A DNA stretch of 64,000 nt from Thermoproteus sp. (GTDB taxonomy: Archaea; Thermoproteota; Thermoprotei; Thermoproteales; Thermoproteaceae). The notes beneath the pieces are model-generated. The model was given only the letters and a program-made list of their open reading frames with translations, made no database searches and was not told the DNA's origin. The first letter of the stretch is position 1, and the number at the start of each line of letters is the position of its first letter. The stretch covers positions 32,001 to 96,000 of the forward strand of contig JBMFIG010000001.1 in assembly GCA_049976425.1 (NCBI GenBank), given 5' to 3'. Below are positions 1 through 64,000 of the stretch, piece by piece. Both the position numbers and the translations under genes were made by a program.

Positions 1-199
1 CCACGACGACGCCGCTGGTGGGCCTATCCAAGGACGATATTATGTTCAACAAGGTCGTCTTGCCGGAGCCTGAGGGGCCCATAAACGCCGTGATAGTGGC
101 GCTGGGTATCTTGAGCGTTACTCCCTTCAACGCGTGCACCTCGCCGGCGGCTGTCCTGTATATCTTGTGTACATTCTCCAGATATACCGCCTCGCTCAT
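1..199 (-). CDS. ABC transporter ATP-binding protein, LolD/MacB (SalX) type, truncated by window edge
   Basis: Manual translation from ATG at 199: MSEAVYLENVHKIYRTAAGEVHALKGVTLKIPSATITAFMGPSGSGKTTLLNIISSLDRPTSG, with Walker A GPSGSGKT. ATGA overlap with the stop of the upstream permease. Confidence 0.9.
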   Translation of the reverse strand, partial: MSEAVYLENVHKIYRTAAGEVHALKGVTLKIPSATITAFMGPSGSGKTTLLNIISSLDRPTSGVVV

Positions 200-1332
200 C
201 TCAAGATCTCCAGAGGTCTCAAGGTCACGGCCCTATATATCGGCAGGAGGGCGCCTGCCAGAGCTACTAGGAAGGACAAGGCGATGCCCAGCGCAAACAG
301 CGACGGTATGAACGGTATAGGGACGTCGAAGAAGTAGCCCAGCTTAATTAGTAGGTACTTGATCCCCAGAGCCCCGAAATAGCCAGCGATGCCGCCAGCC
401 GCGCCCCCCAGAAAGCCCACCGAGGCGATCTCGAGCACGAACGCCAGTGCTATATCCCTTCCCGAGATGCCGGTGGCCTTCAAGAGAGCTATCTCGCCCA
501 TACGTTCCCTCACTGTTATGGACATAACTGTGAAGGTGGTCAGAAGGCCTGCCAGAAACGCGATGATCTCTATCACAAGGAAGAATATGTTCAGCATGTT
601 GAATACTCTGTTTATGGTGGACAGAGCGCTCTGTTGTGTGTATACCTCGGCCTGCGGATACCTCTGCTTCAAAGCCTGGGCTAGGGGCTGTATCAACGAC
701 TTGTCCTTTAGGGTTATGAAGACCATGTTGTAGAAATCCCCTATACCCATCTGTTGTTGGAGCCAATCTAGAGGCACGACGACCAAGTTAAGGCTCATAG
801 GGCCTATGAATCCCTTCAACAAGTTGCTCATTATGCCGACCACGGTCGCTCTGAGCTTTACAGGAGGCGCCACGCTACTCTGGTATACGTATATCGTCAC
901 GTCTTGCCCCAACGAGACGCCTAGCGTGGACTCGACCACCGCCTCGCCTCCCGCATGCGGCAGTCTGCCGGCTTGCAACTCCACGTCGAAATAGCCTATA
1001 TCGCTCAGGGGCACTCCCAGAAGCGTCACCGTCTTGTTCCCCAGAGTGCCCGTCAGCATGACCACAGGCTCGGCGCTCTGGACGTAGGGGATAGATCTTA
1101 AAGAAGAGATGAAAGCGTATGGGATATTAATTGAGTTGGAATAAATAAGTATATCTGCTGGAAATATTTGATATAATTGATTCTTTACATATATTTTAGC
1201 CCCAACGCTTATAATGCTCAGAGCTACCATCAACGCCGCGCCTATGGCTATGACAATAACCAGCAACAGGTATCTAGCCTTTCTAGCCCTCATATCGCTG
1301 GTTGCCAGCATCGTGATGTGGCGATACGCCAT
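196..1332 (-). CDS. ABC transporter permease, FtsX/MacB/LolE family
   Basis: One N-terminal TM, large extracellular domain, three C-terminal TMs; motif VRERMGEIALLKATG; ends RPLEILR. Confidence 0.9.
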   Translation of the reverse strand: MAYRHITMLATSDMRARKARYLLLVIVIAIGAALMVALSIISVGAKIYVKNQLYQIFPADILIYSNSINIPYAFISSLRSIPYVQSAEPVVMLTGTLGNKTVTLLGVPLSDIGYFDVELQAGRLPHAGGEAVVESTLGVSLGQDVTIYVYQSSVAPPVKLRATVVGIMSNLLKGFIGPMSLNLVVVPLDWLQQQMGIGDFYNMVFITLKDKSLIQPLAQALKQRYPQAEVYTQQSALSTINRVFNMLNIFFLVIEIIAFLAGLLTTFTVMSITVRERMGEIALLKATGISGRDIALAFVLEIASVGFLGGAAGGIAGYFGALGIKYLLIKLGYFFDVPIPFIPSLFALGIALSFLVALAGALLPIYRAVTLRPLEILR

Positions 1333-1368
1333 CGCGGATATTTTTGAACTAAAAAATTATTTAGCGTT

Positions 1369-3957
1369 GTGAGAACGGCGTCGGCCTACGCCTTGCTCGC
1401 GCTGTGGGCCGCTGTGTATATCTATCTAGCGTTGCATGCGGCGAGGGTATTTGACGTGCTGGTGTACTCAGAATCCAAGCTAATGCCTAAAAATGTAGAA
1501 CCAAATATAGTAAATAATATAATAAATAATGGATCTAAATCTAATAGTTCTTCCAATTTTATATTTATAGTAGTATATGGACCTAATCTTTCGCATAAAC
1601 TTTCTCTAATCAACAAGACATTGGTTGAGGAGGGCTACAACGTGACGTCGCCGCTTACTATACAGTATACAGCCCAAAAAATATATTGGGCAAAAATAAA
1701 TACTATATTAAATAATTATACAAATAAATTCTTTAATTACTTAAATACTATATATAATTCTACAGAAGATAGCTGTATAAAGCTTAGAGAACTTAAGGAA
1801 GCATATGAGGCGGCCAAGAGAAACGCCACGGCGTTGTTGTACGCCACGTATGGCGCCGCCCTGCTGAACTACTCAACGCCTCAGACGGCGAAGTTCCTCC
1901 AGTACTACCGGAATCTGTCGAAAATTTACGGCGTGGATACGGCGGTGAGGCTCGCCGCCGACGAGGCCTACGGCAACGTGAGCTGGTTGCTCGAGGGCAT
2001 TACGTGGAGGGACTGGGCCGCCGAGAGCTCGATAGATCTAGTTGCCGAGAGGATCTTGTCGGCTAGATTGAACCAGTCGCTGATCCAGCTGGCTAGAAAC
2101 GTGACCGAGCTAGGGGTCGAGAAGTACCTGTACCTACAGCTGGCTTCCCGGTTGCCGCCTGCTCTGAGGCCCTATATACCGTATGTCCTCTGCGTTAATG
2201 AGACCGGAGCCGCTACCGACATTTTTAGGGAATCTCTACTTAGGAACTTGACCTCAGAATATCCGCCGCCTACGATGTACACCATACCGCAAGCCGAGCA
2301 GTTGCTTTACGGCGATCTGTACGCTCTGACGATAGTCGAGGGGACAGGCGTGCCTAGGCTTAACTACAGTTGGGCCGTCCCCGTATCTACCGACATCCTC
2401 ATGTCGCAGTTCACGGAGACCGTGACCTCCGAGGTGCCCGACATAGATAAGACAACGGCGATAGTCATGTTGGCGATTCTGCTCTTGGTGTTCGGCACGC
2501 TGATCGCGCCGCTGGTCGTGCTGGCCGAGGTGGGGCTGTCCTACCTCGCCCTCCTGGGGCTTATCTACTTGATCTCGCCCTATATGCCGCCCTACTACCT
2601 TTCGGTGTACATAGCAGCGCCCGTGGTCTTCGCGTTGGGGATAGACTACAACCTCTTGTTGCTCGGAAGATACGCAGAGGAGAGGAACAAGGGGGCCGAG
2701 CCCGTCGAGGCCGTTAGTGCGGCCGTCGGCTTCGGCAAACGCGCGGTTCTCACAAGCGCGGCGGTGGCCGGCCTGGCTCTCGGTAGCTTCGGCTTCTCTG
2801 TCTTGCCATTTATGCAGACCATAGGGCTGGCCTTGGCGCTTTCCGTCGTATTGGTGTTGGCCACCTCCTTCACGGCAACTCCCGCGTTGATGACCGTGAT
2901 GGGCGATAGGCTGTTCTGGCCGAGGAAGATAGAGGAGATAAGACTCCACGAAGGCCGCTCCAAGCTCCTGGGCAGATCTGTGGACTTTGCGCTTAAACAT
3001 TCGAAAATATTATTAATATTATTTGTTATAATTACTTTAACCTTAATTATATTCATAATAAATAATATAAGAATAACTACAAATCCTATATCGGCAATGC
3101 CGGAGACTAAGAGTAAGGAGGCGTTGCGTATAGCCCAGACGTATTTCAGAAACGTGACGGCGTTATCTACCACATATCTCGTATTTGCTAGGAGCCCGAA
3201 CGACTCTGTGCTTAGCTATATAACTGAAATTCCCTATTATACAAACTATACTATATTTACAAAGGGAAAATATTATATAATTTCATTAAAATTATCTCTA
3301 ACTAGTACATCGGATGAATTAATATATATTTATGATAATTTAACTAAACTTAGGAAACATGGTCTTCTATATATAGGCGGCGATGCTGGCTGGAAACACA
3401 TCTATTATACATATATATATTTATATTTTTGGCATTTTCAACTATATATAATTTTATTGAGCGTGATATTGGCTCTAATGGTGGCTCTTCGTAGCGTCAT
3501 GACTCCCTTAAGGCTTGTCGCCACCGTGCTTATGTCTATGGTGTGGGGCCTCGCCCTCAACATAGCCCTATTCCAGATGGTAGGCGGCCAGCTGACGTAT
3601 TGGCTACAGCCCGTCGTCCTTACAACTCTCCTGGTCGCCGTAGGGACAGACTACGACGTGTTCATAGTGTCGAGGATTAGGGAAGAGGTAGAGAGAGGTC
3701 TCGACGATAGGTCCGCGATAAGGACGGCTATAGTGACCACAGGCCCCATAGTCACGGGGGCCGCGTTAATCCTCGCCCTAGCCTTTCTCTCCATAGTCCA
3801 GTCGCAGTTGACGGTCCTACAGCAGATAGGGGCCACCGTGGCGTTTTCGGCTATTTTCGACGCCTATATAGTGAGGCCGTTGCTCGTCCCGGCGATAATG
3901 AACCTACTAGCTAAATACAACTGGTGGCCTTCTAAGTTGCATGAACGTCCGCGTTAG
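1369..3957 (+). CDS. MMPL/RND family transporter
   Basis: 862 aa with two TM repeats carrying ALGIDYNLLLLGRYAEE and AVGTDYDVFIVSRIREE; NWWP-type ending. Confidence 0.9.
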   Translation: MRTASAYALLALWAAVYIYLALHAARVFDVLVYSESKLMPKNVEPNIVNNIINNGSKSNSSSNFIFIVVYGPNLSHKLSLINKTLVEEGYNVTSPLTIQYTAQKIYWAKINTILNNYTNKFFNYLNTIYNSTEDSCIKLRELKEAYEAAKRNATALLYATYGAALLNYSTPQTAKFLQYYRNLSKIYGVDTAVRLAADEAYGNVSWLLEGITWRDWAAESSIDLVAERILSARLNQSLIQLARNVTELGVEKYLYLQLASRLPPALRPYIPYVLCVNETGAATDIFRESLLRNLTSEYPPPTMYTIPQAEQLLYGDLYALTIVEGTGVPRLNYSWAVPVSTDILMSQFTETVTSEVPDIDKTTAIVMLAILLLVFGTLIAPLVVLAEVGLSYLALLGLIYLISPYMPPYYLSVYIAAPVVFALGIDYNLLLLGRYAEERNKGAEPVEAVSAAVGFGKRAVLTSAAVAGLALGSFGFSVLPFMQTIGLALALSVVLVLATSFTATPALMTVMGDRLFWPRKIEEIRLHEGRSKLLGRSVDFALKHSKILLILFVIITLTLIIFIINNIRITTNPISAMPETKSKEALRIAQTYFRNVTALSTTYLVFARSPNDSVLSYITEIPYYTNYTIFTKGKYYIISLKLSLTSTSDELIYIYDNLTKLRKHGLLYIGGDAGWKHIYYTYIYLYFWHFQLYIILLSVILALMVALRSVMTPLRLVATVLMSMVWGLALNIALFQMVGGQLTYWLQPVVLTTLLVAVGTDYDVFIVSRIREEVERGLDDRSAIRTAIVTTGPIVTGAALILALAFLSIVQSQLTVLQQIGATVAFSAIFDAYIVRPLLVPAIMNLLAKYNWWPSKLHERPR

Positions 3958-4633
3958 GGCGCTCCTCCTCGACTTTTTCGGGACTCTGGCCAGGATCGAC
4001 GAAGAGGAGTCCTACCTACGCGACGTGGCCGCCGGGCTTTCGTCGGTCTTAGGCGTGAGCGATGAGAAGTCTCTGGAGTATTTCATGGAGGCTAGGAGGT
4101 TGGCCAACGCCGTGAGGGAGGCCTCTCTGGCTGAAATAACCGTTGACGGACAGGCGGCCTTAATATCGGCGCTGTCGGGAGGCGATTGGCGCGATATCCG
4201 CGCCGTCTTGGTCAACGCGATGCTGAACCACCTAGTGCCTGTGGACTATTCGCCGGAGTTTCTCAGATGGGCGAGTTCCCGGTACAAAACGGCAATAATA
4301 TCCAACATAACCTGCAAATGCTACATAGAGGAGTTCCTGAGACGGCTGGGCGTTTCCGTCGACGTTTTGGTGACGTCGGACGTGATCAGGTACCGGAAAC
4401 CGCATAGGGTCATGTTCAGGATAGCCCTCAGAAGGCTCGGCGTCAGGCCGGAGGAGGCCGTCATGGTGGGCGACGACGATGTGGATTTGGGCGCCAGGGC
4501 CTTGGGCATACTCACCGTGATAGTCGGGAGCAAGACGCGAGGCGATCTGAACTTCAGCAGTCTAGCGGAGCTTAGGCGCTGGCTGGAGGAGAATACATTT
4601 AATGCGTCGGAAACCCCTCGGCATGATCTGTAG
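3941..4633 (+). CDS. HAD-superfamily hydrolase
   Basis: Motifs LLDFFGTL, ISN, RKP and MVGDD. Confidence 0.85.
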   Translation: MNVRVRALLLDFFGTLARIDEEESYLRDVAAGLSSVLGVSDEKSLEYFMEARRLANAVREASLAEITVDGQAALISALSGGDWRDIRAVLVNAMLNHLVPVDYSPEFLRWASSRYKTAIISNITCKCYIEEFLRRLGVSVDVLVTSDVIRYRKPHRVMFRIALRRLGVRPEEAVMVGDDDVDLGARALGILTVIVGSKTRGDLNFSSLAELRRWLEENTFNASETPRHDL

Positions 4634-6044
4634 CTCGTGGATCTGCGGCGAGATAAAAAGGCCGAGCTCCTGCGTCGAGGAGGACTACGACGTGTTGGTT
4701 GTGGGCGCCGGCATAGGCGGATTGGCGGCCGCCCAAGAGCTGGGCAGATACGGGCTTAAGGTAGCCGTCTATAGCGAGGGGCCTAGAGGCGGCCACAACG
4801 CCCTAGACGGAGAGCCGACCATATCGGGCGTCTCGGCCCGCGAATATATAGATAAGTATACGGTGGAGGTCAATAGAGGGATTTTCGACGGCGAGGTCCT
4901 AATTTCCGGCGATCGGTGTATTAAGCCTAAGTTTAAGCATTTGGTTCTCAGCACGGGGGGCGTGGAGATGTACACGCCGATGCCCGGCTCTCCGCAAGTC
5001 CTATTGGCCTCGGAGGCGCTCGCCGCAGGGATAAACGGCAGGAGGCTACTGGTGTGGGGGACCACCGAGTGGGGGCTCCGGACGGCGATCGCCTTGGCTC
5101 GTAGAGGCAACAGGGTAGTGATCGCCGACAACTCGGCCTACCTACGCGACGTGAAGTACTTCCAGACGGTTAGAAGCACCTTGGAGAAGTTGGGGATAGA
5201 GGTGGTACACTCGGCTGTGATAAGGAGGTATAGAGACGGCGTGATCGAGCTGAAGGTGTACGTGGGGAAGAAGGGGACAGAGAATAGGAGGATAGAGGCA
5301 GACGCCGTTGTGTCGACGGTCAGAACAGCCAACATATACGTCCCGCTGAGGCTAGGCCTCAAGGTCTTCTACTCGTTCGAGCTCAACTCGTTGGTGCCCA
5401 GGCGCAACAGCTTCGGCGAGGTTTTGAGAATCGACGATAGGGGCAAGTCGGCCGGGGGCACTAACATATACGCCGTCGGCGAGCTGTACGGCGCCGTCTA
5501 CGCCCACCTCGAGGAGGCCCACGGCAGATTGCTCGCGTCGTATATAGCGTCCAAGGAGGGCCTGGAGGACGCCGACAAAGTCGCCAAGGCTCTGGAGGAG
5601 TTCAAGTCCAGGATAGCTCTGGAGGTCAACTGGCTCTACAACCTCGACTTGAGGCTCAGCAGAGGGACCGACTACAGCGACCTATACGTGGAGCCCAACG
5701 TGATAGATGCGCCCGGCTGGCCCTATTTTTGGCCAAACGATATCGACGAGATAGACGGCGACCAGGTAATATGTCCCTGCACGGGCCTAAAGCTCTCCGA
5801 CTTCATGAAGGCCGTCGACAGACTCAACAAGATGAAGATCGAGGTGAGGGTGACAAGCGACGAGGTGAACAAGCTCAGACACATCAAGCTACCCACAATA
5901 AGCCAGGTGGCCAAGGGCCCCAGCCCCTGTTTCGAGATATTCTGCATACCCAACATGGCCATAATAGCGGGGGCGATATACGCCCAGAAGCCCTCGTATC
6001 TACTATACGGACGGCCCAAGCAACTCTACGAGCCGGCGCCTTAG
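4602..6044 (+). CDS. FAD-dependent oxidoreductase resembling sarcosine oxidase/proline dehydrogenase alpha subunit (start may be ATG 4623)
   Basis: Rossmann motif DVLVVGAGIGG, LVLSTGG, IYAVGE, and C-terminal ICPC...PCFEIFC (BFD-like Fe-S). Confidence 0.7.
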   Translation: MRRKPLGMICSSWICGEIKRPSSCVEEDYDVLVVGAGIGGLAAAQELGRYGLKVAVYSEGPRGGHNALDGEPTISGVSAREYIDKYTVEVNRGIFDGEVLISGDRCIKPKFKHLVLSTGGVEMYTPMPGSPQVLLASEALAAGINGRRLLVWGTTEWGLRTAIALARRGNRVVIADNSAYLRDVKYFQTVRSTLEKLGIEVVHSAVIRRYRDGVIELKVYVGKKGTENRRIEADAVVSTVRTANIYVPLRLGLKVFYSFELNSLVPRRNSFGEVLRIDDRGKSAGGTNIYAVGELYGAVYAHLEEAHGRLLASYIASKEGLEDADKVAKALEEFKSRIALEVNWLYNLDLRLSRGTDYSDLYVEPNVIDAPGWPYFWPNDIDEIDGDQVICPCTGLKLSDFMKAVDRLNKMKIEVRVTSDEVNKLRHIKLPTISQVAKGPSPCFEIFCIPNMAIIAGAIYAQKPSYLLYGRPKQLYEPAP

Positions 6045-6098
6045 CCGCGCGGAGCCATAGCTCTACATATATTTTAAACAGCGTAGTGGCATCGTTCC

Positions 6099-6668
6099 GT
6101 GTGTCTGCGCAGGGCAGTTGAGGACGCCGTAGCGGGGGCGCCTCTGGACGACGAGGAGAAGCGGTGTTTAGAGGAGGCCGGGCTTTATAGGGACGGCCTT
6201 CTTGCGCCTAGGCCTTACCTGATATTTAGGGCTCTGCAGAGCGGGGCGAGGCTGGATCTGGCAAAGTTGTCGCGTCTGCTCAGCTGGCAGGATTTCGAGG
6301 AAGTGTTGATGTACATATTCGAGGGATGGGGCTATTCAGTCCAGAGAGGCGTCAGACTGGACTGCGGCGGCCGCAGAGTCGAGTTCGACGTGATTGCATG
6401 GTCTCGCGAACGGGTCTTAGTCGTAGAGGCTAAACATTGGAAGTACGGCGGAGGTAGGTGGGCAACCGTGGCCAGAAGCCATCTGGAGAAGGTCGCTGGA
6501 TGTCTCGATAAGCTGAAATCGCTAGCGCCTAGAGTACTTCCTGTGGTAATTACGCTTACTTTTATCAGTGATATTGTTGAGGGAGTGCCCGTGCTTTCCA
6601 TAGCTCTTCTTGCCGACTTCCTGAGAAACATCGATAACTTGGGCGATCAGATCCTTGTATTGACGTAG
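6099..6668 (+). CDS. PD-(D/E)XK restriction endonuclease-like (Mrr/NERD) protein
   Basis: WQDFEE...EFDVIA...VVEAKHW catalytic pattern. Confidence 0.8.
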   Translation: MCLRRAVEDAVAGAPLDDEEKRCLEEAGLYRDGLLAPRPYLIFRALQSGARLDLAKLSRLLSWQDFEEVLMYIFEGWGYSVQRGVRLDCGGRRVEFDVIAWSRERVLVVEAKHWKYGGGRWATVARSHLEKVAGCLDKLKSLAPRVLPVVITLTFISDIVEGVPVLSIALLADFLRNIDNLGDQILVLT

Positions 6669-6773
6669 GCAGTCCTCGCAGGCGTAGACGTATAGATCCA
6701 TGTGCAACTCTGCTTTCAACTTGACCACATAGAGCTTATCGAGATCTCTAAGGCAGAAGAAGCAACGGGTCAC
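6522..6773 (-). CDS. small Zn-finger protein
   Basis: CFFC...CEDC; GTG start overlaps the TGA of the upstream gene (GTGA coupling); tail overlaps the convergent nuclease gene. Confidence 0.55.
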   Translation of the reverse strand: MTRCFFCLRDLDKLYVVKLKAELHMDLYVYACEDCLRQYKDLIAQVIDVSQEVGKKSYGKHGHSLNNITDKSKRNYHRKYSRR

Positions 6774-7246
6774 ACCTTCTCCGTCTTCTCGACAGCGACT
6801 TCCGGCATAGCCAAAATCTTTGTACCTCGACGCGGCAACATGTAGTGCTCGGCGAGTTCTAGAGCAACGGCGACTAGGAATATAACAGGGCCGACCGAAG
6901 AGAAGGCGTTAGATACGGCGATGACCGTTAGGCCGTTCTGCTCGGAGAATATCAAAGGCAGTGGCGACGCGAAGACTATCGACAAGACGGCAACCGAAAT
7001 GGCGCTACCCCTCGGCCTAACGCCTTTCCTAACCTCGTAATAGCCCACGGCCGCGATTGCAACCGCCGATAAGATCCAGTTAACTAGATACGGGATCGAG
7101 AATAGATAGTACCTGCCATAGCCGACGGAAATATACGATCTGTCGACCTGAAAGCTCGGAGCAGGTCCAACGGCATATATGACTAACCCTATATGTGGTA
7201 TCGCCAGAAGGGCCAGCAACACTATGCCTATCCACAACAGCCTCAC
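6770..7246 (-). CDS. hypothetical membrane protein (about 4 TM)
   Basis: Hydrophobic segments; TTAAAAA about 27 nt upstream on the minus strand. Confidence 0.7.
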   Translation of the reverse strand: MRLLWIGIVLLALLAIPHIGLVIYAVGPAPSFQVDRSYISVGYGRYYLFSIPYLVNWILSAVAIAAVGYYEVRKGVRPRGSAISVAVLSIVFASPLPLIFSEQNGLTVIAVSNAFSSVGPVIFLVAVALELAEHYMLPRRGTKILAMPEVAVEKTEKV

Positions 7247-7277
7247 CGATATTTAGTATTGAGGGGTTTTTAAGCTA

Positions 7278-7292
7278 GAGAACGTCGTTCTC
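7278..7292. promoter_or_regulatory. palindromic operator candidate GAGAACG-T-CGTTCTC
   Basis: Perfect 7-1-7 inverted repeat next to the TATA box of the leftward gene in a divergent intergenic region. Confidence 0.4.
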
Positions 7293-7386
7293 GTGGAAAA
7301 CATCGCAATAGATTAGGAGATTTCGTCGCCCGTAACTCAGCACCTTCTTGACCGAATAGTTTAAATTATCCCCTGAGGCTCTTGAC

Positions 7387-7857
7387 GTGCTTTTACAAAT
7401 ATGGTTGCCGGCGGTTATAGCCGCCTTGATTGCGGCGCTCATAGCCATCATATTCATGCTTAATAGGAGATCGCCGCCGCAACAACAGCAACCTCTGAGG
7501 ACGTATACCCCTGGCGAACAGGAGATCTTGAACCAATTGGCCTACATCAGAGATAGGCTGGAGAAGTTTATCCCGCCCTATGGCCGAGTTGGCTACATAC
7601 CATCAAATGCGGCTGAGCTAGCGCAACTCCTAGGATTTCATTATGTCAAGATAGACCAAGAGGAATACGGAAACCTGCCTGAAATCGATAATATTAAACA
7701 ATACCTGGATCTAGATATAGATGAGGCGCAATTGAAAATAAAAGATAAGTATATTTATATAATAAAGAGGGACAATAAAAGACTAGTAGCGATAGGCGAT
7801 ACCTATCTGGACTATCTCACGATAAAGTTCCTGGAGGACTTTTTAAGCTACCTCTAG
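7387..7857 (+). CDS. hypothetical membrane-anchored protein
   Basis: N-terminal TM, short Q/P linker, soluble domain; TTTAAAT upstream. Confidence 0.7.
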   Translation: MLLQIWLPAVIAALIAALIAIIFMLNRRSPPQQQQPLRTYTPGEQEILNQLAYIRDRLEKFIPPYGRVGYIPSNAAELAQLLGFHYVKIDQEEYGNLPEIDNIKQYLDLDIDEAQLKIKDKYIYIIKRDNKRLVAIGDTYLDYLTIKFLEDFLSYL

Positions 7858-7868
7858 GATATGCGGAG

Positions 7869-7916
7869 GTGATGAGCTAAGGGTCTGGCGAGCGGTGAGG
7901 AGGCTCAAGCAACTGA
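7869..7916 (+). ncRNA. C/D box methylation guide sRNA
   Basis: C GTGATGA (7869), guide GCTAAGGGTCTG, D' GCGA, C' GTGAGGA, guide GGCTCAAGCAA, D CTGA (7913-7916); TTTTTAAG box at 7840. Confidence 0.8.
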
Positions 7917-8129
7917 TTTCAACTCCTCATCGATTCCGTGCTTCCTCCTTCTCCTTAGAAAAGAAGCAATAGTATGTAGGTTAGACAAAATGAGTAGGAC
8001 AAGGCCGAATAAGGCTAACGAATCCTCTCCGCTTATTAGACCTAGCACTATCAGGGCAGAGCCGTAGGCCATCATTATATAGACGAACACTTCAAGAAGA
8101 TTCGCCAAGCATATATCCGCTTCAGACAC
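7905..8129 (-). CDS. small membrane protein (2 TM)
   Basis: Two hydrophobic helices followed by a basic tail; downstream of nfeD. Confidence 0.6.
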   Translation of the reverse strand: MSEADICLANLLEVFVYIMMAYGSALIVLGLISGEDSLALFGLVLLILSNLHTIASFLRRRRKHGIDEELKSVA

Positions 8130-8170
8130 GATATCGGGAGAAACGAGGATGGGTATTCAAAAATAGGTTA

Positions 8171-9493
8171 TTAACTGCCGCAGTTCCCCACGGGCTCCAC
8201 TACCAAGGGCGCTTCGGCCTCGACGACTCTTACCCTACATCCCTTTCTGATGTTAACTCTGGAGATCGCCTTCCAGTACTCGCCCAGCACCAGTACGTAA
8301 CCCGGCCTATCCGGGCCTATATCGTCTACGGCGATGCCCTCGAGCCCTCTCAGCGTGAGGAGTTGCTCCGATACCGGCCGCCGTAAGTGTACGGCCACAG
8401 CCTTCCACGCTATGAAGGCCACCACGCCAGCTAGGATTGCCGACAGCGCCATTGCGGAGCCCACGAGAGGCCAATAATCGGCTACCACCACGGGCTGTCT
8501 CTGTAGCTGGAAGGGCGGGAAGAGGCTCAGGAAGCTCAATATGACCAAGACAGCGCCTGTCCCCTCGAGAATTCCGTGGGTGTAGCCTCCTGAGAACATG
8601 CCGGCGAATAGCAGAGCGACCCCCATCGCGAACAGGATTGCCCAGATCCAGCCGGTGGACACGTAGGGTATTACAGATAGCAGGAACAACACTACGCCAA
8701 GTCCGGCGACTAGGGGATGGCCCGACGCGATCGCCGCGATGACTATGAGTAGCGCCAGTAGAGACAGGATACTCTCCACGAGGGGATCCATCAACCACGC
8801 CTGGAGCATCTCGCCGAAGGTGGGCTCTATCCTTATCAACGCCGGGCTCTGCACCATTACAACGACTTTACGTCCGTTGAGGAGTATAGACGTCCCGTTT
8901 ATCTCGTCTAGAAGTTGCCCTATGTTGTTAGCCACGAAGTTTATGACGTGATAGCGTAGTGCCTCCTCCGCGTTCAGGTTGAGGTTGCGCTCGACGCAGA
9001 GATAGGCGTAGGTGGAATTTCTGCCGTACGACTCCATGATGGTCGCCAAGTAGCTGGCCAACGCGTTGAGTATCTTGGATTCGTTTATGGGCGTCGTGCC
9101 CTGTATAGGCTGGCAAGATCCTATAACCGTATGCGGGGCCATGGTAGCTATATGCGTGGACAAGAGCAGATAGGTTCCTCCAGACCAAGCATAGCCGTAG
9201 TCGGGATAGACGAAGCCTATGACCGGCGCCGACGAGGAGCCTATCATTTGCATGGCTTGGAGCGTAGAGTCCGCCAGCCCGCCCGGCGTGTTCAGCAACA
9301 CCAACACGGCGCCGGAGCTCTGCTCGGCAGCGTTTATGGCCCTCGACAGTTGCGACACAGTATAGGGCCCTATCGTGTTGTCCACAGAAACCACGTACAC
9401 TGCTCTGACGTAGTATACCTGTTGCGCCCAGACTAGCTGGGACGCCAGAAAAATGAGAATTAGCGTCAGCGGTACAACCCCCCTCCCCATCAA
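8171..9493 (-). CDS. nfeD: NfeD family membrane-bound ClpP-class serine protease
   Basis: LNTPGG, AWSGG and MAPHTVIGS motifs, TM bundle, C-terminal OB fold (GYVLVLGEYWKA); adjacent to stomatin. Confidence 0.9.
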   Translation of the reverse strand: MMGRGVVPLTLILIFLASQLVWAQQVYYVRAVYVVSVDNTIGPYTVSQLSRAINAAEQSSGAVLVLLNTPGGLADSTLQAMQMIGSSSAPVIGFVYPDYGYAWSGGTYLLLSTHIATMAPHTVIGSCQPIQGTTPINESKILNALASYLATIMESYGRNSTYAYLCVERNLNLNAEEALRYHVINFVANNIGQLLDEINGTSILLNGRKVVVMVQSPALIRIEPTFGEMLQAWLMDPLVESILSLLALLIVIAAIASGHPLVAGLGVVLFLLSVIPYVSTGWIWAILFAMGVALLFAGMFSGGYTHGILEGTGAVLVILSFLSLFPPFQLQRQPVVVADYWPLVGSAMALSAILAGVVAFIAWKAVAVHLRRPVSEQLLTLRGLEGIAVDDIGPDRPGYVLVLGEYWKAISRVNIRKGCRVRVVEAEAPLVVEPVGNCGS

Positions 9494-10308
9494 CTCTGCT
9501 GGCTTTGTTGAGGAGTTCCGCCTCCTTGTTGTGCGGCCTTCGAGAGAGCTAGGGGCAACGCGACGAACTCAAGAGATGAGGGCGTAACTATTATCAAGTT
9601 GTGTTCCCTAGCCATCTCGAGAAGGGCGTCGATCTGCCTCAGCTGGACGGCTACAGGATTCTTAGCATAAGTCTCGGCGGCCTCTAGGTATATCTTGCTG
9701 GCCTCGTACTCGGCAGAGGCTATCGTTATCTTGGCCCTACGTAATCTCTCGGCCTCGGCTTGGGACGCCATGGCCCTCACCAGAGTTTCGGGTAGCCTTA
9801 TATCGCGTATAGCCACGCCGGTCACCTTGACGCCCCACGGCGTGACGTGCTCGTCTACTATTTCGGCTATCTTCTTGGCTATCTCCTCCCTGTGGGATAA
9901 GAGCGTGTCGAGGTCCACCATGCCGACGACATCCCTCAGAGTGGCTGCGGCAAAGGTGGCCACGGCCGGGACGTGGTTCTTAACCGTCACCGCTACCTTA
10001 AGCGGGTCCACAACCCTCTGATACACGGCGGCGTCTATCGTGACCTCTACGTTGTCCTTAGTCAAGGCCTTTTGTTGAGGCACGTCGACGACCTCTATAC
10101 GTAAATCGTAGCGCACAATTGTATCTATTATAGGCACTATGAAGACGAGGCCCGGCCCCAACAAACCCGTGATCCTCCCCAGCCTGAACCTCACTGCCCT
10201 CTGGTATTCGGGGATTACCTTTATGGCCGACCCAATCAAGGAGAGGACTATTATGAGCACTATAAAGATGACAACGGCCGTGAGCACCAACCCGATCTGT
10301 AGCAACAT
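9490..10308 (-). CDS. SPFH/band 7 stomatin family protein
   Basis: EYQRAVRFRLG, LTKDNV, PWGVKV and RAMASQAEAERLRRAK motifs. Confidence 0.92.
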   Translation of the reverse strand: MLLQIGLVLTAVVIFIVLIIVLSLIGSAIKVIPEYQRAVRFRLGRITGLLGPGLVFIVPIIDTIVRYDLRIEVVDVPQQKALTKDNVEVTIDAAVYQRVVDPLKVAVTVKNHVPAVATFAAATLRDVVGMVDLDTLLSHREEIAKKIAEIVDEHVTPWGVKVTGVAIRDIRLPETLVRAMASQAEAERLRRAKITIASAEYEASKIYLEAAETYAKNPVAVQLRQIDALLEMAREHNLIIVTPSSLEFVALPLALSKAAQQGGGTPQQSQQS

Positions 10309-10337
10309 GTACAAATACTATCCCCTTAATTAAGTTG

Positions 10338-10390
10338 GTGAGGATTGCGTGGGGACGGTCTGAAGATCTGATGATAAGTCCGCGCACCGA
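10338..10390 (+). ncRNA. C/D box methylation guide sRNA
   Basis: C GTGAGGA, guide TTGCGTGGGGACGGT, D' CTGA, C' TGATGA, guide TAAGTCCGCGCA, D CCGA (10387-10390). Confidence 0.75.
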
Positions 10391-10442
10391 TCAGAGGCGA
10401 GAAAATCTCCTCACGTTATCGGCCAGTCCTGAGCTCATCACC
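10391..10442 (-). ncRNA. C/D box methylation guide sRNA
   Basis: Minus strand: C GTGATGA, guide GCTCAGGACTGG, D' CCGA, C' GTGAGGA, guide GATTTTCTCGCCT, D CTGA; TTTTTAT box 27 nt upstream (10469). Confidence 0.82.
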
Positions 10443-10491
10443 GGAGTAGAGGAAGGAAATAGATAAAAACAACGAAGGCGGTAGGTTGCCG

Positions 10492-10809
10492 ATGTTGAAG
10501 CTCGACGAGATTTTAAAAAACCTTGAAGAAATAGATAGAGCAATAAAGGAAACTGAACAAATTAAACAAAAAGTTCAGAACAATACAAACAAAATTATAG
10601 ATAAGTATTCTAGCCAACTAAACGCCGTAGTCGACTCGATAGTGAGAAAGACGGTGCAAGATTATAGAGAGAAAGCACTGAAGGAGGCTAGGGAGGAGGC
10701 CGCCCGCATTCTGCAGGAAGCTGAACAGAGGAGGAACGCATTGCTTGAGTCGTTTAACAAGAAGAGGCAAGAGGTGCTTGATGCCGTGTTGAAACAACTA
10801 GGTTTATGA
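10492..10809 (+). CDS. atpH: A/V-type ATP synthase peripheral stalk subunit H (G-like)
   Basis: Charged coiled coil (EAREEAARILQEAEQR), coupled to atpC by an ATGA overlap. Confidence 0.65.
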   Translation: MLKLDEILKNLEEIDRAIKETEQIKQKVQNNTNKIIDKYSSQLNAVVDSIVRKTVQDYREKALKEAREEAARILQEAEQRRNALLESFNKKRQEVLDAVLKQLGL

Positions 10810-11855
10810 GCTCTATACTGAGGAGGCCCAGCCTAGGCCCCAGAGTCAGAGGTCTTCGAGTTAAATCGCTCCCGAGAGATAAGGCAGTAGCGCTCGCCTA
10901 TGCCAGCTCTCCGGATGAATATCTAAATGTCTTAAGAACTACTCAATATCAAGTTTCTATAGATAAATTGACAAAAGATACATTGAATGACTTAAGAGAA
11001 CAAATTATTAAAACATATATGAACAACGTAAAGGAGCTGTATCTCGGTGCGCCCGAAGACGGCAGAGAGGTAATAAGGCTCCACCTCAGACGTTTCGAGT
11101 ACGAGAATATCGAGTATATAATCACTGCGATAAGATCAGGCAAGAACCCCGAGGACTTTGTAATAACGGAGCCTCTCGATTTTACCGGTCGGCGTTATGT
11201 CGTGACCTCGCTTCTGGGGGCAAGGAGCGTCGAGGAGGTAGGAGAGAGGCTTAAGGCTCTGGGACATCCAGCGGCCGAAGCGTTTGAGCTAATGCAGAAA
11301 TTCGGCTACGATAAATTTACTATATTTATAGATAGACAATGGATATTAGATTACACAAAATCCTTGAGTGAATTAAAAGATAAATCTATTGATAGATTAG
11401 TAAATACATTGACTACATATTTCGATGTAGTGTTGGCTGTTAGGGCTAAGATATGGGGTCTCTCTCCCGAGGAGATTGCGTCTCTCACCACTGGCATGCC
11501 CTCTGGGGTCGTCAAGGAGATTTTCGACGCCACTGCGCGCGGCGAGGTCGCCAGGACCTTGGACTTGATATCTGGGATCAAGCCGTGGGGTCAAGTGATC
11601 GCCTCCATGGCCTCCGAGGAGCCCACGTTCGAAAACCTCTCGGTGGTCCTCGACAACGCCTATCCGGCGATAATGAGGAAGCTCGCCGACGCCTGTATCG
11701 TAGAGTGTTCGGAGTTCTCCTTGGGCTCGTTGCTGGCGTCGTTGGAGTACATGAGGGCGGAGGCCATGCTCATAGTCAAGGCAGCTGCCATGTTGGTAGA
11801 AGGCGTCTCTGTAGAAAAAAGACGCAGTTACTTCGCCCCCCTGACGCTTATTTAG
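10806..11855 (+). CDS. atpC: A/V-type ATP synthase subunit C
   Basis: PRVRGLRVKSL N-terminus, RRFEYENI, 349 aa helical protein, ATP synthase context. Confidence 0.85.
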   Translation: MSSILRRPSLGPRVRGLRVKSLPRDKAVALAYASSPDEYLNVLRTTQYQVSIDKLTKDTLNDLREQIIKTYMNNVKELYLGAPEDGREVIRLHLRRFEYENIEYIITAIRSGKNPEDFVITEPLDFTGRRYVVTSLLGARSVEEVGERLKALGHPAAEAFELMQKFGYDKFTIFIDRQWILDYTKSLSELKDKSIDRLVNTLTTYFDVVLAVRAKIWGLSPEEIASLTTGMPSGVVKEIFDATARGEVARTLDLISGIKPWGQVIASMASEEPTFENLSVVLDNAYPAIMRKLADACIVECSEFSLGSLLASLEYMRAEAMLIVKAAAMLVEGVSVEKRRSYFAPLTLI

Positions 11856-12120
11856 CAGCAAGTATAAAGCCTATCAGCAATCCGTATATAGCTATCGCCT
11901 CTGCCAGCGCCAAGAATATTAGGTACCACACGCGCTCCTGCGGCCTCTCGACGAGGGCCGACATAGCCGCCGCGCCGGCTATGCCCACGCCTATGCCAGC
12001 TCCCAGACCTGCGAGGCCCACGGCTAGGCCGGCTCCTATATATTGGCTGCCCGACTGGGTCGTCTGCGCAAACGCCGCCGCGCTCAGCAACAGGAGAGGC
12101 AATAGGTATCTAGCCGCCAT
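11848..12120 (-). CDS. atpK: A/V-type ATP synthase proteolipid subunit K (c)
   Basis: Gly-rich helix GAGLAVGLAGLGAGIGVG and ALAEAIAIYG with the ion-binding Glu. Confidence 0.95.
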   Translation of the reverse strand: MAARYLLPLLLLSAAAFAQTTQSGSQYIGAGLAVGLAGLGAGIGVGIAGAAAMSALVERPQERVWYLIFLALAEAIAIYGLLIGFILAAK

Positions 12121-12133
12121 GGCCCACGGTGTT

Positions 12134-12286
12134 TTACTGTGCTTTTAAATATTGCCTTAGCCTCTCTATTTGGACATCGATCTCCCTGATAGATTCATCG
12201 AGCTCCTTCTTGGCCTCGCCGAGAATTTTTTCGAGTTCTTTATCTATAAGCTCCCTTATCTGGGCCTCAAGCCCCTTCATAGACAT
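12134..12286 (-). CDS. 50-aa coiled-coil protein, probable small ATP synthase subunit (not in ORF track)
   Basis: Manual translation MSMKGLEAQIRELIDKELEKILGEAKKELDESIREIDVQIERLRQYLKAQ*; GAGGA upstream; fills the atpD-atpK gap. Confidence 0.7.
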   Translation of the reverse strand: MSMKGLEAQIRELIDKELEKILGEAKKELDESIREIDVQIERLRQYLKAQ

Positions 12287-12325
12287 CGAAGTCCTCTTGC
12301 GGGCTGTTTTAATCGTTTACGGCCG

Positions 12326-12931
12326 CTAGCTCTGGGCCGCCGCCGTGATGATCTTCCGCCTTATGAAGTCTTCCCTCTCCTGTTCCTCCAGCGCTAGAGT
12401 TATGTACTTGATGGTTTCCTGGATCCTTGGAACTATCACGTAATCTATCGCGTTGATCATGCGCTGGTACTCCCTGACTCTATTCAGAAGCGTGTAGAAC
12501 AAGGTCTCCTTCTCGGCGAACGAGATCAGTTTAGGCAATAGATCGCGCATCTTTACTAGTGCTAGGTCCAGCTCAGGCGCCTCCGCTATCAGGCTATAGA
12601 TAGGGTACTTGCCGTAGTTCTCCACCTCCAAGCCCATATAGAGGCCTCTATTGACTAGAGCGACGGCGGCCGTCTTAGGCGTCATCTCGGCCAACATATC
12701 CAGCCTATCGATGCCCTCCTTGGCGGCCGCCATCTTGAAGAGGTCCGATATCTCCGAAAACCGCGCCGCTATCTCGGCCCTATCTCTTTCGAGCTCAGCT
12801 ATAAGCGCTCTTATTCTCTGTATAGTGCTGTTCCTCGCGTCCTCCAAGGTCTTCTTTATCCTCATAAAGAGCTGGAGCCTCCTCCGTTGGTTGATCAACT
12901 CCAGCCGCGAAGGGCTCACGCGCGAGGACAC
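12326..12931 (-). CDS. atpD: A/V-type ATP synthase subunit D
   Basis: PSRLEL N-terminus and QRMINAIDYVIVPRIQETIKYITLALEEQEREDFIRRK C-terminus. Confidence 0.93.
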   Translation of the reverse strand: MSSRVSPSRLELINQRRRLQLFMRIKKTLEDARNSTIQRIRALIAELERDRAEIAARFSEISDLFKMAAAKEGIDRLDMLAEMTPKTAAVALVNRGLYMGLEVENYGKYPIYSLIAEAPELDLALVKMRDLLPKLISFAEKETLFYTLLNRVREYQRMINAIDYVIVPRIQETIKYITLALEEQEREDFIRRKIITAAAQS

Positions 12932-12976
12932 GGCCTCTAGGCGGCGCCTCTTTAAAATTATTGCGCTACCAACTAC

Positions 12977-13321
12977 ATGGAGGCCAAGACCAGAGCAGGT
13001 TCCAAGGTCGATAGAGTGGCCGGCGTGAGATCTGCCGACATAGCCAACGCCGTGAGGTATATAGTGGCTGGCGACAACGGCGATTACTATCTCGTAGCGC
13101 TGTCCGGCGATAGGCCGCTTTATACGTATTCCATAAGGTATGAGCTGGCCGGATACTCAATTCTAGGGAAGGTCGAGCTCAAATGCGCCAAATGCGGCGG
13201 ATCTCTAACCAAGTTCTATGTCTATAGGGATCTATACGGCGAATGCGAGAGAGGGCATTTAAACCACGTGGGGGTGATTGTCGCGTGGCTGAGGCCTGGA
13301 GAAGAGTCAGAAGAGTTGTAG
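12977..13321 (+). CDS. hypothetical Zn-ribbon protein
   Basis: CAKC...CERGH; TTTAAA box upstream. Confidence 0.6.
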   Translation: MEAKTRAGSKVDRVAGVRSADIANAVRYIVAGDNGDYYLVALSGDRPLYTYSIRYELAGYSILGKVELKCAKCGGSLTKFYVYRDLYGECERGHLNHVGVIVAWLRPGEESEEL

Positions 13322-14073
13322 AGGACAGCGATTTAGTCCTCGAGGTGCTGGACGCCCGGGATCCTCTCGCTACGCGCAACTTAGACGTGGAGAGGCTTGC
13401 CGGATCTCTAGGCAAACGGGTCATAGTTGCTATAAATAAGGCGGACCTAATTCCGTTGGAGGTAGGGCTTAGATGGAAGCGTTGGTTCGAGTCACAAGGG
13501 CTTCCGTCGGTGTTCTTCAGCGCCAAGGAGAGGCTCGGCACGAGGAAGCTTATGGCCTACATAAAGAGGCTGGCGCCTGCGGTCCCGGTCAAGGTTGCCG
13601 TAGTTGGGTATCCAAACGTGGGTAAGTCCACGATAATAAACTACCTCAAGGGCAGACACGTCGCATCTACGAGCCCGAAGCCCGGCTGGACCAGAGGCGA
13701 ACAGCTGGTGAGGGCTAAGAGCTGGCTATTGGTCATAGACACCCCCGGCGTCCTCACGGCCGAAGGCGCCGAGGATCCGGCGGTTGCCGTGGTCCGCGGC
13801 GCGGTGGATCCAGGCAGAGTCGACGACGCGGTGCCCTACGCCGTCGCGTTGATAAATAGGGTGCTCAAGCTCAACCCCAAGGCCCTCGGGATATACGGAT
13901 ACGCGGGCACGTCGGCTGAGGAGGCGCTCGAATATGTCGGCAGGCGTTATGGGCGTCTGCTGAAGGGCGGCCGCGTAAACATCGACGAGGCGGCCAGGAG
14001 GGTCTTAGTCGATTGGATAGAGGGAAGGCTCACCTATTGGTACGAGCCCGACAGTCCGCAAGCTCCTGCTTGA
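13285..14073 (+). CDS. circularly permuted ribosome biogenesis GTPase (RbgA/YlqF family)
   Basis: EVLDARDP, NKADL, GYPNVGKS and IDTPG in G4-G1-G3 order. Confidence 0.92.
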   Translation: MAEAWRRVRRVVEDSDLVLEVLDARDPLATRNLDVERLAGSLGKRVIVAINKADLIPLEVGLRWKRWFESQGLPSVFFSAKERLGTRKLMAYIKRLAPAVPVKVAVVGYPNVGKSTIINYLKGRHVASTSPKPGWTRGEQLVRAKSWLLVIDTPGVLTAEGAEDPAVAVVRGAVDPGRVDDAVPYAVALINRVLKLNPKALGIYGYAGTSAEEALEYVGRRYGRLLKGGRVNIDEAARRVLVDWIEGRLTYWYEPDSPQAPA

Positions 14074-14689
14074 GATCGCGCTCGTATATCTCGCCCCGCG
14101 GCGCTTTCTCCTTGAACAACTGTGCCTCGAAGACGTAGACCTTGGTCCTCTCGTCAAGCCAACAATCGGCATGTAGCCAGGCCTTGAGGCATCCGTTCGA
14201 GAGGAACTCCTCGGAGTCCCAACATTCCTCCACAGGCACTTGGGGCAGAAGGAGGCCGGAGTAGAACCCTCTCTTTATCACTATCCCGTGCCTCCCCACC
14301 TCGACCAATTTTAAATACTCCTTGGGGTTGGGAGGCAACTGCCTCAACGGGCTCAACACAGACACCTCGAACACCACGTCGTCGAGCTCGTCGCTCGTCA
14401 TGGCGGGGAAGCGCGGATCTTGGCAACACGCAGCTATGGCGCTGTATATAGTCGCGTACGCTACGTTCCTATAGCCCTCCGGATAGCCGATACAGCCCCT
14501 CAACTCCAACTTTCCGCCCGCGAGCTTCTCCACGGTCGTGAAGACGCCGTAGGGATCCTTCAACAGCCTCTCCGGCGTATCTGCCGGAGGCTCTATTATC
14601 ACGCCGCGCGTCAAGTATTCCTCGACGGCTCTTCTGGCCAGCCTGACTAGGAAGGCTCCTTCCTCGAGGGAATAGGGACGGAAAGACAT
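14030..14689 (-). CDS. AMMECR1 / AmmeMemoRadiSam protein A family
   Basis: LRGCIG, DPRF, EVSVLS and GLLLPQVPVE; likely start MSFRPY. Confidence 0.9.
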   Translation of the reverse strand: MSFRPYSLEEGAFLVRLARRAVEEYLTRGVIIEPPADTPERLLKDPYGVFTTVEKLAGGKLELRGCIGYPEGYRNVAYATIYSAIAACCQDPRFPAMTSDELDDVVFEVSVLSPLRQLPPNPKEYLKLVEVGRHGIVIKRGFYSGLLLPQVPVEECWDSEEFLSNGCLKAWLHADCWLDERTKVYVFEAQLFKEKAPRGEIYERDLKQELADCRARTNR

Positions 14690-14719
14690 GTCCTTAAAAA
14701 CGGCCCCAAAAATATATTC

Positions 14720-14947
14720 ATGCCGCGGTGCTCCGTCTGCGGACGCGACGTCAATGTGGCCAAGATAGCTTACATCCGCGGCAACATATTCGTGTGCGAC
14801 GATTGTTTTCCCCAGTATTATGTCAAGGAGATCTGTAGGGTCGTCCAGAGAAGGCTTAAAGGCGAGAACCCCGTCGCGTGTATATACTGCAAATACAGGA
14901 AGATATGCGACGAACACGTCTCGAAGACGCTGAAGTCATTGGCCTAA
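14720..14947 (+). CDS. small Cys-rich Zn-binding protein
   Basis: CSVC, CDDC and CIYC...C (8 Cys in 75 aa); TTAAAAA 27 nt upstream. Confidence 0.75.
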   Translation: MPRCSVCGRDVNVAKIAYIRGNIFVCDDCFPQYYVKEICRVVQRRLKGENPVACIYCKYRKICDEHVSKTLKSLA

Positions 14948-16075
14948 CACGGCCAGGAAGAAGCCAGGCACGTCGAAGACGTTGGGCATAAAGCGTCTGC
15001 AATCGCCGCATCCCCAGCCTTCCACGGCCCTCGGCACGTATATCGACACAGTCTTCAGCCCGAGCTCCTCGACGGCCCACAGCACGTTTCCCTCGTTTTC
15101 TGTGAACGTGAGCGTGCAGGTCGAGTATATTACGTATCTGGCCAACCTGGCCGCCGCGGCTATGAACTGCCTCTGGTAGCGCGCCAAGGTCTCTACATCT
15201 CTCATAGAGATCGCGTGGCTGAGCTTAGGCCTAACGCCTAGATCACTACAGGGAGGATCTACGAGCGCCACATCGCCCCTCAAGAACGGAAAATCCCTAT
15301 CGACATACCGGCTGTCGTGCACCAACACGTCGACGAGATGCTCTAGGCCCAGCCTCCTGGCGTTTTCGATTATCCGCTCCACCTTAGGCCTCGACCGGTC
15401 GAACGCTATCACGTGGATGGACAACTGCGCCATGTGGGTAGTCTTCCCGCCCGGCGACGCGTTTAGGTCTATCGCCCTTCTGGCGCCCAAGGCGGCGGCC
15501 AGTCTGCCCACCCACATGGCCGGCATGCTCTGGTCGTAGAAGTAGCCCCTCGCGAACTCCTCGAGCTCCCTGAGCTTCGGAGCCTCGTAGACGCTCCGGA
15601 GGGTCCTCACTGCGAGCCCCCGCCTATATTTCACCATGTCGAACCCGTCCATCTCGGCGACGCCGTAGGCCACGATCTGTCCATCCGGGCTAACCACGTT
15701 CACCTCGTCGCCTCTACGTACACCGGGCGCCTTGAGGACGCCCGGCGCGTAGAGATCGCTGCCCATATAAACGCTCTCGGCGGCCCGTTTCTCGGCGACG
15801 ATCTCCTTCCTGGCCGATGGCACGTCGAAGGGCCCCCTTATTGGGATCCACAGAGCCTCCTCTAGGTACTCGTCGCGGTATACGGAGAACCTCTTGGACA
15901 GCCGTTCGACGAGCTCCTCCGGCGTTATCTTGGCAGTGTTCGCCCTGATGTAGTATCTATGCGGAGGCCTCTTGATCGCTAGGAGAATTCTCTCTATCTC
16001 TTTATCGCTTATATATTGAAGAAATTCGTTATATAAATCTTTATCTATTCTTATTCCATTAAAATCTATCCACAT
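14936..16075 (-). CDS. RsmB/NOP2 m5C RNA methyltransferase with PUA domain (NSUN6-like)
   Basis: LYAPGV PUA domain, ASPGGKTTH, DPPCS and YSTCT. Confidence 0.9.
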   Translation of the reverse strand: MWIDFNGIRIDKDLYNEFLQYISDKEIERILLAIKRPPHRYYIRANTAKITPEELVERLSKRFSVYRDEYLEEALWIPIRGPFDVPSARKEIVAEKRAAESVYMGSDLYAPGVLKAPGVRRGDEVNVVSPDGQIVAYGVAEMDGFDMVKYRRGLAVRTLRSVYEAPKLRELEEFARGYFYDQSMPAMWVGRLAAALGARRAIDLNASPGGKTTHMAQLSIHVIAFDRSRPKVERIIENARRLGLEHLVDVLVHDSRYVDRDFPFLRGDVALVDPPCSDLGVRPKLSHAISMRDVETLARYQRQFIAAAARLARYVIYSTCTLTFTENEGNVLWAVEELGLKTVSIYVPRAVEGWGCGDCRRFMPNVFDVPGFFLAVLGQ

Positions 16076-16410
16076 TAAGAGTTTTTAATTAGCTGGGCGA
16101 GAAGCTCCTTAGCCTTGACCGTGGGATTGGATCTGACGAGGCGCCACAGCTCAGAGCTTTCGTCCAATACATACCTATAGCTTCTGTTCTTGCCGAGCCC
16201 CTCGGTGTTAGCCCTTACTAGATTCTGCCTCGATAGCCTTTTCAGAAGCCGGGCGGCCCGGAGTATAGTTCTGTGATCGGAGCCGTATCCCGTCATTTTA
16301 GCTAAAGAAGCCGCCCTTATGCTTATGACTTTTCCCTTTGAATTTTTTATCAACGACACTAGAGCATCTACAAGTCTACGTTCCAAATGATCCAAGTCCA
16401 TATGCCTCAC
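16075..16410 (-). CDS. basic winged-helix DNA-binding protein (Sul12a-like)
   Basis: 111 aa and basic; pattern LIKNSKGKVISIRAASLA...LKRL...SELW resembles the crenarchaeal wHTH chromatin protein family as recalled, not searched. Confidence 0.6.
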   Translation of the reverse strand: MRHMDLDHLERRLVDALVSLIKNSKGKVISIRAASLAKMTGYGSDHRTILRAARLLKRLSRQNLVRANTEGLGKNRSYRYVLDESSELWRLVRSNPTVKAKELLAQLIKNS

Positions 16411-16455
16411 CTCAAGCTTATTTTTAAGCTTTTCTTAATATACATCTAACATCCA

Positions 16456-16473
16456 TTAAGGCCATGGCCTTAA
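16456..16473. promoter_or_regulatory. perfect 18-bp palindrome TTAAGGCCATGGCCTTAA
   Basis: Exact inverted repeat about 45 nt upstream of the wHTH gene. Confidence 0.55.
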
Positions 16474-16515
16474 AAGCTTATACCGACCAGAAGCGTGCAA
16501 GATATTCGCTCCTGC

Positions 16516-17631
16516 CTAAGACGATCTCTGGGCCACGAACCTCTTGATGTTCCTATCAAGCGGTTGCGTCAATAGGCCCACCTCGGTTATTATAGCGGTT
16601 ATATATTTAGGCGGAGTCTCGTCGAAGACGGGGTTGTAGACGTCGACGTCGGTCATCGTCACGTACACGTTGCCGTGGGCTGTCCTGACCGTTCTGACTT
16701 CGTCGGGGTCGCGCTCCTCTATGCGGACCTCCTCGGGCTTATGTTCGAGGTCGAAGGTGCTGGTGGGCGCGGCCACGTAGAAGGGCACGCCGAATTCGTG
16801 GGCCAGTACCGCCTCGTTCAAAGTGCCGATCTTGTTATAGACGGTGCCGTCGGCGAGGATTCTGTCGGCTCCCACTATCGCCAGATTCACGAGCCTCCTC
16901 CTCAAGACGAGCCCTACGGCCGTGTCGGCTATCAGCTTGACCCTGACGCCGTTCTCTCTGAGCTCGTAGGCGGTAAGCCTGGCTCCTTGTTGCCACGGCC
17001 GGGTCTCGGGCGCTATGACCGAGACGTCTATGCCCAGATATTTAGCTACATAGATGGGCGCCGTTGCGGTGCCTAGAGCTCCGGTCGCCAAACTGCCGGC
17101 GTTGCATTGGGTCAAGACCCAGTCCCCCGGCTGTATAAGCTGGACGCCGTATACCCCCATCCTCACCTCTGCGTCGAGCTCCTCGTCGAATATCCTGTTG
17201 GCCTCCGCGACTAACTCCTCCCTCAACTCCTTCGTGTTTTTGACAGACCCAGCCTCCACTAACGCCTTGGCTTTGCCGTACATCCTATTCAAGGCCCAGA
17301 ACAGGTTCTGGGCAGTCGGCCTGGTCCTAGACAGCTTGTCTCTGGCCAGCTCTAGCGCCTTCAAGGCGTTGTTGAGGTCGCCGACGTCGCGCTCGAAGAG
17401 GGCGAGGGCCATGCCGTACGCGGCGGTTATGCCTATGGCCGGCGCTCCGCGGACGGCCATGTTCCTTATAGCGTCGGCGACTGCGTCGACGGTCTTCAGC
17501 TCTAAATACCTAGTCTCGAAGGGGAGTAGCCTTTGGTCGAGCAGGACCAGCCTATCGCCCTTCCACTCTATAACTTTCAGCTTCGGCCTATAGTTGGCCT
17601 TTATCTCCTTAACCAGATCCTCTACGTTCAT
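16516..17631 (-). CDS. mtnA: methylthioribose-1-phosphate isomerase
   Basis: [35 protein letters not shown] and NKIGT. Confidence 0.93.
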
Positions 17632-17650
17632 GGAGAGGCGCGCCCAGACA

Positions 17651-18232
17651 CTATTTATACATGTTCCTGAGGGACAGCTTCACTAAGGCCAAATTCCTCA
17701 GGGCGTCGTACGATACGGGTAGCTTTTTCCCCAATTCTCTCAAGATCTCGTCGCATTTATCGATCTTGGAGCAGAAACAAGAATAGTCGGGGCATTGGGC
17801 TAGGGCCTCGGCGACATCGTCGCCCATCTCAGCTAAGGCGGTCAATATATGCGCCGCCGCGCGTATGAACGCCAACGTCAACGCCCCCACCAGCTCGTCT
17901 ATTGAGAGGAACACGTAGTCGGGCAGAGTAACCACCTCGACGCCGAGCTCCTCGGCCAGCTTCTTAGCCGACTCGTCAGAATAGCCTCTGCAGACAACCA
18001 TGGGCCTTGCGTCGAGGAGCTTTGCGTTTATGTAAGCCTGCCTTATCCCGGATACGTCTACCTTGCCCGCCTTTATCTCGATCGCGTACAGCCTCTTATC
18101 CATATCCTCGGCGAGCACGTCCACCTCGCCGAGCTCCACATCGCCTTTCATGATCTTGTACCTATGGGCTAGAGGGGTGAGGCCCAACGTCGGTAGTAGA
18201 TCCATAACGAAGGTCTCGAACTTGACCCCCAT
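17651..18232 (-). CDS. RecB-like / PD-(D/E)XK nuclease
   Basis: GEVDVLA...AIEIKAG...GIRQAY. Confidence 0.75.
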
Positions 18233-18272
18233 GCAACACGAAACATTTTAAATTACTATTTCACCGCCTTCG

Positions 18273-19325
18273 ATGAAGATTTTAGTGCTGGGTTGCGGCA
18301 ACATAGGCAGATTCGTCTCCCGCCACCTACATGATAGGGGCCATGAGGTGGTCACGGTGGACGTGAAGGGCGGCGACTGTCCCGGGATCGTAAAGAGCGA
18401 CGTGGAGTCGCTGGAGGTTAAGTCTGTTGATCTGGCCATAGGCGCTCTGCCGGGCCCTGTCGCGTACAAAGTAGCCAAGTACGTCCTAGAGCGCGGCGTG
18501 GATCTCATAGACGTGTCCTACATGCCGGAGGATCCGCTGTCTTTGCACGAGGTGGCTAAGGGATCGGGCGCCCGTTATATCCCGGACGCCGGCGTGGCTC
18601 CCGGCCTCTCCAATATGTTGGTCGGCCGCCTGATGTCGGAGATCCCCCGGCTGGAGCAGATCAGGATATACGTGGGAGGCGTTCCGAAGACTCCGGTGGG
18701 TCCTCTGGGCTACTCGATAACCTGGAGCCCCTACGACCTAATAGAGGAGTACACGAGGCCTGCGCGGATAATACGCGGGGGGAGGATCGAGTCGGTGGAT
18801 CCGTTGTCGGACGTAGAGCTGGTGGATACGCCGCTAGGCGAGATGGAGGCGTTCTACACAGACGGCTTGAGGACCTTACTGAGAACTGCCAAGATCCCCA
18901 ACATGTTCGAGAAGACCCTGAGATGGCCGGGCCACGTGGAGCGGATAAGGCTGTTGAGAGATCTCGGGCTGATGTCTGACGACGTAGTTGAGGGCGTGAG
19001 GCCTAAGCAAGTGCTGGCCGCGCTTTTGGGCCGTCTGAAGTTCCAAGTGCCCGACGTGGTCTACATGAAGGTGGCCGGCGAGAGCCCAGATGAGAGGATA
19101 ACCTACGAGGTGGTTGTCGAGCCTTCCGGCGAGTGGTCCGCCATGCAGAGGGCAACCGGCCTCACCGCCGCCTCGTTGATCGCGGTCGTCAAGGATCTGG
19201 ATCCCGGCGTTACGCCGCCGGAGATGATAGGCATGAGCAATAAACTTATGCCGAGAGTCCTCGCCTACTTGAAACAGAACGGCATAAACATAAACGTAGA
19301 GAAGGTGACGAGATCCGTCCTGTAA
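18273..19325 (+). CDS. saccharopine / lysine 6-dehydrogenase family
   Basis: VLGCGNIG, DAGVAPG and KTLRWPGH. Confidence 0.88.
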   Translation: MKILVLGCGNIGRFVSRHLHDRGHEVVTVDVKGGDCPGIVKSDVESLEVKSVDLAIGALPGPVAYKVAKYVLERGVDLIDVSYMPEDPLSLHEVAKGSGARYIPDAGVAPGLSNMLVGRLMSEIPRLEQIRIYVGGVPKTPVGPLGYSITWSPYDLIEEYTRPARIIRGGRIESVDPLSDVELVDTPLGEMEAFYTDGLRTLLRTAKIPNMFEKTLRWPGHVERIRLLRDLGLMSDDVVEGVRPKQVLAALLGRLKFQVPDVVYMKVAGESPDERITYEVVVEPSGEWSAMQRATGLTAASLIAVVKDLDPGVTPPEMIGMSNKLMPRVLAYLKQNGININVEKVTRSVL

Positions 19326-20611
19326 TGCCCGGCCTAGAGGACCAGTTAAGGAGGCCTGTGCGCGGGATGCGCGATATAACCCCCGAGCAGTTCTACGCGT
19401 TGAGGAGGGTAGAAGACAGCCTATCAAGAATCGCCGAGGCCTTCGGCTACAGACGCGTCGAGACGCCCGCCGTGGAGCACTTCGAGGTCCTGGCCAGGAA
19501 AGCCGGCCGCGAGATAGTGGACGAGATATACTACTTTAGGGATAAGGCCGGCCGGGAGCTCGGCCTGCGCTTCGACATGACGGTGCCGGTAGCCCGCGTC
19601 TTGTCGTACAAGCTCGATGAGCCTAAGCCCGTCAGGTGGTACTACTTCACTAAGGTGTGGCGCTACGACGAGCCGCAACACGGGCGCTATAGGGAGTTTT
19701 ATCAGTTCGGAGTTGAGTTAGTGGGCTCGGACAGCCCCAGGGCTGATGCTGAGGTGTTGGCGCTGATGGCCAAGTCCATAGAGGCGGTTGGCGTGAGGGA
19801 CTACGTGATAAGGCTCAGCGACCGCGCGGCGATGGACAAGGTGCTTGCATCGCTAGGTGTCGAGGGATCCCGCGAGGAGGTGCTCAGGATACTGGATAAA
19901 AGAGGCAAGGTGCCGGACGACGAGATCTTGGAAATGCTGAGGAGGGCCGGGCTGGGCGGAGGCGCGGCCGAGGCCCTCATGGCTCTAATCTCGGAGCAGA
20001 GGCCGGGCTCGGAAGCTCCCGACCTCTTCTCGAAGTACGACAAGAGCCTCGGCGAGAGGTACAGCCGCGTCGTGAAAGCCCTAGACGCCTATGGGGTGCT
20101 GGACAAGCTCGTCGTGGATCTCTCCATAGTCCGGGGGCTGGACTACTACACGGGCATGGTCTTCGAGGCCTACGCCGGCGAATACAGACTTGCGGTGGGC
20201 GGAGGCGGCCGCTACGACAACTTAATAGAGCTATACAGCGGTATTAGGACCCCGGCGCTGGGCTTTGCCATAGGCGTGGAGCGGCTGATGGAGGCGGCCG
20301 GCATAGCTCAAGCCGAATATCCGCTCGACTACTACATATACCCCATGACCGAGGACGCGTTCAAGGTAGCCGCTGAGGTGGCGGAGGCCCTAAGGAACAA
20401 GGGGGCCTCCGTCGCTATAGACCTAGGAGAGCTTACGTTGAGGGAGGCGCTGGAGCACGCGGCGAAGACCGGCGTGAGGCACTTCGTGATAATAGGTAAG
20501 AAGGAGCTGGAGAAAGGCGTCGTCAAGATACGCGACATGCGTAGACGCGTCGAGCTCGAGGTTGAGCTCGGCAGAATTAGGGAAGGATTACAGTCCCCTT
20601 CTGCCTCCTGA
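19325..20611 (+). CDS. hisS: histidyl-tRNA synthetase
   Basis: VRGMRD, LRFDMT, GRYREFYQ, RGLDYYTG and GGGRYD. Confidence 0.97.
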   Translation: MPGLEDQLRRPVRGMRDITPEQFYALRRVEDSLSRIAEAFGYRRVETPAVEHFEVLARKAGREIVDEIYYFRDKAGRELGLRFDMTVPVARVLSYKLDEPKPVRWYYFTKVWRYDEPQHGRYREFYQFGVELVGSDSPRADAEVLALMAKSIEAVGVRDYVIRLSDRAAMDKVLASLGVEGSREEVLRILDKRGKVPDDEILEMLRRAGLGGGAAEALMALISEQRPGSEAPDLFSKYDKSLGERYSRVVKALDAYGVLDKLVVDLSIVRGLDYYTGMVFEAYAGEYRLAVGGGGRYDNLIELYSGIRTPALGFAIGVERLMEAAGIAQAEYPLDYYIYPMTEDAFKVAAEVAEALRNKGASVAIDLGELTLREALEHAAKTGVRHFVIIGKKELEKGVVKIRDMRRRVELEVELGRIREGLQSPSAS

Positions 20612-21482
20612 ACACTTGATAGCCGTCCTCAAGCGCGCCTATCGCCGCCCACTTACCCCCACTCCTCAAAAACCTCAACGCGGCGAGTACCTTAGGCCCC
20701 ATAGACCCCTCCGGGAATTGGCCCTCGCGATATAGCCTCTCCAGCTCAGCCGCGCTCACCTTGTCGAGCTTTCGCCGACGGGGCGTATTGAAGTCGACGT
20801 ATACGCCGTCTATGTCGGTAAGTATGACGAAGGCCTCGGCGCCCAGGGCGTTTGCCAGAACTTGGCTTGCGAGATCTTTGTCGACCACCGCCTCGACTCC
20901 GCCGCGCTTAGAGACAGGCACGCCCCCTCCCCCCGACGCGATCACGATATGGCCTCTATCCAGAAGCGCCCTTATGGCCTCAGCCTCCACGACGGCTACG
21001 GGCTCCGGCGAGGGCACGACGCGCCTCCAGCCCCGCCTCACGTCCTCTCTTATGGACCACCCGTATTTTGTTGCAAGCCTCTCCGCGACCTCTCTGGGAT
21101 ATGCAGGGCCTATGAACTTCGTGGGGTTCTTGAAGGCTTGGTCCTCCTCGTCCACTAAGGTCCTCGTGACAACGGCGACGGCCTTGCCGGGGCCCAAGAT
21201 CTCGTCTATGGACTCAGCCAACAAATACCCCAGAAGGCCCTGGGTGGCGGCGACCAACGCGTCGAGCTTGAAATATCGTCGTTCTGCCAGGAGTTGAAGC
21301 TCGTCGAAAAAGCCGACCTGGGGGCCGTTGCCGTGGGTGACGACGACGCGCACGCCGTCCTCCTCCGCTATCTTGGCGACGACCTGTGCGGCTATCCTGA
21401 TATTTCTTATGTGCTCTTCCTGATCCATGGGCATCCCCGGTCTCACAAACGCGTTTCCCCCAAGGGCCACCACCACGAGCAT
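20577..21482 (-). CDS. arcC: carbamate kinase
   Basis: VALGGNA, THGNGPQVG, RRVVPSP, DKD and GSMGPKV. Confidence 0.95.
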   Translation of the reverse strand: MLVVVALGGNAFVRPGMPMDQEEHIRNIRIAAQVVAKIAEEDGVRVVVTHGNGPQVGFFDELQLLAERRYFKLDALVAATQGLLGYLLAESIDEILGPGKAVAVVTRTLVDEEDQAFKNPTKFIGPAYPREVAERLATKYGWSIREDVRRGWRRVVPSPEPVAVVEAEAIRALLDRGHIVIASGGGGVPVSKRGGVEAVVDKDLASQVLANALGAEAFVILTDIDGVYVDFNTPRRRKLDKVSAAELERLYREGQFPEGSMGPKVLAALRFLRSGGKWAAIGALEDGYQVFRRQKGTVILP

Positions 21483-21542
21483 TCTAGAAATGTGAATAGA
21501 AGCTAATAAGGTTCACTATATATAGAGGCAGTATAGATGTAT

Positions 21543-21920
21543 TTAGAAGTAGCGTGTTTGTTGTTGCTGTTGGGGGCCGCCCCCCTGTTGGATATAGATC
21601 GGAGGCGGCATTCCCAGCTCCCTTAATATCAGCGAGGCCTCGAACATGGCCATCTGCATCAGAGGAATCGCGATGTGCGGAGGGAGGTTCCCGGGGTCGA
21701 CCTCTCCCTGTATTACGGCGACGCCGCGTATGGTCAGCGTGACCGCGCTGGGGTTGGTAGTGAGCGCGAGGGCGAACGGCAACTCCAAGACGTTGCCCCT
21801 CCTCACCGCCCTATCGGCCTCTATCTGGTAGTTCATCTGTAGCTGAAGGGGCGTGTTGGGCGGCGGCGAGGCGACCCTCTCGGCGTGTATGTAGTCGAAG
21901 CGGATACCGGCCAAGCTCAT
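21543..21920 (-). CDS. conserved archaeal protein, SecB-like fold
   Basis: Four beta strands, one long helix, ELGMPPPI end motif, Q-rich tail. Confidence 0.6.
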   Translation of the reverse strand: MSLAGIRFDYIHAERVASPPPNTPLQLQMNYQIEADRAVRRGNVLELPFALALTTNPSAVTLTIRGVAVIQGEVDPGNLPPHIAIPLMQMAMFEASLILRELGMPPPIYIQQGGGPQQQQQTRYF

Positions 21921-21948
21921 AAGCTATAATAAAGGCGCTATTTAAATC

Positions 21949-22800
21949 GTGGCGGCTATAGTTATCGACAGGAGCGCCGACATAGTGCTGGTTAAAGACA
22001 CCGAGGTGATCGTGTCGCCTCTGTGCGGGGGACAGCCGCCGCCTCTAAGACTCTCCTCGCCCTCCCTGGAGCTCTTCGCGAGGGCTCTCCGTGCCGCCTA
22101 CGGCGGCGATGTCGCGCAGTATTTAGTAGACCAGAGAGTCCTAGGCCTGGACGATATGGATCCGGTCTTGCTCCTCGGCCAACTGCCTCTTGAGAAATCC
22201 CACCTAGCGTTCCTACTGCCGTACAGGGGAGTTGCGGCCGGTTGCGTATCGGCCTACCCAACGCCCGCGTTGGCCGCTATAGCTACGCTGAGCAACGCGC
22301 CCGCCTCAGCCGCGGTGGATTTCCGCTGGGATCTGTCGGGGCTCGCCGAGGTGATGGACCTCGCCGCGCGTCTAGGCGTTGATCTACAAGTGATCGTCCC
22401 TAGGCCCGTCGAGGCGCCAGGCGAGGTGTACTTGACCGAGTCGGTGCCGGGCTACATAAGGCGCCGTCTAGTGGGCGCGTTCAAGGGCAACGTGGGCCCA
22501 GGCGGCGAGGAGTTTACGCCGATAATCAAGAAGCCTCAGGGCGGCGGTCAGTGGAAAGAGGTTGAATACTGGAGAGCCGCGGAGAGAGTGGCCGAAGTCC
22601 TCGGCATGCGGCAAGACAGCCTAGGAGAGATCGCTGAGCTGGGCTTCCTTGCGCACAGGACAATACTCGACCTAGGCATAGGGCCGGGCCAATTGGGATA
22701 CCTGATCAAGTGGGGTCTACTGGAGCCTATAGCGGGCGGGTTCAGAGCCGGCGATAAATTGCTGTATCTGCTCTCGCTATCGGAGTCGGTCCGTCGTTAG
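21949..22800 (+). CDS. hypothetical protein (possible C-terminal wHTH)
   Basis: 283-aa ORF with host-like codon usage, divergent from the SecB-like gene. Confidence 0.65.
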   Translation: MAAIVIDRSADIVLVKDTEVIVSPLCGGQPPPLRLSSPSLELFARALRAAYGGDVAQYLVDQRVLGLDDMDPVLLLGQLPLEKSHLAFLLPYRGVAAGCVSAYPTPALAAIATLSNAPASAAVDFRWDLSGLAEVMDLAARLGVDLQVIVPRPVEAPGEVYLTESVPGYIRRRLVGAFKGNVGPGGEEFTPIIKKPQGGGQWKEVEYWRAAERVAEVLGMRQDSLGEIAELGFLAHRTILDLGIGPGQLGYLIKWGLLEPIAGGFRAGDKLLYLLSLSESVRR

Positions 22801-22879
22801 CAGCTCATCGGTCGCCCGTCCGGTTTCTCCCCATCGGCAATTGTGAAACCTTTATTTAAATGGCACAGTTCTCAAGACC

Positions 22880-23152
22880 ATGGAGGAGCCCCTCTCAACA
22901 ACTCTGCTGGCCATCTCCATGTTGATACTGGGGCTAGTGATAGGGCTGGCGGCGGCGCTTACCGCATCTAGGCCCTCGGCTCCCCAGACCCCGATAAAGG
23001 TGGCCGTGTACGGCCAAGGCGGCTCCGTGACAGTTACGATAACGCCGCCTTGCCAACTCGCGATAAACTCTACCGGAATTTACAACACCTGTACAGGGCT
23101 TATCCAAAGGCTGAACGGATCGCTCGACAACTTCACGATCGTCGTAGGCTGA
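22880..23152 (+). CDS. small membrane-anchored extracellular protein
   Basis: N-terminal TM, Cys pair and NxS/T sequons; TTTATTTAAA upstream. Confidence 0.65.
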   Translation: MEEPLSTTLLAISMLILGLVIGLAAALTASRPSAPQTPIKVAVYGQGGSVTVTITPPCQLAINSTGIYNTCTGLIQRLNGSLDNFTIVVG

Positions 23153-24152
23153 AGCTCCAGTCGTGTCGTTCGACGCAGGGATCGAAGTCGAACGCGTCGG
23201 GCAGATCCGGCAAATCCTCGGCTCTCCCCTTGACCACCAGCTCGGCCAATCTCCTGGCCACAGCCGGCCCCACCATGCTGCCGTACCCGTCGAGGCCTCC
23301 GATGACGTATAGATTGTCGAACCTCCCCACTTTGCCCGCCAGCGGGCCGCCTGTCGGCGACCCCTCGCAGACGCCCGACTTGGCGTAGAGAGGCAGAGCC
23401 CAGCCAGCCCTCCTGGCTATAAGCCTCGCTATCTTAGACGCGTAGCCTCTCGGCGGATCTGAATAGGCCTTGCCGCAACCGTCTCCGGCTATGTAGAGCG
23501 GCCACGGGCCCGGCCTCCCGTACCACGAAAGCACGTAGTCGCCGATGCTCAAGCCTCTTAACCACCCCGGCACTAGGAACGCCGCGGCGTAACACGAGTA
23601 TGGCCTAAACGGCAGATCGACGCCGATACGTAGGGCCAGCTCTCTGTTGTCGGCTCCGGCGGCCAGGATCACCGCATCGGCGTCCACGTGCCTCCCGTCC
23701 ACGACGAGGTAAACTCTCCTCCCTTTGGCGCCCAGCGCGGCCCTCTTGTCGGAGAACCCAAGCCTCCGCCTCAGCGAGGCGACGATCTTGCGTATAGGTA
23801 TCAGATAGTCGGTGGTCACCACGACCATCTCGTCCCTCGCCAGCCTGAGCCCCCTAAACCTGTCCAGGACTTGGTACTTGACGCCGGCCCTTCTCAAGCT
23901 GCTTAAGTCAGCGTATGTCGGCATGATGTCCACAGAGGTCACCGGCTCGATTGCGGCCATCTTCCTGTAAATCTCCAAGCTCTCCACGGCCATCTCCACG
24001 TCGCGCGGATCAGGCATCGACAATGTCAAGACCAACGACGTCAGCGGATACCTCAGCTCGCCGCCGAAGCCCACTACGTCGATTCCCGCCTCGCGTAGGA
24101 AATACGCCGTGAAGACCCCAGCTATGCCGCCTCCTACTACAGCCGCCTTCAC
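23133..24152 (-). CDS. FAD-dependent oxidoreductase, DadA/glycine oxidase family
   Basis: VVGGGIAG, VILAAG and GGLDGYGSMVGPAVA. Confidence 0.85.
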   Translation of the reverse strand: MKAAVVGGGIAGVFTAYFLREAGIDVVGFGGELRYPLTSLVLTLSMPDPRDVEMAVESLEIYRKMAAIEPVTSVDIMPTYADLSSLRRAGVKYQVLDRFRGLRLARDEMVVVTTDYLIPIRKIVASLRRRLGFSDKRAALGAKGRRVYLVVDGRHVDADAVILAAGADNRELALRIGVDLPFRPYSCYAAAFLVPGWLRGLSIGDYVLSWYGRPGPWPLYIAGDGCGKAYSDPPRGYASKIARLIARRAGWALPLYAKSGVCEGSPTGGPLAGKVGRFDNLYVIGGLDGYGSMVGPAVARRLAELVVKGRAEDLPDLPDAFDFDPCVERHDWSFSLRRS

Positions 24153-24181
24153 GACCGCCGTGAGCTAGGCCTATAAATTTT

Positions 24182-24628
24182 TTGACCTCCGTCTGGACAG
24201 TCGTGAGAGTTAAGAAGAGGTGGGGGTCGTTACGGGTTAGGCTTGTGCCTGACGCGTTGGAGCGGTACCGTTGCTTGGCGGTGGACGTCTTCTCGATAGC
24301 CGCCTCGCTTAAGGACGAGGAGGAGCTGTTCAGAGGGTTCGCCGAGGCCGGCCTGCCGGCTGTCCTCGTGCTGGACGCCTGGAGCGAGACCCAGCTCCCC
24401 TTAGCCAGGCGGTATCTGGAGCTCTGCGCCAAGTACGGGCTCGACTGCGTCCTCTCGGAACACAGACCTGCCGAGGAGGCGGCCGTGGAGCTGGCGTGTA
24501 GGGATAACTGCGCCGTGCTTACCAGAGATTACGACGCCCTGCGGAGGGCGTTAGAGCTCAACTGCGAGGTGCCCATATTGATCGTCAGAAGGGGGAGGGT
24601 TTACAGAGCCGTGGAGGTTAAGCCTTAA
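24182..24628 (+). CDS. PIN-like domain protein
   Basis: AVDVFS...AEEAAVELA...VLTRDYD resembles the PIN acidic motifs. Confidence 0.5.
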   Translation: MTSVWTVVRVKKRWGSLRVRLVPDALERYRCLAVDVFSIAASLKDEEELFRGFAEAGLPAVLVLDAWSETQLPLARRYLELCAKYGLDCVLSEHRPAEEAAVELACRDNCAVLTRDYDALRRALELNCEVPILIVRRGRVYRAVEVKP

Positions 24629-24649
24629 AGCGCCTCCGCATCAGTCGAC

Positions 24650-25027
24650 GTGGACGAGGCGGAGGCCGAGAGGATAGCGGAGGGGCTCGGGGAGCTCGAG
24701 AGGAAGATACTGGCCCACATCTACGCGTACGGGCCCGACACGCCTTGGCTGATGGCGCGTAGGCTCCTCGGCGCGGCCGGCTGGGCGCCCGTGGTTCCCG
24801 AGGACGAGGTCGAGGCGGCATGTAGAAGGCTTGAGGAGCTAGGCCTCCTGGAGAGGTACAGGGGTAGTCTTAAGGGGCGCGTGACGTCGTCGATAAAGCC
24901 GTGGCTCAAGGTTAAGCAGAGGAATCCAGAGCGTAAAGGCTCCGGCATATACTACAGCCTAACTAAGAAGGGCCGTTGGGTCGCCGGGTACATCTACAAG
25001 CGGTATTTCAGGACAAGATCAAGCTGA
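24650..25027 (+). CDS. winged-helix protein (DUF2250-like)
   Basis: [11 protein letters not shown]...LEELGLLER...YYSLTKKG. Confidence 0.7.
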
Positions 25028-25922
25028 GGAGCGCCATCCTCAGCGGGACGCCGTACGCGGCCTGCCTGAAATAGGCCGCGTGTCTCGTCCCATCCACGGA
25101 GGGATCCAGCTCGTCTACTCTGGGCAACGGGTGGAGCACTATTAGGCCGTCCTTAGCCCCCCTTAAGGACTCCGCAGTAAGCCTATAGCTGCCCCTAACC
25201 CTCTCGTACTCTAGGGGGTCCAAGAACCTCTCCTTCTGTATCCTGACGACGTAGAGAACGTCGAGCTCCCCCAACGCCTCCTCGAGCCGCGAGTAGAACT
25301 CGTAGCGGAGGCCTCTGGACTGTATATAGTCCAGAGTCTCCTGGCGCGGCCTCAAGAACTCGGGCGATATCAAGGCCACCTCGACGTCGAACAACGCGAG
25401 TCCCTCCAGCAACGAGTTGACGGTCCTCGCGTACTTCAAGTCGCCCATCACGCCTATCCTCAACCCGTCCACCCTGCCTTTCTCCCGCCAGATCGTGTAT
25501 AGGTCCAACATGGCCTGTGTGGGGTGGTTGAACGAGCCGTCGCCGGCGTTTATGACCGGCGACTGCGCTATCTCGGCCGCAAGCTTAGCGGCGCCCTCAA
25601 GCTTGTGTCTCACCACGATCACGTCGGCGTAGGCGTCGAGCATCCTGATGGTGTCCGAAAACGTCTCGCCCTTCTCGACGCTGGTCCCCTCGGCGCTCGA
25701 GAAGCCGATGACATCCCCGCCGAGCCTCTTCATGGCCGTCTCGAAGCTGAGGCGGGTCCGCGTAGAGGGCTCGAAGAAAGCCACAGCCATGATTTTCCCC
25801 CTAAGCACGTCGAGGCCCGATCTGGCATATCGCTCCATCTCCCTCGCCTTCTCGAAGAGGACCTCCAGATCCCTCCTGGAGAAGTCCCGCATAGATATTA
25901 CGTCCCTCCCTCGCCAGGACAC
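25008..25922 (-). CDS. pyrB: aspartate carbamoyltransferase catalytic subunit
   Basis: [18 protein letters not shown] and HPLP. Confidence 0.97.
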
Positions 25923-25961
25923 TCACCATAAGGCAATTAAATTAAATATTGTCCTCTCGGC

Positions 25962-26561
25962 ATGTATCCCGTAGTGGTAGCGCTCGATACGGATCTAAAG
26001 ACAGCGTTGGAGATTGCCAGGGCGTTGCGGGACGATGTGGCCGGCTATAAGGTGGGCTGGGATTTAGTCCTCGAAGCCGGCCTCGAGGCGGTGAGGGCCA
26101 TCTCGCGGCTGGGCCCCGTCGTGGTCGACCTCAAGCTGGCCGACGTCCCCCACATAGTCAAGCGCGTCGTGGACAAACTGTCGTCCGCCGGCGCGTGTTG
26201 CGCCATAGCCCACGGATTCCTGTTGCCCAGCCTGGAGAGGGACGAGAGGCTCTACGTGCTGGTTAAGATGACCGTCGGCTCGCAGTACGACAGGCTGTGG
26301 AAGGAGCTGTTGGGCGAGGTCGTCGGCTTTCGGGGAGTCGTGGCGCCGGGCAACGAGCCCCGGGCGATCTCGGCGATCAGGTCCTCGCTTGGTTGCTCAA
26401 CTAGGATAGTCTCGCCCGGCATAGGCGCCCAGGGCGGCAGGCCTGGGGACGCCATAAGGGCCGGCGCCGATTTCGAGATAGTGGGCAGGTATCTGCTGGA
26501 GAACCCGGCCAGAGTGTCCGAGTGGGCTGGGCTAAGATCGCCGTGCGGGAACTCCCTCTAG
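25962..26561 (+). CDS. pyrF: orotidine 5'-phosphate decarboxylase
   Basis: VALD, DLKLADV, SPGIGAQGG and IVGR. Confidence 0.95.
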   Translation: MYPVVVALDTDLKTALEIARALRDDVAGYKVGWDLVLEAGLEAVRAISRLGPVVVDLKLADVPHIVKRVVDKLSSAGACCAIAHGFLLPSLERDERLYVLVKMTVGSQYDRLWKELLGEVVGFRGVVAPGNEPRAISAIRSSLGCSTRIVSPGIGAQGGRPGDAIRAGADFEIVGRYLLENPARVSEWAGLRSPCGNSL

Positions 26562-26641
26562 GAGACGGCCGGAGGCATAGGTGTCGTGCCGCAGTGACAA
26601 CAGCCGCAAACCTCTTTTAAATAGGGCTGTATATATCGACA

Positions 26642-27100
26642 ATGCCGTCCACTGAGCTGATCGTCAGCAAGATCGAGAACGGGACGGTTATCGACCATAT
26701 ACCGGCCGGCCGTGCCCTCGCCGTGTTGAGGATACTCGGCATAACTGGGCGTGAGGGGATCAGAGTAGCCTTGGTTATGAACGTGGAGTCGAAGAAATTG
26801 GGCAGGAAAGACATAGTCAAGATAGAGGGCAGGGAGCTGACGCCGGACGAGGTAGACGTGATCTCGGCGGTTGCCCCCACTGCTACTATAAATATAATAA
26901 AGAACTACGAGGTGGTGAAGAAGTACAAGGTGAGGCCGCCCCACGTCATTAGGGGCAAGTTCAAGTGCAGGAACCCAAACTGTATAACCAACCAACACAG
27001 AGAGCACGTAGTGACGTCCTTCGTCTTGGTGAAGGAAGAGCCTCCGACGTTCGCGTGCGAGTACTGCGGCAGATACCACAGCTTGGAGGAGCTGGTCTGA
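26642..27100 (+). CDS. pyrI: aspartate carbamoyltransferase regulatory subunit
   Basis: [10 protein letters not shown] and CRNPNCIT...CEYC. Confidence 0.97.
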
Positions 27101-27538
27101 TCACTTAACTACGACCGTTTCTGGCGGCGGGATTTCGGGGTTCAGCTCCAGCGCCTTGTCGCCGTAGCCGCAGATAGGCGTGTCGTTGAGGGGCTGTGCC
27201 ACTACCTGTCCCGTGACCTTTATGCCCTCTATCCAGACTATCCTCAACGGTATGTACGTGTCGTGCATCCAGAAACACCAAGTCGAGTTCTTGCCGAAGA
27301 GGAACAACATGCCCACCGCGCCGACTCCTCTGGGGTCGTACGACGTCGAGTTCATGTAGCCTCTAGTCCATTTAGCCGGGGTGTCCGCCAGATATACGGT
27401 GTAGGGCGTCCCGTCTAGAAGAACGACGACGGTTCTAGAAAACGGATCGTCGGATCGGGCCGCGTTGTGCGGGGCGGCGAGCGATATCGCGATCAGCGCA
27501 ATGGCGAGCGCGACGAGCGCCCACGCCCATTTCCTCAT
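27101..27538 (-). CDS. DUF192 family secreted protein
   Basis: Signal peptide; LADT...RGYM, GMLF and FWMHDTYIPL. Confidence 0.85.
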   Translation of the reverse strand: MRKWAWALVALAIALIAISLAAPHNAARSDDPFSRTVVVLLDGTPYTVYLADTPAKWTRGYMNSTSYDPRGVGAVGMLFLFGKNSTWCFWMHDTYIPLRIVWIEGIKVTGQVVAQPLNDTPICGYGDKALELNPEIPPPETVVVK

Positions 27539-28323
27539 ACGCTGTGCGTCAAGTAGTCGATCCTCCCGCCGTCGACGACCAGCACTTGTCCTGTGATGAA
27601 CCTAGCCTCGTCGGACGCGAGGAAGGCCACGGCCTTGGCTATATCGCTTGGGGTCGCCACGGAGCGTAGGGCCGTTCTGTTGACTATATCGGACTTGGCC
27701 CTCTCCACCTCCTCGCGGGTTCTGCCCCTTGTGGTTAGGTCCGTCTCTATCCAGCTGGGCGCCACCGCGTTGACCCTGATGCCGTATGGGGCGAGGTCGA
27801 ACGCGAGCCTTCTAGTCAGCATAATCACAGCGGCCTTAGTCACCGCGTAGTACGTGGTGTTCGTCAAGGCCGTGCCGAGGCCGGCTATCGACGCTATGTT
27901 TATCACCACGCCTCTGCTCCTCTTCAGGTAGGGCAACGCCTCCAACGTGACGTATATAGGCCCCTTAACGTTGATATACCACATCCTGTCGAAGCGCTCC
28001 TCGTCGAGTTGCTCGAACGGCATCAGCTCCATGACGCCGGCGTTGTTTACGACTATATCCAGCCCGCCGAAGGTGCGCGCTACGTCCTCCACCATCTTTT
28101 TGACCTCTTGCCTCTTCGAGACGTCGGCCTTGAAGATCTCGGCGCCTTCGCCCAGCTCCCTCCTCAACGCCTCAGCGGCCTCTCTGGAGGAGTTGTAGTT
28201 TATAGCCACGCGCGCCCCCCGCGAGCGGAGCTCTCTGGCTATGGCGGCGCCGATGCCCCTCGAGGCGCCCGTAACCAACGCGACCTTGCCCGACAAGCTC
28301 ATGTCACGCATCGTTGCTGGCAT
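27535..28323 (-). CDS. short-chain dehydrogenase/reductase (FabG-like)
   Basis: TGASRGIG, NNAG and YAVTK. Confidence 0.92.
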   Translation of the reverse strand: MPATMRDMSLSGKVALVTGASRGIGAAIARELRSRGARVAINYNSSREAAEALRRELGEGAEIFKADVSKRQEVKKMVEDVARTFGGLDIVVNNAGVMELMPFEQLDEERFDRMWYINVKGPIYVTLEALPYLKRSRGVVINIASIAGLGTALTNTTYYAVTKAAVIMLTRRLAFDLAPYGIRVNAVAPSWIETDLTTRGRTREEVERAKSDIVNRTALRSVATPSDIAKAVAFLASDEARFITGQVLVVDGGRIDYLTHSV

Positions 28324-28392
28324 TTTTAAGCGTGGCCGCCTCGGCAGATCCCCCGTGCGCGAAATATTAAAATACGTGCGGGGCCTTTGCCG

Positions 28393-29685
28393 ATGGCCGA
28401 GGTAAGCCCTAGGCGGTACTGGTCGGCGGCAGTCTCGACTATGTTGATCTGGGGTCTTGAATACTACGACATAATACTGTTCTCGAGCCTTGCTACGGTT
28501 TTCCAGAAGCTGTTCTTTCCCGAGAAGACCCAGTTGCTGGCTGCCGTGACCACTTGGGGCGCCTTCGCCATTACCTATCTGGCGAGGCCTCTAGGCGCGG
28601 TTATCTTCGGCCATATAGGCGATAGGTACGGCAGGAGGACGTCGACTGTGCTCGACGCGCTTGCTGTGGGAGTGGCCGGGCTCGCCATAGGCCTTCTCCC
28701 GACGTACCAAGACATCGGCATAGCGGCCCCCATAGCCCTATATCTGCTGAGGACCGTGCAGGGGCTCGGTATAGGCGGCGAGGCCGGCGGCGGCGCCACT
28801 TGGGCCCTCGAGCTGACGCCGAAGAACATGCGGCCGTACGTCAACGGCGTTATGTACTCCGGCCTCTCTTGGGCGGTCTTCCTCACGTCGGCCATGACGT
28901 TGTGGGCCAAGAGCTTCTTCGGCACCGAGGGCTTCACGGCGGTCGGGTGGAGGGTCTTGTACATAGTTGGCGTGGTGCCCGCGCTCATAGCCTTGGCCAT
29001 AAGGGTCTTCGGGTCGGAGTCGCGCGAGTGGCTGGAGGCGGCGCGCAGAGGCAAGATAGTCAAAGCGCCTATAGCTAAAATATGGAGCTACTGGATTAAT
29101 TTTGTTATATTAATATTAATAAATCTAGGACTTACATTATATTACTATGGAGGATCTGGTTATTGGACATATATAATGCCGAATATAGTGGCGCCTAAGC
29201 TCGGCCTAAGTAAAGACCTTGCGTACAGCTTCTCGCTGGAGCTCACCATGTACGGCGGCCTCGGCGCTGTCGTAGGCGAGTTGCTGAGCGGTTTCCTGAT
29301 ATCGGCGGTGGGAGTGAGGCGCGCCTTCATTCCTCCCTCCCTCGGCCTCCTCGTAGTGGCGCCTCTCGCGGCATACCTCGCCTTCTCCCTAAATAGCTAC
29401 GCGGTTTACGCCTCCTTTGCGATGGGCCTATTCTTCGGCCTCGCCGCGGCGCCTCAGACCCTTTACTTCGTCGAGCTGTTCCCGACCGAGGTCAGATGGA
29501 CGGCGGTGTCGCTGGGCTGGAACATAAACGCGTTGCTAGGCCCTCTGGGCTCCCTCGCGGCCCTGCTCCTCATAATGGAGGCTCCGGCGTCTGTAGTTTC
29601 CATAGCGATATACGGCTCCCTGGTCGCTCTGGCCAGCGCCCTGCTTACGATAGCCGGAGCGCTCATAAGGCCGAGAAGCTATTAA
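28393..29685 (+). CDS. MFS transporter, metabolite:H+ symporter family
   Basis: EYYD, RPLGAVIFGHIGDRYGRR and QGLGIGGE. Confidence 0.9.
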   Translation: MAEVSPRRYWSAAVSTMLIWGLEYYDIILFSSLATVFQKLFFPEKTQLLAAVTTWGAFAITYLARPLGAVIFGHIGDRYGRRTSTVLDALAVGVAGLAIGLLPTYQDIGIAAPIALYLLRTVQGLGIGGEAGGGATWALELTPKNMRPYVNGVMYSGLSWAVFLTSAMTLWAKSFFGTEGFTAVGWRVLYIVGVVPALIALAIRVFGSESREWLEAARRGKIVKAPIAKIWSYWINFVILILINLGLTLYYYGGSGYWTYIMPNIVAPKLGLSKDLAYSFSLELTMYGGLGAVVGELLSGFLISAVGVRRAFIPPSLGLLVVAPLAAYLAFSLNSYAVYASFAMGLFFGLAAAPQTLYFVELFPTEVRWTAVSLGWNINALLGPLGSLAALLLIMEAPASVVSIAIYGSLVALASALLTIAGALIRPRSY

Positions 29686-29705
29686 TTAGAGCCCTATTTT
29701 TTCCA

Positions 29706-31052
29706 ATGAGGGATCTTAAGAGGAAATTCGGCGATAGGTTCGTAGACGATCCGGCCTTCCTTTCTCTCTACTCCCGCGAGGCCTCGTTCGAGGAGGCCTC
29801 GGCGAAGCCTCTAGGGGTGGTCTTCCCCACCTCCGAGGAGGAGGTTCTGTGGCTGGTCAGATGGGCCTACGAGACCGAGACGCCTATATTTTCCCAAGGC
29901 TCGGCCACGAGCCTCTCCGGCAACACCGTGGTGACTAGGCCGGGCATCGTGGTCAGCTTCGAGCGCATGAATAAAATCGTCGAGGTGGACCCCACGGACT
30001 CCTACGCAGTCGTCCAGCCCGGCTTGAGGCTGGAGGAGCTGAACGTGGAGCTGTCTAGGTACGGCGTGTTCTTCCCCGTAGATCCAGGCTCGGTGAGGTC
30101 GGCCACGGTAGGCGGCGCGATAGCCAACGGCGCCGGCGGGATGCGCGGCGCCAAGTACGGCACGATGAGGGATTGGGTGCTCGGGCTGAGGGCCGTCACG
30201 GGCAGGGGCGATCTCCTGGAGATGGGTTGCAGGACGCTTAAGTGCAGAAACGGCTACGACCTAGTCAGGCTCTTCGTGGGTAGCGAGGGCACGTTGGGCC
30301 TCGTCACCGAGGCCGTCCTGAGGATAGCCCCTATGCCTGAGTCCGCGGCGGCCGTCCTGGCCTATTATGACAGCCTTGAGACTTTGGTCGAGGACGTGGT
30401 GCGGGTTAGGTCGGCGAGGATATGGCCTCTATTCGCCGAGTTCCTAGGCCCGGCCGAGTCGAAGGAGGTGGGCCTCGAGGAGAGGTATACCCTTTTCTTG
30501 GGGGTGGACGTCAATAGAGGCGCCGAGAGGGACATGTTGGGTAGGCTTAAGGGGATCGTCAGAGGCGCCGTGGCTGAGGAGGCCGTTGGCCTAGACCGCT
30601 CGATGGAGTTGCTGGAGCCCCGCCGCAAACTGTTCAGCGCACAGGTGGCGTTGATGCAGAGGCAGTTGGGTAGCGAGGGGCTGTTGATAATAGAGGATAT
30701 AGTCGTGCCCGTCTCGAAGCTACCCGAGGCCGTCCGACGCGTGGTCGAGCTCGCGAATAGGATGGAGATCCCGCTCTCGCTGGGAGGGCACGTAGGCGAC
30801 GGCAACCTGCACCCCACTACGTGGTTCAGGAAAGGGGATCTAGAGGGCGCCAGGCGGGTAAGGGCCTTCATCGAGGGGATAGGGAAGATAGCGATAGGCC
30901 TGGGGGGTAGCGTCTCGGCGGAGCACGGCATAGGCACCTTGAAACGGGATCTGTTGAAGATGGAGCTGACGCCCACGGCGATAGAGTACATGAAGGCGCT
31001 CAAGTCGGTGTTCGACCCCAAGGGGATATTGAACCCCGGCAAGATATTATGA
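29706..31052 (+). CDS. FAD-linked oxidase, GlcD / D-lactate dehydrogenase family
   Basis: FPVDPGS, ATVGG, GSEGTLG, HVGDGNLH, AEHGIG and DPKGILNPGK. Confidence 0.92.
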   Translation: MRDLKRKFGDRFVDDPAFLSLYSREASFEEASAKPLGVVFPTSEEEVLWLVRWAYETETPIFSQGSATSLSGNTVVTRPGIVVSFERMNKIVEVDPTDSYAVVQPGLRLEELNVELSRYGVFFPVDPGSVRSATVGGAIANGAGGMRGAKYGTMRDWVLGLRAVTGRGDLLEMGCRTLKCRNGYDLVRLFVGSEGTLGLVTEAVLRIAPMPESAAAVLAYYDSLETLVEDVVRVRSARIWPLFAEFLGPAESKEVGLEERYTLFLGVDVNRGAERDMLGRLKGIVRGAVAEEAVGLDRSMELLEPRRKLFSAQVALMQRQLGSEGLLIIEDIVVPVSKLPEAVRRVVELANRMEIPLSLGGHVGDGNLHPTTWFRKGDLEGARRVRAFIEGIGKIAIGLGGSVSAEHGIGTLKRDLLKMELTPTAIEYMKALKSVFDPKGILNPGKIL

Positions 31053-32200
31053 CGGAGAAGTGGCAGGAGCTGTTCCGGAGAGCCGCCGAGGGGGCCCTGG
31101 CGCGCGTAGACGACGCGCTCAAGACGCACGGATATCTAAGGCAGTTAGCCGAGAGGGTCAGAGAGGCCCGCCTAGAGGTGCTGAACAATCTGGACTACTA
31201 CATAGAGGCCACCAAGAAGGCCGTCGAGAGCATAGGGGGGAGGGCCTACCTCGCGGATACCGCCGAAGACGCCAGAGAGATAGTGGGCAAGATAGTGGGC
31301 AGAGGCAAGGTGGTGGTGTTTGGGAAATCCAACACGGCGCTCGAGGTCGGGCTCAGGGAATATCTGGCCGAGATGGGCAACGAGGTATGGGAGACCGACC
31401 TAGGCGAGTTCATCGTGCAGATCGGCGACGATAAGCCCTCTAACATGATCACGCCTGCGCTACACCTCAGCAGAGGTGACGTGGCCAAGCTGTTCAGAGA
31501 GCGGCTGGGCCTAGACGTAGGCGACGACCCGTCGAAGCTGGCCACAGCCGCCGGGGACTTCCTTAGGGCTAAGTTCGCCAAGGCCGACGTGGGGATAACC
31601 GGGGCCAACGCGATCGCCGCAGATACCGGGGCCGTCGTGAATGTGGAAAATGAAGGCAACATACGTAAAGCGACTGTGATGCCCCCCGTCCACATAGTGG
31701 TGGCGGGCGTCGAGAAGATAGTGCCGACGCTGGTCGACGCGGTTAGCCAGGCGATCGTGCAGGCCGCATACCACGGGCTGTTTCCGCCTACATATCTCGA
31801 GGTGTCGGCAGGCCCCTCGTCCACCGGCGATATAGAGCTGGTGCGCGTGAGGCCTGCGCAGGGGCCTAGAGAATTCCACTTGGTCCTAGTGGACAACGGC
31901 AGGAGGGCGGCCGCGAAGGATCCCGTTATGAGAGAGGCGTTGTTGTGCATAAGATGCGTCCGGTGCGGCTTCGTGTGCCCCGTCTATAGGGCGGTGGGCC
32001 GCGAATTCGGCGACCCGCCGTACGTGGGACCTGTAGGCGTCATGTGGCTGGCGGTAACCCGCGGGATAGAAGCCGCCGGCCCCTCCGCCGTTAAGTGCGC
32101 CCATGCCGGCAACTGCAGAGAGGTATGTCCTATGAAGATAAATATACCAGAAATTATACATTATATAAAGTCGAGTTACCTAAGCAAGAAAACTAAATAA
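31049..32200 (+). CDS. LUD-domain Fe-S protein (LutB-like lactate utilization)
   Basis: ETDLGE, NEGN, GPSSTGDIE and CIRCVRCGFVCPV. Confidence 0.88.
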   Translation: MTEKWQELFRRAAEGALARVDDALKTHGYLRQLAERVREARLEVLNNLDYYIEATKKAVESIGGRAYLADTAEDAREIVGKIVGRGKVVVFGKSNTALEVGLREYLAEMGNEVWETDLGEFIVQIGDDKPSNMITPALHLSRGDVAKLFRERLGLDVGDDPSKLATAAGDFLRAKFAKADVGITGANAIAADTGAVVNVENEGNIRKATVMPPVHIVVAGVEKIVPTLVDAVSQAIVQAAYHGLFPPTYLEVSAGPSSTGDIELVRVRPAQGPREFHLVLVDNGRRAAAKDPVMREALLCIRCVRCGFVCPVYRAVGREFGDPPYVGPVGVMWLAVTRGIEAAGPSAVKCAHAGNCREVCPMKINIPEIIHYIKSSYLSKKTK

Positions 32201-32258
32201 GTCTAGAGAAGACAAATCGTCGGCGGAGTGTTTAAATATAGGGGAGCTAAGGAGGTAT

Positions 32259-32678
32259 ATGGTAGGCGAGATCTCTATAGAGCAGGCGATTCTTTTAGGC
32301 ATCATCGTGGTCATAGCAGTCGCGGTCGGCTGGTACATGTACACGACGTTTATAGCGTCGGTCCAGTCCGGCAGCAAGATACTCATATCGCAGGCGACGA
32401 TAGACCCCTCGGGCAACCTACAGCTGGTGCTCTCCAATACAGGTCCGGCGTCTGTTGCGGTCATAATAGGGGTCTATATCGGCAACACGCCCTGCACCCC
32501 TACGTCGGCCACAGGTCCTGCGAGCATCAGCGGTACTAAAGTATCCGTGAGCACCGGCGGCGCGGCAACTCTGACCTACAGCTGTAAGGGCTTCTCCGGA
32601 GTGCCCGGCACAACGGCACAAGGATACCTGGTGCTCTCGACAGGCGCTACGTTTCCTTTCACCGCCTCAGTGACCTAG
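32259..32678 (+). CDS. type IV pilin, Pyrobaculum-type
   Basis: G|EISIEQAILLGIIVVIAVAVGWYMYTTF N-terminal helix, Ser/Thr-rich beta domain, GYLVLSTGATFPFTASV end; GGAGGT RBS. Confidence 0.8.
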   Translation: MVGEISIEQAILLGIIVVIAVAVGWYMYTTFIASVQSGSKILISQATIDPSGNLQLVLSNTGPASVAVIIGVYIGNTPCTPTSATGPASISGTKVSVSTGGAATLTYSCKGFSGVPGTTAQGYLVLSTGATFPFTASVT

Positions 32679-32683
32679 CCCTT

Positions 32684-33088
32684 TTAGCTTGAATGCGAGA
32701 ATTTCTTGGCCGAACCGCGCGCCGCCTCGACTATCTCAAGGGCAAGCGGCATATAATCGGCGAGCTCGCCTAACGTGCCTTTTTCAATCTTCAGTTTGCC
32801 CAGAGGCACGGCCGCAAAGGGCGACAGTCTGCCTTCCATTATCCCTAGGAGGTCTTCGTACCTAGCCGAGAGCGTGTACCTAGAGATTATCTTCCCCTGG
32901 AGCAGTCTCGCCTCTATACAACGCCCGTCCTCGAACCTGAAGTAGAGAGTTATGTGGCCGCTGGGTTCCCAAGGCACCTCGGTCGCCACTATGGAGAGCT
33001 CCGGCGGGGCTTTTTCTGCAGATATGCTTCTGCAGACCTCGGCCAGCCAATCCTGGGTTGGCCTAAACGCCGAGCTGTTTGAGGGCAT
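32684..33088 (-). CDS. SCP2 sterol/lipid carrier domain protein
   Basis: FRPTQDW...LYFRFEDGRC...YEDLLGIMEGRLSPFAAVPLGKLKIEKG. Confidence 0.7.
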   Translation of the reverse strand: MPSNSSAFRPTQDWLAEVCRSISAEKAPPELSIVATEVPWEPSGHITLYFRFEDGRCIEARLLQGKIISRYTLSARYEDLLGIMEGRLSPFAAVPLGKLKIEKGTLGELADYMPLALEIVEAARGSAKKFSHSS

Positions 33089-34226
33089 ATCTGGCGGCCT
33101 CCTCGGCGTTCTCGGCCTTCACGACGGCCATGAAGCCGGATTGGTGTTTGAAGATCACCGCGTCTCCTGACAGCTTCCTGAAGTCTATCCTGTCCTTATG
33201 TCTGTCGGGCCTCCAGAGGGAGTAGGCGCCCGGATTTCTGACGTCCTTGACCACGACTATGACCGGCTCGTCCTCCCTCAACAGAGAGAGGTCCAGCAAC
33301 GCGTTCCAGAGAGCTGTCGGCGGGACGTTGTCGTCGACCGCCACGGCCCTTATGCCGCCCTCGACTACGGCATAGCGCCTGCCCTCGACGGTCCTTATGG
33401 CTCTTATACTGTCGTCGAAGTATTTGGCCAAGCCCTTGGCGACATACTCGGCGAGCTGGGGCACGGCCAGCACGGCGTGCGCGGCGAAGTCGACGCCGAA
33501 ACCCACCTTTTGGGCCTCTTGGCTCAACGAGGTCGAGACCACGTCGTTGGCCGCCTGTCTCATGAGCCTCAGCTGGGCCAGAGTCCTCGGGAACCTCTCG
33601 GCGTCTACGTCTATGGACTGCGCTATGGAGTAGGCTTTGGAATAGTCGGAGAAGTCCTCCACGTCGAAGTCGGCGACTGCGGCCTCGGCCACCAGCTCGA
33701 GGAACTTGACGTCGTCGTATTTCCCCCTTGACGTCATCCCGAAGTAGGCGGATAGCCCTTGGTTGAGAGACGCGCCGTAGATCCCAAGCCACTTCTTGGC
33801 CGCTATGGCGCCGAACCTATCCACCAAATCGGCCGCCGTAAACAACATGGATACGCGGGGCCTAGGCCTCATCCCCAAGGCCTCGACGGTCTGCATAAGG
33901 GACGACGGGAGCTCGACGTACTCCGGCTCGCCGTTTGGGGCATGGTGGTCAAGCACGGCGACAGCGCCGGCGGACTTGAGCTGGTCGTAGTGCCTATAGC
34001 CTACATCTGCGTATATGACCGGCATCCCCCCGCGGGCTATCTCTAACAGTTCGTCGGCCTGGCCCAGTCTGTAGACCTCCTCCGCACCAGCTCTGTACAA
34101 CAACGCCGCCGCTATGGTGTCGTCTGCATGCGCTGTGCCGTTGTGGACCACCACTCTAAAACGGCGGCTCGCGATTATTGTCCTAGCCGTCTCGACCTCC
34201 CTCCGGTACCTCTCTATTATGTCCAC
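33063..34226 (-). CDS. MYG1-family (DHH-like) exonuclease/phosphoesterase
   Basis: VVHNGTAHADD, ADVG, LDHH and C-terminal IFKHQSGFMAVV. Confidence 0.75.
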   Translation of the reverse strand: MDIIERYRREVETARTIIASRRFRVVVHNGTAHADDTIAAALLYRAGAEEVYRLGQADELLEIARGGMPVIYADVGYRHYDQLKSAGAVAVLDHHAPNGEPEYVELPSSLMQTVEALGMRPRPRVSMLFTAADLVDRFGAIAAKKWLGIYGASLNQGLSAYFGMTSRGKYDDVKFLELVAEAAVADFDVEDFSDYSKAYSIAQSIDVDAERFPRTLAQLRLMRQAANDVVSTSLSQEAQKVGFGVDFAAHAVLAVPQLAEYVAKGLAKYFDDSIRAIRTVEGRRYAVVEGGIRAVAVDDNVPPTALWNALLDLSLLREDEPVIVVVKDVRNPGAYSLWRPDRHKDRIDFRKLSGDAVIFKHQSGFMAVVKAENAEEAARYALKQLGV

Positions 34227-34246
34227 GCGCTAAAACGGCCCTATAT

Positions 34247-34549
34247 TTAAGTCTCCTCGATCCCGAACGTCTGCATCTTCTTTAACTCCTCGAGCACCTC
34301 CCCCAGCCTAGCCATTACGTCTAGGTGGTTCTGTTTGATGACTGGGGGCAACTCGTTGAGCCTCTGGATGCCTCTGGCCAGCTCATCCAGGGAGTTCCTG
34401 ATGTCGTCGAGCTTGGCTGAGATCAGATAGAGAGAGGCTATGAGGAGCTCGTCGGCGCTTACCTTCTTGTTCTTGTTCAGCTTGTCGATGACGGGGGTAG
34501 CCGCGCTCCTTACAAGAGCATCGAGCTTGGCCCGCAACGCCTCGTCCAT
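34247..34549 (-). CDS. hypothetical coiled-coil protein
   Basis: 100-aa helical ORF with TATA box upstream. Confidence 0.65.
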   Translation of the reverse strand: MDEALRAKLDALVRSAATPVIDKLNKNKKVSADELLIASLYLISAKLDDIRNSLDELARGIQRLNELPPVIKQNHLDVMARLGEVLEELKKMQTFGIEET

Positions 34550-34611
34550 AGGATGTTACTTCAGTTGAAATTTATAACCATTCACTATTTTAGGCGGTAT
34601 GCGTACCGCGG

Positions 34612-35361
34612 TTACCTGACATCTAGCTCCACGCGGCGCCTCAACACGTCGATGACATCTCTCCTGATAGGTCCCTTGAGGCTTTTCCTGTAGATCACGA
34701 CTTTCTTAGGCGCTACTACGTGTTTGGCGAGGGCCCTCAGCGCCAGATCGGCCGTCGCCACGTCCTTGTGTATTATATGGCCGACGTCCATCGCGCCGTT
34801 TAGGACCTCGGAGGTGAGGAGGGAGTAGTGGAGATCGCCCACCGACATGACGGGCTGGGCCTCGGCCCTATCGCCGAACTGTGGGAGCTCTCCGAGTGCA
34901 GACGCCAGGGCCCTCAAGGCCCTTGGATCTCCCCATTCCCTCTCGGTGCTCCCTACCTCTATAAAGGTCACGCTTATCTCCTCTGTGTTGGGCGCGTGGT
35001 GCGTGGCCTCCAGAGCGCAGTCGAAGCCCTCCGGCTTTTCCGAACAGATCCTCCTGAAGAGCCAGGACTTGAGCGAGGCGTGCGCCACCGAGAGCGACGG
35101 GGCGACGCCCGGCGTGTGGGCGGTCAGCATAGGCCTCGGCCTCGCCATCTCGTGGCGAGACGGCACCACCAGATGCGACACGCCCAGCCTCCTCAGCTCG
35201 TCTTCGGGAGGCGGCTCGACGGAATCCCCGTCGTAGAACAACACGAGCAAGTCCCCCAACCTCGCCGTCGATAGGTAGGAGGCGCCGGGAGATCCGGCCA
35301 GCCCGAGCTCCCTCGCCACGCCCTTGGCGACGGGATCTCTGGATATGGCTACTGCTATCAC
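34612..35361 (-). CDS. dtdA: D-aminoacyl-tRNA deacylase (archaeal DtdA/DTD2)
   Basis: SRHE...LTAHTPG, EATHHAP and FIEVGSTEREW. Confidence 0.88.
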   Translation of the reverse strand: MIAVAISRDPVAKGVARELGLAGSPGASYLSTARLGDLLVLFYDGDSVEPPPEDELRRLGVSHLVVPSRHEMARPRPMLTAHTPGVAPSLSVAHASLKSWLFRRICSEKPEGFDCALEATHHAPNTEEISVTFIEVGSTEREWGDPRALRALASALGELPQFGDRAEAQPVMSVGDLHYSLLTSEVLNGAMDVGHIIHKDVATADLALRALAKHVVAPKKVVIYRKSLKGPIRRDVIDVLRRRVELDVR

Positions 35362-36329
35362 GGGGTCAAGACGGCTCTCCCTAGCACTCTACCCGCCTCC
35401 ATGTCCTCGTGCGCCTTCACGGCCTCGGAGAGCTTGTACTCGGTGTATACCGGGGCGATCAAGCCTCGCCTCAGGAGATCCAAGCCCTCGTAGACGTCCC
35501 ACGGCTTGTAGGCCATGTGGCCCAAGACGGCTATCTGCCTCAATATTATGAGGGCTGGGCTGAGGTACGCCCTCTCGCCGGTCACGTTTCCTATGAGGAC
35601 CACCACGCCGTTTCTTTTGGCAAGCCTTATGGAGGTCTCTATAGTGGGCGAGCCTGCCGTGTCGAAGACAACGTCGAAGTCCTTCATGCCTTCCTGGTAT
35701 ATCCCTATGCCGAGAGAGACGTATGCCTTAGCCTTGTCGGCCGACCTAGTGGATATGTATACCTCGGCTCCTCTGAGCTTGGCCACTTGGGCCAGATAGA
35801 GCCCGGTCCCCCCGCCGCCGACTACCAAGACCTTTCTGCCGTCGACGTCTACCCTTCTGACCGCGGCTATGGCCGTCGGTATCACGTCGGTGGCCAGCAC
35901 CGCGGCGCGGGGATCGACGCCGTGGAACGGATAGACGAAGTTGGAGGGGAGCACCACGTACTCCGAGTACGTCCCGTCTCTATGCTCGCCCAAATACTGC
36001 GCGTTTCTGCAGAGGTTCTCGAGGCCTCTCCGGCAATAGTCGCAAGTCCCGTCGTACATGGCGGGGGCCACAAACACCCTCTGTCCCACAAGATCCCTAT
36101 CGACGCCCGGCCCCACGTCCACGACCTTGCCGACGCCCTCGTGGCCTGGTATCACGGGGAGCCTCACGTGTGGAAAGGCCCCCTTCCGCACGACGAGATC
36201 CCTCCCGCAGACGCCCGCGGCCTCTACCTTCACCAACACCTCCCCCTTGCCGGGCCTCGGATCCTCGAGGTCCTCCAGCCGCAACGCCTCAGAAGGCTTG
36301 CCGAACCTAACAAGCCTAACGGCTCTCAT
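35358..36329 (-). CDS. zinc-dependent alcohol dehydrogenase family
   Basis: GVCGRD, PGHEG and DGTCDYCRRGLENLC. Confidence 0.9.
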   Translation of the reverse strand: MRAVRLVRFGKPSEALRLEDLEDPRPGKGEVLVKVEAAGVCGRDLVVRKGAFPHVRLPVIPGHEGVGKVVDVGPGVDRDLVGQRVFVAPAMYDGTCDYCRRGLENLCRNAQYLGEHRDGTYSEYVVLPSNFVYPFHGVDPRAAVLATDVIPTAIAAVRRVDVDGRKVLVVGGGGTGLYLAQVAKLRGAEVYISTRSADKAKAYVSLGIGIYQEGMKDFDVVFDTAGSPTIETSIRLAKRNGVVVLIGNVTGERAYLSPALIILRQIAVLGHMAYKPWDVYEGLDLLRRGLIAPVYTEYKLSEAVKAHEDMEAGRVLGRAVLTP

Positions 36330-37278
36330 ATCGCGCGCCGGAGCCGTTACAGGTACAGCTCCTCTCGGCCTTGGCTCTGGCGAGGGCCTCGGAGGGCGGC
36401 AAGCCCTCGGCCACGTACTTCTCGAAGTCGTACTCTGTCGTGTACCCCATTATCCTCAACTCCAGAGCCGCTTTTAATATATTCCAGTCGTGCTTGTAGA
36501 TCAAGGCCGCTATCTCGTTAATCGCGATGACGGCGCTTGGCTTGAAACGGAGAAAGACGGGCGTGAACACGTCGATGTACGCGCTTCTCGAACCGCCCCT
36601 GATGGCGACCTCGCCGAACTCGCCTCTAAGGGCCCTTAGTATATTCCGGGAAGCCTCGGTGACGCATTTAGAGGTGAGCTCGGCGAGGATTCCGGAGTCG
36701 GAGGGGTCTAAGGCGTAGTATCCCAGAAAGCCGCCGTTGGCCAAAACAGTAGAAACCCGGTTGACCAAATAGTCTCTGCTCAGCTCCCCGTCGGCGCCGA
36801 GGCCCACGACGGCGACCTCCACATCGACGCCGAGGTCCTCGGCCCTCTTCAACACGGCGAGCGAGTACGAGTCGGCCAGCGGCGAGTGTAGCTCGGGCTC
36901 GCAACCGCAGGCAAGCACGTCGCCGCCCACGTCGACCCCCGTTATCTTGTCGAACCTAGACGCCAGAGCCTCGGCGACGAGGCTTGGAGGCGCGTCGGGC
37001 GAGATCGCATATACCCGCCGCCCTAATACGGGCGACACGCAGGCGCCCTGCGGCGTTATTGTCCTGCCGCGCCTGACCGCGCGGGCATCGGGCCCTATGA
37101 GGAATAGAGGGTTGTCGCCCTCGGCGCCGAGGAAATCCTTGCGGAGGAGGGGCCCCGGCTCTGGGTCGACGACGTAGCGCTCCCAGGGCAACAGCCCGGC
37201 CTCAGCCCCCAGCTTAACTGCCAGGACAGCTGCGCTTACGATATCCCCTCCGCCGCCTATGGCGAGGACAAGCCTCAT
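36316..37278 (-). CDS. DUF1152 family protein
   Basis: AIGGGGD, VDVGGD, SPLAD and GADGEL. Confidence 0.8.
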   Translation of the reverse strand: MRLVLAIGGGGDIVSAAVLAVKLGAEAGLLPWERYVVDPEPGPLLRKDFLGAEGDNPLFLIGPDARAVRRGRTITPQGACVSPVLGRRVYAISPDAPPSLVAEALASRFDKITGVDVGGDVLACGCEPELHSPLADSYSLAVLKRAEDLGVDVEVAVVGLGADGELSRDYLVNRVSTVLANGGFLGYYALDPSDSGILAELTSKCVTEASRNILRALRGEFGEVAIRGGSRSAYIDVFTPVFLRFKPSAVIAINEIAALIYKHDWNILKAALELRIMGYTTEYDFEKYVAEGLPPSEALARAKAERSCTCNGSGARYESR

Positions 37279-38468
37279 CTAAGCCCTCTGAGGAGCTCCA
37301 CGTAGGCCTTGGCCACGTCGACGACTTGCCCGATCTCCACGTACTCGTCGGGCGCGTGCGCGGTGAACTCGGGCCCGGGCCCGTAAGTCACTGTGGGTAT
37401 GCCGCGCCTTATGAAGAACCTGGCGTCTAGGCCGCCGATACACACCGTCTTCCTCGGAGGCCTCCCAAGCGCCTTCGCCACGGCCCCCTCGAGCGCCCTC
37501 GTCAGCGGGTGGTCCGGCGGCACCACCGCGGCCTCGGATTGGTTTATCACCTTCACCTCGACCCTGTGGTCCAGCCCCGCCGCGGCGCTCTTTATGAACT
37601 CCTCCACCTCCTTCTTGACCTCCTCGACGGTCTCCTCCGGTATTAGGCGTCTGTCGAGCGTGAAGGCGAAGTAGCCGGGGACCACGTTGGCCTTGACGGA
37701 TCCCCTCACCTCGCCCCCCATGGTGAGGGTGGGCACGGCGCCTCTGGGATCCTCGAACTCGTACCTGCTCCGCTTGGCGGAGAGCCTCGGGATATAGCTC
37801 TCCAAGATCTTGTTAGCTATCTTCACGGCGCCCTCGAAGGCGTTGAGCCCCAGCCACGGCGTCGAGCCGTGGACCTGTTTACCGTAGACCTCTACCAAGA
37901 ACCAGACGAGGCCTCTATGGCCTATCCAGATGTTGTCTACGCCCGAGCCCTCTGCTATGATCACCCAAGGCGCCTTGACCTTGCCCGATTCGGCCAGATA
38001 GCCGGCCCCCGACTCGCCGCCTATCTCCTCGTCGGGCACGAACGACACCTCGAAGTTCTTCAACCCCTCCCTTATCGCCACTTCGGCGGCTAGGGCTATC
38101 GCGGTCAATCCCCCCTTCATGTCCACGGCGCCCCTCCCGTACAGCCTCCCGTTGACGTAGCGGGGCTCAAAGGGCTTGGTGACGGTCCAGGCGGGCTCGG
38201 GGCCCGGGGGCACCACGTCGTAGTGGCCGTTGAAGTGCACCTTGGGCTCGCCTATTCTGGCGAGGAGGATATATCTTGGATAGTCGACGCATTCGGGACA
38301 GGCTCTAGCCACGACGGGCTTAGGCACCTCTATCACCTCGACGTCCATGCCGAGCCCCTTGAAGTACCTCTCGGCGAAATCGACAAAGTCCTTGTACCTC
38401 TCCCCGGGCGGGTTTATAGTCGGTATCCTGACCATTTGGGACAGCAGTTCGACGGCTTTGTTCTCCAT
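37275..38468 (-). CDS. M20 family metallopeptidase (ArgE/DapE-like)
   Basis: FNGHYDVVP, GRGAVDMKG, DEE and AHAPDE. Confidence 0.92.
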   Translation of the reverse strand: MENKAVELLSQMVRIPTINPPGERYKDFVDFAERYFKGLGMDVEVIEVPKPVVARACPECVDYPRYILLARIGEPKVHFNGHYDVVPPGPEPAWTVTKPFEPRYVNGRLYGRGAVDMKGGLTAIALAAEVAIREGLKNFEVSFVPDEEIGGESGAGYLAESGKVKAPWVIIAEGSGVDNIWIGHRGLVWFLVEVYGKQVHGSTPWLGLNAFEGAVKIANKILESYIPRLSAKRSRYEFEDPRGAVPTLTMGGEVRGSVKANVVPGYFAFTLDRRLIPEETVEEVKKEVEEFIKSAAAGLDHRVEVKVINQSEAAVVPPDHPLTRALEGAVAKALGRPPRKTVCIGGLDARFFIRRGIPTVTYGPGPEFTAHAPDEYVEIGQVVDVAKAYVELLRGLR

Positions 38469-38613
38469 ACAGCTGGCCTAGCAACTATTATTAATCAATA
38501 ACCCCCTGCTTTCGCAAAATAGATAGCCCGACCACGTTGCAAGCCGGCGGGCAACGGCGGTGTTTTAATTGCAAGTGAAGCGATTTCGCCATTTTCGTAA
38601 TTCTATTTTTAAT

Positions 38614-39981
38614 ATGAAGAAAAGGATCAGTGTGGATACGAGAATCTGGATAGCGGTTGTCGCCTTAATTGTTGTATTGTTCTTTGCGATAGCCGTTAAA
38701 GTACAACGACCGGCCAATGCTCCGACCGCAAACTGGGCTTTAAAACAGGCAGAAACCAGCGGAGTCCCCACGCCCCGCGTATGTATAATAGGTTTCCCCA
38801 ACTCATCTTATATCGGAGCGCTTGTGAAGGGACTAAGGGAAATCAACATATCGTATGTTATCGGCGAGGCCAATCCGATCTGCGATATATTGGTTGTCCA
38901 AGATAGCCTAGCCCTGTCGAGTGGAATGTTAGGCTTCCTCAAGAGCGGCAAGCCGGTTGTCGTCGCCGGTCCTCATGCATCTAAAGCCTTGTTGGATGCG
39001 GCTGAGAGCTATATAGCCCAACACGCGGCGGTGTTGATCGTGGGCGACGTGGGTCCAGACAAGACAGCACGGTTGCTATTACCTTCGGACGCCTCGGCGA
39101 TAGGGCTCTTCATGTTGCCTAGCCGTAATTCAACCAGGTACATCACGGGTTGGGACATATTCGCAGATATGCCGCTGGAGAGCATGGCATACGCCGTGTT
39201 GCGTACATGGATAGACTACTATCACACGATCGTAACGCCCAGGAGCACATACGCCTTCGATATACTGAATCTACAGACAGTAACATTGCCGACTGGCTCG
39301 TCGGCGACAAGCGTGACCGTACAAATAACCGGCTTAAACTACGTAGGATATGTAGGTTGGTACCAATCTAACTTTACAGATTGGTATGGCAATCTTGGCG
39401 GCCAACAGTGGTTACAGATAGACTTCTACTATACCTACCAGTCTTACCCCACCTACTGGTGGTTTGTAAATGTAATAAAGCACTACGTAGAGGCTTATCC
39501 TGTGCTGGTGAGCCTCGGCTTTACGCCGTACGAGGCTACCGAAACAGTTAATATGTACACAAATCAATGGCCTGGACAAGTTTACTGGGATGGAGCTCCT
39601 ATAAACCCTGGATCAATTCTCCCAAATCCGACTATATATCAACTATCCGTCGGTCCCCCAGGCGCTCAAGTATCGGTGACGGAGTCGGTATACCGAGGAC
39701 AGATAAGCTGGGGCACCACCGGCAATCCTGCGGCAAGCATCATGACGTGGATGTGGACATTTAGCAACGCTAGTCTAGGCTATAGCTACGAGGTCGTGCC
39801 TATCAGCGTCGTACTGCTCGACCCTAACAAGCTTGGTGGAGTCCCTCCGGCGGTGGAGTCGTTTAGCACTACTGCATACTTCTGTAATGTCTTCTACTGC
39901 GGAAACGCGGCGCCAACTATAAGTCTAAAGGTTCTAGTATATACTACAAGTGCACAAGTAGTATCGACATCGACAAGCTAA
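38614..39981 (+). CDS. large secreted/membrane-anchored protein with beta-rich C-terminal domain (leukocidin/cytolysin-like signature)
   Basis: MKKR followed by a hydrophobic helix, an alpha/beta N-domain and a W/Y/T-rich C-domain; GC visibly lower than flanks; lone gene. Confidence 0.75.
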   Translation: MKKRISVDTRIWIAVVALIVVLFFAIAVKVQRPANAPTANWALKQAETSGVPTPRVCIIGFPNSSYIGALVKGLREINISYVIGEANPICDILVVQDSLALSSGMLGFLKSGKPVVVAGPHASKALLDAAESYIAQHAAVLIVGDVGPDKTARLLLPSDASAIGLFMLPSRNSTRYITGWDIFADMPLESMAYAVLRTWIDYYHTIVTPRSTYAFDILNLQTVTLPTGSSATSVTVQITGLNYVGYVGWYQSNFTDWYGNLGGQQWLQIDFYYTYQSYPTYWWFVNVIKHYVEAYPVLVSLGFTPYEATETVNMYTNQWPGQVYWDGAPINPGSILPNPTIYQLSVGPPGAQVSVTESVYRGQISWGTTGNPAASIMTWMWTFSNASLGYSYEVVPISVVLLDPNKLGGVPPAVESFSTTAYFCNVFYCGNAAPTISLKVLVYTTSAQVVSTSTS

Positions 39982-40074
39982 CATTTAATAATATTTATTT
40001 TGATATAATATTTAGAATAGGAGCATATGTATTACTGAGGCTTTTCTGCCAGCTACTGGGAGGTTTAGGAGGTC

Positions 40075-41208
40075 TCAGCGCCGGGCGCAGTACGGCTTGA
40101 TGTACTTAAACACGTCGCTCAGCCTCGGCCTGTCCTTATAGACGACGACGTAATGAGGGAGGTCCTTCCAAGTGGCTAGGGCCAGCCTCTCGTCGACTAG
40201 GACGAGTAGCGGTATCTTGGCCGCCGCCAGCTTCTCGTACTTTCTGGCTATGTAGTCGGGGGTCCAGAAGCCCACTATCTCGACGTAGAGATCGCCTATC
40301 TTGAAGTCCGGTATGAAGACTCTGTTGCCCACCACCAGAGCCTCCGGCTCCCTCTGCACCGCGCACAGCCTGGAGACGTTTCTGTAGAACTCCTCCTCCG
40401 CGGTGCTGTCGAACTGCGGCGGCTCTATATCCCTATGCGCCAGTCTGGGGGCGCTGGACTTGGCCTCGACGAATTTATAGACCTTGCCGTATAGGCCTAT
40501 GTCGGCCTCTATACGCCAGTCGTCGGCCGAGATGACGTATGGTACGAGCTTGGCGAGCCTGGTCCCGTAGCGCTCGGTCTGCTTGATCGCGGAGACCGGC
40601 CCGTCTATATCGAGCCTTATCCCGTCCCCGGCGCGCTCGGCGACGTACATCAAGCCGAGGCCCTTAAGCGCCCTCACGAGCTCCTTCACGCGGGCCCCGT
40701 CGGCGACGACGTATGCCGCCATGCGCCTAGATCTGAACAGGAGCGTCTGCATCAACGACGTGTTGTACAACGCGGCCAGCTCCTCGGCGGATATGTCGGG
40801 CCCCCGTACTATAACCCGCTCGTCCTCGTGTATCTTGGCGAGCGCGGCCTCGACCGCCTCGGGGGATATCTTGAGGCGCGAGGCAACGGCCTCTACGACC
40901 CGCCTCCTCCCCTCCTCGTCGACCACCGGATATGCCTTAGCCGCCTCGCGGAAGACCTCGAGCCTGATCTTGGTCAAGAGCCTTCTGTCGACCTCCTCGA
41001 GCGCTATCGTCCTCTCGACTATGTGGGCCAGCCCTCTGGCGAGCTTCGGCTCAAACGGCGCGTCCTCCACCTTGGCTCTAGCCTCCGCGAGCCTCATGCC
41101 GGGCTTGTACGCGCCGAGCACGTACTCGGCAGGCCACAGCTCTCTCAAATACCTCGGCGTCACCCGATCACCCCGTCTGCTAGCCCTCAGCAACTCCAGC
41201 GGTATCAC
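40075..41208 (-). CDS. bax1: Bax1 endonuclease (DUF790), XPB partner
   Basis: YGTRLAKL, FDSTAE, REPE, IPDF and EIVGFWTPDY. Confidence 0.9.
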   Translation of the reverse strand: MIPLELLRASRRGDRVTPRYLRELWPAEYVLGAYKPGMRLAEARAKVEDAPFEPKLARGLAHIVERTIALEEVDRRLLTKIRLEVFREAAKAYPVVDEEGRRRVVEAVASRLKISPEAVEAALAKIHEDERVIVRGPDISAEELAALYNTSLMQTLLFRSRRMAAYVVADGARVKELVRALKGLGLMYVAERAGDGIRLDIDGPVSAIKQTERYGTRLAKLVPYVISADDWRIEADIGLYGKVYKFVEAKSSAPRLAHRDIEPPQFDSTAEEEFYRNVSRLCAVQREPEALVVGNRVFIPDFKIGDLYVEIVGFWTPDYIARKYEKLAAAKIPLLVLVDERLALATWKDLPHYVVVYKDRPRLSDVFKYIKPYCARR

Positions 41209-42557
41209 GACACCCCCCTACGCCTCCTCCTAGACATGTCGACCTCCCTCGTCCTCGCGGTTACCACCTCGTAGATCTTGGCCTTGTGGGGCTTAAGCCT
41301 TAAGGCCCTTCCTATCCTCTGTATATACTGTCTGCTGGAGGACGTGCCTCCGAGTATCACCACCACGTCGACGTCGGGCACGTCTACCCCCTCGTCGAGC
41401 ACTCTGCCTGTGACCAGCGCCCTCACCTCGCCTCTCCTGAACATCTCCATGACCAGTTCACGCTCTTGGTCGGGCATGTCGTACGTCACCTCCGGTATCA
41501 GATAGCGTCGGGACACCTCCCGGGCCAGCGCAGTGTATTCCGTGAAGATGAGGATCTTGCCGTCCGGGTGCTTCTTCAGTATGTCGGCGACGGCGTCTAC
41601 CTTGCCCTTGCTCTCGAACAAGATCCTCCTCATCTCGTGCCAAGCCTCCAAGGCGCGGCGCGCCTCCGCGCTTCTGCCAGCCAACACGACGAGCTTGCCG
41701 AAGTCGGAGGGCGACTTGAACCTAAGACCCTTAGCCCTTATATAGTCTTTGTATATCTTCTCCAGCTCCTTGTACCGCCTCATCTCCTCCTCGGAGAGCC
41801 CTACCTTCACTACCTCCACGTCGAACTCAGCTAGATACTTGCCGGCCGCCTCCGAGATAGCCATCTTGTAAACCACGGGGCCCACAAGCTCGGGCAAAAA
41901 TAGATGCAGATCGTCGGCTCTTTCCGGCGTGGCTGTCAGGCCCAGCCTATAGGGAGCCGGCGAGAGCTCCGCTATCTGTCTGTAGGACTCGGAGGGGAGG
42001 TGGTGGACCTCGTCGAGCACGAGGAGGGGGTACCTATTGCCTAAATGTTCCACTGCCACGTAGGCCGAGTCGTAGGTGGTCACGGTTATGCAGAGCTCTC
42101 TCTTCTCCTCGCCGTACCAGACGCCCACGCGCCCCGGGAAGTACTCTGAGAGCCTCCTCTCCCACTGCCTCAAGAGCTCTATGGTCGGCACGACCACCAG
42201 CGCCGACTGCCCCAGCCTGGCTATCGCCTCTATCGCCACGTAGGTCTTCCCGGCGCCTGTGGGCATGACGACCACGCCTCTCTTGCTCCTCAGCCAATTG
42301 CCCAACGCCTCCTCTTGGTACGGCCTCAAGACCGGCCTCCTCGCCGCCTCGACCGACCTACATACGGGCGACAGCACGCCGTCCTCATACCTAACCCCCA
42401 ACGAGTCCAACACAGCCTTGATCTTGTAGTAGTACATGCCGAGAGCTCTATATTTACCCACTCTGTTGTCGAATTTTATAAACGAGAGGGATCTGACTTG
42501 CGCCGGCACGTCTCCCGACAACACCACGGTGCCTCTGTCCCAGACCAAGTATAGCAC
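41205..42557 (-). CDS. xpb: XPB/Rad25 DNA repair helicase (probable GTG start 42557)
   Basis: LRPYQ, PTGAGKT, DEVHH, LTATPER and QRIGRALR. Confidence 0.92.
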   Translation of the reverse strand: MLYLVWDRGTVVLSGDVPAQVRSLSFIKFDNRVGKYRALGMYYYKIKAVLDSLGVRYEDGVLSPVCRSVEAARRPVLRPYQEEALGNWLRSKRGVVVMPTGAGKTYVAIEAIARLGQSALVVVPTIELLRQWERRLSEYFPGRVGVWYGEEKRELCITVTTYDSAYVAVEHLGNRYPLLVLDEVHHLPSESYRQIAELSPAPYRLGLTATPERADDLHLFLPELVGPVVYKMAISEAAGKYLAEFDVEVVKVGLSEEEMRRYKELEKIYKDYIRAKGLRFKSPSDFGKLVVLAGRSAEARRALEAWHEMRRILFESKGKVDAVADILKKHPDGKILIFTEYTALAREVSRRYLIPEVTYDMPDQERELVMEMFRRGEVRALVTGRVLDEGVDVPDVDVVVILGGTSSSRQYIQRIGRALRLKPHKAKIYEVVTARTREVDMSRRRRRGVS

Positions 42558-42571
42558 GTCCTTTACATAGT

Positions 42572-42587
42572 GCCCTATATATAGGGC
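42572..42587. promoter_or_regulatory. perfect 16-bp palindrome GCCCTATATATAGGGC over the xpb TATA box
   Basis: Exact inverted repeat in the xpb/coaD divergent region. Confidence 0.5.
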
Positions 42588-42644
42588 TTCCGCCCGGCGC
42601 CCGCCCCAGCGCGGGGCTATAAATACCCCAGTATAGGGCTTGAT

Positions 42645-43097
42645 GTGAAGATGCAGTTCAAGAACGTCGTGCTCGGCGGGACCTTCGACACGCTCCACTC
42701 GGGCCACGTGAAGTTGCTTGCCACGGCCTCGCTGATAGGGGAGGAGATCTTGATAGGTCTTACCAGCGACTCGTTCGCCTCCACGTACAAACAGTACAAC
42801 GTAAAGCCCTTCGCAGTGAGGCTGGCGAACCTAAAGTCGCTCATGAGCTTGATCGCGCCCGAGAGGAAAATAGAATATGCCGCGATAAACGACCCCTACG
42901 GGCCCGCAGTGACGAGGCCGGATCTTGAGGCCATCGTGGTCAGCAGAGAGACCTTGCCCAGAGGCCTCCAGATAAACGACGAGAGGGTCAAGAGAGGCCT
43001 TAGGCCTATGGACGTCGTGATGATAACCACGGTGAAGGACGGCTACGGCAACATCCTATCCTCCACGTTCATAAGAAGGGTGCTCGGCATCAAGTGA
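42645..43097 (+). CDS. coaD: phosphopantetheine adenylyltransferase (archaeal type)
   Basis: GGTFDTLHSGH, DPYGP, IVVSRET and LSSTFIR. Confidence 0.92.
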   Translation: MKMQFKNVVLGGTFDTLHSGHVKLLATASLIGEEILIGLTSDSFASTYKQYNVKPFAVRLANLKSLMSLIAPERKIEYAAINDPYGPAVTRPDLEAIVVSRETLPRGLQINDERVKRGLRPMDVVMITTVKDGYGNILSSTFIRRVLGIK

Positions 43098-44406
43098 GCT
43101 TGAGCGAGGCCAGCTCTCTATAGACATCGAGCGCTCTGTCGCAGTCCCCGACGCAGAGGGTCGGGCCTCCCAGCAGATCTATCCTGGCGTAGTCGGCGGC
43201 CTCCCTCCTCAAGAAGTCGAAGACGTTTACGTATATTATATCGCTGTGGTTGAAGTCCTTAAACACCACGAGGTAGTTGTAGGCGACCGACCACGCGTCG
43301 TAGGGATCAGGCCTGGCCCTAACTCCGTACTGGAGCAGATCTATCCTCGGAGGCTTCGGCTCGATTCTGGCGAGCCTCTTGGCTATCTCAGCGGCGAAGC
43401 CGACGGCGGCATCGTCGACGCCGTCGTCGAGGGGGCTGTGGTAGACGTTCCATATATCTTCCAAGGAGGATATGGTGACCGCGGGGAGGCCCGCCGTCTC
43501 GTAGTGGAGCGAGTCGAAGTCGGCGTGCGGGCGGTCGACGGGGAGAAGCCCCCTGACGGCCTCCTCCATGTAGGGCATGACATACGCCTTCGGGGATCCG
43601 CGGCCGATCACGTCTAGGTTTATCAACAGCTTGGGCCGCCATCTGCTGAAGTAGGCGAGGGAGCCCCACGCCCAGTAGAGCGAGGGCACGTGGGGACCCA
43701 CGCCCTCCTCGGCCGTGAAGAGGCCGAGGGCTATGGGGTAGTCCTCCGCCACCAGCTCAAGAAACGCCATGATTGCGGCCTCTACGCCTCCGCAGTTGTC
43801 GGCGGCGCCGGCAAGCCAGTGGTCGTAGTGGGCGGATATCATTGGCGTGTCCTCGAAGGAGTTCATGGCGATGACGTTGTAGCTGAAGGCCGTCTTGGCC
43901 TCCACGTCTATGTTCAGCAAGGCTCTCCTGCCTAGAGCTCTTCCGATCTCCGACGGGGCGCTGGCCGCAGGTATGGGCGGAGGGGCTGCGTCGTACTTGA
44001 AGCCGAGCTCGTCGGTGACAACGATCCTCCTCAGAGGGTCGCCGTAAAGCACGAGAGCCGAGGCGCCGCGCCTAGCCGCCTTTATCAAGAGATACTTGGC
44101 GTCGTTGACGTCTTGCGGAAACGGCGCAAGCGCGATGTTGCCCTCGACGTCGCCGTCGAGCTCCACTAGCCTGCCCTCGTATGTGCCCGGCCTCGAGTAG
44201 GGCATCGCCAAAATCTGGTGCCTCTTCCCGTCGACCTCGATGCTCGAGCCGCGGTCTCTCCAGTACAGCACCTCCACCGGCGAGAGGTGTAGCCATATAT
44301 GGGGTATGTCGAGAGCCGATGCGATGAAGTCCAAGAAATCCCTCTCCTCAGGAGATCCGGCCACTAGATCTCTATACTCCATGCATCTCTCGGCTAGATC
44401 CCCCAC
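43090..44406 (-). CDS. M28 family aminopeptidase with PA-like domain
   Basis: SAHYDHW, GAADN, TAEE and YHSPLD; probable GTG start 28 nt behind TATAAAAA. Confidence 0.85.
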   Translation of the reverse strand: MGDLAERCMEYRDLVAGSPEERDFLDFIASALDIPHIWLHLSPVEVLYWRDRGSSIEVDGKRHQILAMPYSRPGTYEGRLVELDGDVEGNIALAPFPQDVNDAKYLLIKAARRGASALVLYGDPLRRIVVTDELGFKYDAAPPPIPAASAPSEIGRALGRRALLNIDVEAKTAFSYNVIAMNSFEDTPMISAHYDHWLAGAADNCGGVEAAIMAFLELVAEDYPIALGLFTAEEGVGPHVPSLYWAWGSLAYFSRWRPKLLINLDVIGRGSPKAYVMPYMEEAVRGLLPVDRPHADFDSLHYETAGLPAVTISSLEDIWNVYHSPLDDGVDDAAVGFAAEIAKRLARIEPKPPRIDLLQYGVRARPDPYDAWSVAYNYLVVFKDFNHSDIIYVNVFDFLRREAADYARIDLLGGPTLCVGDCDRALDVYRELASLKLT

Positions 44407-44495
44407 AGAACTATTGGAGAGAACCCTTTTTATAGTAAGCAAGGGGGCAGGGGGAGGAGGCCGGAAGATTTAAAAGAGCGGGTATCGGTTATCTT

Positions 44496-44554
44496 AGGCG
44501 AGAGGGCTGATCGTTGACGACATGAACCCGGTATGATCGGTGACGAGCCCGCCT
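44496..44554 (+). ncRNA. C/D-like sRNA with permuted box order and terminal stem
   Basis: TTTAAAA at 44469, then AGGCG..GGG-CTGA-TCG-TTGACGA-12 nt-ATGA-TCG-GTGACGA-GCCCGCCT. Confidence 0.6.
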
Positions 44555-45377
44555 ATTTGAAATGTCTGCTTATCGCCTCCCAATCGTCCCTGCTTAGGCG
44601 CCAGCCCATGGCGCCTGCGTTCTCTCTGACGTGGTCCTTGTTGCCGGCCTTGGGAATCGGCACGACGGTCCCCAGCCCGATATACCAGTTAAGCGCAACT
44701 TGTACAGCCGTCTTGCCGTACTTCCTTCCTATCTCGGATAGGAGTTGGTCGTGTGCCAGAACGCCTTTCTCTATCGGCGTGTAGGCTAGGTACAACAAAC
44801 CTTCCCTCTCGGCGTACGGTATGACCGAGCGCTCGTCTGCTCTGTACTTCAAGCTGTATCTGTTCTCCACGGCGGCTACATCGTACTTCTTGGCGCAGCT
44901 CCTCGCCTCCTCTATCCCCTTCACGTTGAAGTTGCTGAGTCCCCAGAACCTCGCGTACCCTTTATCGATCGCCTCCTCAAAGGCCTTCACCGTCTCGCAT
45001 ATGGGCACCGAGTCGCTCGGCCAGTGGAGCAGTACCAGGTCGGCGTAGGTGCCGAGCCTCCTGACGCTGGCCTCGACGGACCTCAACGCGTCGTCGTATT
45101 TGGCGTGGTTGGGCCACACCTTGGTCACTATGAACAGCTCATCTCTCTTGAAGCCTTTGGCCGCCCGCCCCACCAGCTCCTCGCTGTGGCCTCCGCCGTA
45201 CATCTCCGCGGTGTCGATGAGCGTCATGCCGAGCTCGATGCCGAGCTTGAGGGCCTCGACCCAGCCCTCGTCGTTGCTGTAGTCGGCGGTCCAGAAGCCT
45301 CCTCCCATGCCCCAAGTGCCCATCCCCACCGCCGAGACGCATCCGACGGACTTCACGCACTTGACGTCCCTGGCCAT
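44553..45377 (-). CDS. aldo/keto reductase
   Basis: GMGTWG, IDTAEMY, LLHWP, GLSNF and IPKA. Confidence 0.93.
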   Translation of the reverse strand: MARDVKCVKSVGCVSAVGMGTWGMGGGFWTADYSNDEGWVEALKLGIELGMTLIDTAEMYGGGHSEELVGRAAKGFKRDELFIVTKVWPNHAKYDDALRSVEASVRRLGTYADLVLLHWPSDSVPICETVKAFEEAIDKGYARFWGLSNFNVKGIEEARSCAKKYDVAAVENRYSLKYRADERSVIPYAEREGLLYLAYTPIEKGVLAHDQLLSEIGRKYGKTAVQVALNWYIGLGTVVPIPKAGNKDHVRENAGAMGWRLSRDDWEAISRHFK

Positions 45378-45404
45378 AACGTCCTCGATCCCCGTAAATA
45401 AAAA

Positions 45405-46211
45405 CTAAGCGGACGCCAGGACGACGCCCGCCAGCACTAAGGCGAATCCAGCCCCCGAGCGCGCGTCCAGCTTCTCCCCCAACTTCCAGTACGTGATCGC
45501 TTGGGTTAGGGCAGGCGAAAGCGCCGTCAGTATCGTCGGCACCGCCACGCCTATATAGTACGTGGATAGTATAAACAGAGGACCGCCCACGCCGTAGCTG
45601 AGGATGCCGGCTATGAATATTCTGGGGCTGATCCTCGGCCTCCGCCGCCTGACTGCCTCCAGCACCCCCGTAGCCAGGAACAGGACCAGTGCTCTGACGA
45701 AGGTGAAGCTCCAGGGATCTACCGAGGACGTCGCGGCTCCTAGAGCTAGGAACGAGACCGCGTAGAACACGGCGGAGAGAAGCGCGAGGGCGAACCCCTT
45801 CGCGGACCCCCTCCTCGCCCTCATTATTAGGTAGAGCCCGGCCATCGCCAGCGAGCTCGCGGCTATGTACCGCCCCGATATGCCCTCGAACGGCGCCGCC
45901 AGCACGGGGACCAACACTATATAGGCGTAGGAGACCAGGTTGGCGAGGCCCACCTCTGCGTACCTAAGCGAGAGGAGATATACGTAGGTGCCTAGGACTG
46001 GGCCGAATATGGAGAACGCGGCACCGTAGAGCCAAGCTTGGGGCGATAGGTTCAGTCCCAACACGGCCAGCGGAATCGCCGACAGCGTCGTGGCGAGAGC
46101 TATCGAGAATAGGTCGTCGAGGGCGCTCTCAGTCGCTCCCGTCTTGTAGAGGAAGGGGCCTATCGCCCACAAGACAGACGCCGCAACCGCCAGAGCTATT
46201 CCCAGCCACAT
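45405..46211 (-). CDS. EamA/DMT family transporter
   Basis: About 10 TM in two repeats; LGEK motif. Confidence 0.85.
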   Translation of the reverse strand: MWLGIALAVAASVLWAIGPFLYKTGATESALDDLFSIALATTLSAIPLAVLGLNLSPQAWLYGAAFSIFGPVLGTYVYLLSLRYAEVGLANLVSYAYIVLVPVLAAPFEGISGRYIAASSLAMAGLYLIMRARRGSAKGFALALLSAVFYAVSFLALGAATSSVDPWSFTFVRALVLFLATGVLEAVRRRRPRISPRIFIAGILSYGVGGPLFILSTYYIGVAVPTILTALSPALTQAITYWKLGEKLDARSGAGFALVLAGVVLASA

Positions 46212-46774
46212 ACCGCCGTCATATCTCTTTTGTTGTCTACGTCTATCAAGATCCCTGGGTCGTCCACCTCGACCCCTATGGACTTAGACGCGCCCATTAT
46301 GGCCCGGATCCCCATATCGCCTTGTATATCGAGGACCTTAGGGAGCACCGAGCGGCGTATTAGGACCGGGTTCCCTCTCACGCCTCGGTAGGTGGGGTAT
46401 ACTATATCTGCCGCATCGCCGTGGGCTAGAAGCCTTCTGTAGGTGTCGGGCCTCACGAGCGGCATATCGCCGAGCGCGATTATATATCGCTCGAAAAACG
46501 GCGCGGAGATCAGAGCCGCCTTGAGGCTCGTGCTTAGACCCAGTCCATACCAGGGGTTGTAGACGAAGGCCACGTGGAGCCCCCTCCGCTCTATAGCCGT
46601 GCGGACGGCCTCGGCGTTGTGGCCCACCACGACGTAGACGGGGCCTACGCCGGCCGACGCCGCCGATCTAACCGATCTGACGACCACAGGCTCGCCGCAG
46701 ACATCCGCGAGCAACTTAAATCCGTCGAATCTTCTGGACTCGCCCGCCGCAAGCACCACCACCGCCGTGTTCAT
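46196..46774 (-). CDS. molybdenum cofactor cytidylyltransferase (MocA-like)
   Basis: VLAAGESRRF, LGDMP, GNPV, GDMG and DVD. Confidence 0.88.
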   Translation of the reverse strand: MNTAVVVLAAGESRRFDGFKLLADVCGEPVVVRSVRSAASAGVGPVYVVVGHNAEAVRTAIERRGLHVAFVYNPWYGLGLSTSLKAALISAPFFERYIIALGDMPLVRPDTYRRLLAHGDAADIVYPTYRGVRGNPVLIRRSVLPKVLDIQGDMGIRAIMGASKSIGVEVDDPGILIDVDNKRDMTAVCGWE

Positions 46775-47188
46775 TCAGACGAGCTCCTGCAGGTTTGCCG
46801 TTACCTTCTCGACGATAGATCTCGCGGCGGCGTCGACTATCGGTTTCCCAAGCGCCGAGATGAGGCCCCGCGCGTTTCCTTGGAAGATCCACCTCACTTC
46901 AGAGCCTTCTCTGAAGAAGCTTATGGTGAAGTCGACGACGCTCTGAAGACCGCTGGCGGTCCCCACGACGGTTGCCCTGTCTTCCTGTGCCTCCGAGTAT
47001 CTGAACTTGACGTCCATGGTGCCCTTAAGGCTCCCGACGCCTATAGACATCTTGGCTCTGTACCACTCCCCCTCCTTCGTCACGGCGGTCACGCCGGGGA
47101 AGGCCTTGCCGACGGCCTCGGGATCCAGCAACTTGCCGAAGTTCGAGGGATCCCTTAGCCTGAGCCTGCCTTCATACCTCAGCTCCAT
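46775..47188 (-). CDS. CoxG/SRPBCC family protein
   Basis: LLDPEAVGKAFPG start and helix-grip fold pattern; start MELRYEG. Confidence 0.8.
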   Translation of the reverse strand: MELRYEGRLRLRDPSNFGKLLDPEAVGKAFPGVTAVTKEGEWYRAKMSIGVGSLKGTMDVKFRYSEAQEDRATVVGTASGLQSVVDFTISFFREGSEVRWIFQGNARGLISALGKPIVDAAARSIVEKVTANLQELV

Positions 47189-47266
47189 GGCAGTCGCTTG
47201 GCGGGCTAAATATATGCTAACGGCTTGCGTGCGGCGGACGATTAATATATAGGGTCTATATCTGCT

Positions 47267-48970
47267 ATGGGGGTCAAAATAAAGATAAGGTCGTCCAAGT
47301 GGTATGAAGGCCTCGACAACGCCTCCCACAGATCGTACCTCAGGGCTGTAGGCTTCTCGGACGAGGACTTCTCGAAGCCTCTGATGGCCGTGGTGGCGGC
47401 TTGGAGCGAGATAGGGCCTTGCAACTACCACACCCTAGAGCTTGCTAAATATGTCAAGGAGGGCGTGAAGGAGGCCGGCGGCGTTGCCTTGACGGCGCCG
47501 ACCATAGTGGTGAACGACGGCATAAACATGGGGACTCCCGGCATGAGGTACTCGCTCATAAGCAGAGACCTGATAGCGGACAGCATAGAGGCCCAGCTGA
47601 ACTCCCACGGGGTGGACGGGTGGGTGGGGATAGGCGGGTGCGACAAGACCCAGCCGGGCATAATGATGGCCATGGTGAGGCTGAACCTGCCCGCCGTATA
47701 TCTATACGGAGGATCGGCCGAGGCGGGCTGGCTGGGCGAGCAAGAGCTCACGGTCGAGGACGTCTTCGAGGCCGTCGGCGCTGTGTCGGCCGGCAAGATG
47801 ACCGAGGAGGATCTGAGGCGGTACGAGTACGAGGTCTTCCCGACCTACGGCACCTGCCAAGGCCTCTTCACAGCCAACACCATGGCCATGTTGGGGGAGG
47901 CCCTCGGCCTCTCCCTACTGGGCTCCGCATCGCCGCCAGCTACCACGGGCAGGCGGAGGGCCTATGCGGTGGAGTCCGGCAGGACTTTGTTGAGGGTTGC
48001 GGAGCTCGGCATAAGGCCTAGGCATATCGTGACCTACGACGCTATATACAACGCGGCCGTCACGCTGTTCGCCACGGCGGGCTCCACAAACGCCATACTG
48101 CACTTGCTGGCCATAGCCCACGAGGCGGGGGTGAGCTTCACGCTTAAGGACTTCGACGAGATCAGCAAGAAGGTGCCCGTGATAGCGGCTCTGAGGCCTG
48201 CCGGGCCCTACGCCATGCAGGATCTCGACAGAATAGGCGGGGTGCCGCGCATACTGAAGAAATTATACAAGGCAGGTCTGCTGAGGCCTGAGGCAGTGAC
48301 GGTGGAAGGCGAGCCTCTGGGCAAACTTCTGGACAGATGGCAACCGCCGGCGGTGCCCGAGTCGGGCATTCTGTACGACGTAGAGAGGCCGTATAAGCCC
48401 TACTCGGGCATAAGGATACTCTGGGGCAACTTGGCCCCCAACGGGGCCGTGATGAAGATCGGGGCTGCCGGCGCCTTGAGGTTCGAGGGGAGGGCTCTGC
48501 CTTTCGACGACGAGGCGGAGGCTTTCAGGGCAGTGGCGCGAGGCGAGGTCAAGCCCGGCCACGTTGTGGTGATAAGATACGTGGGCCCCAAGGGCGCTCC
48601 GGGCATGCCGGAGATGCTTAAAGTGACGGCGGCTATAGTAGGCGCCAGGTTGGGCGAATCCGTCGCGTTGGTGACAGACGGCCGCTTCTCCGGAGCCACA
48701 AGGGGCATAATGGTGGGCCACGTGGCGCCGGAGGCCGCCGTGGGAGGGCCGATAGCCCTCGTCCAACAAGGCGACAGGATCGTGATAGACGGAGAGGCCG
48801 GCCTGCTCAAGCTAGACGTACCCGACGAGGAGCTCGAGCGCCGCAGGAAGTCGTGGAGTCCGCCTAGGCCGAACTACGCCGGCGGTCTCCTGGCCAAATA
48901 CGCCGCGTTGGTGCAACAAGCCGATAGAGGCGCGGTGACGACCCCCTCGCCGCTGTACGTCGACTATTGA
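47267..48970 (+). CDS. ilvD: dihydroxy-acid dehydratase (IlvD/Edd family)
   Basis: PCN, GCDKT, TANTM, GSTNA, GMPEM and TDGRFSG. Confidence 0.93.
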
Positions 48971-49063
48971 GCCGGCCGTCGGTCTTCGGTCTGTGTAGCG
49001 CGTTTCTAACTGCGGCTACCGTCTACCCACGTTGCGTTATATAGGGGCTGTTTTACTTGATAT

Positions 49064-49996
49064 GTGATCTCGGCCGTCGAGCTTATCGGCGGTATAGCCT
49101 TAACTATCGTGGCTGGGTTGCTGGTTGAGCAACTTGTTTACTACTTCAGCGCGAGGACTGGGCGCTCCACCGCGGGCGTGGCCATGATAGTGGCGCCGGT
49201 CATAACGTCGAGTCCCGAGCTGGCGGTCTTCTTAATAGCGCTACTGCAAGGCAAGGCCGACGTGGCTTGGGGCTCCATCGTGGCCCAGCCCTTCATGGCC
49301 TCCACCATTATATACCCCGTCGTCATCGCCGTAGCCGCGATCTTCTGGGCGTTGAGGAGGAGATCCACGCCTGTGCCTCACGTACATAGACGCGTGGCGT
49401 TGCCGCTTTTGGTCTTCACGATTCCGCTGGTGCCTATATTGTTCTTGCACCCGGAGAGGTACGGCATATACGGCAGGCTGTACGGGACGCTTATCCTCGC
49501 GGCGTATTTCGTATACGCCGGACGCGCGTTGGGCGGAAAGGCCAAGGCGGGCGAGAGCCCGCGCCTCTATCTTAGAAACCCCGTCTTGCAGACGGCCGCC
49601 TCGTTGGCGGCCATGTATCTGGGCGGCGAGTGGCTCGTCGGAGGCATAACGGGGCTGGGGGCCTCGCTGGGTCTGGACGAGACGGCGTTGGCCGTGGTGC
49701 TCGTGCCCGTGGCGACCGTCCTGCCCGAGTCGGTAACAGGGCTCGTCTTTGTGGCGAGAGGGAAGGACGACGAGGGCATCGGCGTCATAGTCGGCGAGAA
49801 GGCTCTCTACGGCACGCTCTATCCCGGCCTGGCTATGGCCTTGGGCATCTACACGCTTGAGCCTGCGGCAGCCACGGCGTTGATGATAGCGGTGGCGATT
49901 TCCTTATTGGAGGCCGCCGCCGTGTGGCGCGGCTACTTCGGCCTGACGGCCCCGCTGGGACTAGCCGGCTATGTCTGGTACCTACATCACCTCTAG
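49064..49996 (+). CDS. Na+/Ca2+ exchanger family membrane protein
   Basis: Alpha repeats ITSSPEL and ATVLPES. Confidence 0.8.
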   Translation: MISAVELIGGIALTIVAGLLVEQLVYYFSARTGRSTAGVAMIVAPVITSSPELAVFLIALLQGKADVAWGSIVAQPFMASTIIYPVVIAVAAIFWALRRRSTPVPHVHRRVALPLLVFTIPLVPILFLHPERYGIYGRLYGTLILAAYFVYAGRALGGKAKAGESPRLYLRNPVLQTAASLAAMYLGGEWLVGGITGLGASLGLDETALAVVLVPVATVLPESVTGLVFVARGKDDEGIGVIVGEKALYGTLYPGLAMALGIYTLEPAAATALMIAVAISLLEAAAVWRGYFGLTAPLGLAGYVWYLHHL

Positions 49997-51215
49997 GATA
50001 GTTAAGGCCATACTCTCCGCGGCCGATCTGAGCAAGGCGGTCGCGGCCAAGGCCGGCAACCTCGGCGAGGTCAGGGCGGTGGCTGTGGGCAAGGGCGCGT
50101 TGCCTATGTTGAAGGGGCTGGAGGCCGTGGCCGATATAGTCGACGGCGTGGCCGTGGCGCCGCAAGCCGGCCCGGTCCCGCGCTCGGTCAAGCTCTACGT
50201 GGCGGACCACCCGATACCGACGGAGAGGAGCTTCGAGGCAGGCCGGGCCGTCCTGGATTACGTCGAATCCCTAGGACGCGGCGATACTCTCGTGCTCCTG
50301 GTGTCCGGAGGCGCGTCGAGCCTTATGGAGGCGCCGTTGGTCCCCGAGGAGGATTTCCTGAAGGCGTGGGAGATCTTGCTCAAGAGCGGCATGACGATAC
50401 ACGAGATGAACGCGGTGAGGAAGAGGCTGTCTGCCATCAAGGGAGGGAAACTAGGGCACATCGCGGCGGCGCGGGGGGCCGAGGTGGTCAACCTAATAGC
50501 CAGCGACGTGCCTTGCGACAACCCCTCGGACGTCGGCTCAGGCCCCGGCGTGCCCGACGACACGACGCCGGACGAGGCGTACCTCTACCTAAAGGTGAGA
50601 GGGCTCTGGGGCAGATTGCCGGAGAGCGTGCGCCGCCTTATAGAATCGAGGAGGGGCTCTAGAGACACGCCCTCGAGCTTTCCCCATAGGGCGGCTGTGG
50701 TGGCCCGGAACCTCGACGTCTTGGAGGCGCTCCGCGACGCGGTCGGCGGCCGCGTGGTCACCTCCTGCCTCGTCGGCGAGGCGCGCGACGTGGGCAGGCT
50801 GGCGGCCTATATGGCCAAGGAACTCGGGACCCCTCTGATCCTCGGCGGGGAGCCCTCCGTGACCGTCAAGGGCAGAGGAAGGGGCGGCAGGACGAGCGAG
50901 TTCGCCCTATCCTTCGCCCTGTCCTCGACGGGCGAGCTGGCTGTCTTGGCCCTCGCCACCGACGGCCTCGACGGCAACACAGGCGCGGCGGGGGTGTGGG
51001 CCGACCCCGAGCTCTTGAGGGACATAGCGGCGGCAGGCATGGACGTGGGCCGCCTCTTCGAGGAGAACGACACGTTTAGGCCGTTCGAGGCCACCGGCCG
51101 GGCGATCTACACAGGCCCCACGGGCTCGAACCTGAACCTGGTCTTCTACGTCGATAGGTGGAGCCGCCTTAAAGATCTCCTAGCGGGCGGCCAGATACAG
51201 GAAGGGCAGATATAG
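49971..51215 (+). CDS. glycerate 2-kinase (MOFRL family)
   Basis: VGKGA, HPIP, SGGASS, IKGG, SDV, GSGP, TDGLDG and TGPTGSN. Confidence 0.92.
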   Translation: MSGTYITSRIVKAILSAADLSKAVAAKAGNLGEVRAVAVGKGALPMLKGLEAVADIVDGVAVAPQAGPVPRSVKLYVADHPIPTERSFEAGRAVLDYVESLGRGDTLVLLVSGGASSLMEAPLVPEEDFLKAWEILLKSGMTIHEMNAVRKRLSAIKGGKLGHIAAARGAEVVNLIASDVPCDNPSDVGSGPGVPDDTTPDEAYLYLKVRGLWGRLPESVRRLIESRRGSRDTPSSFPHRAAVVARNLDVLEALRDAVGGRVVTSCLVGEARDVGRLAAYMAKELGTPLILGGEPSVTVKGRGRGGRTSEFALSFALSSTGELAVLALATDGLDGNTGAAGVWADPELLRDIAAAGMDVGRLFEENDTFRPFEATGRAIYTGPTGSNLNLVFYVDRWSRLKDLLAGGQIQEGQI

Positions 51216-52463
51216 GGCCATATTGACGGCCGTGATCACGACGCCCCTCTTGGCGAACTCGCCGAATTTTATCGTCTTGGAGTACCTGCTCTCCACCACC
51301 TCGAGTATTATTATGTTAGATGCGGCCCCCAGCAAGGTCAAGTTGCCCGCTATAGTGGCCGCCGTGGCTAACGTGAGCCACGACCAGACGTCTCGAGGCC
51401 CGTAGCCCGCCGTCTTCATGTACTGTATGAAGAGCTCGGTGAAGGGCACGTTGGACAGCGCTTGGCTGAACAGAAGCGACTCGACAGTTATCGCCGGTAT
51501 GCCTAAGATAGGCCCCTCCCTTTCTGGCAACAGAGCCCCCACGGCGGGCTGGAGAAGCCCGCTGTTCCAAACGCCCCTCATTGTGATGAACATAGTTATG
51601 AAGAAGATGATGGTCCCCCAGTTGACGCCCTCCAGCACCTTCCTCGGCTCCGACGAAAAGATATACACGGCCGCGGCGACGACGAAGGGTATGAAGCCTA
51701 TGTTCTCTACGTGGGGCAACCCCATCAACGTGAGTATGTCGTTGATCAGCAACGCGGCTACGACCGATATCAAGGCGCCGCCGGCGAGGTAGGCGTCGCG
51801 TCTGTTCTTTATAAACTCGGCGGGCACGAAGACCGCGTTGATCTTTCTATCCGGTATGCCGTACCATTTAGATATCAGCACAGACAGCGCAAGGAGATTC
51901 GCCAAGGTAGGCGCCAACAAGTACTTCAAGAAGGTGAGCAACGGGGCGGCTATGCCGGACTGGACCGCTATCAAGACGTTTTGGGGATTGCCTATAGGCG
52001 TCGCGACGGAGCCTATAGTCACGGAGAACGCCAGCAACAATACGAGCGGCTCTAGCTCCACGCCGGCGATCCTCGCCGCTGTCGCGACTATGGCCGGCCC
52101 CATTAAGGCCACGGCGTCGTTGACCGTAAACGCCGCGAGCATGCCGAACAGCAGAGACAAAAGCATGAGCATCCTCCTCGTGGAGCCGGCTCTGGCGAGG
52201 AACCAGTAGGCCACGGCGTCGAGGAGGCCTGAGGACTCCGCCATAGAGACTATCGAGAACATGCCTATAAGGAAGAGCACCACGTCGAGGTCGACGGCGG
52301 CGCCCAGCTCGCCGATGGGCAATAGGCCCCCGACTACCACCACAAACGACGTGAAGGCCATGATGGACCACGCCGGCACGCGCGGGAATCGGGACTTCAC
52401 AACAAGTCCCCCGATCAGCACGGCGAGGGCGGCCGCCGCTATGGTCTGCTGGACGAAGCCCAT
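51180..52463 (-). CDS. ArsB/SLC13 anion permease
   Basis: VNDA, TPIGNPQN, LSNVP and GNLTLLGAASNII. Confidence 0.88.
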   Translation of the reverse strand: MGFVQQTIAAAALAVLIGGLVVKSRFPRVPAWSIMAFTSFVVVVGGLLPIGELGAAVDLDVVLFLIGMFSIVSMAESSGLLDAVAYWFLARAGSTRRMLMLLSLLFGMLAAFTVNDAVALMGPAIVATAARIAGVELEPLVLLLAFSVTIGSVATPIGNPQNVLIAVQSGIAAPLLTFLKYLLAPTLANLLALSVLISKWYGIPDRKINAVFVPAEFIKNRRDAYLAGGALISVVAALLINDILTLMGLPHVENIGFIPFVVAAAVYIFSSEPRKVLEGVNWGTIIFFITMFITMRGVWNSGLLQPAVGALLPEREGPILGIPAITVESLLFSQALSNVPFTELFIQYMKTAGYGPRDVWSWLTLATAATIAGNLTLLGAASNIIILEVVESRYSKTIKFGEFAKRGVVITAVNMALYLPFLYLAAR

Positions 52464-52582
52464 AGCGCACGCGCACGTCGGAAGCTATTTAAAGTAGCGG
52501 TCGCGCCTCTTTAAGCAAAAGATTAAATTAATCCCGGATCCTCCTCAAGGCCATGCGGCTTCCTATGAAGTGAAAATTTATA

Positions 52583-54142
52583 ATGGATATGGGGATCACC
52601 GACGTGGAGCGGCCGAGGAAGGCTATCGTGGTGAACTTCGGCGGCCAGTACGCGCACCTTATAGCGAGGCGCCTCAGAGAGGCCGGCCTCTTCGCGGTGT
52701 TGGTACAGCCAGAACAGCTGGAGGACGCGTTGCGCCAGGACGACGTGGCCGCGGCGGTCCTATCGGGCGGCCCTAAGAGCGTCCTGGAGGAGGAGATAAG
52801 AATAACCCCGGCGATCTTCGAGGCCCAGATCCCCGTCTTGGGCATATGCTATGGGCACCAGCTCATCGCCAAGATGTTGGGCGGGAGGGTGGAGAGAGGT
52901 CCGGGAGAGTACGGCGACACCAAGGTGAGTCTTCTCGAGGACGACCCTCTCCTGGACGGCCTCGACAAGGAGGAGATCGTGTGGATGTCCCACGGCGACT
53001 ACGTGGCCGCCGCGCCGCCCGGCTTCAAGATCCTCGCGATCTCCGAAAGGGGGTATATCGCCGCCATGAGGTCTGTAGATAGGCCCATATACGGCGTCCA
53101 GTTCCACCCGGAGGTCTCCCACACAGTCAAGGGGAGGCTCATCTTCAGCAACTTCGTCGAGAAGGTGGTGGGGATAAGGCCCTCGCAACGTTGGGATCCG
53201 GCGTCCCAAATACCGAATATAGTGGAGCGCATCCGCGCCTCGGTGGGGCCTCACGAGAAGGTCCTCGTGGCGGTGAGCGGCGGGGTCGACAGCACGGTGA
53301 CGGCCGTGCTGACGGCGAGAGCCGTCGGCGAGCGCGCAGTGCCTATATTCGTGAACCACGGCTTGTTTAGGGAAGGCGAGCCGGAGGAGGTGCTCTCGGC
53401 GCTCAAGAGGCTGGGCCTAGACGTGGTCTACGTCGACGCCTCCGAGAAGTTCCTGGCCCGGCTCGAGGGCGTGGAGGACTGCGAGGAGCGGCGTAGGATA
53501 ATCGGCGAGACCTTCGCCGAGGTTTTCGCGGAGGCGGCCGCCAAGATAGAGGGCGCCGGATGGCTGGCCCAGGGCACGTTGTACCCAGACGTGATAGAGA
53601 GCGGCGCCGTGAAGGGCGCAGATAGGATAAAGAGCCACCACAACGTCGCCGGGTTGCCCCAATGGCTGGGCCTCAAGGTGCTGGAGCCTCTTAGGGATTT
53701 CTATAAGGACGAGGTGAGGGCTATCGGCAGAGCTCTGGGCCTCCCGGAGGAGCTCGTCAACAGACACCCCTTCCCGGGACCTGGGCTGTCGGTGAGGGTG
53801 ATGGGCCGCTTCACTAGAGAGAAGTTGGAGATAGCCAGGAAGGCCTCGCGTATAGTCGAGGAGGAGCTCAGGAGAGCGGGCCTACACGACAAGGTCTGGC
53901 AAGCGTTCGCCGCGGTGGGAGACGACAGATGGGTCGGCGTCAAGGGAGACGCAAGGGCCGTGGGGCACGTGGTGATAGTCAGGGTCGTGCAGAGCGAGGA
54001 CGCCATGACCGCGGACTGGCCTGAGCTCGGCAAGGAGGTCTTGTCGAGGATATCCTCCAGGATAACGTCGGAGGTCCCGGGCGTGGTCATGGTGGCCTAC
54101 GCCGTCACTCCCAAGCCCCCCGCGACGATAGAGCCGTGCTAG
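52583..54142 (+). CDS. guaA: GMP synthase (fused glutaminase and synthetase)
   Basis: GICYGHQ, QFHPE, SGGVDS, IKSHHN and KPPATIE. Confidence 0.97.
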   Translation: MDMGITDVERPRKAIVVNFGGQYAHLIARRLREAGLFAVLVQPEQLEDALRQDDVAAAVLSGGPKSVLEEEIRITPAIFEAQIPVLGICYGHQLIAKMLGGRVERGPGEYGDTKVSLLEDDPLLDGLDKEEIVWMSHGDYVAAAPPGFKILAISERGYIAAMRSVDRPIYGVQFHPEVSHTVKGRLIFSNFVEKVVGIRPSQRWDPASQIPNIVERIRASVGPHEKVLVAVSGGVDSTVTAVLTARAVGERAVPIFVNHGLFREGEPEEVLSALKRLGLDVVYVDASEKFLARLEGVEDCEERRRIIGETFAEVFAEAAAKIEGAGWLAQGTLYPDVIESGAVKGADRIKSHHNVAGLPQWLGLKVLEPLRDFYKDEVRAIGRALGLPEELVNRHPFPGPGLSVRVMGRFTREKLEIARKASRIVEEELRRAGLHDKVWQAFAAVGDDRWVGVKGDARAVGHVVIVRVVQSEDAMTADWPELGKEVLSRISSRITSEVPGVVMVAYAVTPKPPATIEPC

Positions 54143-54831
54143 TACGTGAAGTCCTCGCGGACGCAGGACAGATCGCCTCTGTATAGGGCGTAGCCGACTA
54201 TAGCGCCGTCGAAGCCGGCCGATCTCAGAAGCTCTAGGTGGCCGCAGTGGGAGACGCCGCCAGCGTAGTAAACCTTTCTGGCTATACGCCTAAGCGCCTC
54301 CACGTCTGTCAACAGAGGCCCGGCCCCCGTGCCCTCCACGTCGACCGATGTGTATATCGCAGCGGCTAGGTCGAGCCCCTCCAGCCGCCTCAAGGCGTCC
54401 TCGAGCCTCACCAGCTTGACGGTCCAGCCGCCTCCCATGACCCAGCCCTCCGAAACGTCCAGCGAGATCACCACCTTTCCCGGAAAAGCCCTGGCTATCT
54501 CCTCGAAAAGCCGCGGCTCCGTGAAAGGCAGGGTGCCCACCACCGCGTAGTCGCAGAGGTCCAAGGCCCTCTCCACCGAGCGCAGATCCCTCAGCCCTCC
54601 GCCCAGCTGGCAGGCCCCCTCCACGATGTCCGATATAGCGGCCACGGCGTCTAGATTGGCGGGCGCCCCGCGCTCGGCGCCGTCTAGGTCAACGACGTGG
54701 ACCAAAGGGGCTCGGGAGAACTTGCGGGCGAGCTCCAACGGATCGCCGACGAAGACGTACTCGCCCCGCCTCCCCCTAACTCTCTTAACGGCTCTCCCGC
54801 CCTCCAGATCTATGGAGGGTATGACGAGCAT
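54139..54831 (-). CDS. hisA: ProFAR isomerase
   Basis: IPSIDL, HVVDLDG, QLGGGLR and YAGGV. Confidence 0.93.
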   Translation of the reverse strand: MLVIPSIDLEGGRAVKRVRGRRGEYVFVGDPLELARKFSRAPLVHVVDLDGAERGAPANLDAVAAISDIVEGACQLGGGLRDLRSVERALDLCDYAVVGTLPFTEPRLFEEIARAFPGKVVISLDVSEGWVMGGGWTVKLVRLEDALRRLEGLDLAAAIYTSVDVEGTGAGPLLTDVEALRRIARKVYYAGGVSHCGHLELLRSAGFDGAIVGYALYRGDLSCVREDFTY

Positions 54832-54860
54832 GGTTTTAAGAAGGGGGCCCGTTAAAAACG

Positions 54861-54912
54861 GTGATGAGGTCTCGGGGAGTCGGACAGGTGAGGCGCGCGG
54901 TTATCCGGCTGA
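54861..54912 (+). ncRNA. C/D box methylation guide sRNA
   Basis: C GTGATGA, guide GGTCTCGGGGAGT, D' CGGA, C' GTGAGGC, guide GCGCGGTTATCCGG, D CTGA; TTTTAAG box 27 nt upstream. Confidence 0.8.
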
Positions 54913-55461
54913 TCATTTGGTTGTGACGGGCCTGTCGGATGGTGCGAGCGCCTGCCTCAACGCGAACCCCAACGCCTTGTGCGCCGCCTCGATTATATGA
55001 TGGGGATCCTCTCCGAATGCCCTGACGTGTACAGTCGCCTTGAGCTCGGACGCGAGCGACCTCACGAAGTGGGGGAACATATACGTCGGGTAGCCGCCTA
55101 TTGCGATCCGAGGCAGTCTTGCCTTGACCACCCAATAGGGCCTGCCGCCGAGATCCACCGCGACGACCGCCTCGGCCTCGTCCATCGGCACTATGGCCCA
55201 GCCGTAGCGGGCTATCGACCTCCTATCGCCGGCTAGCTCCGACAGCGCCATGCCTAGGGCCAGGCCGACGTCCTCTATCACGTGGTGGCCCTCGTCTAGA
55301 TCCCTGAGTACCTCCGCCTCCACCCTGCCGCCCAACCCAGCGTAGTAGAGCAGGGTCTCGACCATATGGGCGAGGAACGGCACAGGCGCGGAAACCGAGA
55401 GAGGCCCCCCTCTCGTGAGCTCCACCACCACTCTGGTCTCCTTAGTCTCCCTGACGACCAT
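54913..55461 (-). CDS. hisB: imidazoleglycerol-phosphate dehydratase
   Basis: RETKET, HHVIED, PMDE and HHIIEA. Confidence 0.95.
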   Translation of the reverse strand: MVVRETKETRVVVELTRGGPLSVSAPVPFLAHMVETLLYYAGLGGRVEAEVLRDLDEGHHVIEDVGLALGMALSELAGDRRSIARYGWAIVPMDEAEAVVAVDLGGRPYWVVKARLPRIAIGGYPTYMFPHFVRSLASELKATVHVRAFGEDPHHIIEAAHKALGFALRQALAPSDRPVTTK

Positions 55462-55512
55462 GAGGCTACCGCATCCCCTATATAAGATATATTTATCCTA
55501 AGTTTTAGGCGC

Positions 55513-56277
55513 GTGGCGGCGGTGAGGGTGATCCCCTGCCTCGATATAGACGGGAGGCGGGGCGTCGTGGTCAAGGGCGTGAACTTCCAGGGACTTAGAG
55601 AAGTAGGCGACCCGGTAGAGCTGGCGATGCGCTACGACGAGGAGGGCGCCGACGAGCTGGTGGTGCTCGACATAACGGCCAGCGTGGAGGACCGCCCCAC
55701 GTTCTTGAAGGTGGTGAGGGAGGTGGCCACCTCCGTCTCCATACCGGTGACGATAGGAGGCGGCGTGAGGTCGGTGGAGGACGCCGACAAGCTGTTCAAG
55801 GCGGGGGCCGATAAGGTGTCGGTGAACACGGCCGCGGTTAGAAAGCCCGAGCTCGTGGCCGAGCTGGCTAGGCAGTACGGCTCGCAGTCCACAGTCGTCG
55901 CCATAGACGCCAAGAGAGTCGGCGAGAGCTACAAGGTCTACATAAGGGGCGGCAACACGCCGACGGATCTCGACGCGGTGAGGTGGGCCGCCAAGGTCGT
56001 CGAGCTGGGGGCGGGCGAGTTGTTGGTGACGTCGATAGATAGGGACGGCACTAGGTCCGGCTACGACTTAGACCTAATAAAGGCCGTGTATTCGGCCGCC
56101 AAAGTCCCCCTAATAGCGTCGGGCGGCGCCGGCGACTACAGCCACTTCTACGAAGCGGCTTTAGCCGGTGCCGACGGCTTGCTCGCGGCCAGCCTATTCC
56201 ACTTCCGCATAGTTGAGATAAGGAGGCTTAAGGAATATCTAGCGTCGAGAGGCGTCGATGTGCGCGTAGATTATTGA
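55513..56277 (+). CDS. hisF: imidazole glycerol phosphate synthase cyclase subunit
   Basis: RVIPCLD, VVKGVNF, GADELVVLDITAS and SIDRDGT. Confidence 0.97.
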   Translation: MAAVRVIPCLDIDGRRGVVVKGVNFQGLREVGDPVELAMRYDEEGADELVVLDITASVEDRPTFLKVVREVATSVSIPVTIGGGVRSVEDADKLFKAGADKVSVNTAAVRKPELVAELARQYGSQSTVVAIDAKRVGESYKVYIRGGNTPTDLDAVRWAAKVVELGAGELLVTSIDRDGTRSGYDLDLIKAVYSAAKVPLIASGGAGDYSHFYEAALAGADGLLAASLFHFRIVEIRRLKEYLASRGVDVRVDY

Positions 56278-56422
56278 GCCGACAATTATTTTTACAATTA
56301 TATATACCTATTTAATAGAAAGTAACAATAGATAAATATATTTATTCATATCGTCAAGAAATAGCTAGGGTTTTAACAGAAGCTTCAAGGTAAGGTTTTA
56401 AACAACTAAGGCCGACGCGACT

Positions 56423-57610
56423 ATGCGCGAGGTCTGGATAGTTGGCTACGCCAGGACTCCTATAGGGAAGTTCGGCGGAGCGCTTAAGGACGTCAAGACC
56501 GCGCATCTGGCCGCTTTCGCTATTCGTAAGGCGCTTGAGAGGATCGGGCTGGACGGCAAGCTGGTCGAGGAGGTTATCATAGGCTCGACCCTACAGGGAG
56601 GGCAGGGCCAGAGCCTTGCGAGGCAGGCGGCGCTGTACGCCGGGCTTCCCGTGACCACAAGCGCCTACACCGTCAACCGCGTGTGTTCGTCGGGGATGCA
56701 GGCGGTGATAGACGCCTATAGGGAGATAGCGCTGGGCGACGCCGATATAGTGGTCGCCGGTGGGGCTGAGTCGATGTCGACGGCTCCTCTGGCCTTCTCG
56801 TCGGAGACCCGCTGGGGCGTCAAGCACCTCATAGGCAGAGGGCAACAACTGCTCGACTTGATGGTGTACGACGGCTTGACCGACCCCACGAACGGTCTGC
56901 TGATGGGAGAGGAGGCCGAGATGGTCGCTAAGGAGTGGGGCATCACTAGGCAGGAGCTCGACCAGGTGGCCTACGAGAGCCATATGAGGGCTTGGAAAGC
57001 CACCGAGAACAAGTGGTTTCTGGACATGGAGCCCATAGAGGATACCCTAGGCGGAGTGCAGGTCAAGTTGGATAGGGACGAGGGGATAAGGCCGGACACC
57101 AACTTGGAGAAGCTGGCCAAGCTGAAGCCGGCGTTTAGGCCCGACGGGGTGTTAACCGCAGGCAACTCCAGCCAGCTGTCCGACGGCGCGGCGGCGCTCG
57201 TCTTGGCCTCGTCCGACAAGGCGAAGGAGCTGGGGCTCAAGCCTGTGGCCAAGATTCTGGGGTATTCCTGGCATATGGTGGAGCCGTGGCGCTTCGTCGA
57301 GGCGCCTATATATGCGGTGCAGAAGCTCGTCAAGAAGATCGGCATGGGGCTGGATCAGTTCGACTACTTCGAGAACAACGAGGCCTTCGCCGTCAACAAC
57401 ATACTGTTCCACAGAGTCCTCCAAGTGCCCTATGAGAGGCTGAACGTTTTCGGAGGCGCAGTCGCGCTCGGGCACCCGCTTGGCGCATCCGGCGCACGTA
57501 TAATCACCACGTTGATATCTGTGCTGAAGGTTAAGGGCGGCAGGCGCGGCATAGCGGCGTTGTGCCACGGCACTGGCGGCGGCACCGCCGTAGCCTTAGA
57601 AATAATATAA
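56423..57610 (+). CDS. acetyl-CoA acetyltransferase (thiolase)
   Basis: NRVCSSG, NEAFA, GHPLGASG and CHGTG. Confidence 0.95.
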   Translation: MREVWIVGYARTPIGKFGGALKDVKTAHLAAFAIRKALERIGLDGKLVEEVIIGSTLQGGQGQSLARQAALYAGLPVTTSAYTVNRVCSSGMQAVIDAYREIALGDADIVVAGGAESMSTAPLAFSSETRWGVKHLIGRGQQLLDLMVYDGLTDPTNGLLMGEEAEMVAKEWGITRQELDQVAYESHMRAWKATENKWFLDMEPIEDTLGGVQVKLDRDEGIRPDTNLEKLAKLKPAFRPDGVLTAGNSSQLSDGAAALVLASSDKAKELGLKPVAKILGYSWHMVEPWRFVEAPIYAVQKLVKKIGMGLDQFDYFENNEAFAVNNILFHRVLQVPYERLNVFGGAVALGHPLGASGARIITTLISVLKVKGGRRGIAALCHGTGGGTAVALEII

Positions 57611-57630
57611 ATCCGGCAACGACAGACGGC

Positions 57631-58266
57631 GTGGAGCGCCTGGTCAAGGCTCTTTTGACCCTAGAGCCTCCCAGGCTAGAGGCGGATTACCGCTCCAGAG
57701 AAGCGCCGAGGGGGTACGTGGAGCCTCCCTTTGCCGTCAGGCTAGACGGCGTCAACTTCGGCAAGGCCCTTTCGGATCTCCCCGGCCCGCGGAACGTCGG
57801 TGTTCACAGAGCGCTTAAGAGAGCCGCGGCGGATCTGGCGAAGACGACCGGCGCCGGGCTTGTATACATAGTCAGCGACGAGGTTAACCTAGTCTACAGA
57901 AGCGGCGTCCCCTACAGAGGCAGGATCCAGAAAATCATCAGCGTCTTGCCCTCGGCGCTTTCGGCCAAGGTCTCCGCGCTCTTGGGCAGGCCGCTTTACT
58001 TCGACGCGAGGGTGGTCAAGCTCTACGACGAGCGGGACATAGCGCGTTACGTGGCGTATAGGGCGCGCATCGGCTTGAACAACTACGCCGTATCTCTGGC
58101 CAGGGAGAGGGGCTTGATCTCCGACTCCACGCCGCCCGTAGGCGAGGTGTTGAGCATGCTCTCAGGAGCCGACCTATCGCTGGGCTGGGGTTCCCTTATG
58201 CTGGAGGACGGCGGATGGGGCGACGCAGATCTCTGCGACTTCTTGGCAAAAAGCGGGCTATGTTGA
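57631..58266 (+). CDS. tRNA(His) guanylyltransferase Thg1 family 3'-5' polymerase
   Basis: VRLDGVNF, SDEVNL, GRIQKI and FDARV. Confidence 0.88.
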   Translation: MERLVKALLTLEPPRLEADYRSREAPRGYVEPPFAVRLDGVNFGKALSDLPGPRNVGVHRALKRAAADLAKTTGAGLVYIVSDEVNLVYRSGVPYRGRIQKIISVLPSALSAKVSALLGRPLYFDARVVKLYDERDIARYVAYRARIGLNNYAVSLARERGLISDSTPPVGEVLSMLSGADLSLGWGSLMLEDGGWGDADLCDFLAKSGLC

Positions 58267-59024
58267 GAGGGCTTGCGGCGAGCTTCTACGCGGCGTTTAA
58301 GACGCTGTCGAGATCCCTAGCGTCGGCCCTATTCATATCGATACTGCCCCCTCTCTTCTCCTCTCTGCTCCTAGCCGGCGGCTGGTTGCTCTCGGGTGCG
58401 GTTGACGTCGATAAGTACCTATATCAGCTGGTCGGCTCGTCGTTGTTGGTGCTGGGCCAGATAGCGGTTGGCGAGACCGTGTGGGTGGTCAGGGACTACG
58501 TGAGGGAAGGCCTATACGACTACATTCTGGCGTCGCCCTCGCGCATACTCGAGACGTTCTACGGCGTATTCCTCGCCGAGGCGCTGATATTCAGCGGCCT
58601 TTCTCTGGCCCTCACGGCTGTGATAGTGGGCGCCGTAAAGGGGCCGATATACGGCGTGGCAACAGCCGTCGCCTACGCGTTGGCCTTTGTCGGGATACTG
58701 CCGGTCTTGGGCATAGGCATAATACTGGCGTCTCTGTTGCCTGTGGTGAGGGATCCGGGCGTTCTCGTCATGCCCGTAGGCGCCGTCCTGACGCTGCTCG
58801 GCGGCGTCATATACCCGCTATCGATCCTCCCGCCCTATTTAGAGCTGGCCGCTTCGGCGCTTCCGATGGCCGCCCTGGCGCAGGCCGTGAGGGATTTCGC
58901 GCTAGGCCTCAAGCTACAGATCGAGAGCCTGGGGCTCCTGGGGGCCTACATGCTCTACGTCCTTGTGGGCTTGTTGGTGTTCCGGGTGATGAACGCCTAT
59001 GCGAGACGCCGCGGGATCGCCTAG
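58260..59024 (+). CDS. ABC-2 type exporter permease
   Basis: 6 TM; EGLYDYILASP and GGVIYPLSILP. Confidence 0.8.
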   Translation: MLRGLAASFYAAFKTLSRSLASALFISILPPLFSSLLLAGGWLLSGAVDVDKYLYQLVGSSLLVLGQIAVGETVWVVRDYVREGLYDYILASPSRILETFYGVFLAEALIFSGLSLALTAVIVGAVKGPIYGVATAVAYALAFVGILPVLGIGIILASLLPVVRDPGVLVMPVGAVLTLLGGVIYPLSILPPYLELAASALPMAALAQAVRDFALGLKLQIESLGLLGAYMLYVLVGLLVFRVMNAYARRRGIA

Positions 59025-59793
59025 GGCCCTCCTACGCGAGCTGGCCAGGGAGTATCTTAGGTTCTCGCGTCTCAACGCACGCGCCTGGCAGAGGGTCGTC
59101 TCGGTCTCTGTATCGATGTCGCTTTGGCTGATAGCCGCGATAATTGCCATGTCGTGGTACGGCGTAGCCAGGGCGAGGATCAACAGGTATATGTTTTGGA
59201 CTTTCCTGACCTACTTCCTGTACTCCGAGCCTGTGTGGGCCGCCGCAGAGGCCAGATCTAGCCTCAGAGGCGGCGTAGCCGAGCAGATACTGGCGGCGCG
59301 CGGAGGTCTCGCCTCTGTGTTGCTCCCATGGCTTCTCGTCGACTCGTCGATCTGGTCGTCGGTCGATTCGGCCATGTTGTTGGCTATATTTGCGTTGATA
59401 TTCGGCGGGACGCCTAGGCTAGAACAACCGTTGCTCTTCGCCGCGGCGCTTCCACCCCTCATGGCGTTCTCGTTGGCTGTAGGCGTGGCGGCTGTATATC
59501 TCATGAACATGACCGAGAACACTTGGGTGGTCGGTCTCGCGCTACAGCTGGTGGTGCCTCTCATGGGCGGGATCATCCCGCCTACCGCGTTGCCTAAAGA
59601 GATAGCGCACGCCCTCTTGTTGTCGCCGCTCCAGTACGTGATAGCTCCCCCAATCTATGCGGGGACGGGTATGTGGCCTCTCGATCCCGTTATAGTCTTA
59701 ACTACAGACTATATTTTATCAATTATATCAATTATACTTATATTTAAAATCGATAAAATAGCTAAATATTATTTATATTTACTCTCTAGGTAA
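58999..59793 (+). CDS. ABC-2 type exporter permease
   Basis: 6 TM; GVAEQILA and GGIIPPTALP...SPLQY. Confidence 0.7.
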   Translation: MRDAAGSPRALLRELAREYLRFSRLNARAWQRVVSVSVSMSLWLIAAIIAMSWYGVARARINRYMFWTFLTYFLYSEPVWAAAEARSSLRGGVAEQILAARGGLASVLLPWLLVDSSIWSSVDSAMLLAIFALIFGGTPRLEQPLLFAAALPPLMAFSLAVGVAAVYLMNMTENTWVVGLALQLVVPLMGGIIPPTALPKEIAHALLLSPLQYVIAPPIYAGTGMWPLDPVIVLTTDYILSIISIILIFKIDKIAKYYLYLLSR

Positions 59794-61247
59794 TTTAGTA
59801 GGTAGGTCGGGTTGTACGTCTCGCCGGTCGCGCGCCTCACTAACTCCTTCGGCGGATATACGGCGCCCCACTTGTGTATCTTCTCGCGCAACCACTCCTT
59901 AATCTCGGCGAATCTCCCGGCGGCCACGGCCTCCTCGAGAGGGCCGAAGGCGTGGCGTATCTGGGCCGCTATTACGTTGCCCAACGTGTACGTGGGGAAG
60001 TACCCTATGCTTCCGTGGGACCAGTGTATGTCCTGGAGCACGCCCTCGGCGTCGTTCCTGGGCCGTATGCCGAGGAGCTTCTCCATCTCGTCGTTCCAGA
60101 GAGCCGGCAGATCGGCGACCTTGACCTCTCCGGCCACCATAAGCCTCTCTAGCCTGTAGCGGAGCAGTATGTGCAAGTTGTAGGTGACTTCGTCCGCCTC
60201 GGTCCTTATCAGGCTGGGCCTCACTATGTTGAAGTAGTAGTAGAGGTCGTCGTCGGAGTATTTGGATAGGAAGGGCAGATGCCTCCTCAGTATAGGCGCT
60301 ATGTGGGCCGTGAAGCTCCTCGATCTGCCGACGATGTTCTCCCAGAACCTCGACTGCGACTCGTGCACCCCTAGCGAGACGCCGGTGCCGATAGGAGTGA
60401 ATGCATAGCTCTCGTCTATCTGTAGCTCGTATAGCGCGTGGCCGAACTCGTGGATGGCTGAGAACAAGGGCTCTCTGAAGTCCTTGGGAGGATATCTGAC
60501 GGTTATCCTCACGTCGAACGGCGAGGCCAAGCCCGTAGTGAAGGGGTGCGGCGACACGTCTATCCTGAACCGCCTTTGGGGATATCCTATGAGGCCTAGG
60601 ATCTCCCTTATGGCGGCCTCCATGCTCTGTCTGTCGTAAGGCTCCTCCTCTAGGGGATGCGACCTCGGCCACCCTCCGGCCTCGAGCTTGCCTAGGAGGC
60701 GCCTTATCCCAGGCTCCAGCACCGAGAATATCGAGTCGACGTCCCGCGACGTCAAGCCCTCCTCGTATAGGTCGAGAAGGGCGTCGTAGGGATGTTCGTC
60801 GTACCCCAGCTTATCCGCTATCACTTTGGTCAGCTCCACGATCCTCTCCAGATACGGCGCGAAGATCTTGAAGTCGGCCTTCTCCTTGGCAGTGCGCCAG
60901 GCGACGAAGGCCTCGCTGGTCGTCTTGGCGAATTCGGCGACTATCTCGGGAGGCACCCTCCTGTAGAACTTGAGATCCCTCTCGAGCATGCGGATTATGC
61001 CCCTCTCGACGTCGGTGAGGTCCCTCTCCTCCTTGGCCTTGTCTATCAGCTTGACGAACGACTCGTCCAGCATCAGCTTCTGGATAAGCTTGGCTATCTC
61101 GGCGGCGGCCAGCGACCTCCCGCCGATCCCCTCCTCCGGCATGTAGACCTCTCGGTCCCAGCCCAACACGCCGCTGGCGTGGTTAAGCGCCCAGATAGTC
61201 CTGTAGCGCTCCAAGATCTCCTTGACCGTAGACGATTTAATCTCCAT
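59769..61247 (-). CDS. thermostable carboxypeptidase, M32 family
   Basis: HPF, DVRIT, HEFGH, HESQ, IRTEAD, QDIHW and GYFPTY. Confidence 0.95.
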   Translation of the reverse strand: MEIKSSTVKEILERYRTIWALNHASGVLGWDREVYMPEEGIGGRSLAAAEIAKLIQKLMLDESFVKLIDKAKEERDLTDVERGIIRMLERDLKFYRRVPPEIVAEFAKTTSEAFVAWRTAKEKADFKIFAPYLERIVELTKVIADKLGYDEHPYDALLDLYEEGLTSRDVDSIFSVLEPGIRRLLGKLEAGGWPRSHPLEEEPYDRQSMEAAIREILGLIGYPQRRFRIDVSPHPFTTGLASPFDVRITVRYPPKDFREPLFSAIHEFGHALYELQIDESYAFTPIGTGVSLGVHESQSRFWENIVGRSRSFTAHIAPILRRHLPFLSKYSDDDLYYYFNIVRPSLIRTEADEVTYNLHILLRYRLERLMVAGEVKVADLPALWNDEMEKLLGIRPRNDAEGVLQDIHWSHGSIGYFPTYTLGNVIAAQIRHAFGPLEEAVAAGRFAEIKEWLREKIHKWGAVYPPKELVRRATGETYNPTYLLNYLESKYK

Positions 61248-61404
61248 AGAGCCGCGTTCCAATAAATATATATCGATTCCGTCGAGCGTGTAGCCGACGC
61301 GGTCGTTGACGGCTTTCAAATGCCCATCCTATGCAGATTAGACTAAAAATATTATAATAATTTAGCCTATTGTGCAAGTTGAAAATAATAAAGAAACCCG
61401 GGGA

Positions 61405-62403
61405 ATGTATATAACGGTGAATCCTAGAAGGATTCTAGCAGGCGTAGCCATATCAGTAGTAGCCATATCGGTATTGTTAATACTGTTGAATGTCTGGGCG
61501 AAACAACTGGTACAGTACTCAGCAAGCCAGGCCGCAGACTACTACGCAACCGAGTCCTTCTACGGCGATGTGAGGTTCAACAATATAACTGAGGCTCAGA
61601 GATATCTAGGCAACTTCGTGAGCAGTATGGGGAATTTCCTAGCATCTAGGGCGACAGCTATGCTTGCTCGAAGCAACGTGCACTACCTCAGTAGATCAGC
61701 TCTGCGGGGCACTCCGCTGGAGGCTCTCGTCAACCGCACGGTCGCGGTCGTGGAAGGCGGCGGGCACTTGTACGCGGTTGTGTTGCCCAGAGGAGCCCCG
61801 CAACCTGCATCCAGCTTCGAGGTGTATGATGTGGCCACTGGACGCGAAGTGCCCTCCAGGACGGTAGTAGTTGCGTCGGCAGACAGCGAATACCACATAC
61901 CGCTCGATAGGAACGCGACGGAGGTTATGAAGGCCGGGGGCAGGGTGTATAAGGTAGTCATAGAGACGGCGCAACCGCTGGATGCGGTAGTGCTCTACAG
62001 CTATTATGGAGTATCGTGGTACTGGCTCGGCGCATGGGCGGCGTCGACATACGCCGCTGGGTACTTCTCCGTGAATCTAGGACAGGGAGTCGCGGACGTC
62101 CTCCCCGCCGGCTGGGTCGATACAAATTACAACGTTACAGTATGTCAGACAAACGCGCCGGGCACTACGTACTATTCATCGTCTCACCGCTACGTAGCGG
62201 TGCAGACAACATCGGTGCACGCAAACTATTACTGCCCCGGTAGCACGGCGTTAGTAAGCTACCCATGGATAGCTATAGATGGAGTCACGGGCCAGTGGAT
62301 TTACCCCACAGGTTTACCTGGCTATAAGTCCTGGAGCCCTACCTACTGCGTATGTGGCAATATACAAATAACGCTACCTCCTCCATCGCTACCGGAGGGC
62401 TGA
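61405..62403 (+). CDS. secreted/membrane-anchored protein with aromatic, Cys-containing C-terminal domain
   Basis: N-terminal TM, middle domain, C-terminal W/Y/G/T-rich domain with 4 Cys; AT-rich promoter; lone gene. Confidence 0.75.
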   Translation: MYITVNPRRILAGVAISVVAISVLLILLNVWAKQLVQYSASQAADYYATESFYGDVRFNNITEAQRYLGNFVSSMGNFLASRATAMLARSNVHYLSRSALRGTPLEALVNRTVAVVEGGGHLYAVVLPRGAPQPASSFEVYDVATGREVPSRTVVVASADSEYHIPLDRNATEVMKAGGRVYKVVIETAQPLDAVVLYSYYGVSWYWLGAWAASTYAAGYFSVNLGQGVADVLPAGWVDTNYNVTVCQTNAPGTTYYSSSHRYVAVQTTSVHANYYCPGSTALVSYPWIAIDGVTGQWIYPTGLPGYKSWSPTYCVCGNIQITLPPPSLPEG

Positions 62404-62436
62404 TTCCCCTACAGATACCGATTTTCCTGTTCTCAA

Positions 62437-63192
62437 CTACTCTATTGGTATCTCGATCTCCTTAGTCGCAGACATGGCCATCAGTAGCTCCCTCACAGTG
62501 ATGTCGGGCCTGGCCCTCAGCAGAGATACAGCCGCCTTGGTTCTCTCTGGGCAGTAGGCCGCGGCGATCTCCTCGGCGTCCTCTTCGGCCAACACATCGG
62601 GTAGCTGGACGGATACGGCGGTCAGTATATTGCCCAGCGGCGGGATCTTCGACGCGAGCTTCTCGTAGACCTCGGGCAGGAACGACACCACGAATCCGGC
62701 CCTATCGAGGCCCATGTTCCTTATCCTGTGGAGGGCCGAGGCGGCTTGGAAGAACTGCGGGTCCTCCGGGCTCGGCATCCACTCGTCTAAGGCCACCACA
62801 ACTCTGCCGGGGGCTAGATCCAACGCCGCGGAGAGAGTCCACGAGGGGTCTCCTTGGGCCAACGAGAGGAGTCCCTGGAAGCCGTACCGCCTGTACACAT
62901 CGACCACCTTAGACCGGGCTGTGGACCTCGCCGCGAGCCTCCAAGCTACGACCGCCGCCATGTAGGCCAGACTCCTCTCTGGGAACTCCGTGGCGTCTAT
63001 GTATATGCAGTCCGTCCTCTCGCAGAGGGCGTACAGAACCTGTGTCTTGCCCATCCCGGCTCTCCCTATCAGCGCAGACAACGGGTATCTGGAGGCGAGC
63101 TCGGCGAGCTCTTCGAGGGCTTGTATCCACCGCCTGCCCGCCAGCTTCGCGTCGCGCTTGGCGACCGGCCAGGACGGTATAGCGCACGACAC
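62437..63192 (-). CDS. small P-loop ATPase (AAA-like)
   Basis: Walker A GRAGMGKT and Walker B VVVALDEW. Confidence 0.75.
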   Translation of the reverse strand: MSCAIPSWPVAKRDAKLAGRRWIQALEELAELASRYPLSALIGRAGMGKTQVLYALCERTDCIYIDATEFPERSLAYMAAVVAWRLAARSTARSKVVDVYRRYGFQGLLSLAQGDPSWTLSAALDLAPGRVVVALDEWMPSPEDPQFFQAASALHRIRNMGLDRAGFVVSFLPEVYEKLASKIPPLGNILTAVSVQLPDVLAEEDAEEIAAAYCPERTKAAVSLLRARPDITVRELLMAMSATKEIEIPIE

Positions 63193-63239
63193 GTAACGTC
63201 CAGCGAGGCCGTAATTAAAGGAGATAGGTAATACCCTTC

Positions 63240-63728
63240 CTATACCCCTGTCTTCTTTATGTAGCCGTAGCCTCTGCCGTTTACGTAAACCTTTTCGTCC
63301 CCTCCCTCAAGCAGTACATACTTCCCACGCCGCTCCGCCAAAAGCCGGGCCAGCCTCTCGACGAACTCGGCCTCGGAGAGCCCCAGTTTGCTCGTGACGA
63401 AGTCCTTCACGGCCTTCAGAGGCGCGTAGCCTGTCGGGCCCGCCGAGTGTTTTATGGCGATGTCCAAGACTTGGTCGAAATCGGCGCCCTCAGCGCGCCG
63501 GCCCTCCAGCCGCGAGACCCTCTCCTCTAGCTCCAGCAACTTGCTCAAGACAAGGCTCCACCCGTCCTCGATGACGTACCTCACGCCTCTCCCCGCTTGT
63601 TCGGGCCTAGCGCCCAGTCTCGCCGCCAGCTCGTCCGCGGCGAGGCCCATCCTCCTCGCCGCCCTTTCGAGATCGCTCCGCCTGATATAGATCTTGCCCC
63701 CCTCCGTCAGCCCAACGGCTAGCTCCAC
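63240..63728 (-). CDS. hypothetical protein with coiled coil and probable C-terminal winged helix
   Basis: LLELEERVSRLE coiled coil; GYAPLKAVK...LGLSEAEF...LLEGG...GYIKK. Confidence 0.7.
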   Translation of the reverse strand: MELAVGLTEGGKIYIRRSDLERAARRMGLAADELAARLGARPEQAGRGVRYVIEDGWSLVLSKLLELEERVSRLEGRRAEGADFDQVLDIAIKHSAGPTGYAPLKAVKDFVTSKLGLSEAEFVERLARLLAERRGKYVLLEGGDEKVYVNGRGYGYIKKTGV

Positions 63729-63809
63729 GCGATGTCGAGACGCCGAGTTAAAAATGCCATGGGTCAGATAAAGGTTATTACCCGATGAGCTTCTGCCGAA
63801 ATGCCTGAT

Positions 63810-64000
63810 GTGCGAATCGTGGAGAGAGTCGCCGAATTCGTCAAGCTGAGGGAGGACGAGTTCGTCGCGCCTGTGTTGCGACGCGCCGGCGTCGACGTCT
63901 TCGAGTTGCTGGTGGCCGTGGTACTGACGCAGAACACCTCAGACAGGAACGCGTTCCGCGCATATTACAACCTCAAGAACGCTGTGGGGCGGATAACCCC
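63810..64000 (+). CDS. nth: endonuclease III (HhH-GPD glycosylase), truncated by window edge
   Basis: Manual translation MRIVERVAEFVKLREDEFVAPVLRRAGVDVFELLVAVVLTQNTSDRNAFRAYYNL; FELLVAVVLTQNT is the EndoIII signature. Confidence 0.85.
   Translation, partial: MRIVERVAEFVKLREDEFVAPVLRRAGVDVFELLVAVVLTQNTSDRNAFRAYYNLKNAVGRIT

What the first reader, a model, noticed from the sequence alone, without database searches (positions are those of the whole stretch)
38614..39981. Lone lower-GC secreted protein with a leukocidin/cytolysin-like beta-pore-forming signature: candidate archaeal toxin
Seen: an isolated gene between the M20 peptidase and bax1, with visibly lower GC and different codon usage. 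Its layout is signal/TM helix, alpha/beta domain (RVCIIG...DILVV...GKPVVVAG), T/S linker, then a W/Y/T-rich beta domain containing GQVYWDGAPINPG...TIYQLSVG-PPG-AQVSVTESVY...ISW...NPAASIMTWMWTF. Known: alpha-hemolysin/leukocidin toxins carry a D-Y-x-P-x-N motif followed by an alternating beta hairpin and a downstream Trp, and Vibrio cytolysin has a cleavable alpha/beta prodomain. Inference: a prodomain-protected beta-PFT-fold protein used in intermicrobial antagonism. The putative stem hairpin looks short, so a structural or filament role is also possible.
Basis: partly seen in the sequence, partly recalled or inferred. Interest (0 to 1): 0.72.

Follow-up and report, generated by a model that had tools for sequence, protein, structure and literature searches.

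The report
Archaeal leukocidin-fold surface protein, candidate toxin
A recently acquired gene in a hot-spring archaeon encodes a membrane-anchored protein whose outer half is predicted to fold like the staphylococcal leukocidin and alpha-hemolysin pore-forming toxins, a toxin type so far associated with bacteria.

Summary
Window 38614-39981 (+) is an intact 455-aa gene. Its GC3 is 0.55 against 0.78-0.84 in its neighbours. It lies on a 1.58-kb segment that a 96%-identical relative lacks.

The layout is a TM helix, an alpha/beta domain, a disordered S/T linker and an all-beta C-domain.

The gene belongs to an unannotated archaeal family: 28 cluster representatives, and 21 of 401 Thermoproteota genomes. 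No Pfam or NCBIfam model matches.

The family conserves a D-W-G-P-x-N motif followed by an S/T-faced amphipathic hairpin, at the position of the leukocidin stem. That hairpin is about half the canonical length. Sequence-level homology is not significant.

Pore formation, prodomain cleavage and antagonism remain inferences.

My reading is a tethered, minimal hemolysin-type pore former (about 0.5). The main rival is a non-lytic surface-binding protein (about 0.3).

The parts
38502..40079 (.). 1,578-bp segment present here but replaced by about 156 unrelated bp in a close relative (G026). It carries the gene with its own upstream and downstream AT-rich spacers.
   Evidence: the flanks align to G026 at 95.6% (2,504 bp) and 96.6% (1,421 bp), and the alignment breaks at window 38501 and 40080; no target-site duplication seen; low GC.
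38614..39981 (+). Coding sequence, 455 aa plus stop (P0001)
   Evidence: A 97%-identical 455-aa protein is annotated in a Thermoproteus sp. MAG.
38632..38703 (+). N-terminal hydrophobic helix (residues 7-30): a signal-anchor or signal peptide
   Evidence: helix 7-30, pLDDT 78-91. The sequence has a K/R-rich n-region followed by 18 hydrophobic residues. Most homologues have an equivalent segment.
38767..39237 (+). Alpha/beta N-domain (residues about 52-208), CheY/flavodoxin-like arrangement
39238..39306 (+). S/T-rich, low-confidence linker (residues 209-231)
   Evidence: pLDDT below 50 for 209-227. (30% S/T). Variable in the family alignment.
39307..39978 (+). All-beta C-domain (residues 232-455) with the predicted alpha-hemolysin/leukocidin fold
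39589..39606 (+). D326-G-A-P-I-N331, the family's D-W-G-P-x-N motif, aligned with the leukocidin D-Y-A-P-K-N motif
   Evidence: family D 16/25, P 25/26, N 16/26; leukocidin set P 14/14, N 14/14; best hhalign local alignment, E 0.013-0.015.
39631..39693 (+). Beta-hairpin T340-Y360 (strand, G-P-P-G turn, strand): the candidate prestem/stem
   Evidence: strands 340-345 and 352-359; family-wide alternation of hydrophobic and S/T positions in 17-25 of 25-26 sequences per column; tip insertions in some members.

Best explanation
The gene encodes an extracellular protein held at the cell membrane by an N-terminal helix. A CheY/flavodoxin-like alpha/beta domain and a flexible S/T linker follow. Then comes a 215-residue 'minimal' alpha-hemolysin/leukocidin-fold domain.

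Shown:
- The gene is real and intact.
- It belongs to a patchily distributed, unannotated archaeal family.
- It arrived recently in this Thermoproteus lineage.
- Its C-domain is confidently predicted to have the leukocidin fold.
- A conserved P-x-N motif and an amphipathic S/T-faced hairpin sit at the position where bacterial toxins have their stem.

Inferred:
- The C-domain oligomerises into a ring, like its bacterial structural relatives.
- It swings the hairpin out to build a small beta-barrel pore.
- The anchor, N-domain and linker keep it inactive or local until proteolysis or vesicle shedding releases it.
- Its targets are the membranes of competing hot-spring microbes.
For: Fold:
- The AlphaFold2 model built on the 28-sequence family alignment has mean pLDDT 84.6, with the C-domain mostly above 90.
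- All Foldseek PDB rows shown are leukocidin, gamma-hemolysin, alpha-hemolysin, delta-toxin, beta-toxin, Epx or VCC. The best E is 1.3e-7, prob 1.00.

Independent of any structure: the protein-language-model neighbours of residues 228-455 among named clusters carry PF07968 Leukocidin. The scores are 0.90 and 0.89, and 20 of 30 hits fall in that set.

Motif and hairpin:
- Q322 is invariant (26/26) and P329 is in 25/26. The hairpin alternates hydrophobic with S/T positions in 17-25 of 25-26 sequences per column, and has few charges on the polar face.
- The only hhalign hit to two leukocidin profiles aligns exactly this motif and the first strand with LukF-PV residues 119-144.

Accessory-gene behaviour, as expected of a weapon:
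- GC3 is 0.55 against 0.78-0.84.
- The segment is absent from a relative whose flanks are 96% identical.
- No other genome of the family carries it: 0 of 28 with the protein and 0 of 22 with the profile.
- Phylum-wide, 21 of 401 genomes have a match, and at least 5 of the 20 other carriers hold only broken copies.
Against: - No significant sequence similarity to leukocidins. PF07968 matches 0 of 28 family members even at E up to 10. hhalign gives probability about 3%.
- The hairpin proper is 21 residues. The motif-to-W366 segment is 31-42 residues in the family. The NetB prestem is 47 residues (PMC3565830, passages read).
- This protein's own hairpin deviates from the family pattern. It is one residue short in strand 1, and it has E357 where 19 of 25 relatives have Y on the hydrophobic face.
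- Known toxins of this family are released as soluble monomers. This one has an N-terminal TM helix and no conserved cleavage motif.
- No immunity gene, partner or conserved neighbour is present.
- A target's S-layer and tetraether membranes could be barriers (established knowledge, not tested).
- A shared fold does not show a shared function.
- The structure is a prediction.
Confidence: 0.5

Rival explanations
1. A non-lytic surface protein. The leukocidin-like beta-sandwich would serve as a stable, glycosylated scaffold tethered in the space under the S-layer. It would bind something (adhesin, lectin, S-layer or matrix contact), and the hairpin would be a fixed strand pair.
For: - The protein is anchored by a TM helix.
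- The hairpin is short, and in this protein it is imperfectly amphipathic.
- There are five N-x-S/T sequons and very few charges, as in archaeal surface glycoproteins.
- No immunity gene is present.
Against: - The motif and the S/T-faced hairpin are the most conserved parts of the family. That is hard to explain for a passive scaffold.
- Patchy distribution, horizontal arrival and frequent decay suit a conflict gene better than a structural one.
Confidence: 0.3
2. A pore that acts on the producer's own membrane or vesicles. It would be a regulated channel or lysis device, for example for vesicle release, programmed death under virus attack or solute exchange. This would resemble the way the structurally related MspA serves its own cell.
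For: - The tether places the domain next to the producer's own membrane.
- The linkers (about 20 + 23 residues) are long enough for the domain to reach it (inference).
Against: - No defence-system model matches (0 of 4 proteins, PADLOC).
- No viral relatives were found.
- No regulator or partner is conserved beside it.
- Toxin matches are far stronger than the MspA match.
Confidence: 0.12
3. An extracellular hydrolase, for example a glutamic-peptidase-like enzyme that uses the invariant Q322 and the family's E in the E-P-S motif.
For: - Q322 is invariant (26/26).
- Many relatives have E-P-S-x-I-x-x-L-D-P.
- The resemblance to a Q/E catalytic dyad is recalled from memory, not tested.
Against: - This protein and its two closest relatives lack that E: V, I and V in P0001, P0003 and P0004.
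- No peptidase or glycosidase family matches in Pfam, NCBIfam or PDB sequences.
- The fold assignment goes to leukocidins.
Confidence: 0.04

Closest known systems
Staphylococcal bi-component leukocidins, gamma-hemolysin and alpha-hemolysin (Pfam PF07968)
   Different: - Identity is 6-12% and PF07968 does not match.
- The domain is about 215 residues against 260-300, so latch, rim loops and part of the stem are missing or shortened.
- The hairpin is about half as long.
- It is fused behind a TM helix and an alpha/beta domain.
- It is archaeal and thermophilic.
- No pore, receptor or target is known.
Clostridium perfringens delta-toxin, NetB and NetF
   Different: NetB has a 47-residue prestem and a rim with exposed aromatic residues and a lipid pocket (PMC3565830, passages). 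Here the corresponding segment is 31-42 residues. Rim equivalence could not be checked, because no per-residue alignment is available.
Vibrio cholerae cytolysin and Vibrio alpha-hemolysin pro-toxins
   Different: - The aligned chain range starts at residue 134-135, after the Vibrio prodomain, so prodomain similarity is not shown.
- This protein has no lectin domains.
- It has a TM anchor.
Sulfolobicins (protein toxins of Sulfolobales carried on membrane vesicles)
   Same: An archaeal, membrane- or vesicle-associated protein weapon against related strains would be the nearest functional precedent. What I know of them is recalled; I saw only a search listing of papers.
   Different: Any relationship is unknown.
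MspA porin of mycobacteria (same structural superfamily)
   Different: The match is much weaker than to the toxins. This organism has no outer membrane for a porin to sit in (established knowledge of Thermoproteus envelopes, not tested here).

Membership tests
Alpha-hemolysin/leukocidin beta-pore-forming toxins (PF07968; leukocidin-like fold) | Beta-sandwich cap with a rim and a prestem sheet packed on it (overall fold) | tested here: met
Alpha-hemolysin/leukocidin beta-pore-forming toxins (PF07968; leukocidin-like fold) | Match to the Pfam Leukocidin model | tested here: not met
   0 of 28 family members match PF07968 at E up to 10, and P0001 has no Pfam family. The six-frame genome search is uninformative, because its controls rang nowhere.
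Alpha-hemolysin/leukocidin beta-pore-forming toxins (PF07968; leukocidin-like fold) | Detectable sequence homology by profile-profile comparison | tested here: inconclusive
   hhalign of the C-domain profile against 10- and 14-sequence leukocidin alignments gave a single hit, E 0.013-0.015, probability about 3%, 24 columns. Language-model neighbours carry PF07968 in 20-24% of their members, with scores 0.89-0.90.
Alpha-hemolysin/leukocidin beta-pore-forming toxins (PF07968; leukocidin-like fold) | Conserved D-Y-x-P-x-N-type motif just before the stem | tested here: met
   The family has D 16/25, W 14/26, P 25/26 and N 16/26. This protein has D-G-A-P-I-N. The leukocidin set has P 14/14 and N 14/14. 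hhalign aligns the two motifs to each other.
Alpha-hemolysin/leukocidin beta-pore-forming toxins (PF07968; leukocidin-like fold) | Amphipathic Gly/Ser/Thr-rich stem hairpin long enough to span a membrane below the rim (prestem about 40-47 residues) | tested here: inconclusive
   The alternating S/T and hydrophobic pattern is conserved. But the hairpin is 21 residues and the whole segment 31-42 residues, against 47 in NetB. This protein has E357 on the hydrophobic face.
Alpha-hemolysin/leukocidin beta-pore-forming toxins (PF07968; leukocidin-like fold) | Ring oligomer of 7-9 subunits forming a beta-barrel | not testable with these tools
   This needs 7- to 9-mer modelling (1,600-2,000 residues, above the size limit here) or experiment.
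Alpha-hemolysin/leukocidin beta-pore-forming toxins (PF07968; leukocidin-like fold) | Release as a soluble monomer | tested here: inconclusive
   An N-terminal hydrophobic helix spans residues 7-30. No cleavage motif is conserved among homologues. The A-N-A at residues 34-36 is followed by Pro. No signal-peptide predictor was available.
Alpha-hemolysin/leukocidin beta-pore-forming toxins (PF07968; leukocidin-like fold) | Membrane permeabilisation | not testable with these tools
   Requires liposome, bilayer or killing assays.
Vibrio cytolysin-type pro-toxins | N-terminal prodomain removed by cleavage in a linker | tested here: inconclusive
   A domain-plus-linker layout exists. The structural alignment to 1xez and 8jbq covers only the cytolysin core, chain residues 134-452. 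The N-domain was not folded or searched alone.

The most novel reading that the evidence does not exclude
This would be the first hemolysin/leukocidin-type beta-barrel pore-forming toxin family of Archaea. It is a stripped-down, 215-residue version with a half-length stem, built onto a membrane anchor and a CheY-like domain. It is traded horizontally among hot-spring and sediment archaea (Thermoproteus, Vulcanisaeta, Bathyarchaeia, Culexarchaeia, an Asgard MAG). Its use would be to punch small pores into the membranes of competing thermophiles at 70-90 °C. If so, this toxin fold is far older or far more mobile than its bacterial, pathogen-centred record suggests. It would also yield a naturally hyperthermostable nanopore scaffold.
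Probability: 0.4. Interest if true: 0.85.

Novelty: new variant of a known kind. Interest (0 to 1): 0.72.

Why it matters
Protein weapons of archaea are almost unknown, and none has a known pore-forming fold. The alpha-hemolysin/leukocidin fold is treated as a bacterial toxin family centred largely on pathogens. A 2026 structure-mining resource reported alpha-hemolysin-like pores as concentrated in one predominant phylum, and found archaeal homologues only for CsgG (PMC13397529, passages read).

An archaeal, thermophilic, minimal version would:
- extend the fold across domains of life;
- show how short a stem and rim can be and still (perhaps) cross a membrane;
- open the question of how a beta-barrel toxin copes with S-layers and tetraether lipids;
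- offer a heat-stable nanopore candidate.

A cultured carrier exists: Vulcanisaeta distributa, WP_243679201.1. The question is therefore directly testable.

Tried and rejected
- Pfam, NCBIfam and PDB-sequence searches with the protein and with the family profile gave nothing. The best PDB-sequence hits had E 0.27-0.72 and were unrelated.
- PHROGs: 1 of 28 members, at E 0.0045, with no description.
- PADLOC: 0 of 4.
- The single-sequence AlphaFold2 model was useless (pLDDT 39.1).
- The word-indexed homologue search found only the 97% twin. Run with the profile, it found only 2 proteins.
- The search for related loci with alignments A1 and A2 failed because no stretch was conserved enough. With the single protein it found no relative in viral, genome or metagenome contigs.
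- Weak single-protein hits in the family's genomes (E 0.004-0.18) were inspected. They turned out to be TM segments of unrelated proteins, such as solute-binding proteins.
- BFVD viral fold search found nothing convincing: one row with E below 0.001, at TM 0.13.
- Complex prediction with four copies of residues 228-455 gave no verdict (runs 0.18, 0.64, 0.02; controls not run). It says nothing either way about oligomerisation.
- Sequencing runs: no RNA holder is listed. Only hot-spring metagenome DNA runs hold the stretch.
- My early idea of a glutamic-peptidase-like Q/E enzyme was dropped, because the E is absent from this protein and the fold went elsewhere.
- No tRNA gene, target-site duplication or meaningful terminal repeat marks the inserted segment.
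- Literature searches for an archaeal leukocidin- or hemolysin-type toxin returned no relevant paper by title or abstract.
- Earlier findings of this scan: nothing near this place or like this sequence.

Full report
**1. The observation**

Window 38614-39981 (+) is an uninterrupted frame of 455 codons from an ATG. An upstream TTG at 38569 would add 15 residues. A 97%-identical, equally long protein is annotated as hypothetical in a Thermoproteus sp. MAG.

GC falls to 0.47-0.53 over the gene, from 0.60-0.66 on both sides. At third codon positions the contrast is 0.546 against 0.78-0.84 in seven neighbouring genes.

The neighbours are an M20 peptidase and, on the other side, a DUF790 protein (the family I recall as Bax1) followed by XPB. 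The genome has one copy of the gene.

**2. A recent arrival**

A genome of the same genus (G026) has a Bax1 protein that is 98% identical. Its DNA aligns to the window at 95.6% (2,504 bp) and 96.6% (1,421 bp) on either side. Window 38502-40079 (1,578 bp) is replaced there by about 156 unrelated bases.

I saw no target-site duplication, tRNA gene or convincing terminal repeat.

No other genome of the taxonomic family has a relative:
- Searching 28 of them with the protein gave only weak hits. On inspection these were TM segments of unrelated proteins.
- Searching 22 of them with the family profile gave 0 matches.

**3. The family**

An exhaustive HMMER search of 1.84 billion cluster representatives found 28 proteins at E ≤ 0.001, of which 10 were at E ≤ 1e-10. 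Most are 400-560 aa with the same layout.

Named members are all 'hypothetical protein'. They come from Vulcanisaeta distributa, a Bathyarchaeota MAG, Ca. Culexmicrobium and an Asgardarchaeia MAG.

With the profile, 21 of 401 sampled Thermoproteota genomes (16 of 161 genera) have a match.
- One genome has two intact paralogues.
- At least 5 of the 20 other carriers hold only broken or split copies: G077, G169, G215, G286 and G304.

In a tree of 15 intact copies, the window's gene is sister (100/100) to the copy of a genome from another family of the same order, at 39.5% identity. Some other groupings cut across families.

Neighbouring genes differ in every locus examined: 22 flanking proteins from 14 loci. 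Two loci have a DUF7347/HTH_20 regulator beside the gene, and one has an IS605-type OrfB.

None of the 28 members matches any relevant Pfam model, and none matches PF07968 at E up to 10.

**4. Structure**

The single-sequence model failed (pLDDT 39). The model built on the 28-sequence alignment is good: mean pLDDT 84.6, with 252 residues at 90 or above. It shows:
- a helix at 7-30;
- an alpha/beta domain at about 52-208;
- a disordered linker at 209-227;
- a 17-strand all-beta domain at 232-455.

Foldseek against the PDB returned only leukocidins, gamma- and alpha-hemolysin, delta- and beta-toxin, Epx and Vibrio cytolysins in the rows shown. The best E was 1.3e-7, prob 1.00, TM (target-normalised) 0.34-0.47 for the single-domain toxins.

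VIA-align, which does not depend on Foldseek, put seven toxins of this family in the first seven places among 48,161 representative chains:

|---|---|
| LukAB | 16.4 |
| a staphylococcal toxin chain (6u33_A) | 16.1 |
| NetF | 15.5 |
| gamma-hemolysin | 14.3 |
| VCC | 14.1 |
| alpha-hemolysin | 13.1 |
| CytK | 12.1 |

Soluble monomers align over 188-197 residues (26 of 27 rows at 191-197). Pores, and prepores whose stems have left the cap, align over 165-177. The difference is about the size of the hairpin. This suggests, but does not prove, that the hairpin occupies the prestem position.

Independently of any structure, the language-model neighbours of residues 228-455 among named clusters carry PF07968. 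The scores were 0.90 and 0.89, with 167 and 160 shared features, and 20 of 30 hits fell in that set. The family is present on only 24% and 20% of members of those clusters, so this is a lead.

**5. Motif and hairpin**

The most conserved stretch of the family reads W-P-G-Q-V-L-x-D-W-G-P-x-N. A short Gly-rich spacer follows, and then a hairpin.
- Q322 is in 26 of 26 sequences, P329 in 25 of 26, D326 in 16 of 25 and N331 in 16 of 26.
- In a set of 14 bacterial leukocidin-family proteins, the P and N of the corresponding motif are in 14 of 14.
- hhalign between the archaeal C-domain profile and two leukocidin alignments gave one hit each time. It covered residues 323-346 against LukF-PV 119-144, which is this motif plus the first stem strand. 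E was 0.013-0.015 and the probability about 3%.

That is not significant as proof of homology. It is still the position the fold predicts.

The hairpin columns alternate hydrophobic and S/T residues in 17-25 of 25-26 sequences per column, and there are few charges. Some members have 4-8 extra residues at the tip.

The hairpin proper is 21 residues here. The segment from the motif to the next conserved Trp is 31-42 residues, with a median of 34. The NetB prestem is 47 residues (PMC3565830, passages).

This protein deviates from the family pattern. It has one residue fewer in strand 1, and Glu at 357 where 19 of 25 relatives have Tyr.

**6. How it most likely works**

Shown: the fold prediction, the motif, the hairpin pattern, the anchor, the linkers, and the accessory, horizontally moving character of the gene.

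Inferred: a strand length of 8-9 residues is about what the membrane-embedded part of a beta-barrel needs. With trimmed rim loops the cap would sit closer to the membrane, so a half-length stem could still cross it. The N-terminal helix, the CheY-like domain and the two flexible linkers would hold the domain at the producer's surface. Proteolysis or vesicle shedding would then free it, as a protease-sensitive linker does in Vibrio cytolysin. I could not show that the N-domain resembles the Vibrio prodomain.

I put about 0.9 on 'leukocidin-fold protein', about 0.5 on 'forms pores', and less on 'used against competitors'.

**7. Rivals**

- A non-lytic binding or structural surface protein (0.3). 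In favour: the anchor, the short and locally imperfect hairpin, and glycoprotein-like composition with five sequons and 6.2% charged residues in the C-domain.
- A pore acting on the producer's own membrane or vesicles (0.12).
- A hydrolase (0.04). Its proposed catalytic Glu is missing here.

**8. Novelty**

In the held library, five searches gave no paper on an archaeal leukocidin- or hemolysin-type toxin, judged from titles and abstracts.
- A review of bacterial pore-forming toxins only notes that archaea also produce such toxins and points elsewhere (PMC9558359, one passage).
- NanoporeDB reports alpha-hemolysin-like pores as concentrated in one predominant phylum, and archaeal homologues only for CsgG (PMC13397529, passages).
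- Subscription journals and supplements were not seen.

I rate this a new variant of a known kind: a known toxin fold, in a new domain of life, in a minimal form and a new architecture, with function untested.

Noticed in passing
Homologues P0005, P0007, P0011, P0015 (alignment A1, columns about 620-716): Four relatives carry an extra C-terminal domain of about 110-130 residues with conserved Cys, Trp and Pro positions and no Pfam match. It sits where Vibrio cytolysin carries its lectin domains, so it could be a targeting module.
   Followed up: no
G215:C1:302037-303396, G169:C1:1369450-1369860, G077:C15:15481-16080, G286:C1:250218-251374, G304:C1:1242040-1242210: Family copies interrupted by stop codons or split into adjacent frames. 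At least 5 of the 20 other carrier genomes hold only decayed copies. G126 has two intact paralogues at separate places.
   Followed up: partly
L023:2595-3266 (-); L016:3035-3907 (-); L017:3040-3897 (+): One homologue lies next to an IS605 OrfB/TnpB-type gene. Two others lie next to a DUF7347/HTH_20 (ArsR-like) regulator. Otherwise no neighbour recurs.
   Followed up: no
window 40075-42707 (-): The XPB helicase (41205-42707) and the DUF790 protein (40075-41208) overlap by 4 bases, as expected for the archaeal XPB-Bax1 pair. The inserted segment ends 5 bp short of the DUF790 stop codon (40075-40077).
   Followed up: partly
window 38483-38494 and 39985-39996: A 12-nt AT-rich inverted repeat (92% complementary) brackets the gene. 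It is short and AT-rich, so it is probably chance or promoter and terminator sequence.
   Followed up: no
window 36316-37278 (-): A DUF1152 protein of unknown function lies upstream of the M20 peptidase and overlaps it by 4 bases.
   Followed up: no
L012, L019, L010 (homologue loci): In several other genomes the homologue also has lower GC than its flanks, for example 0.45 against 0.63 in L012 and 0.46 against 0.55-0.56 in L019. Either the family is repeatedly transferred, or its amino-acid composition pulls GC down. GC3 was measured only in the window.
   Followed up: partly
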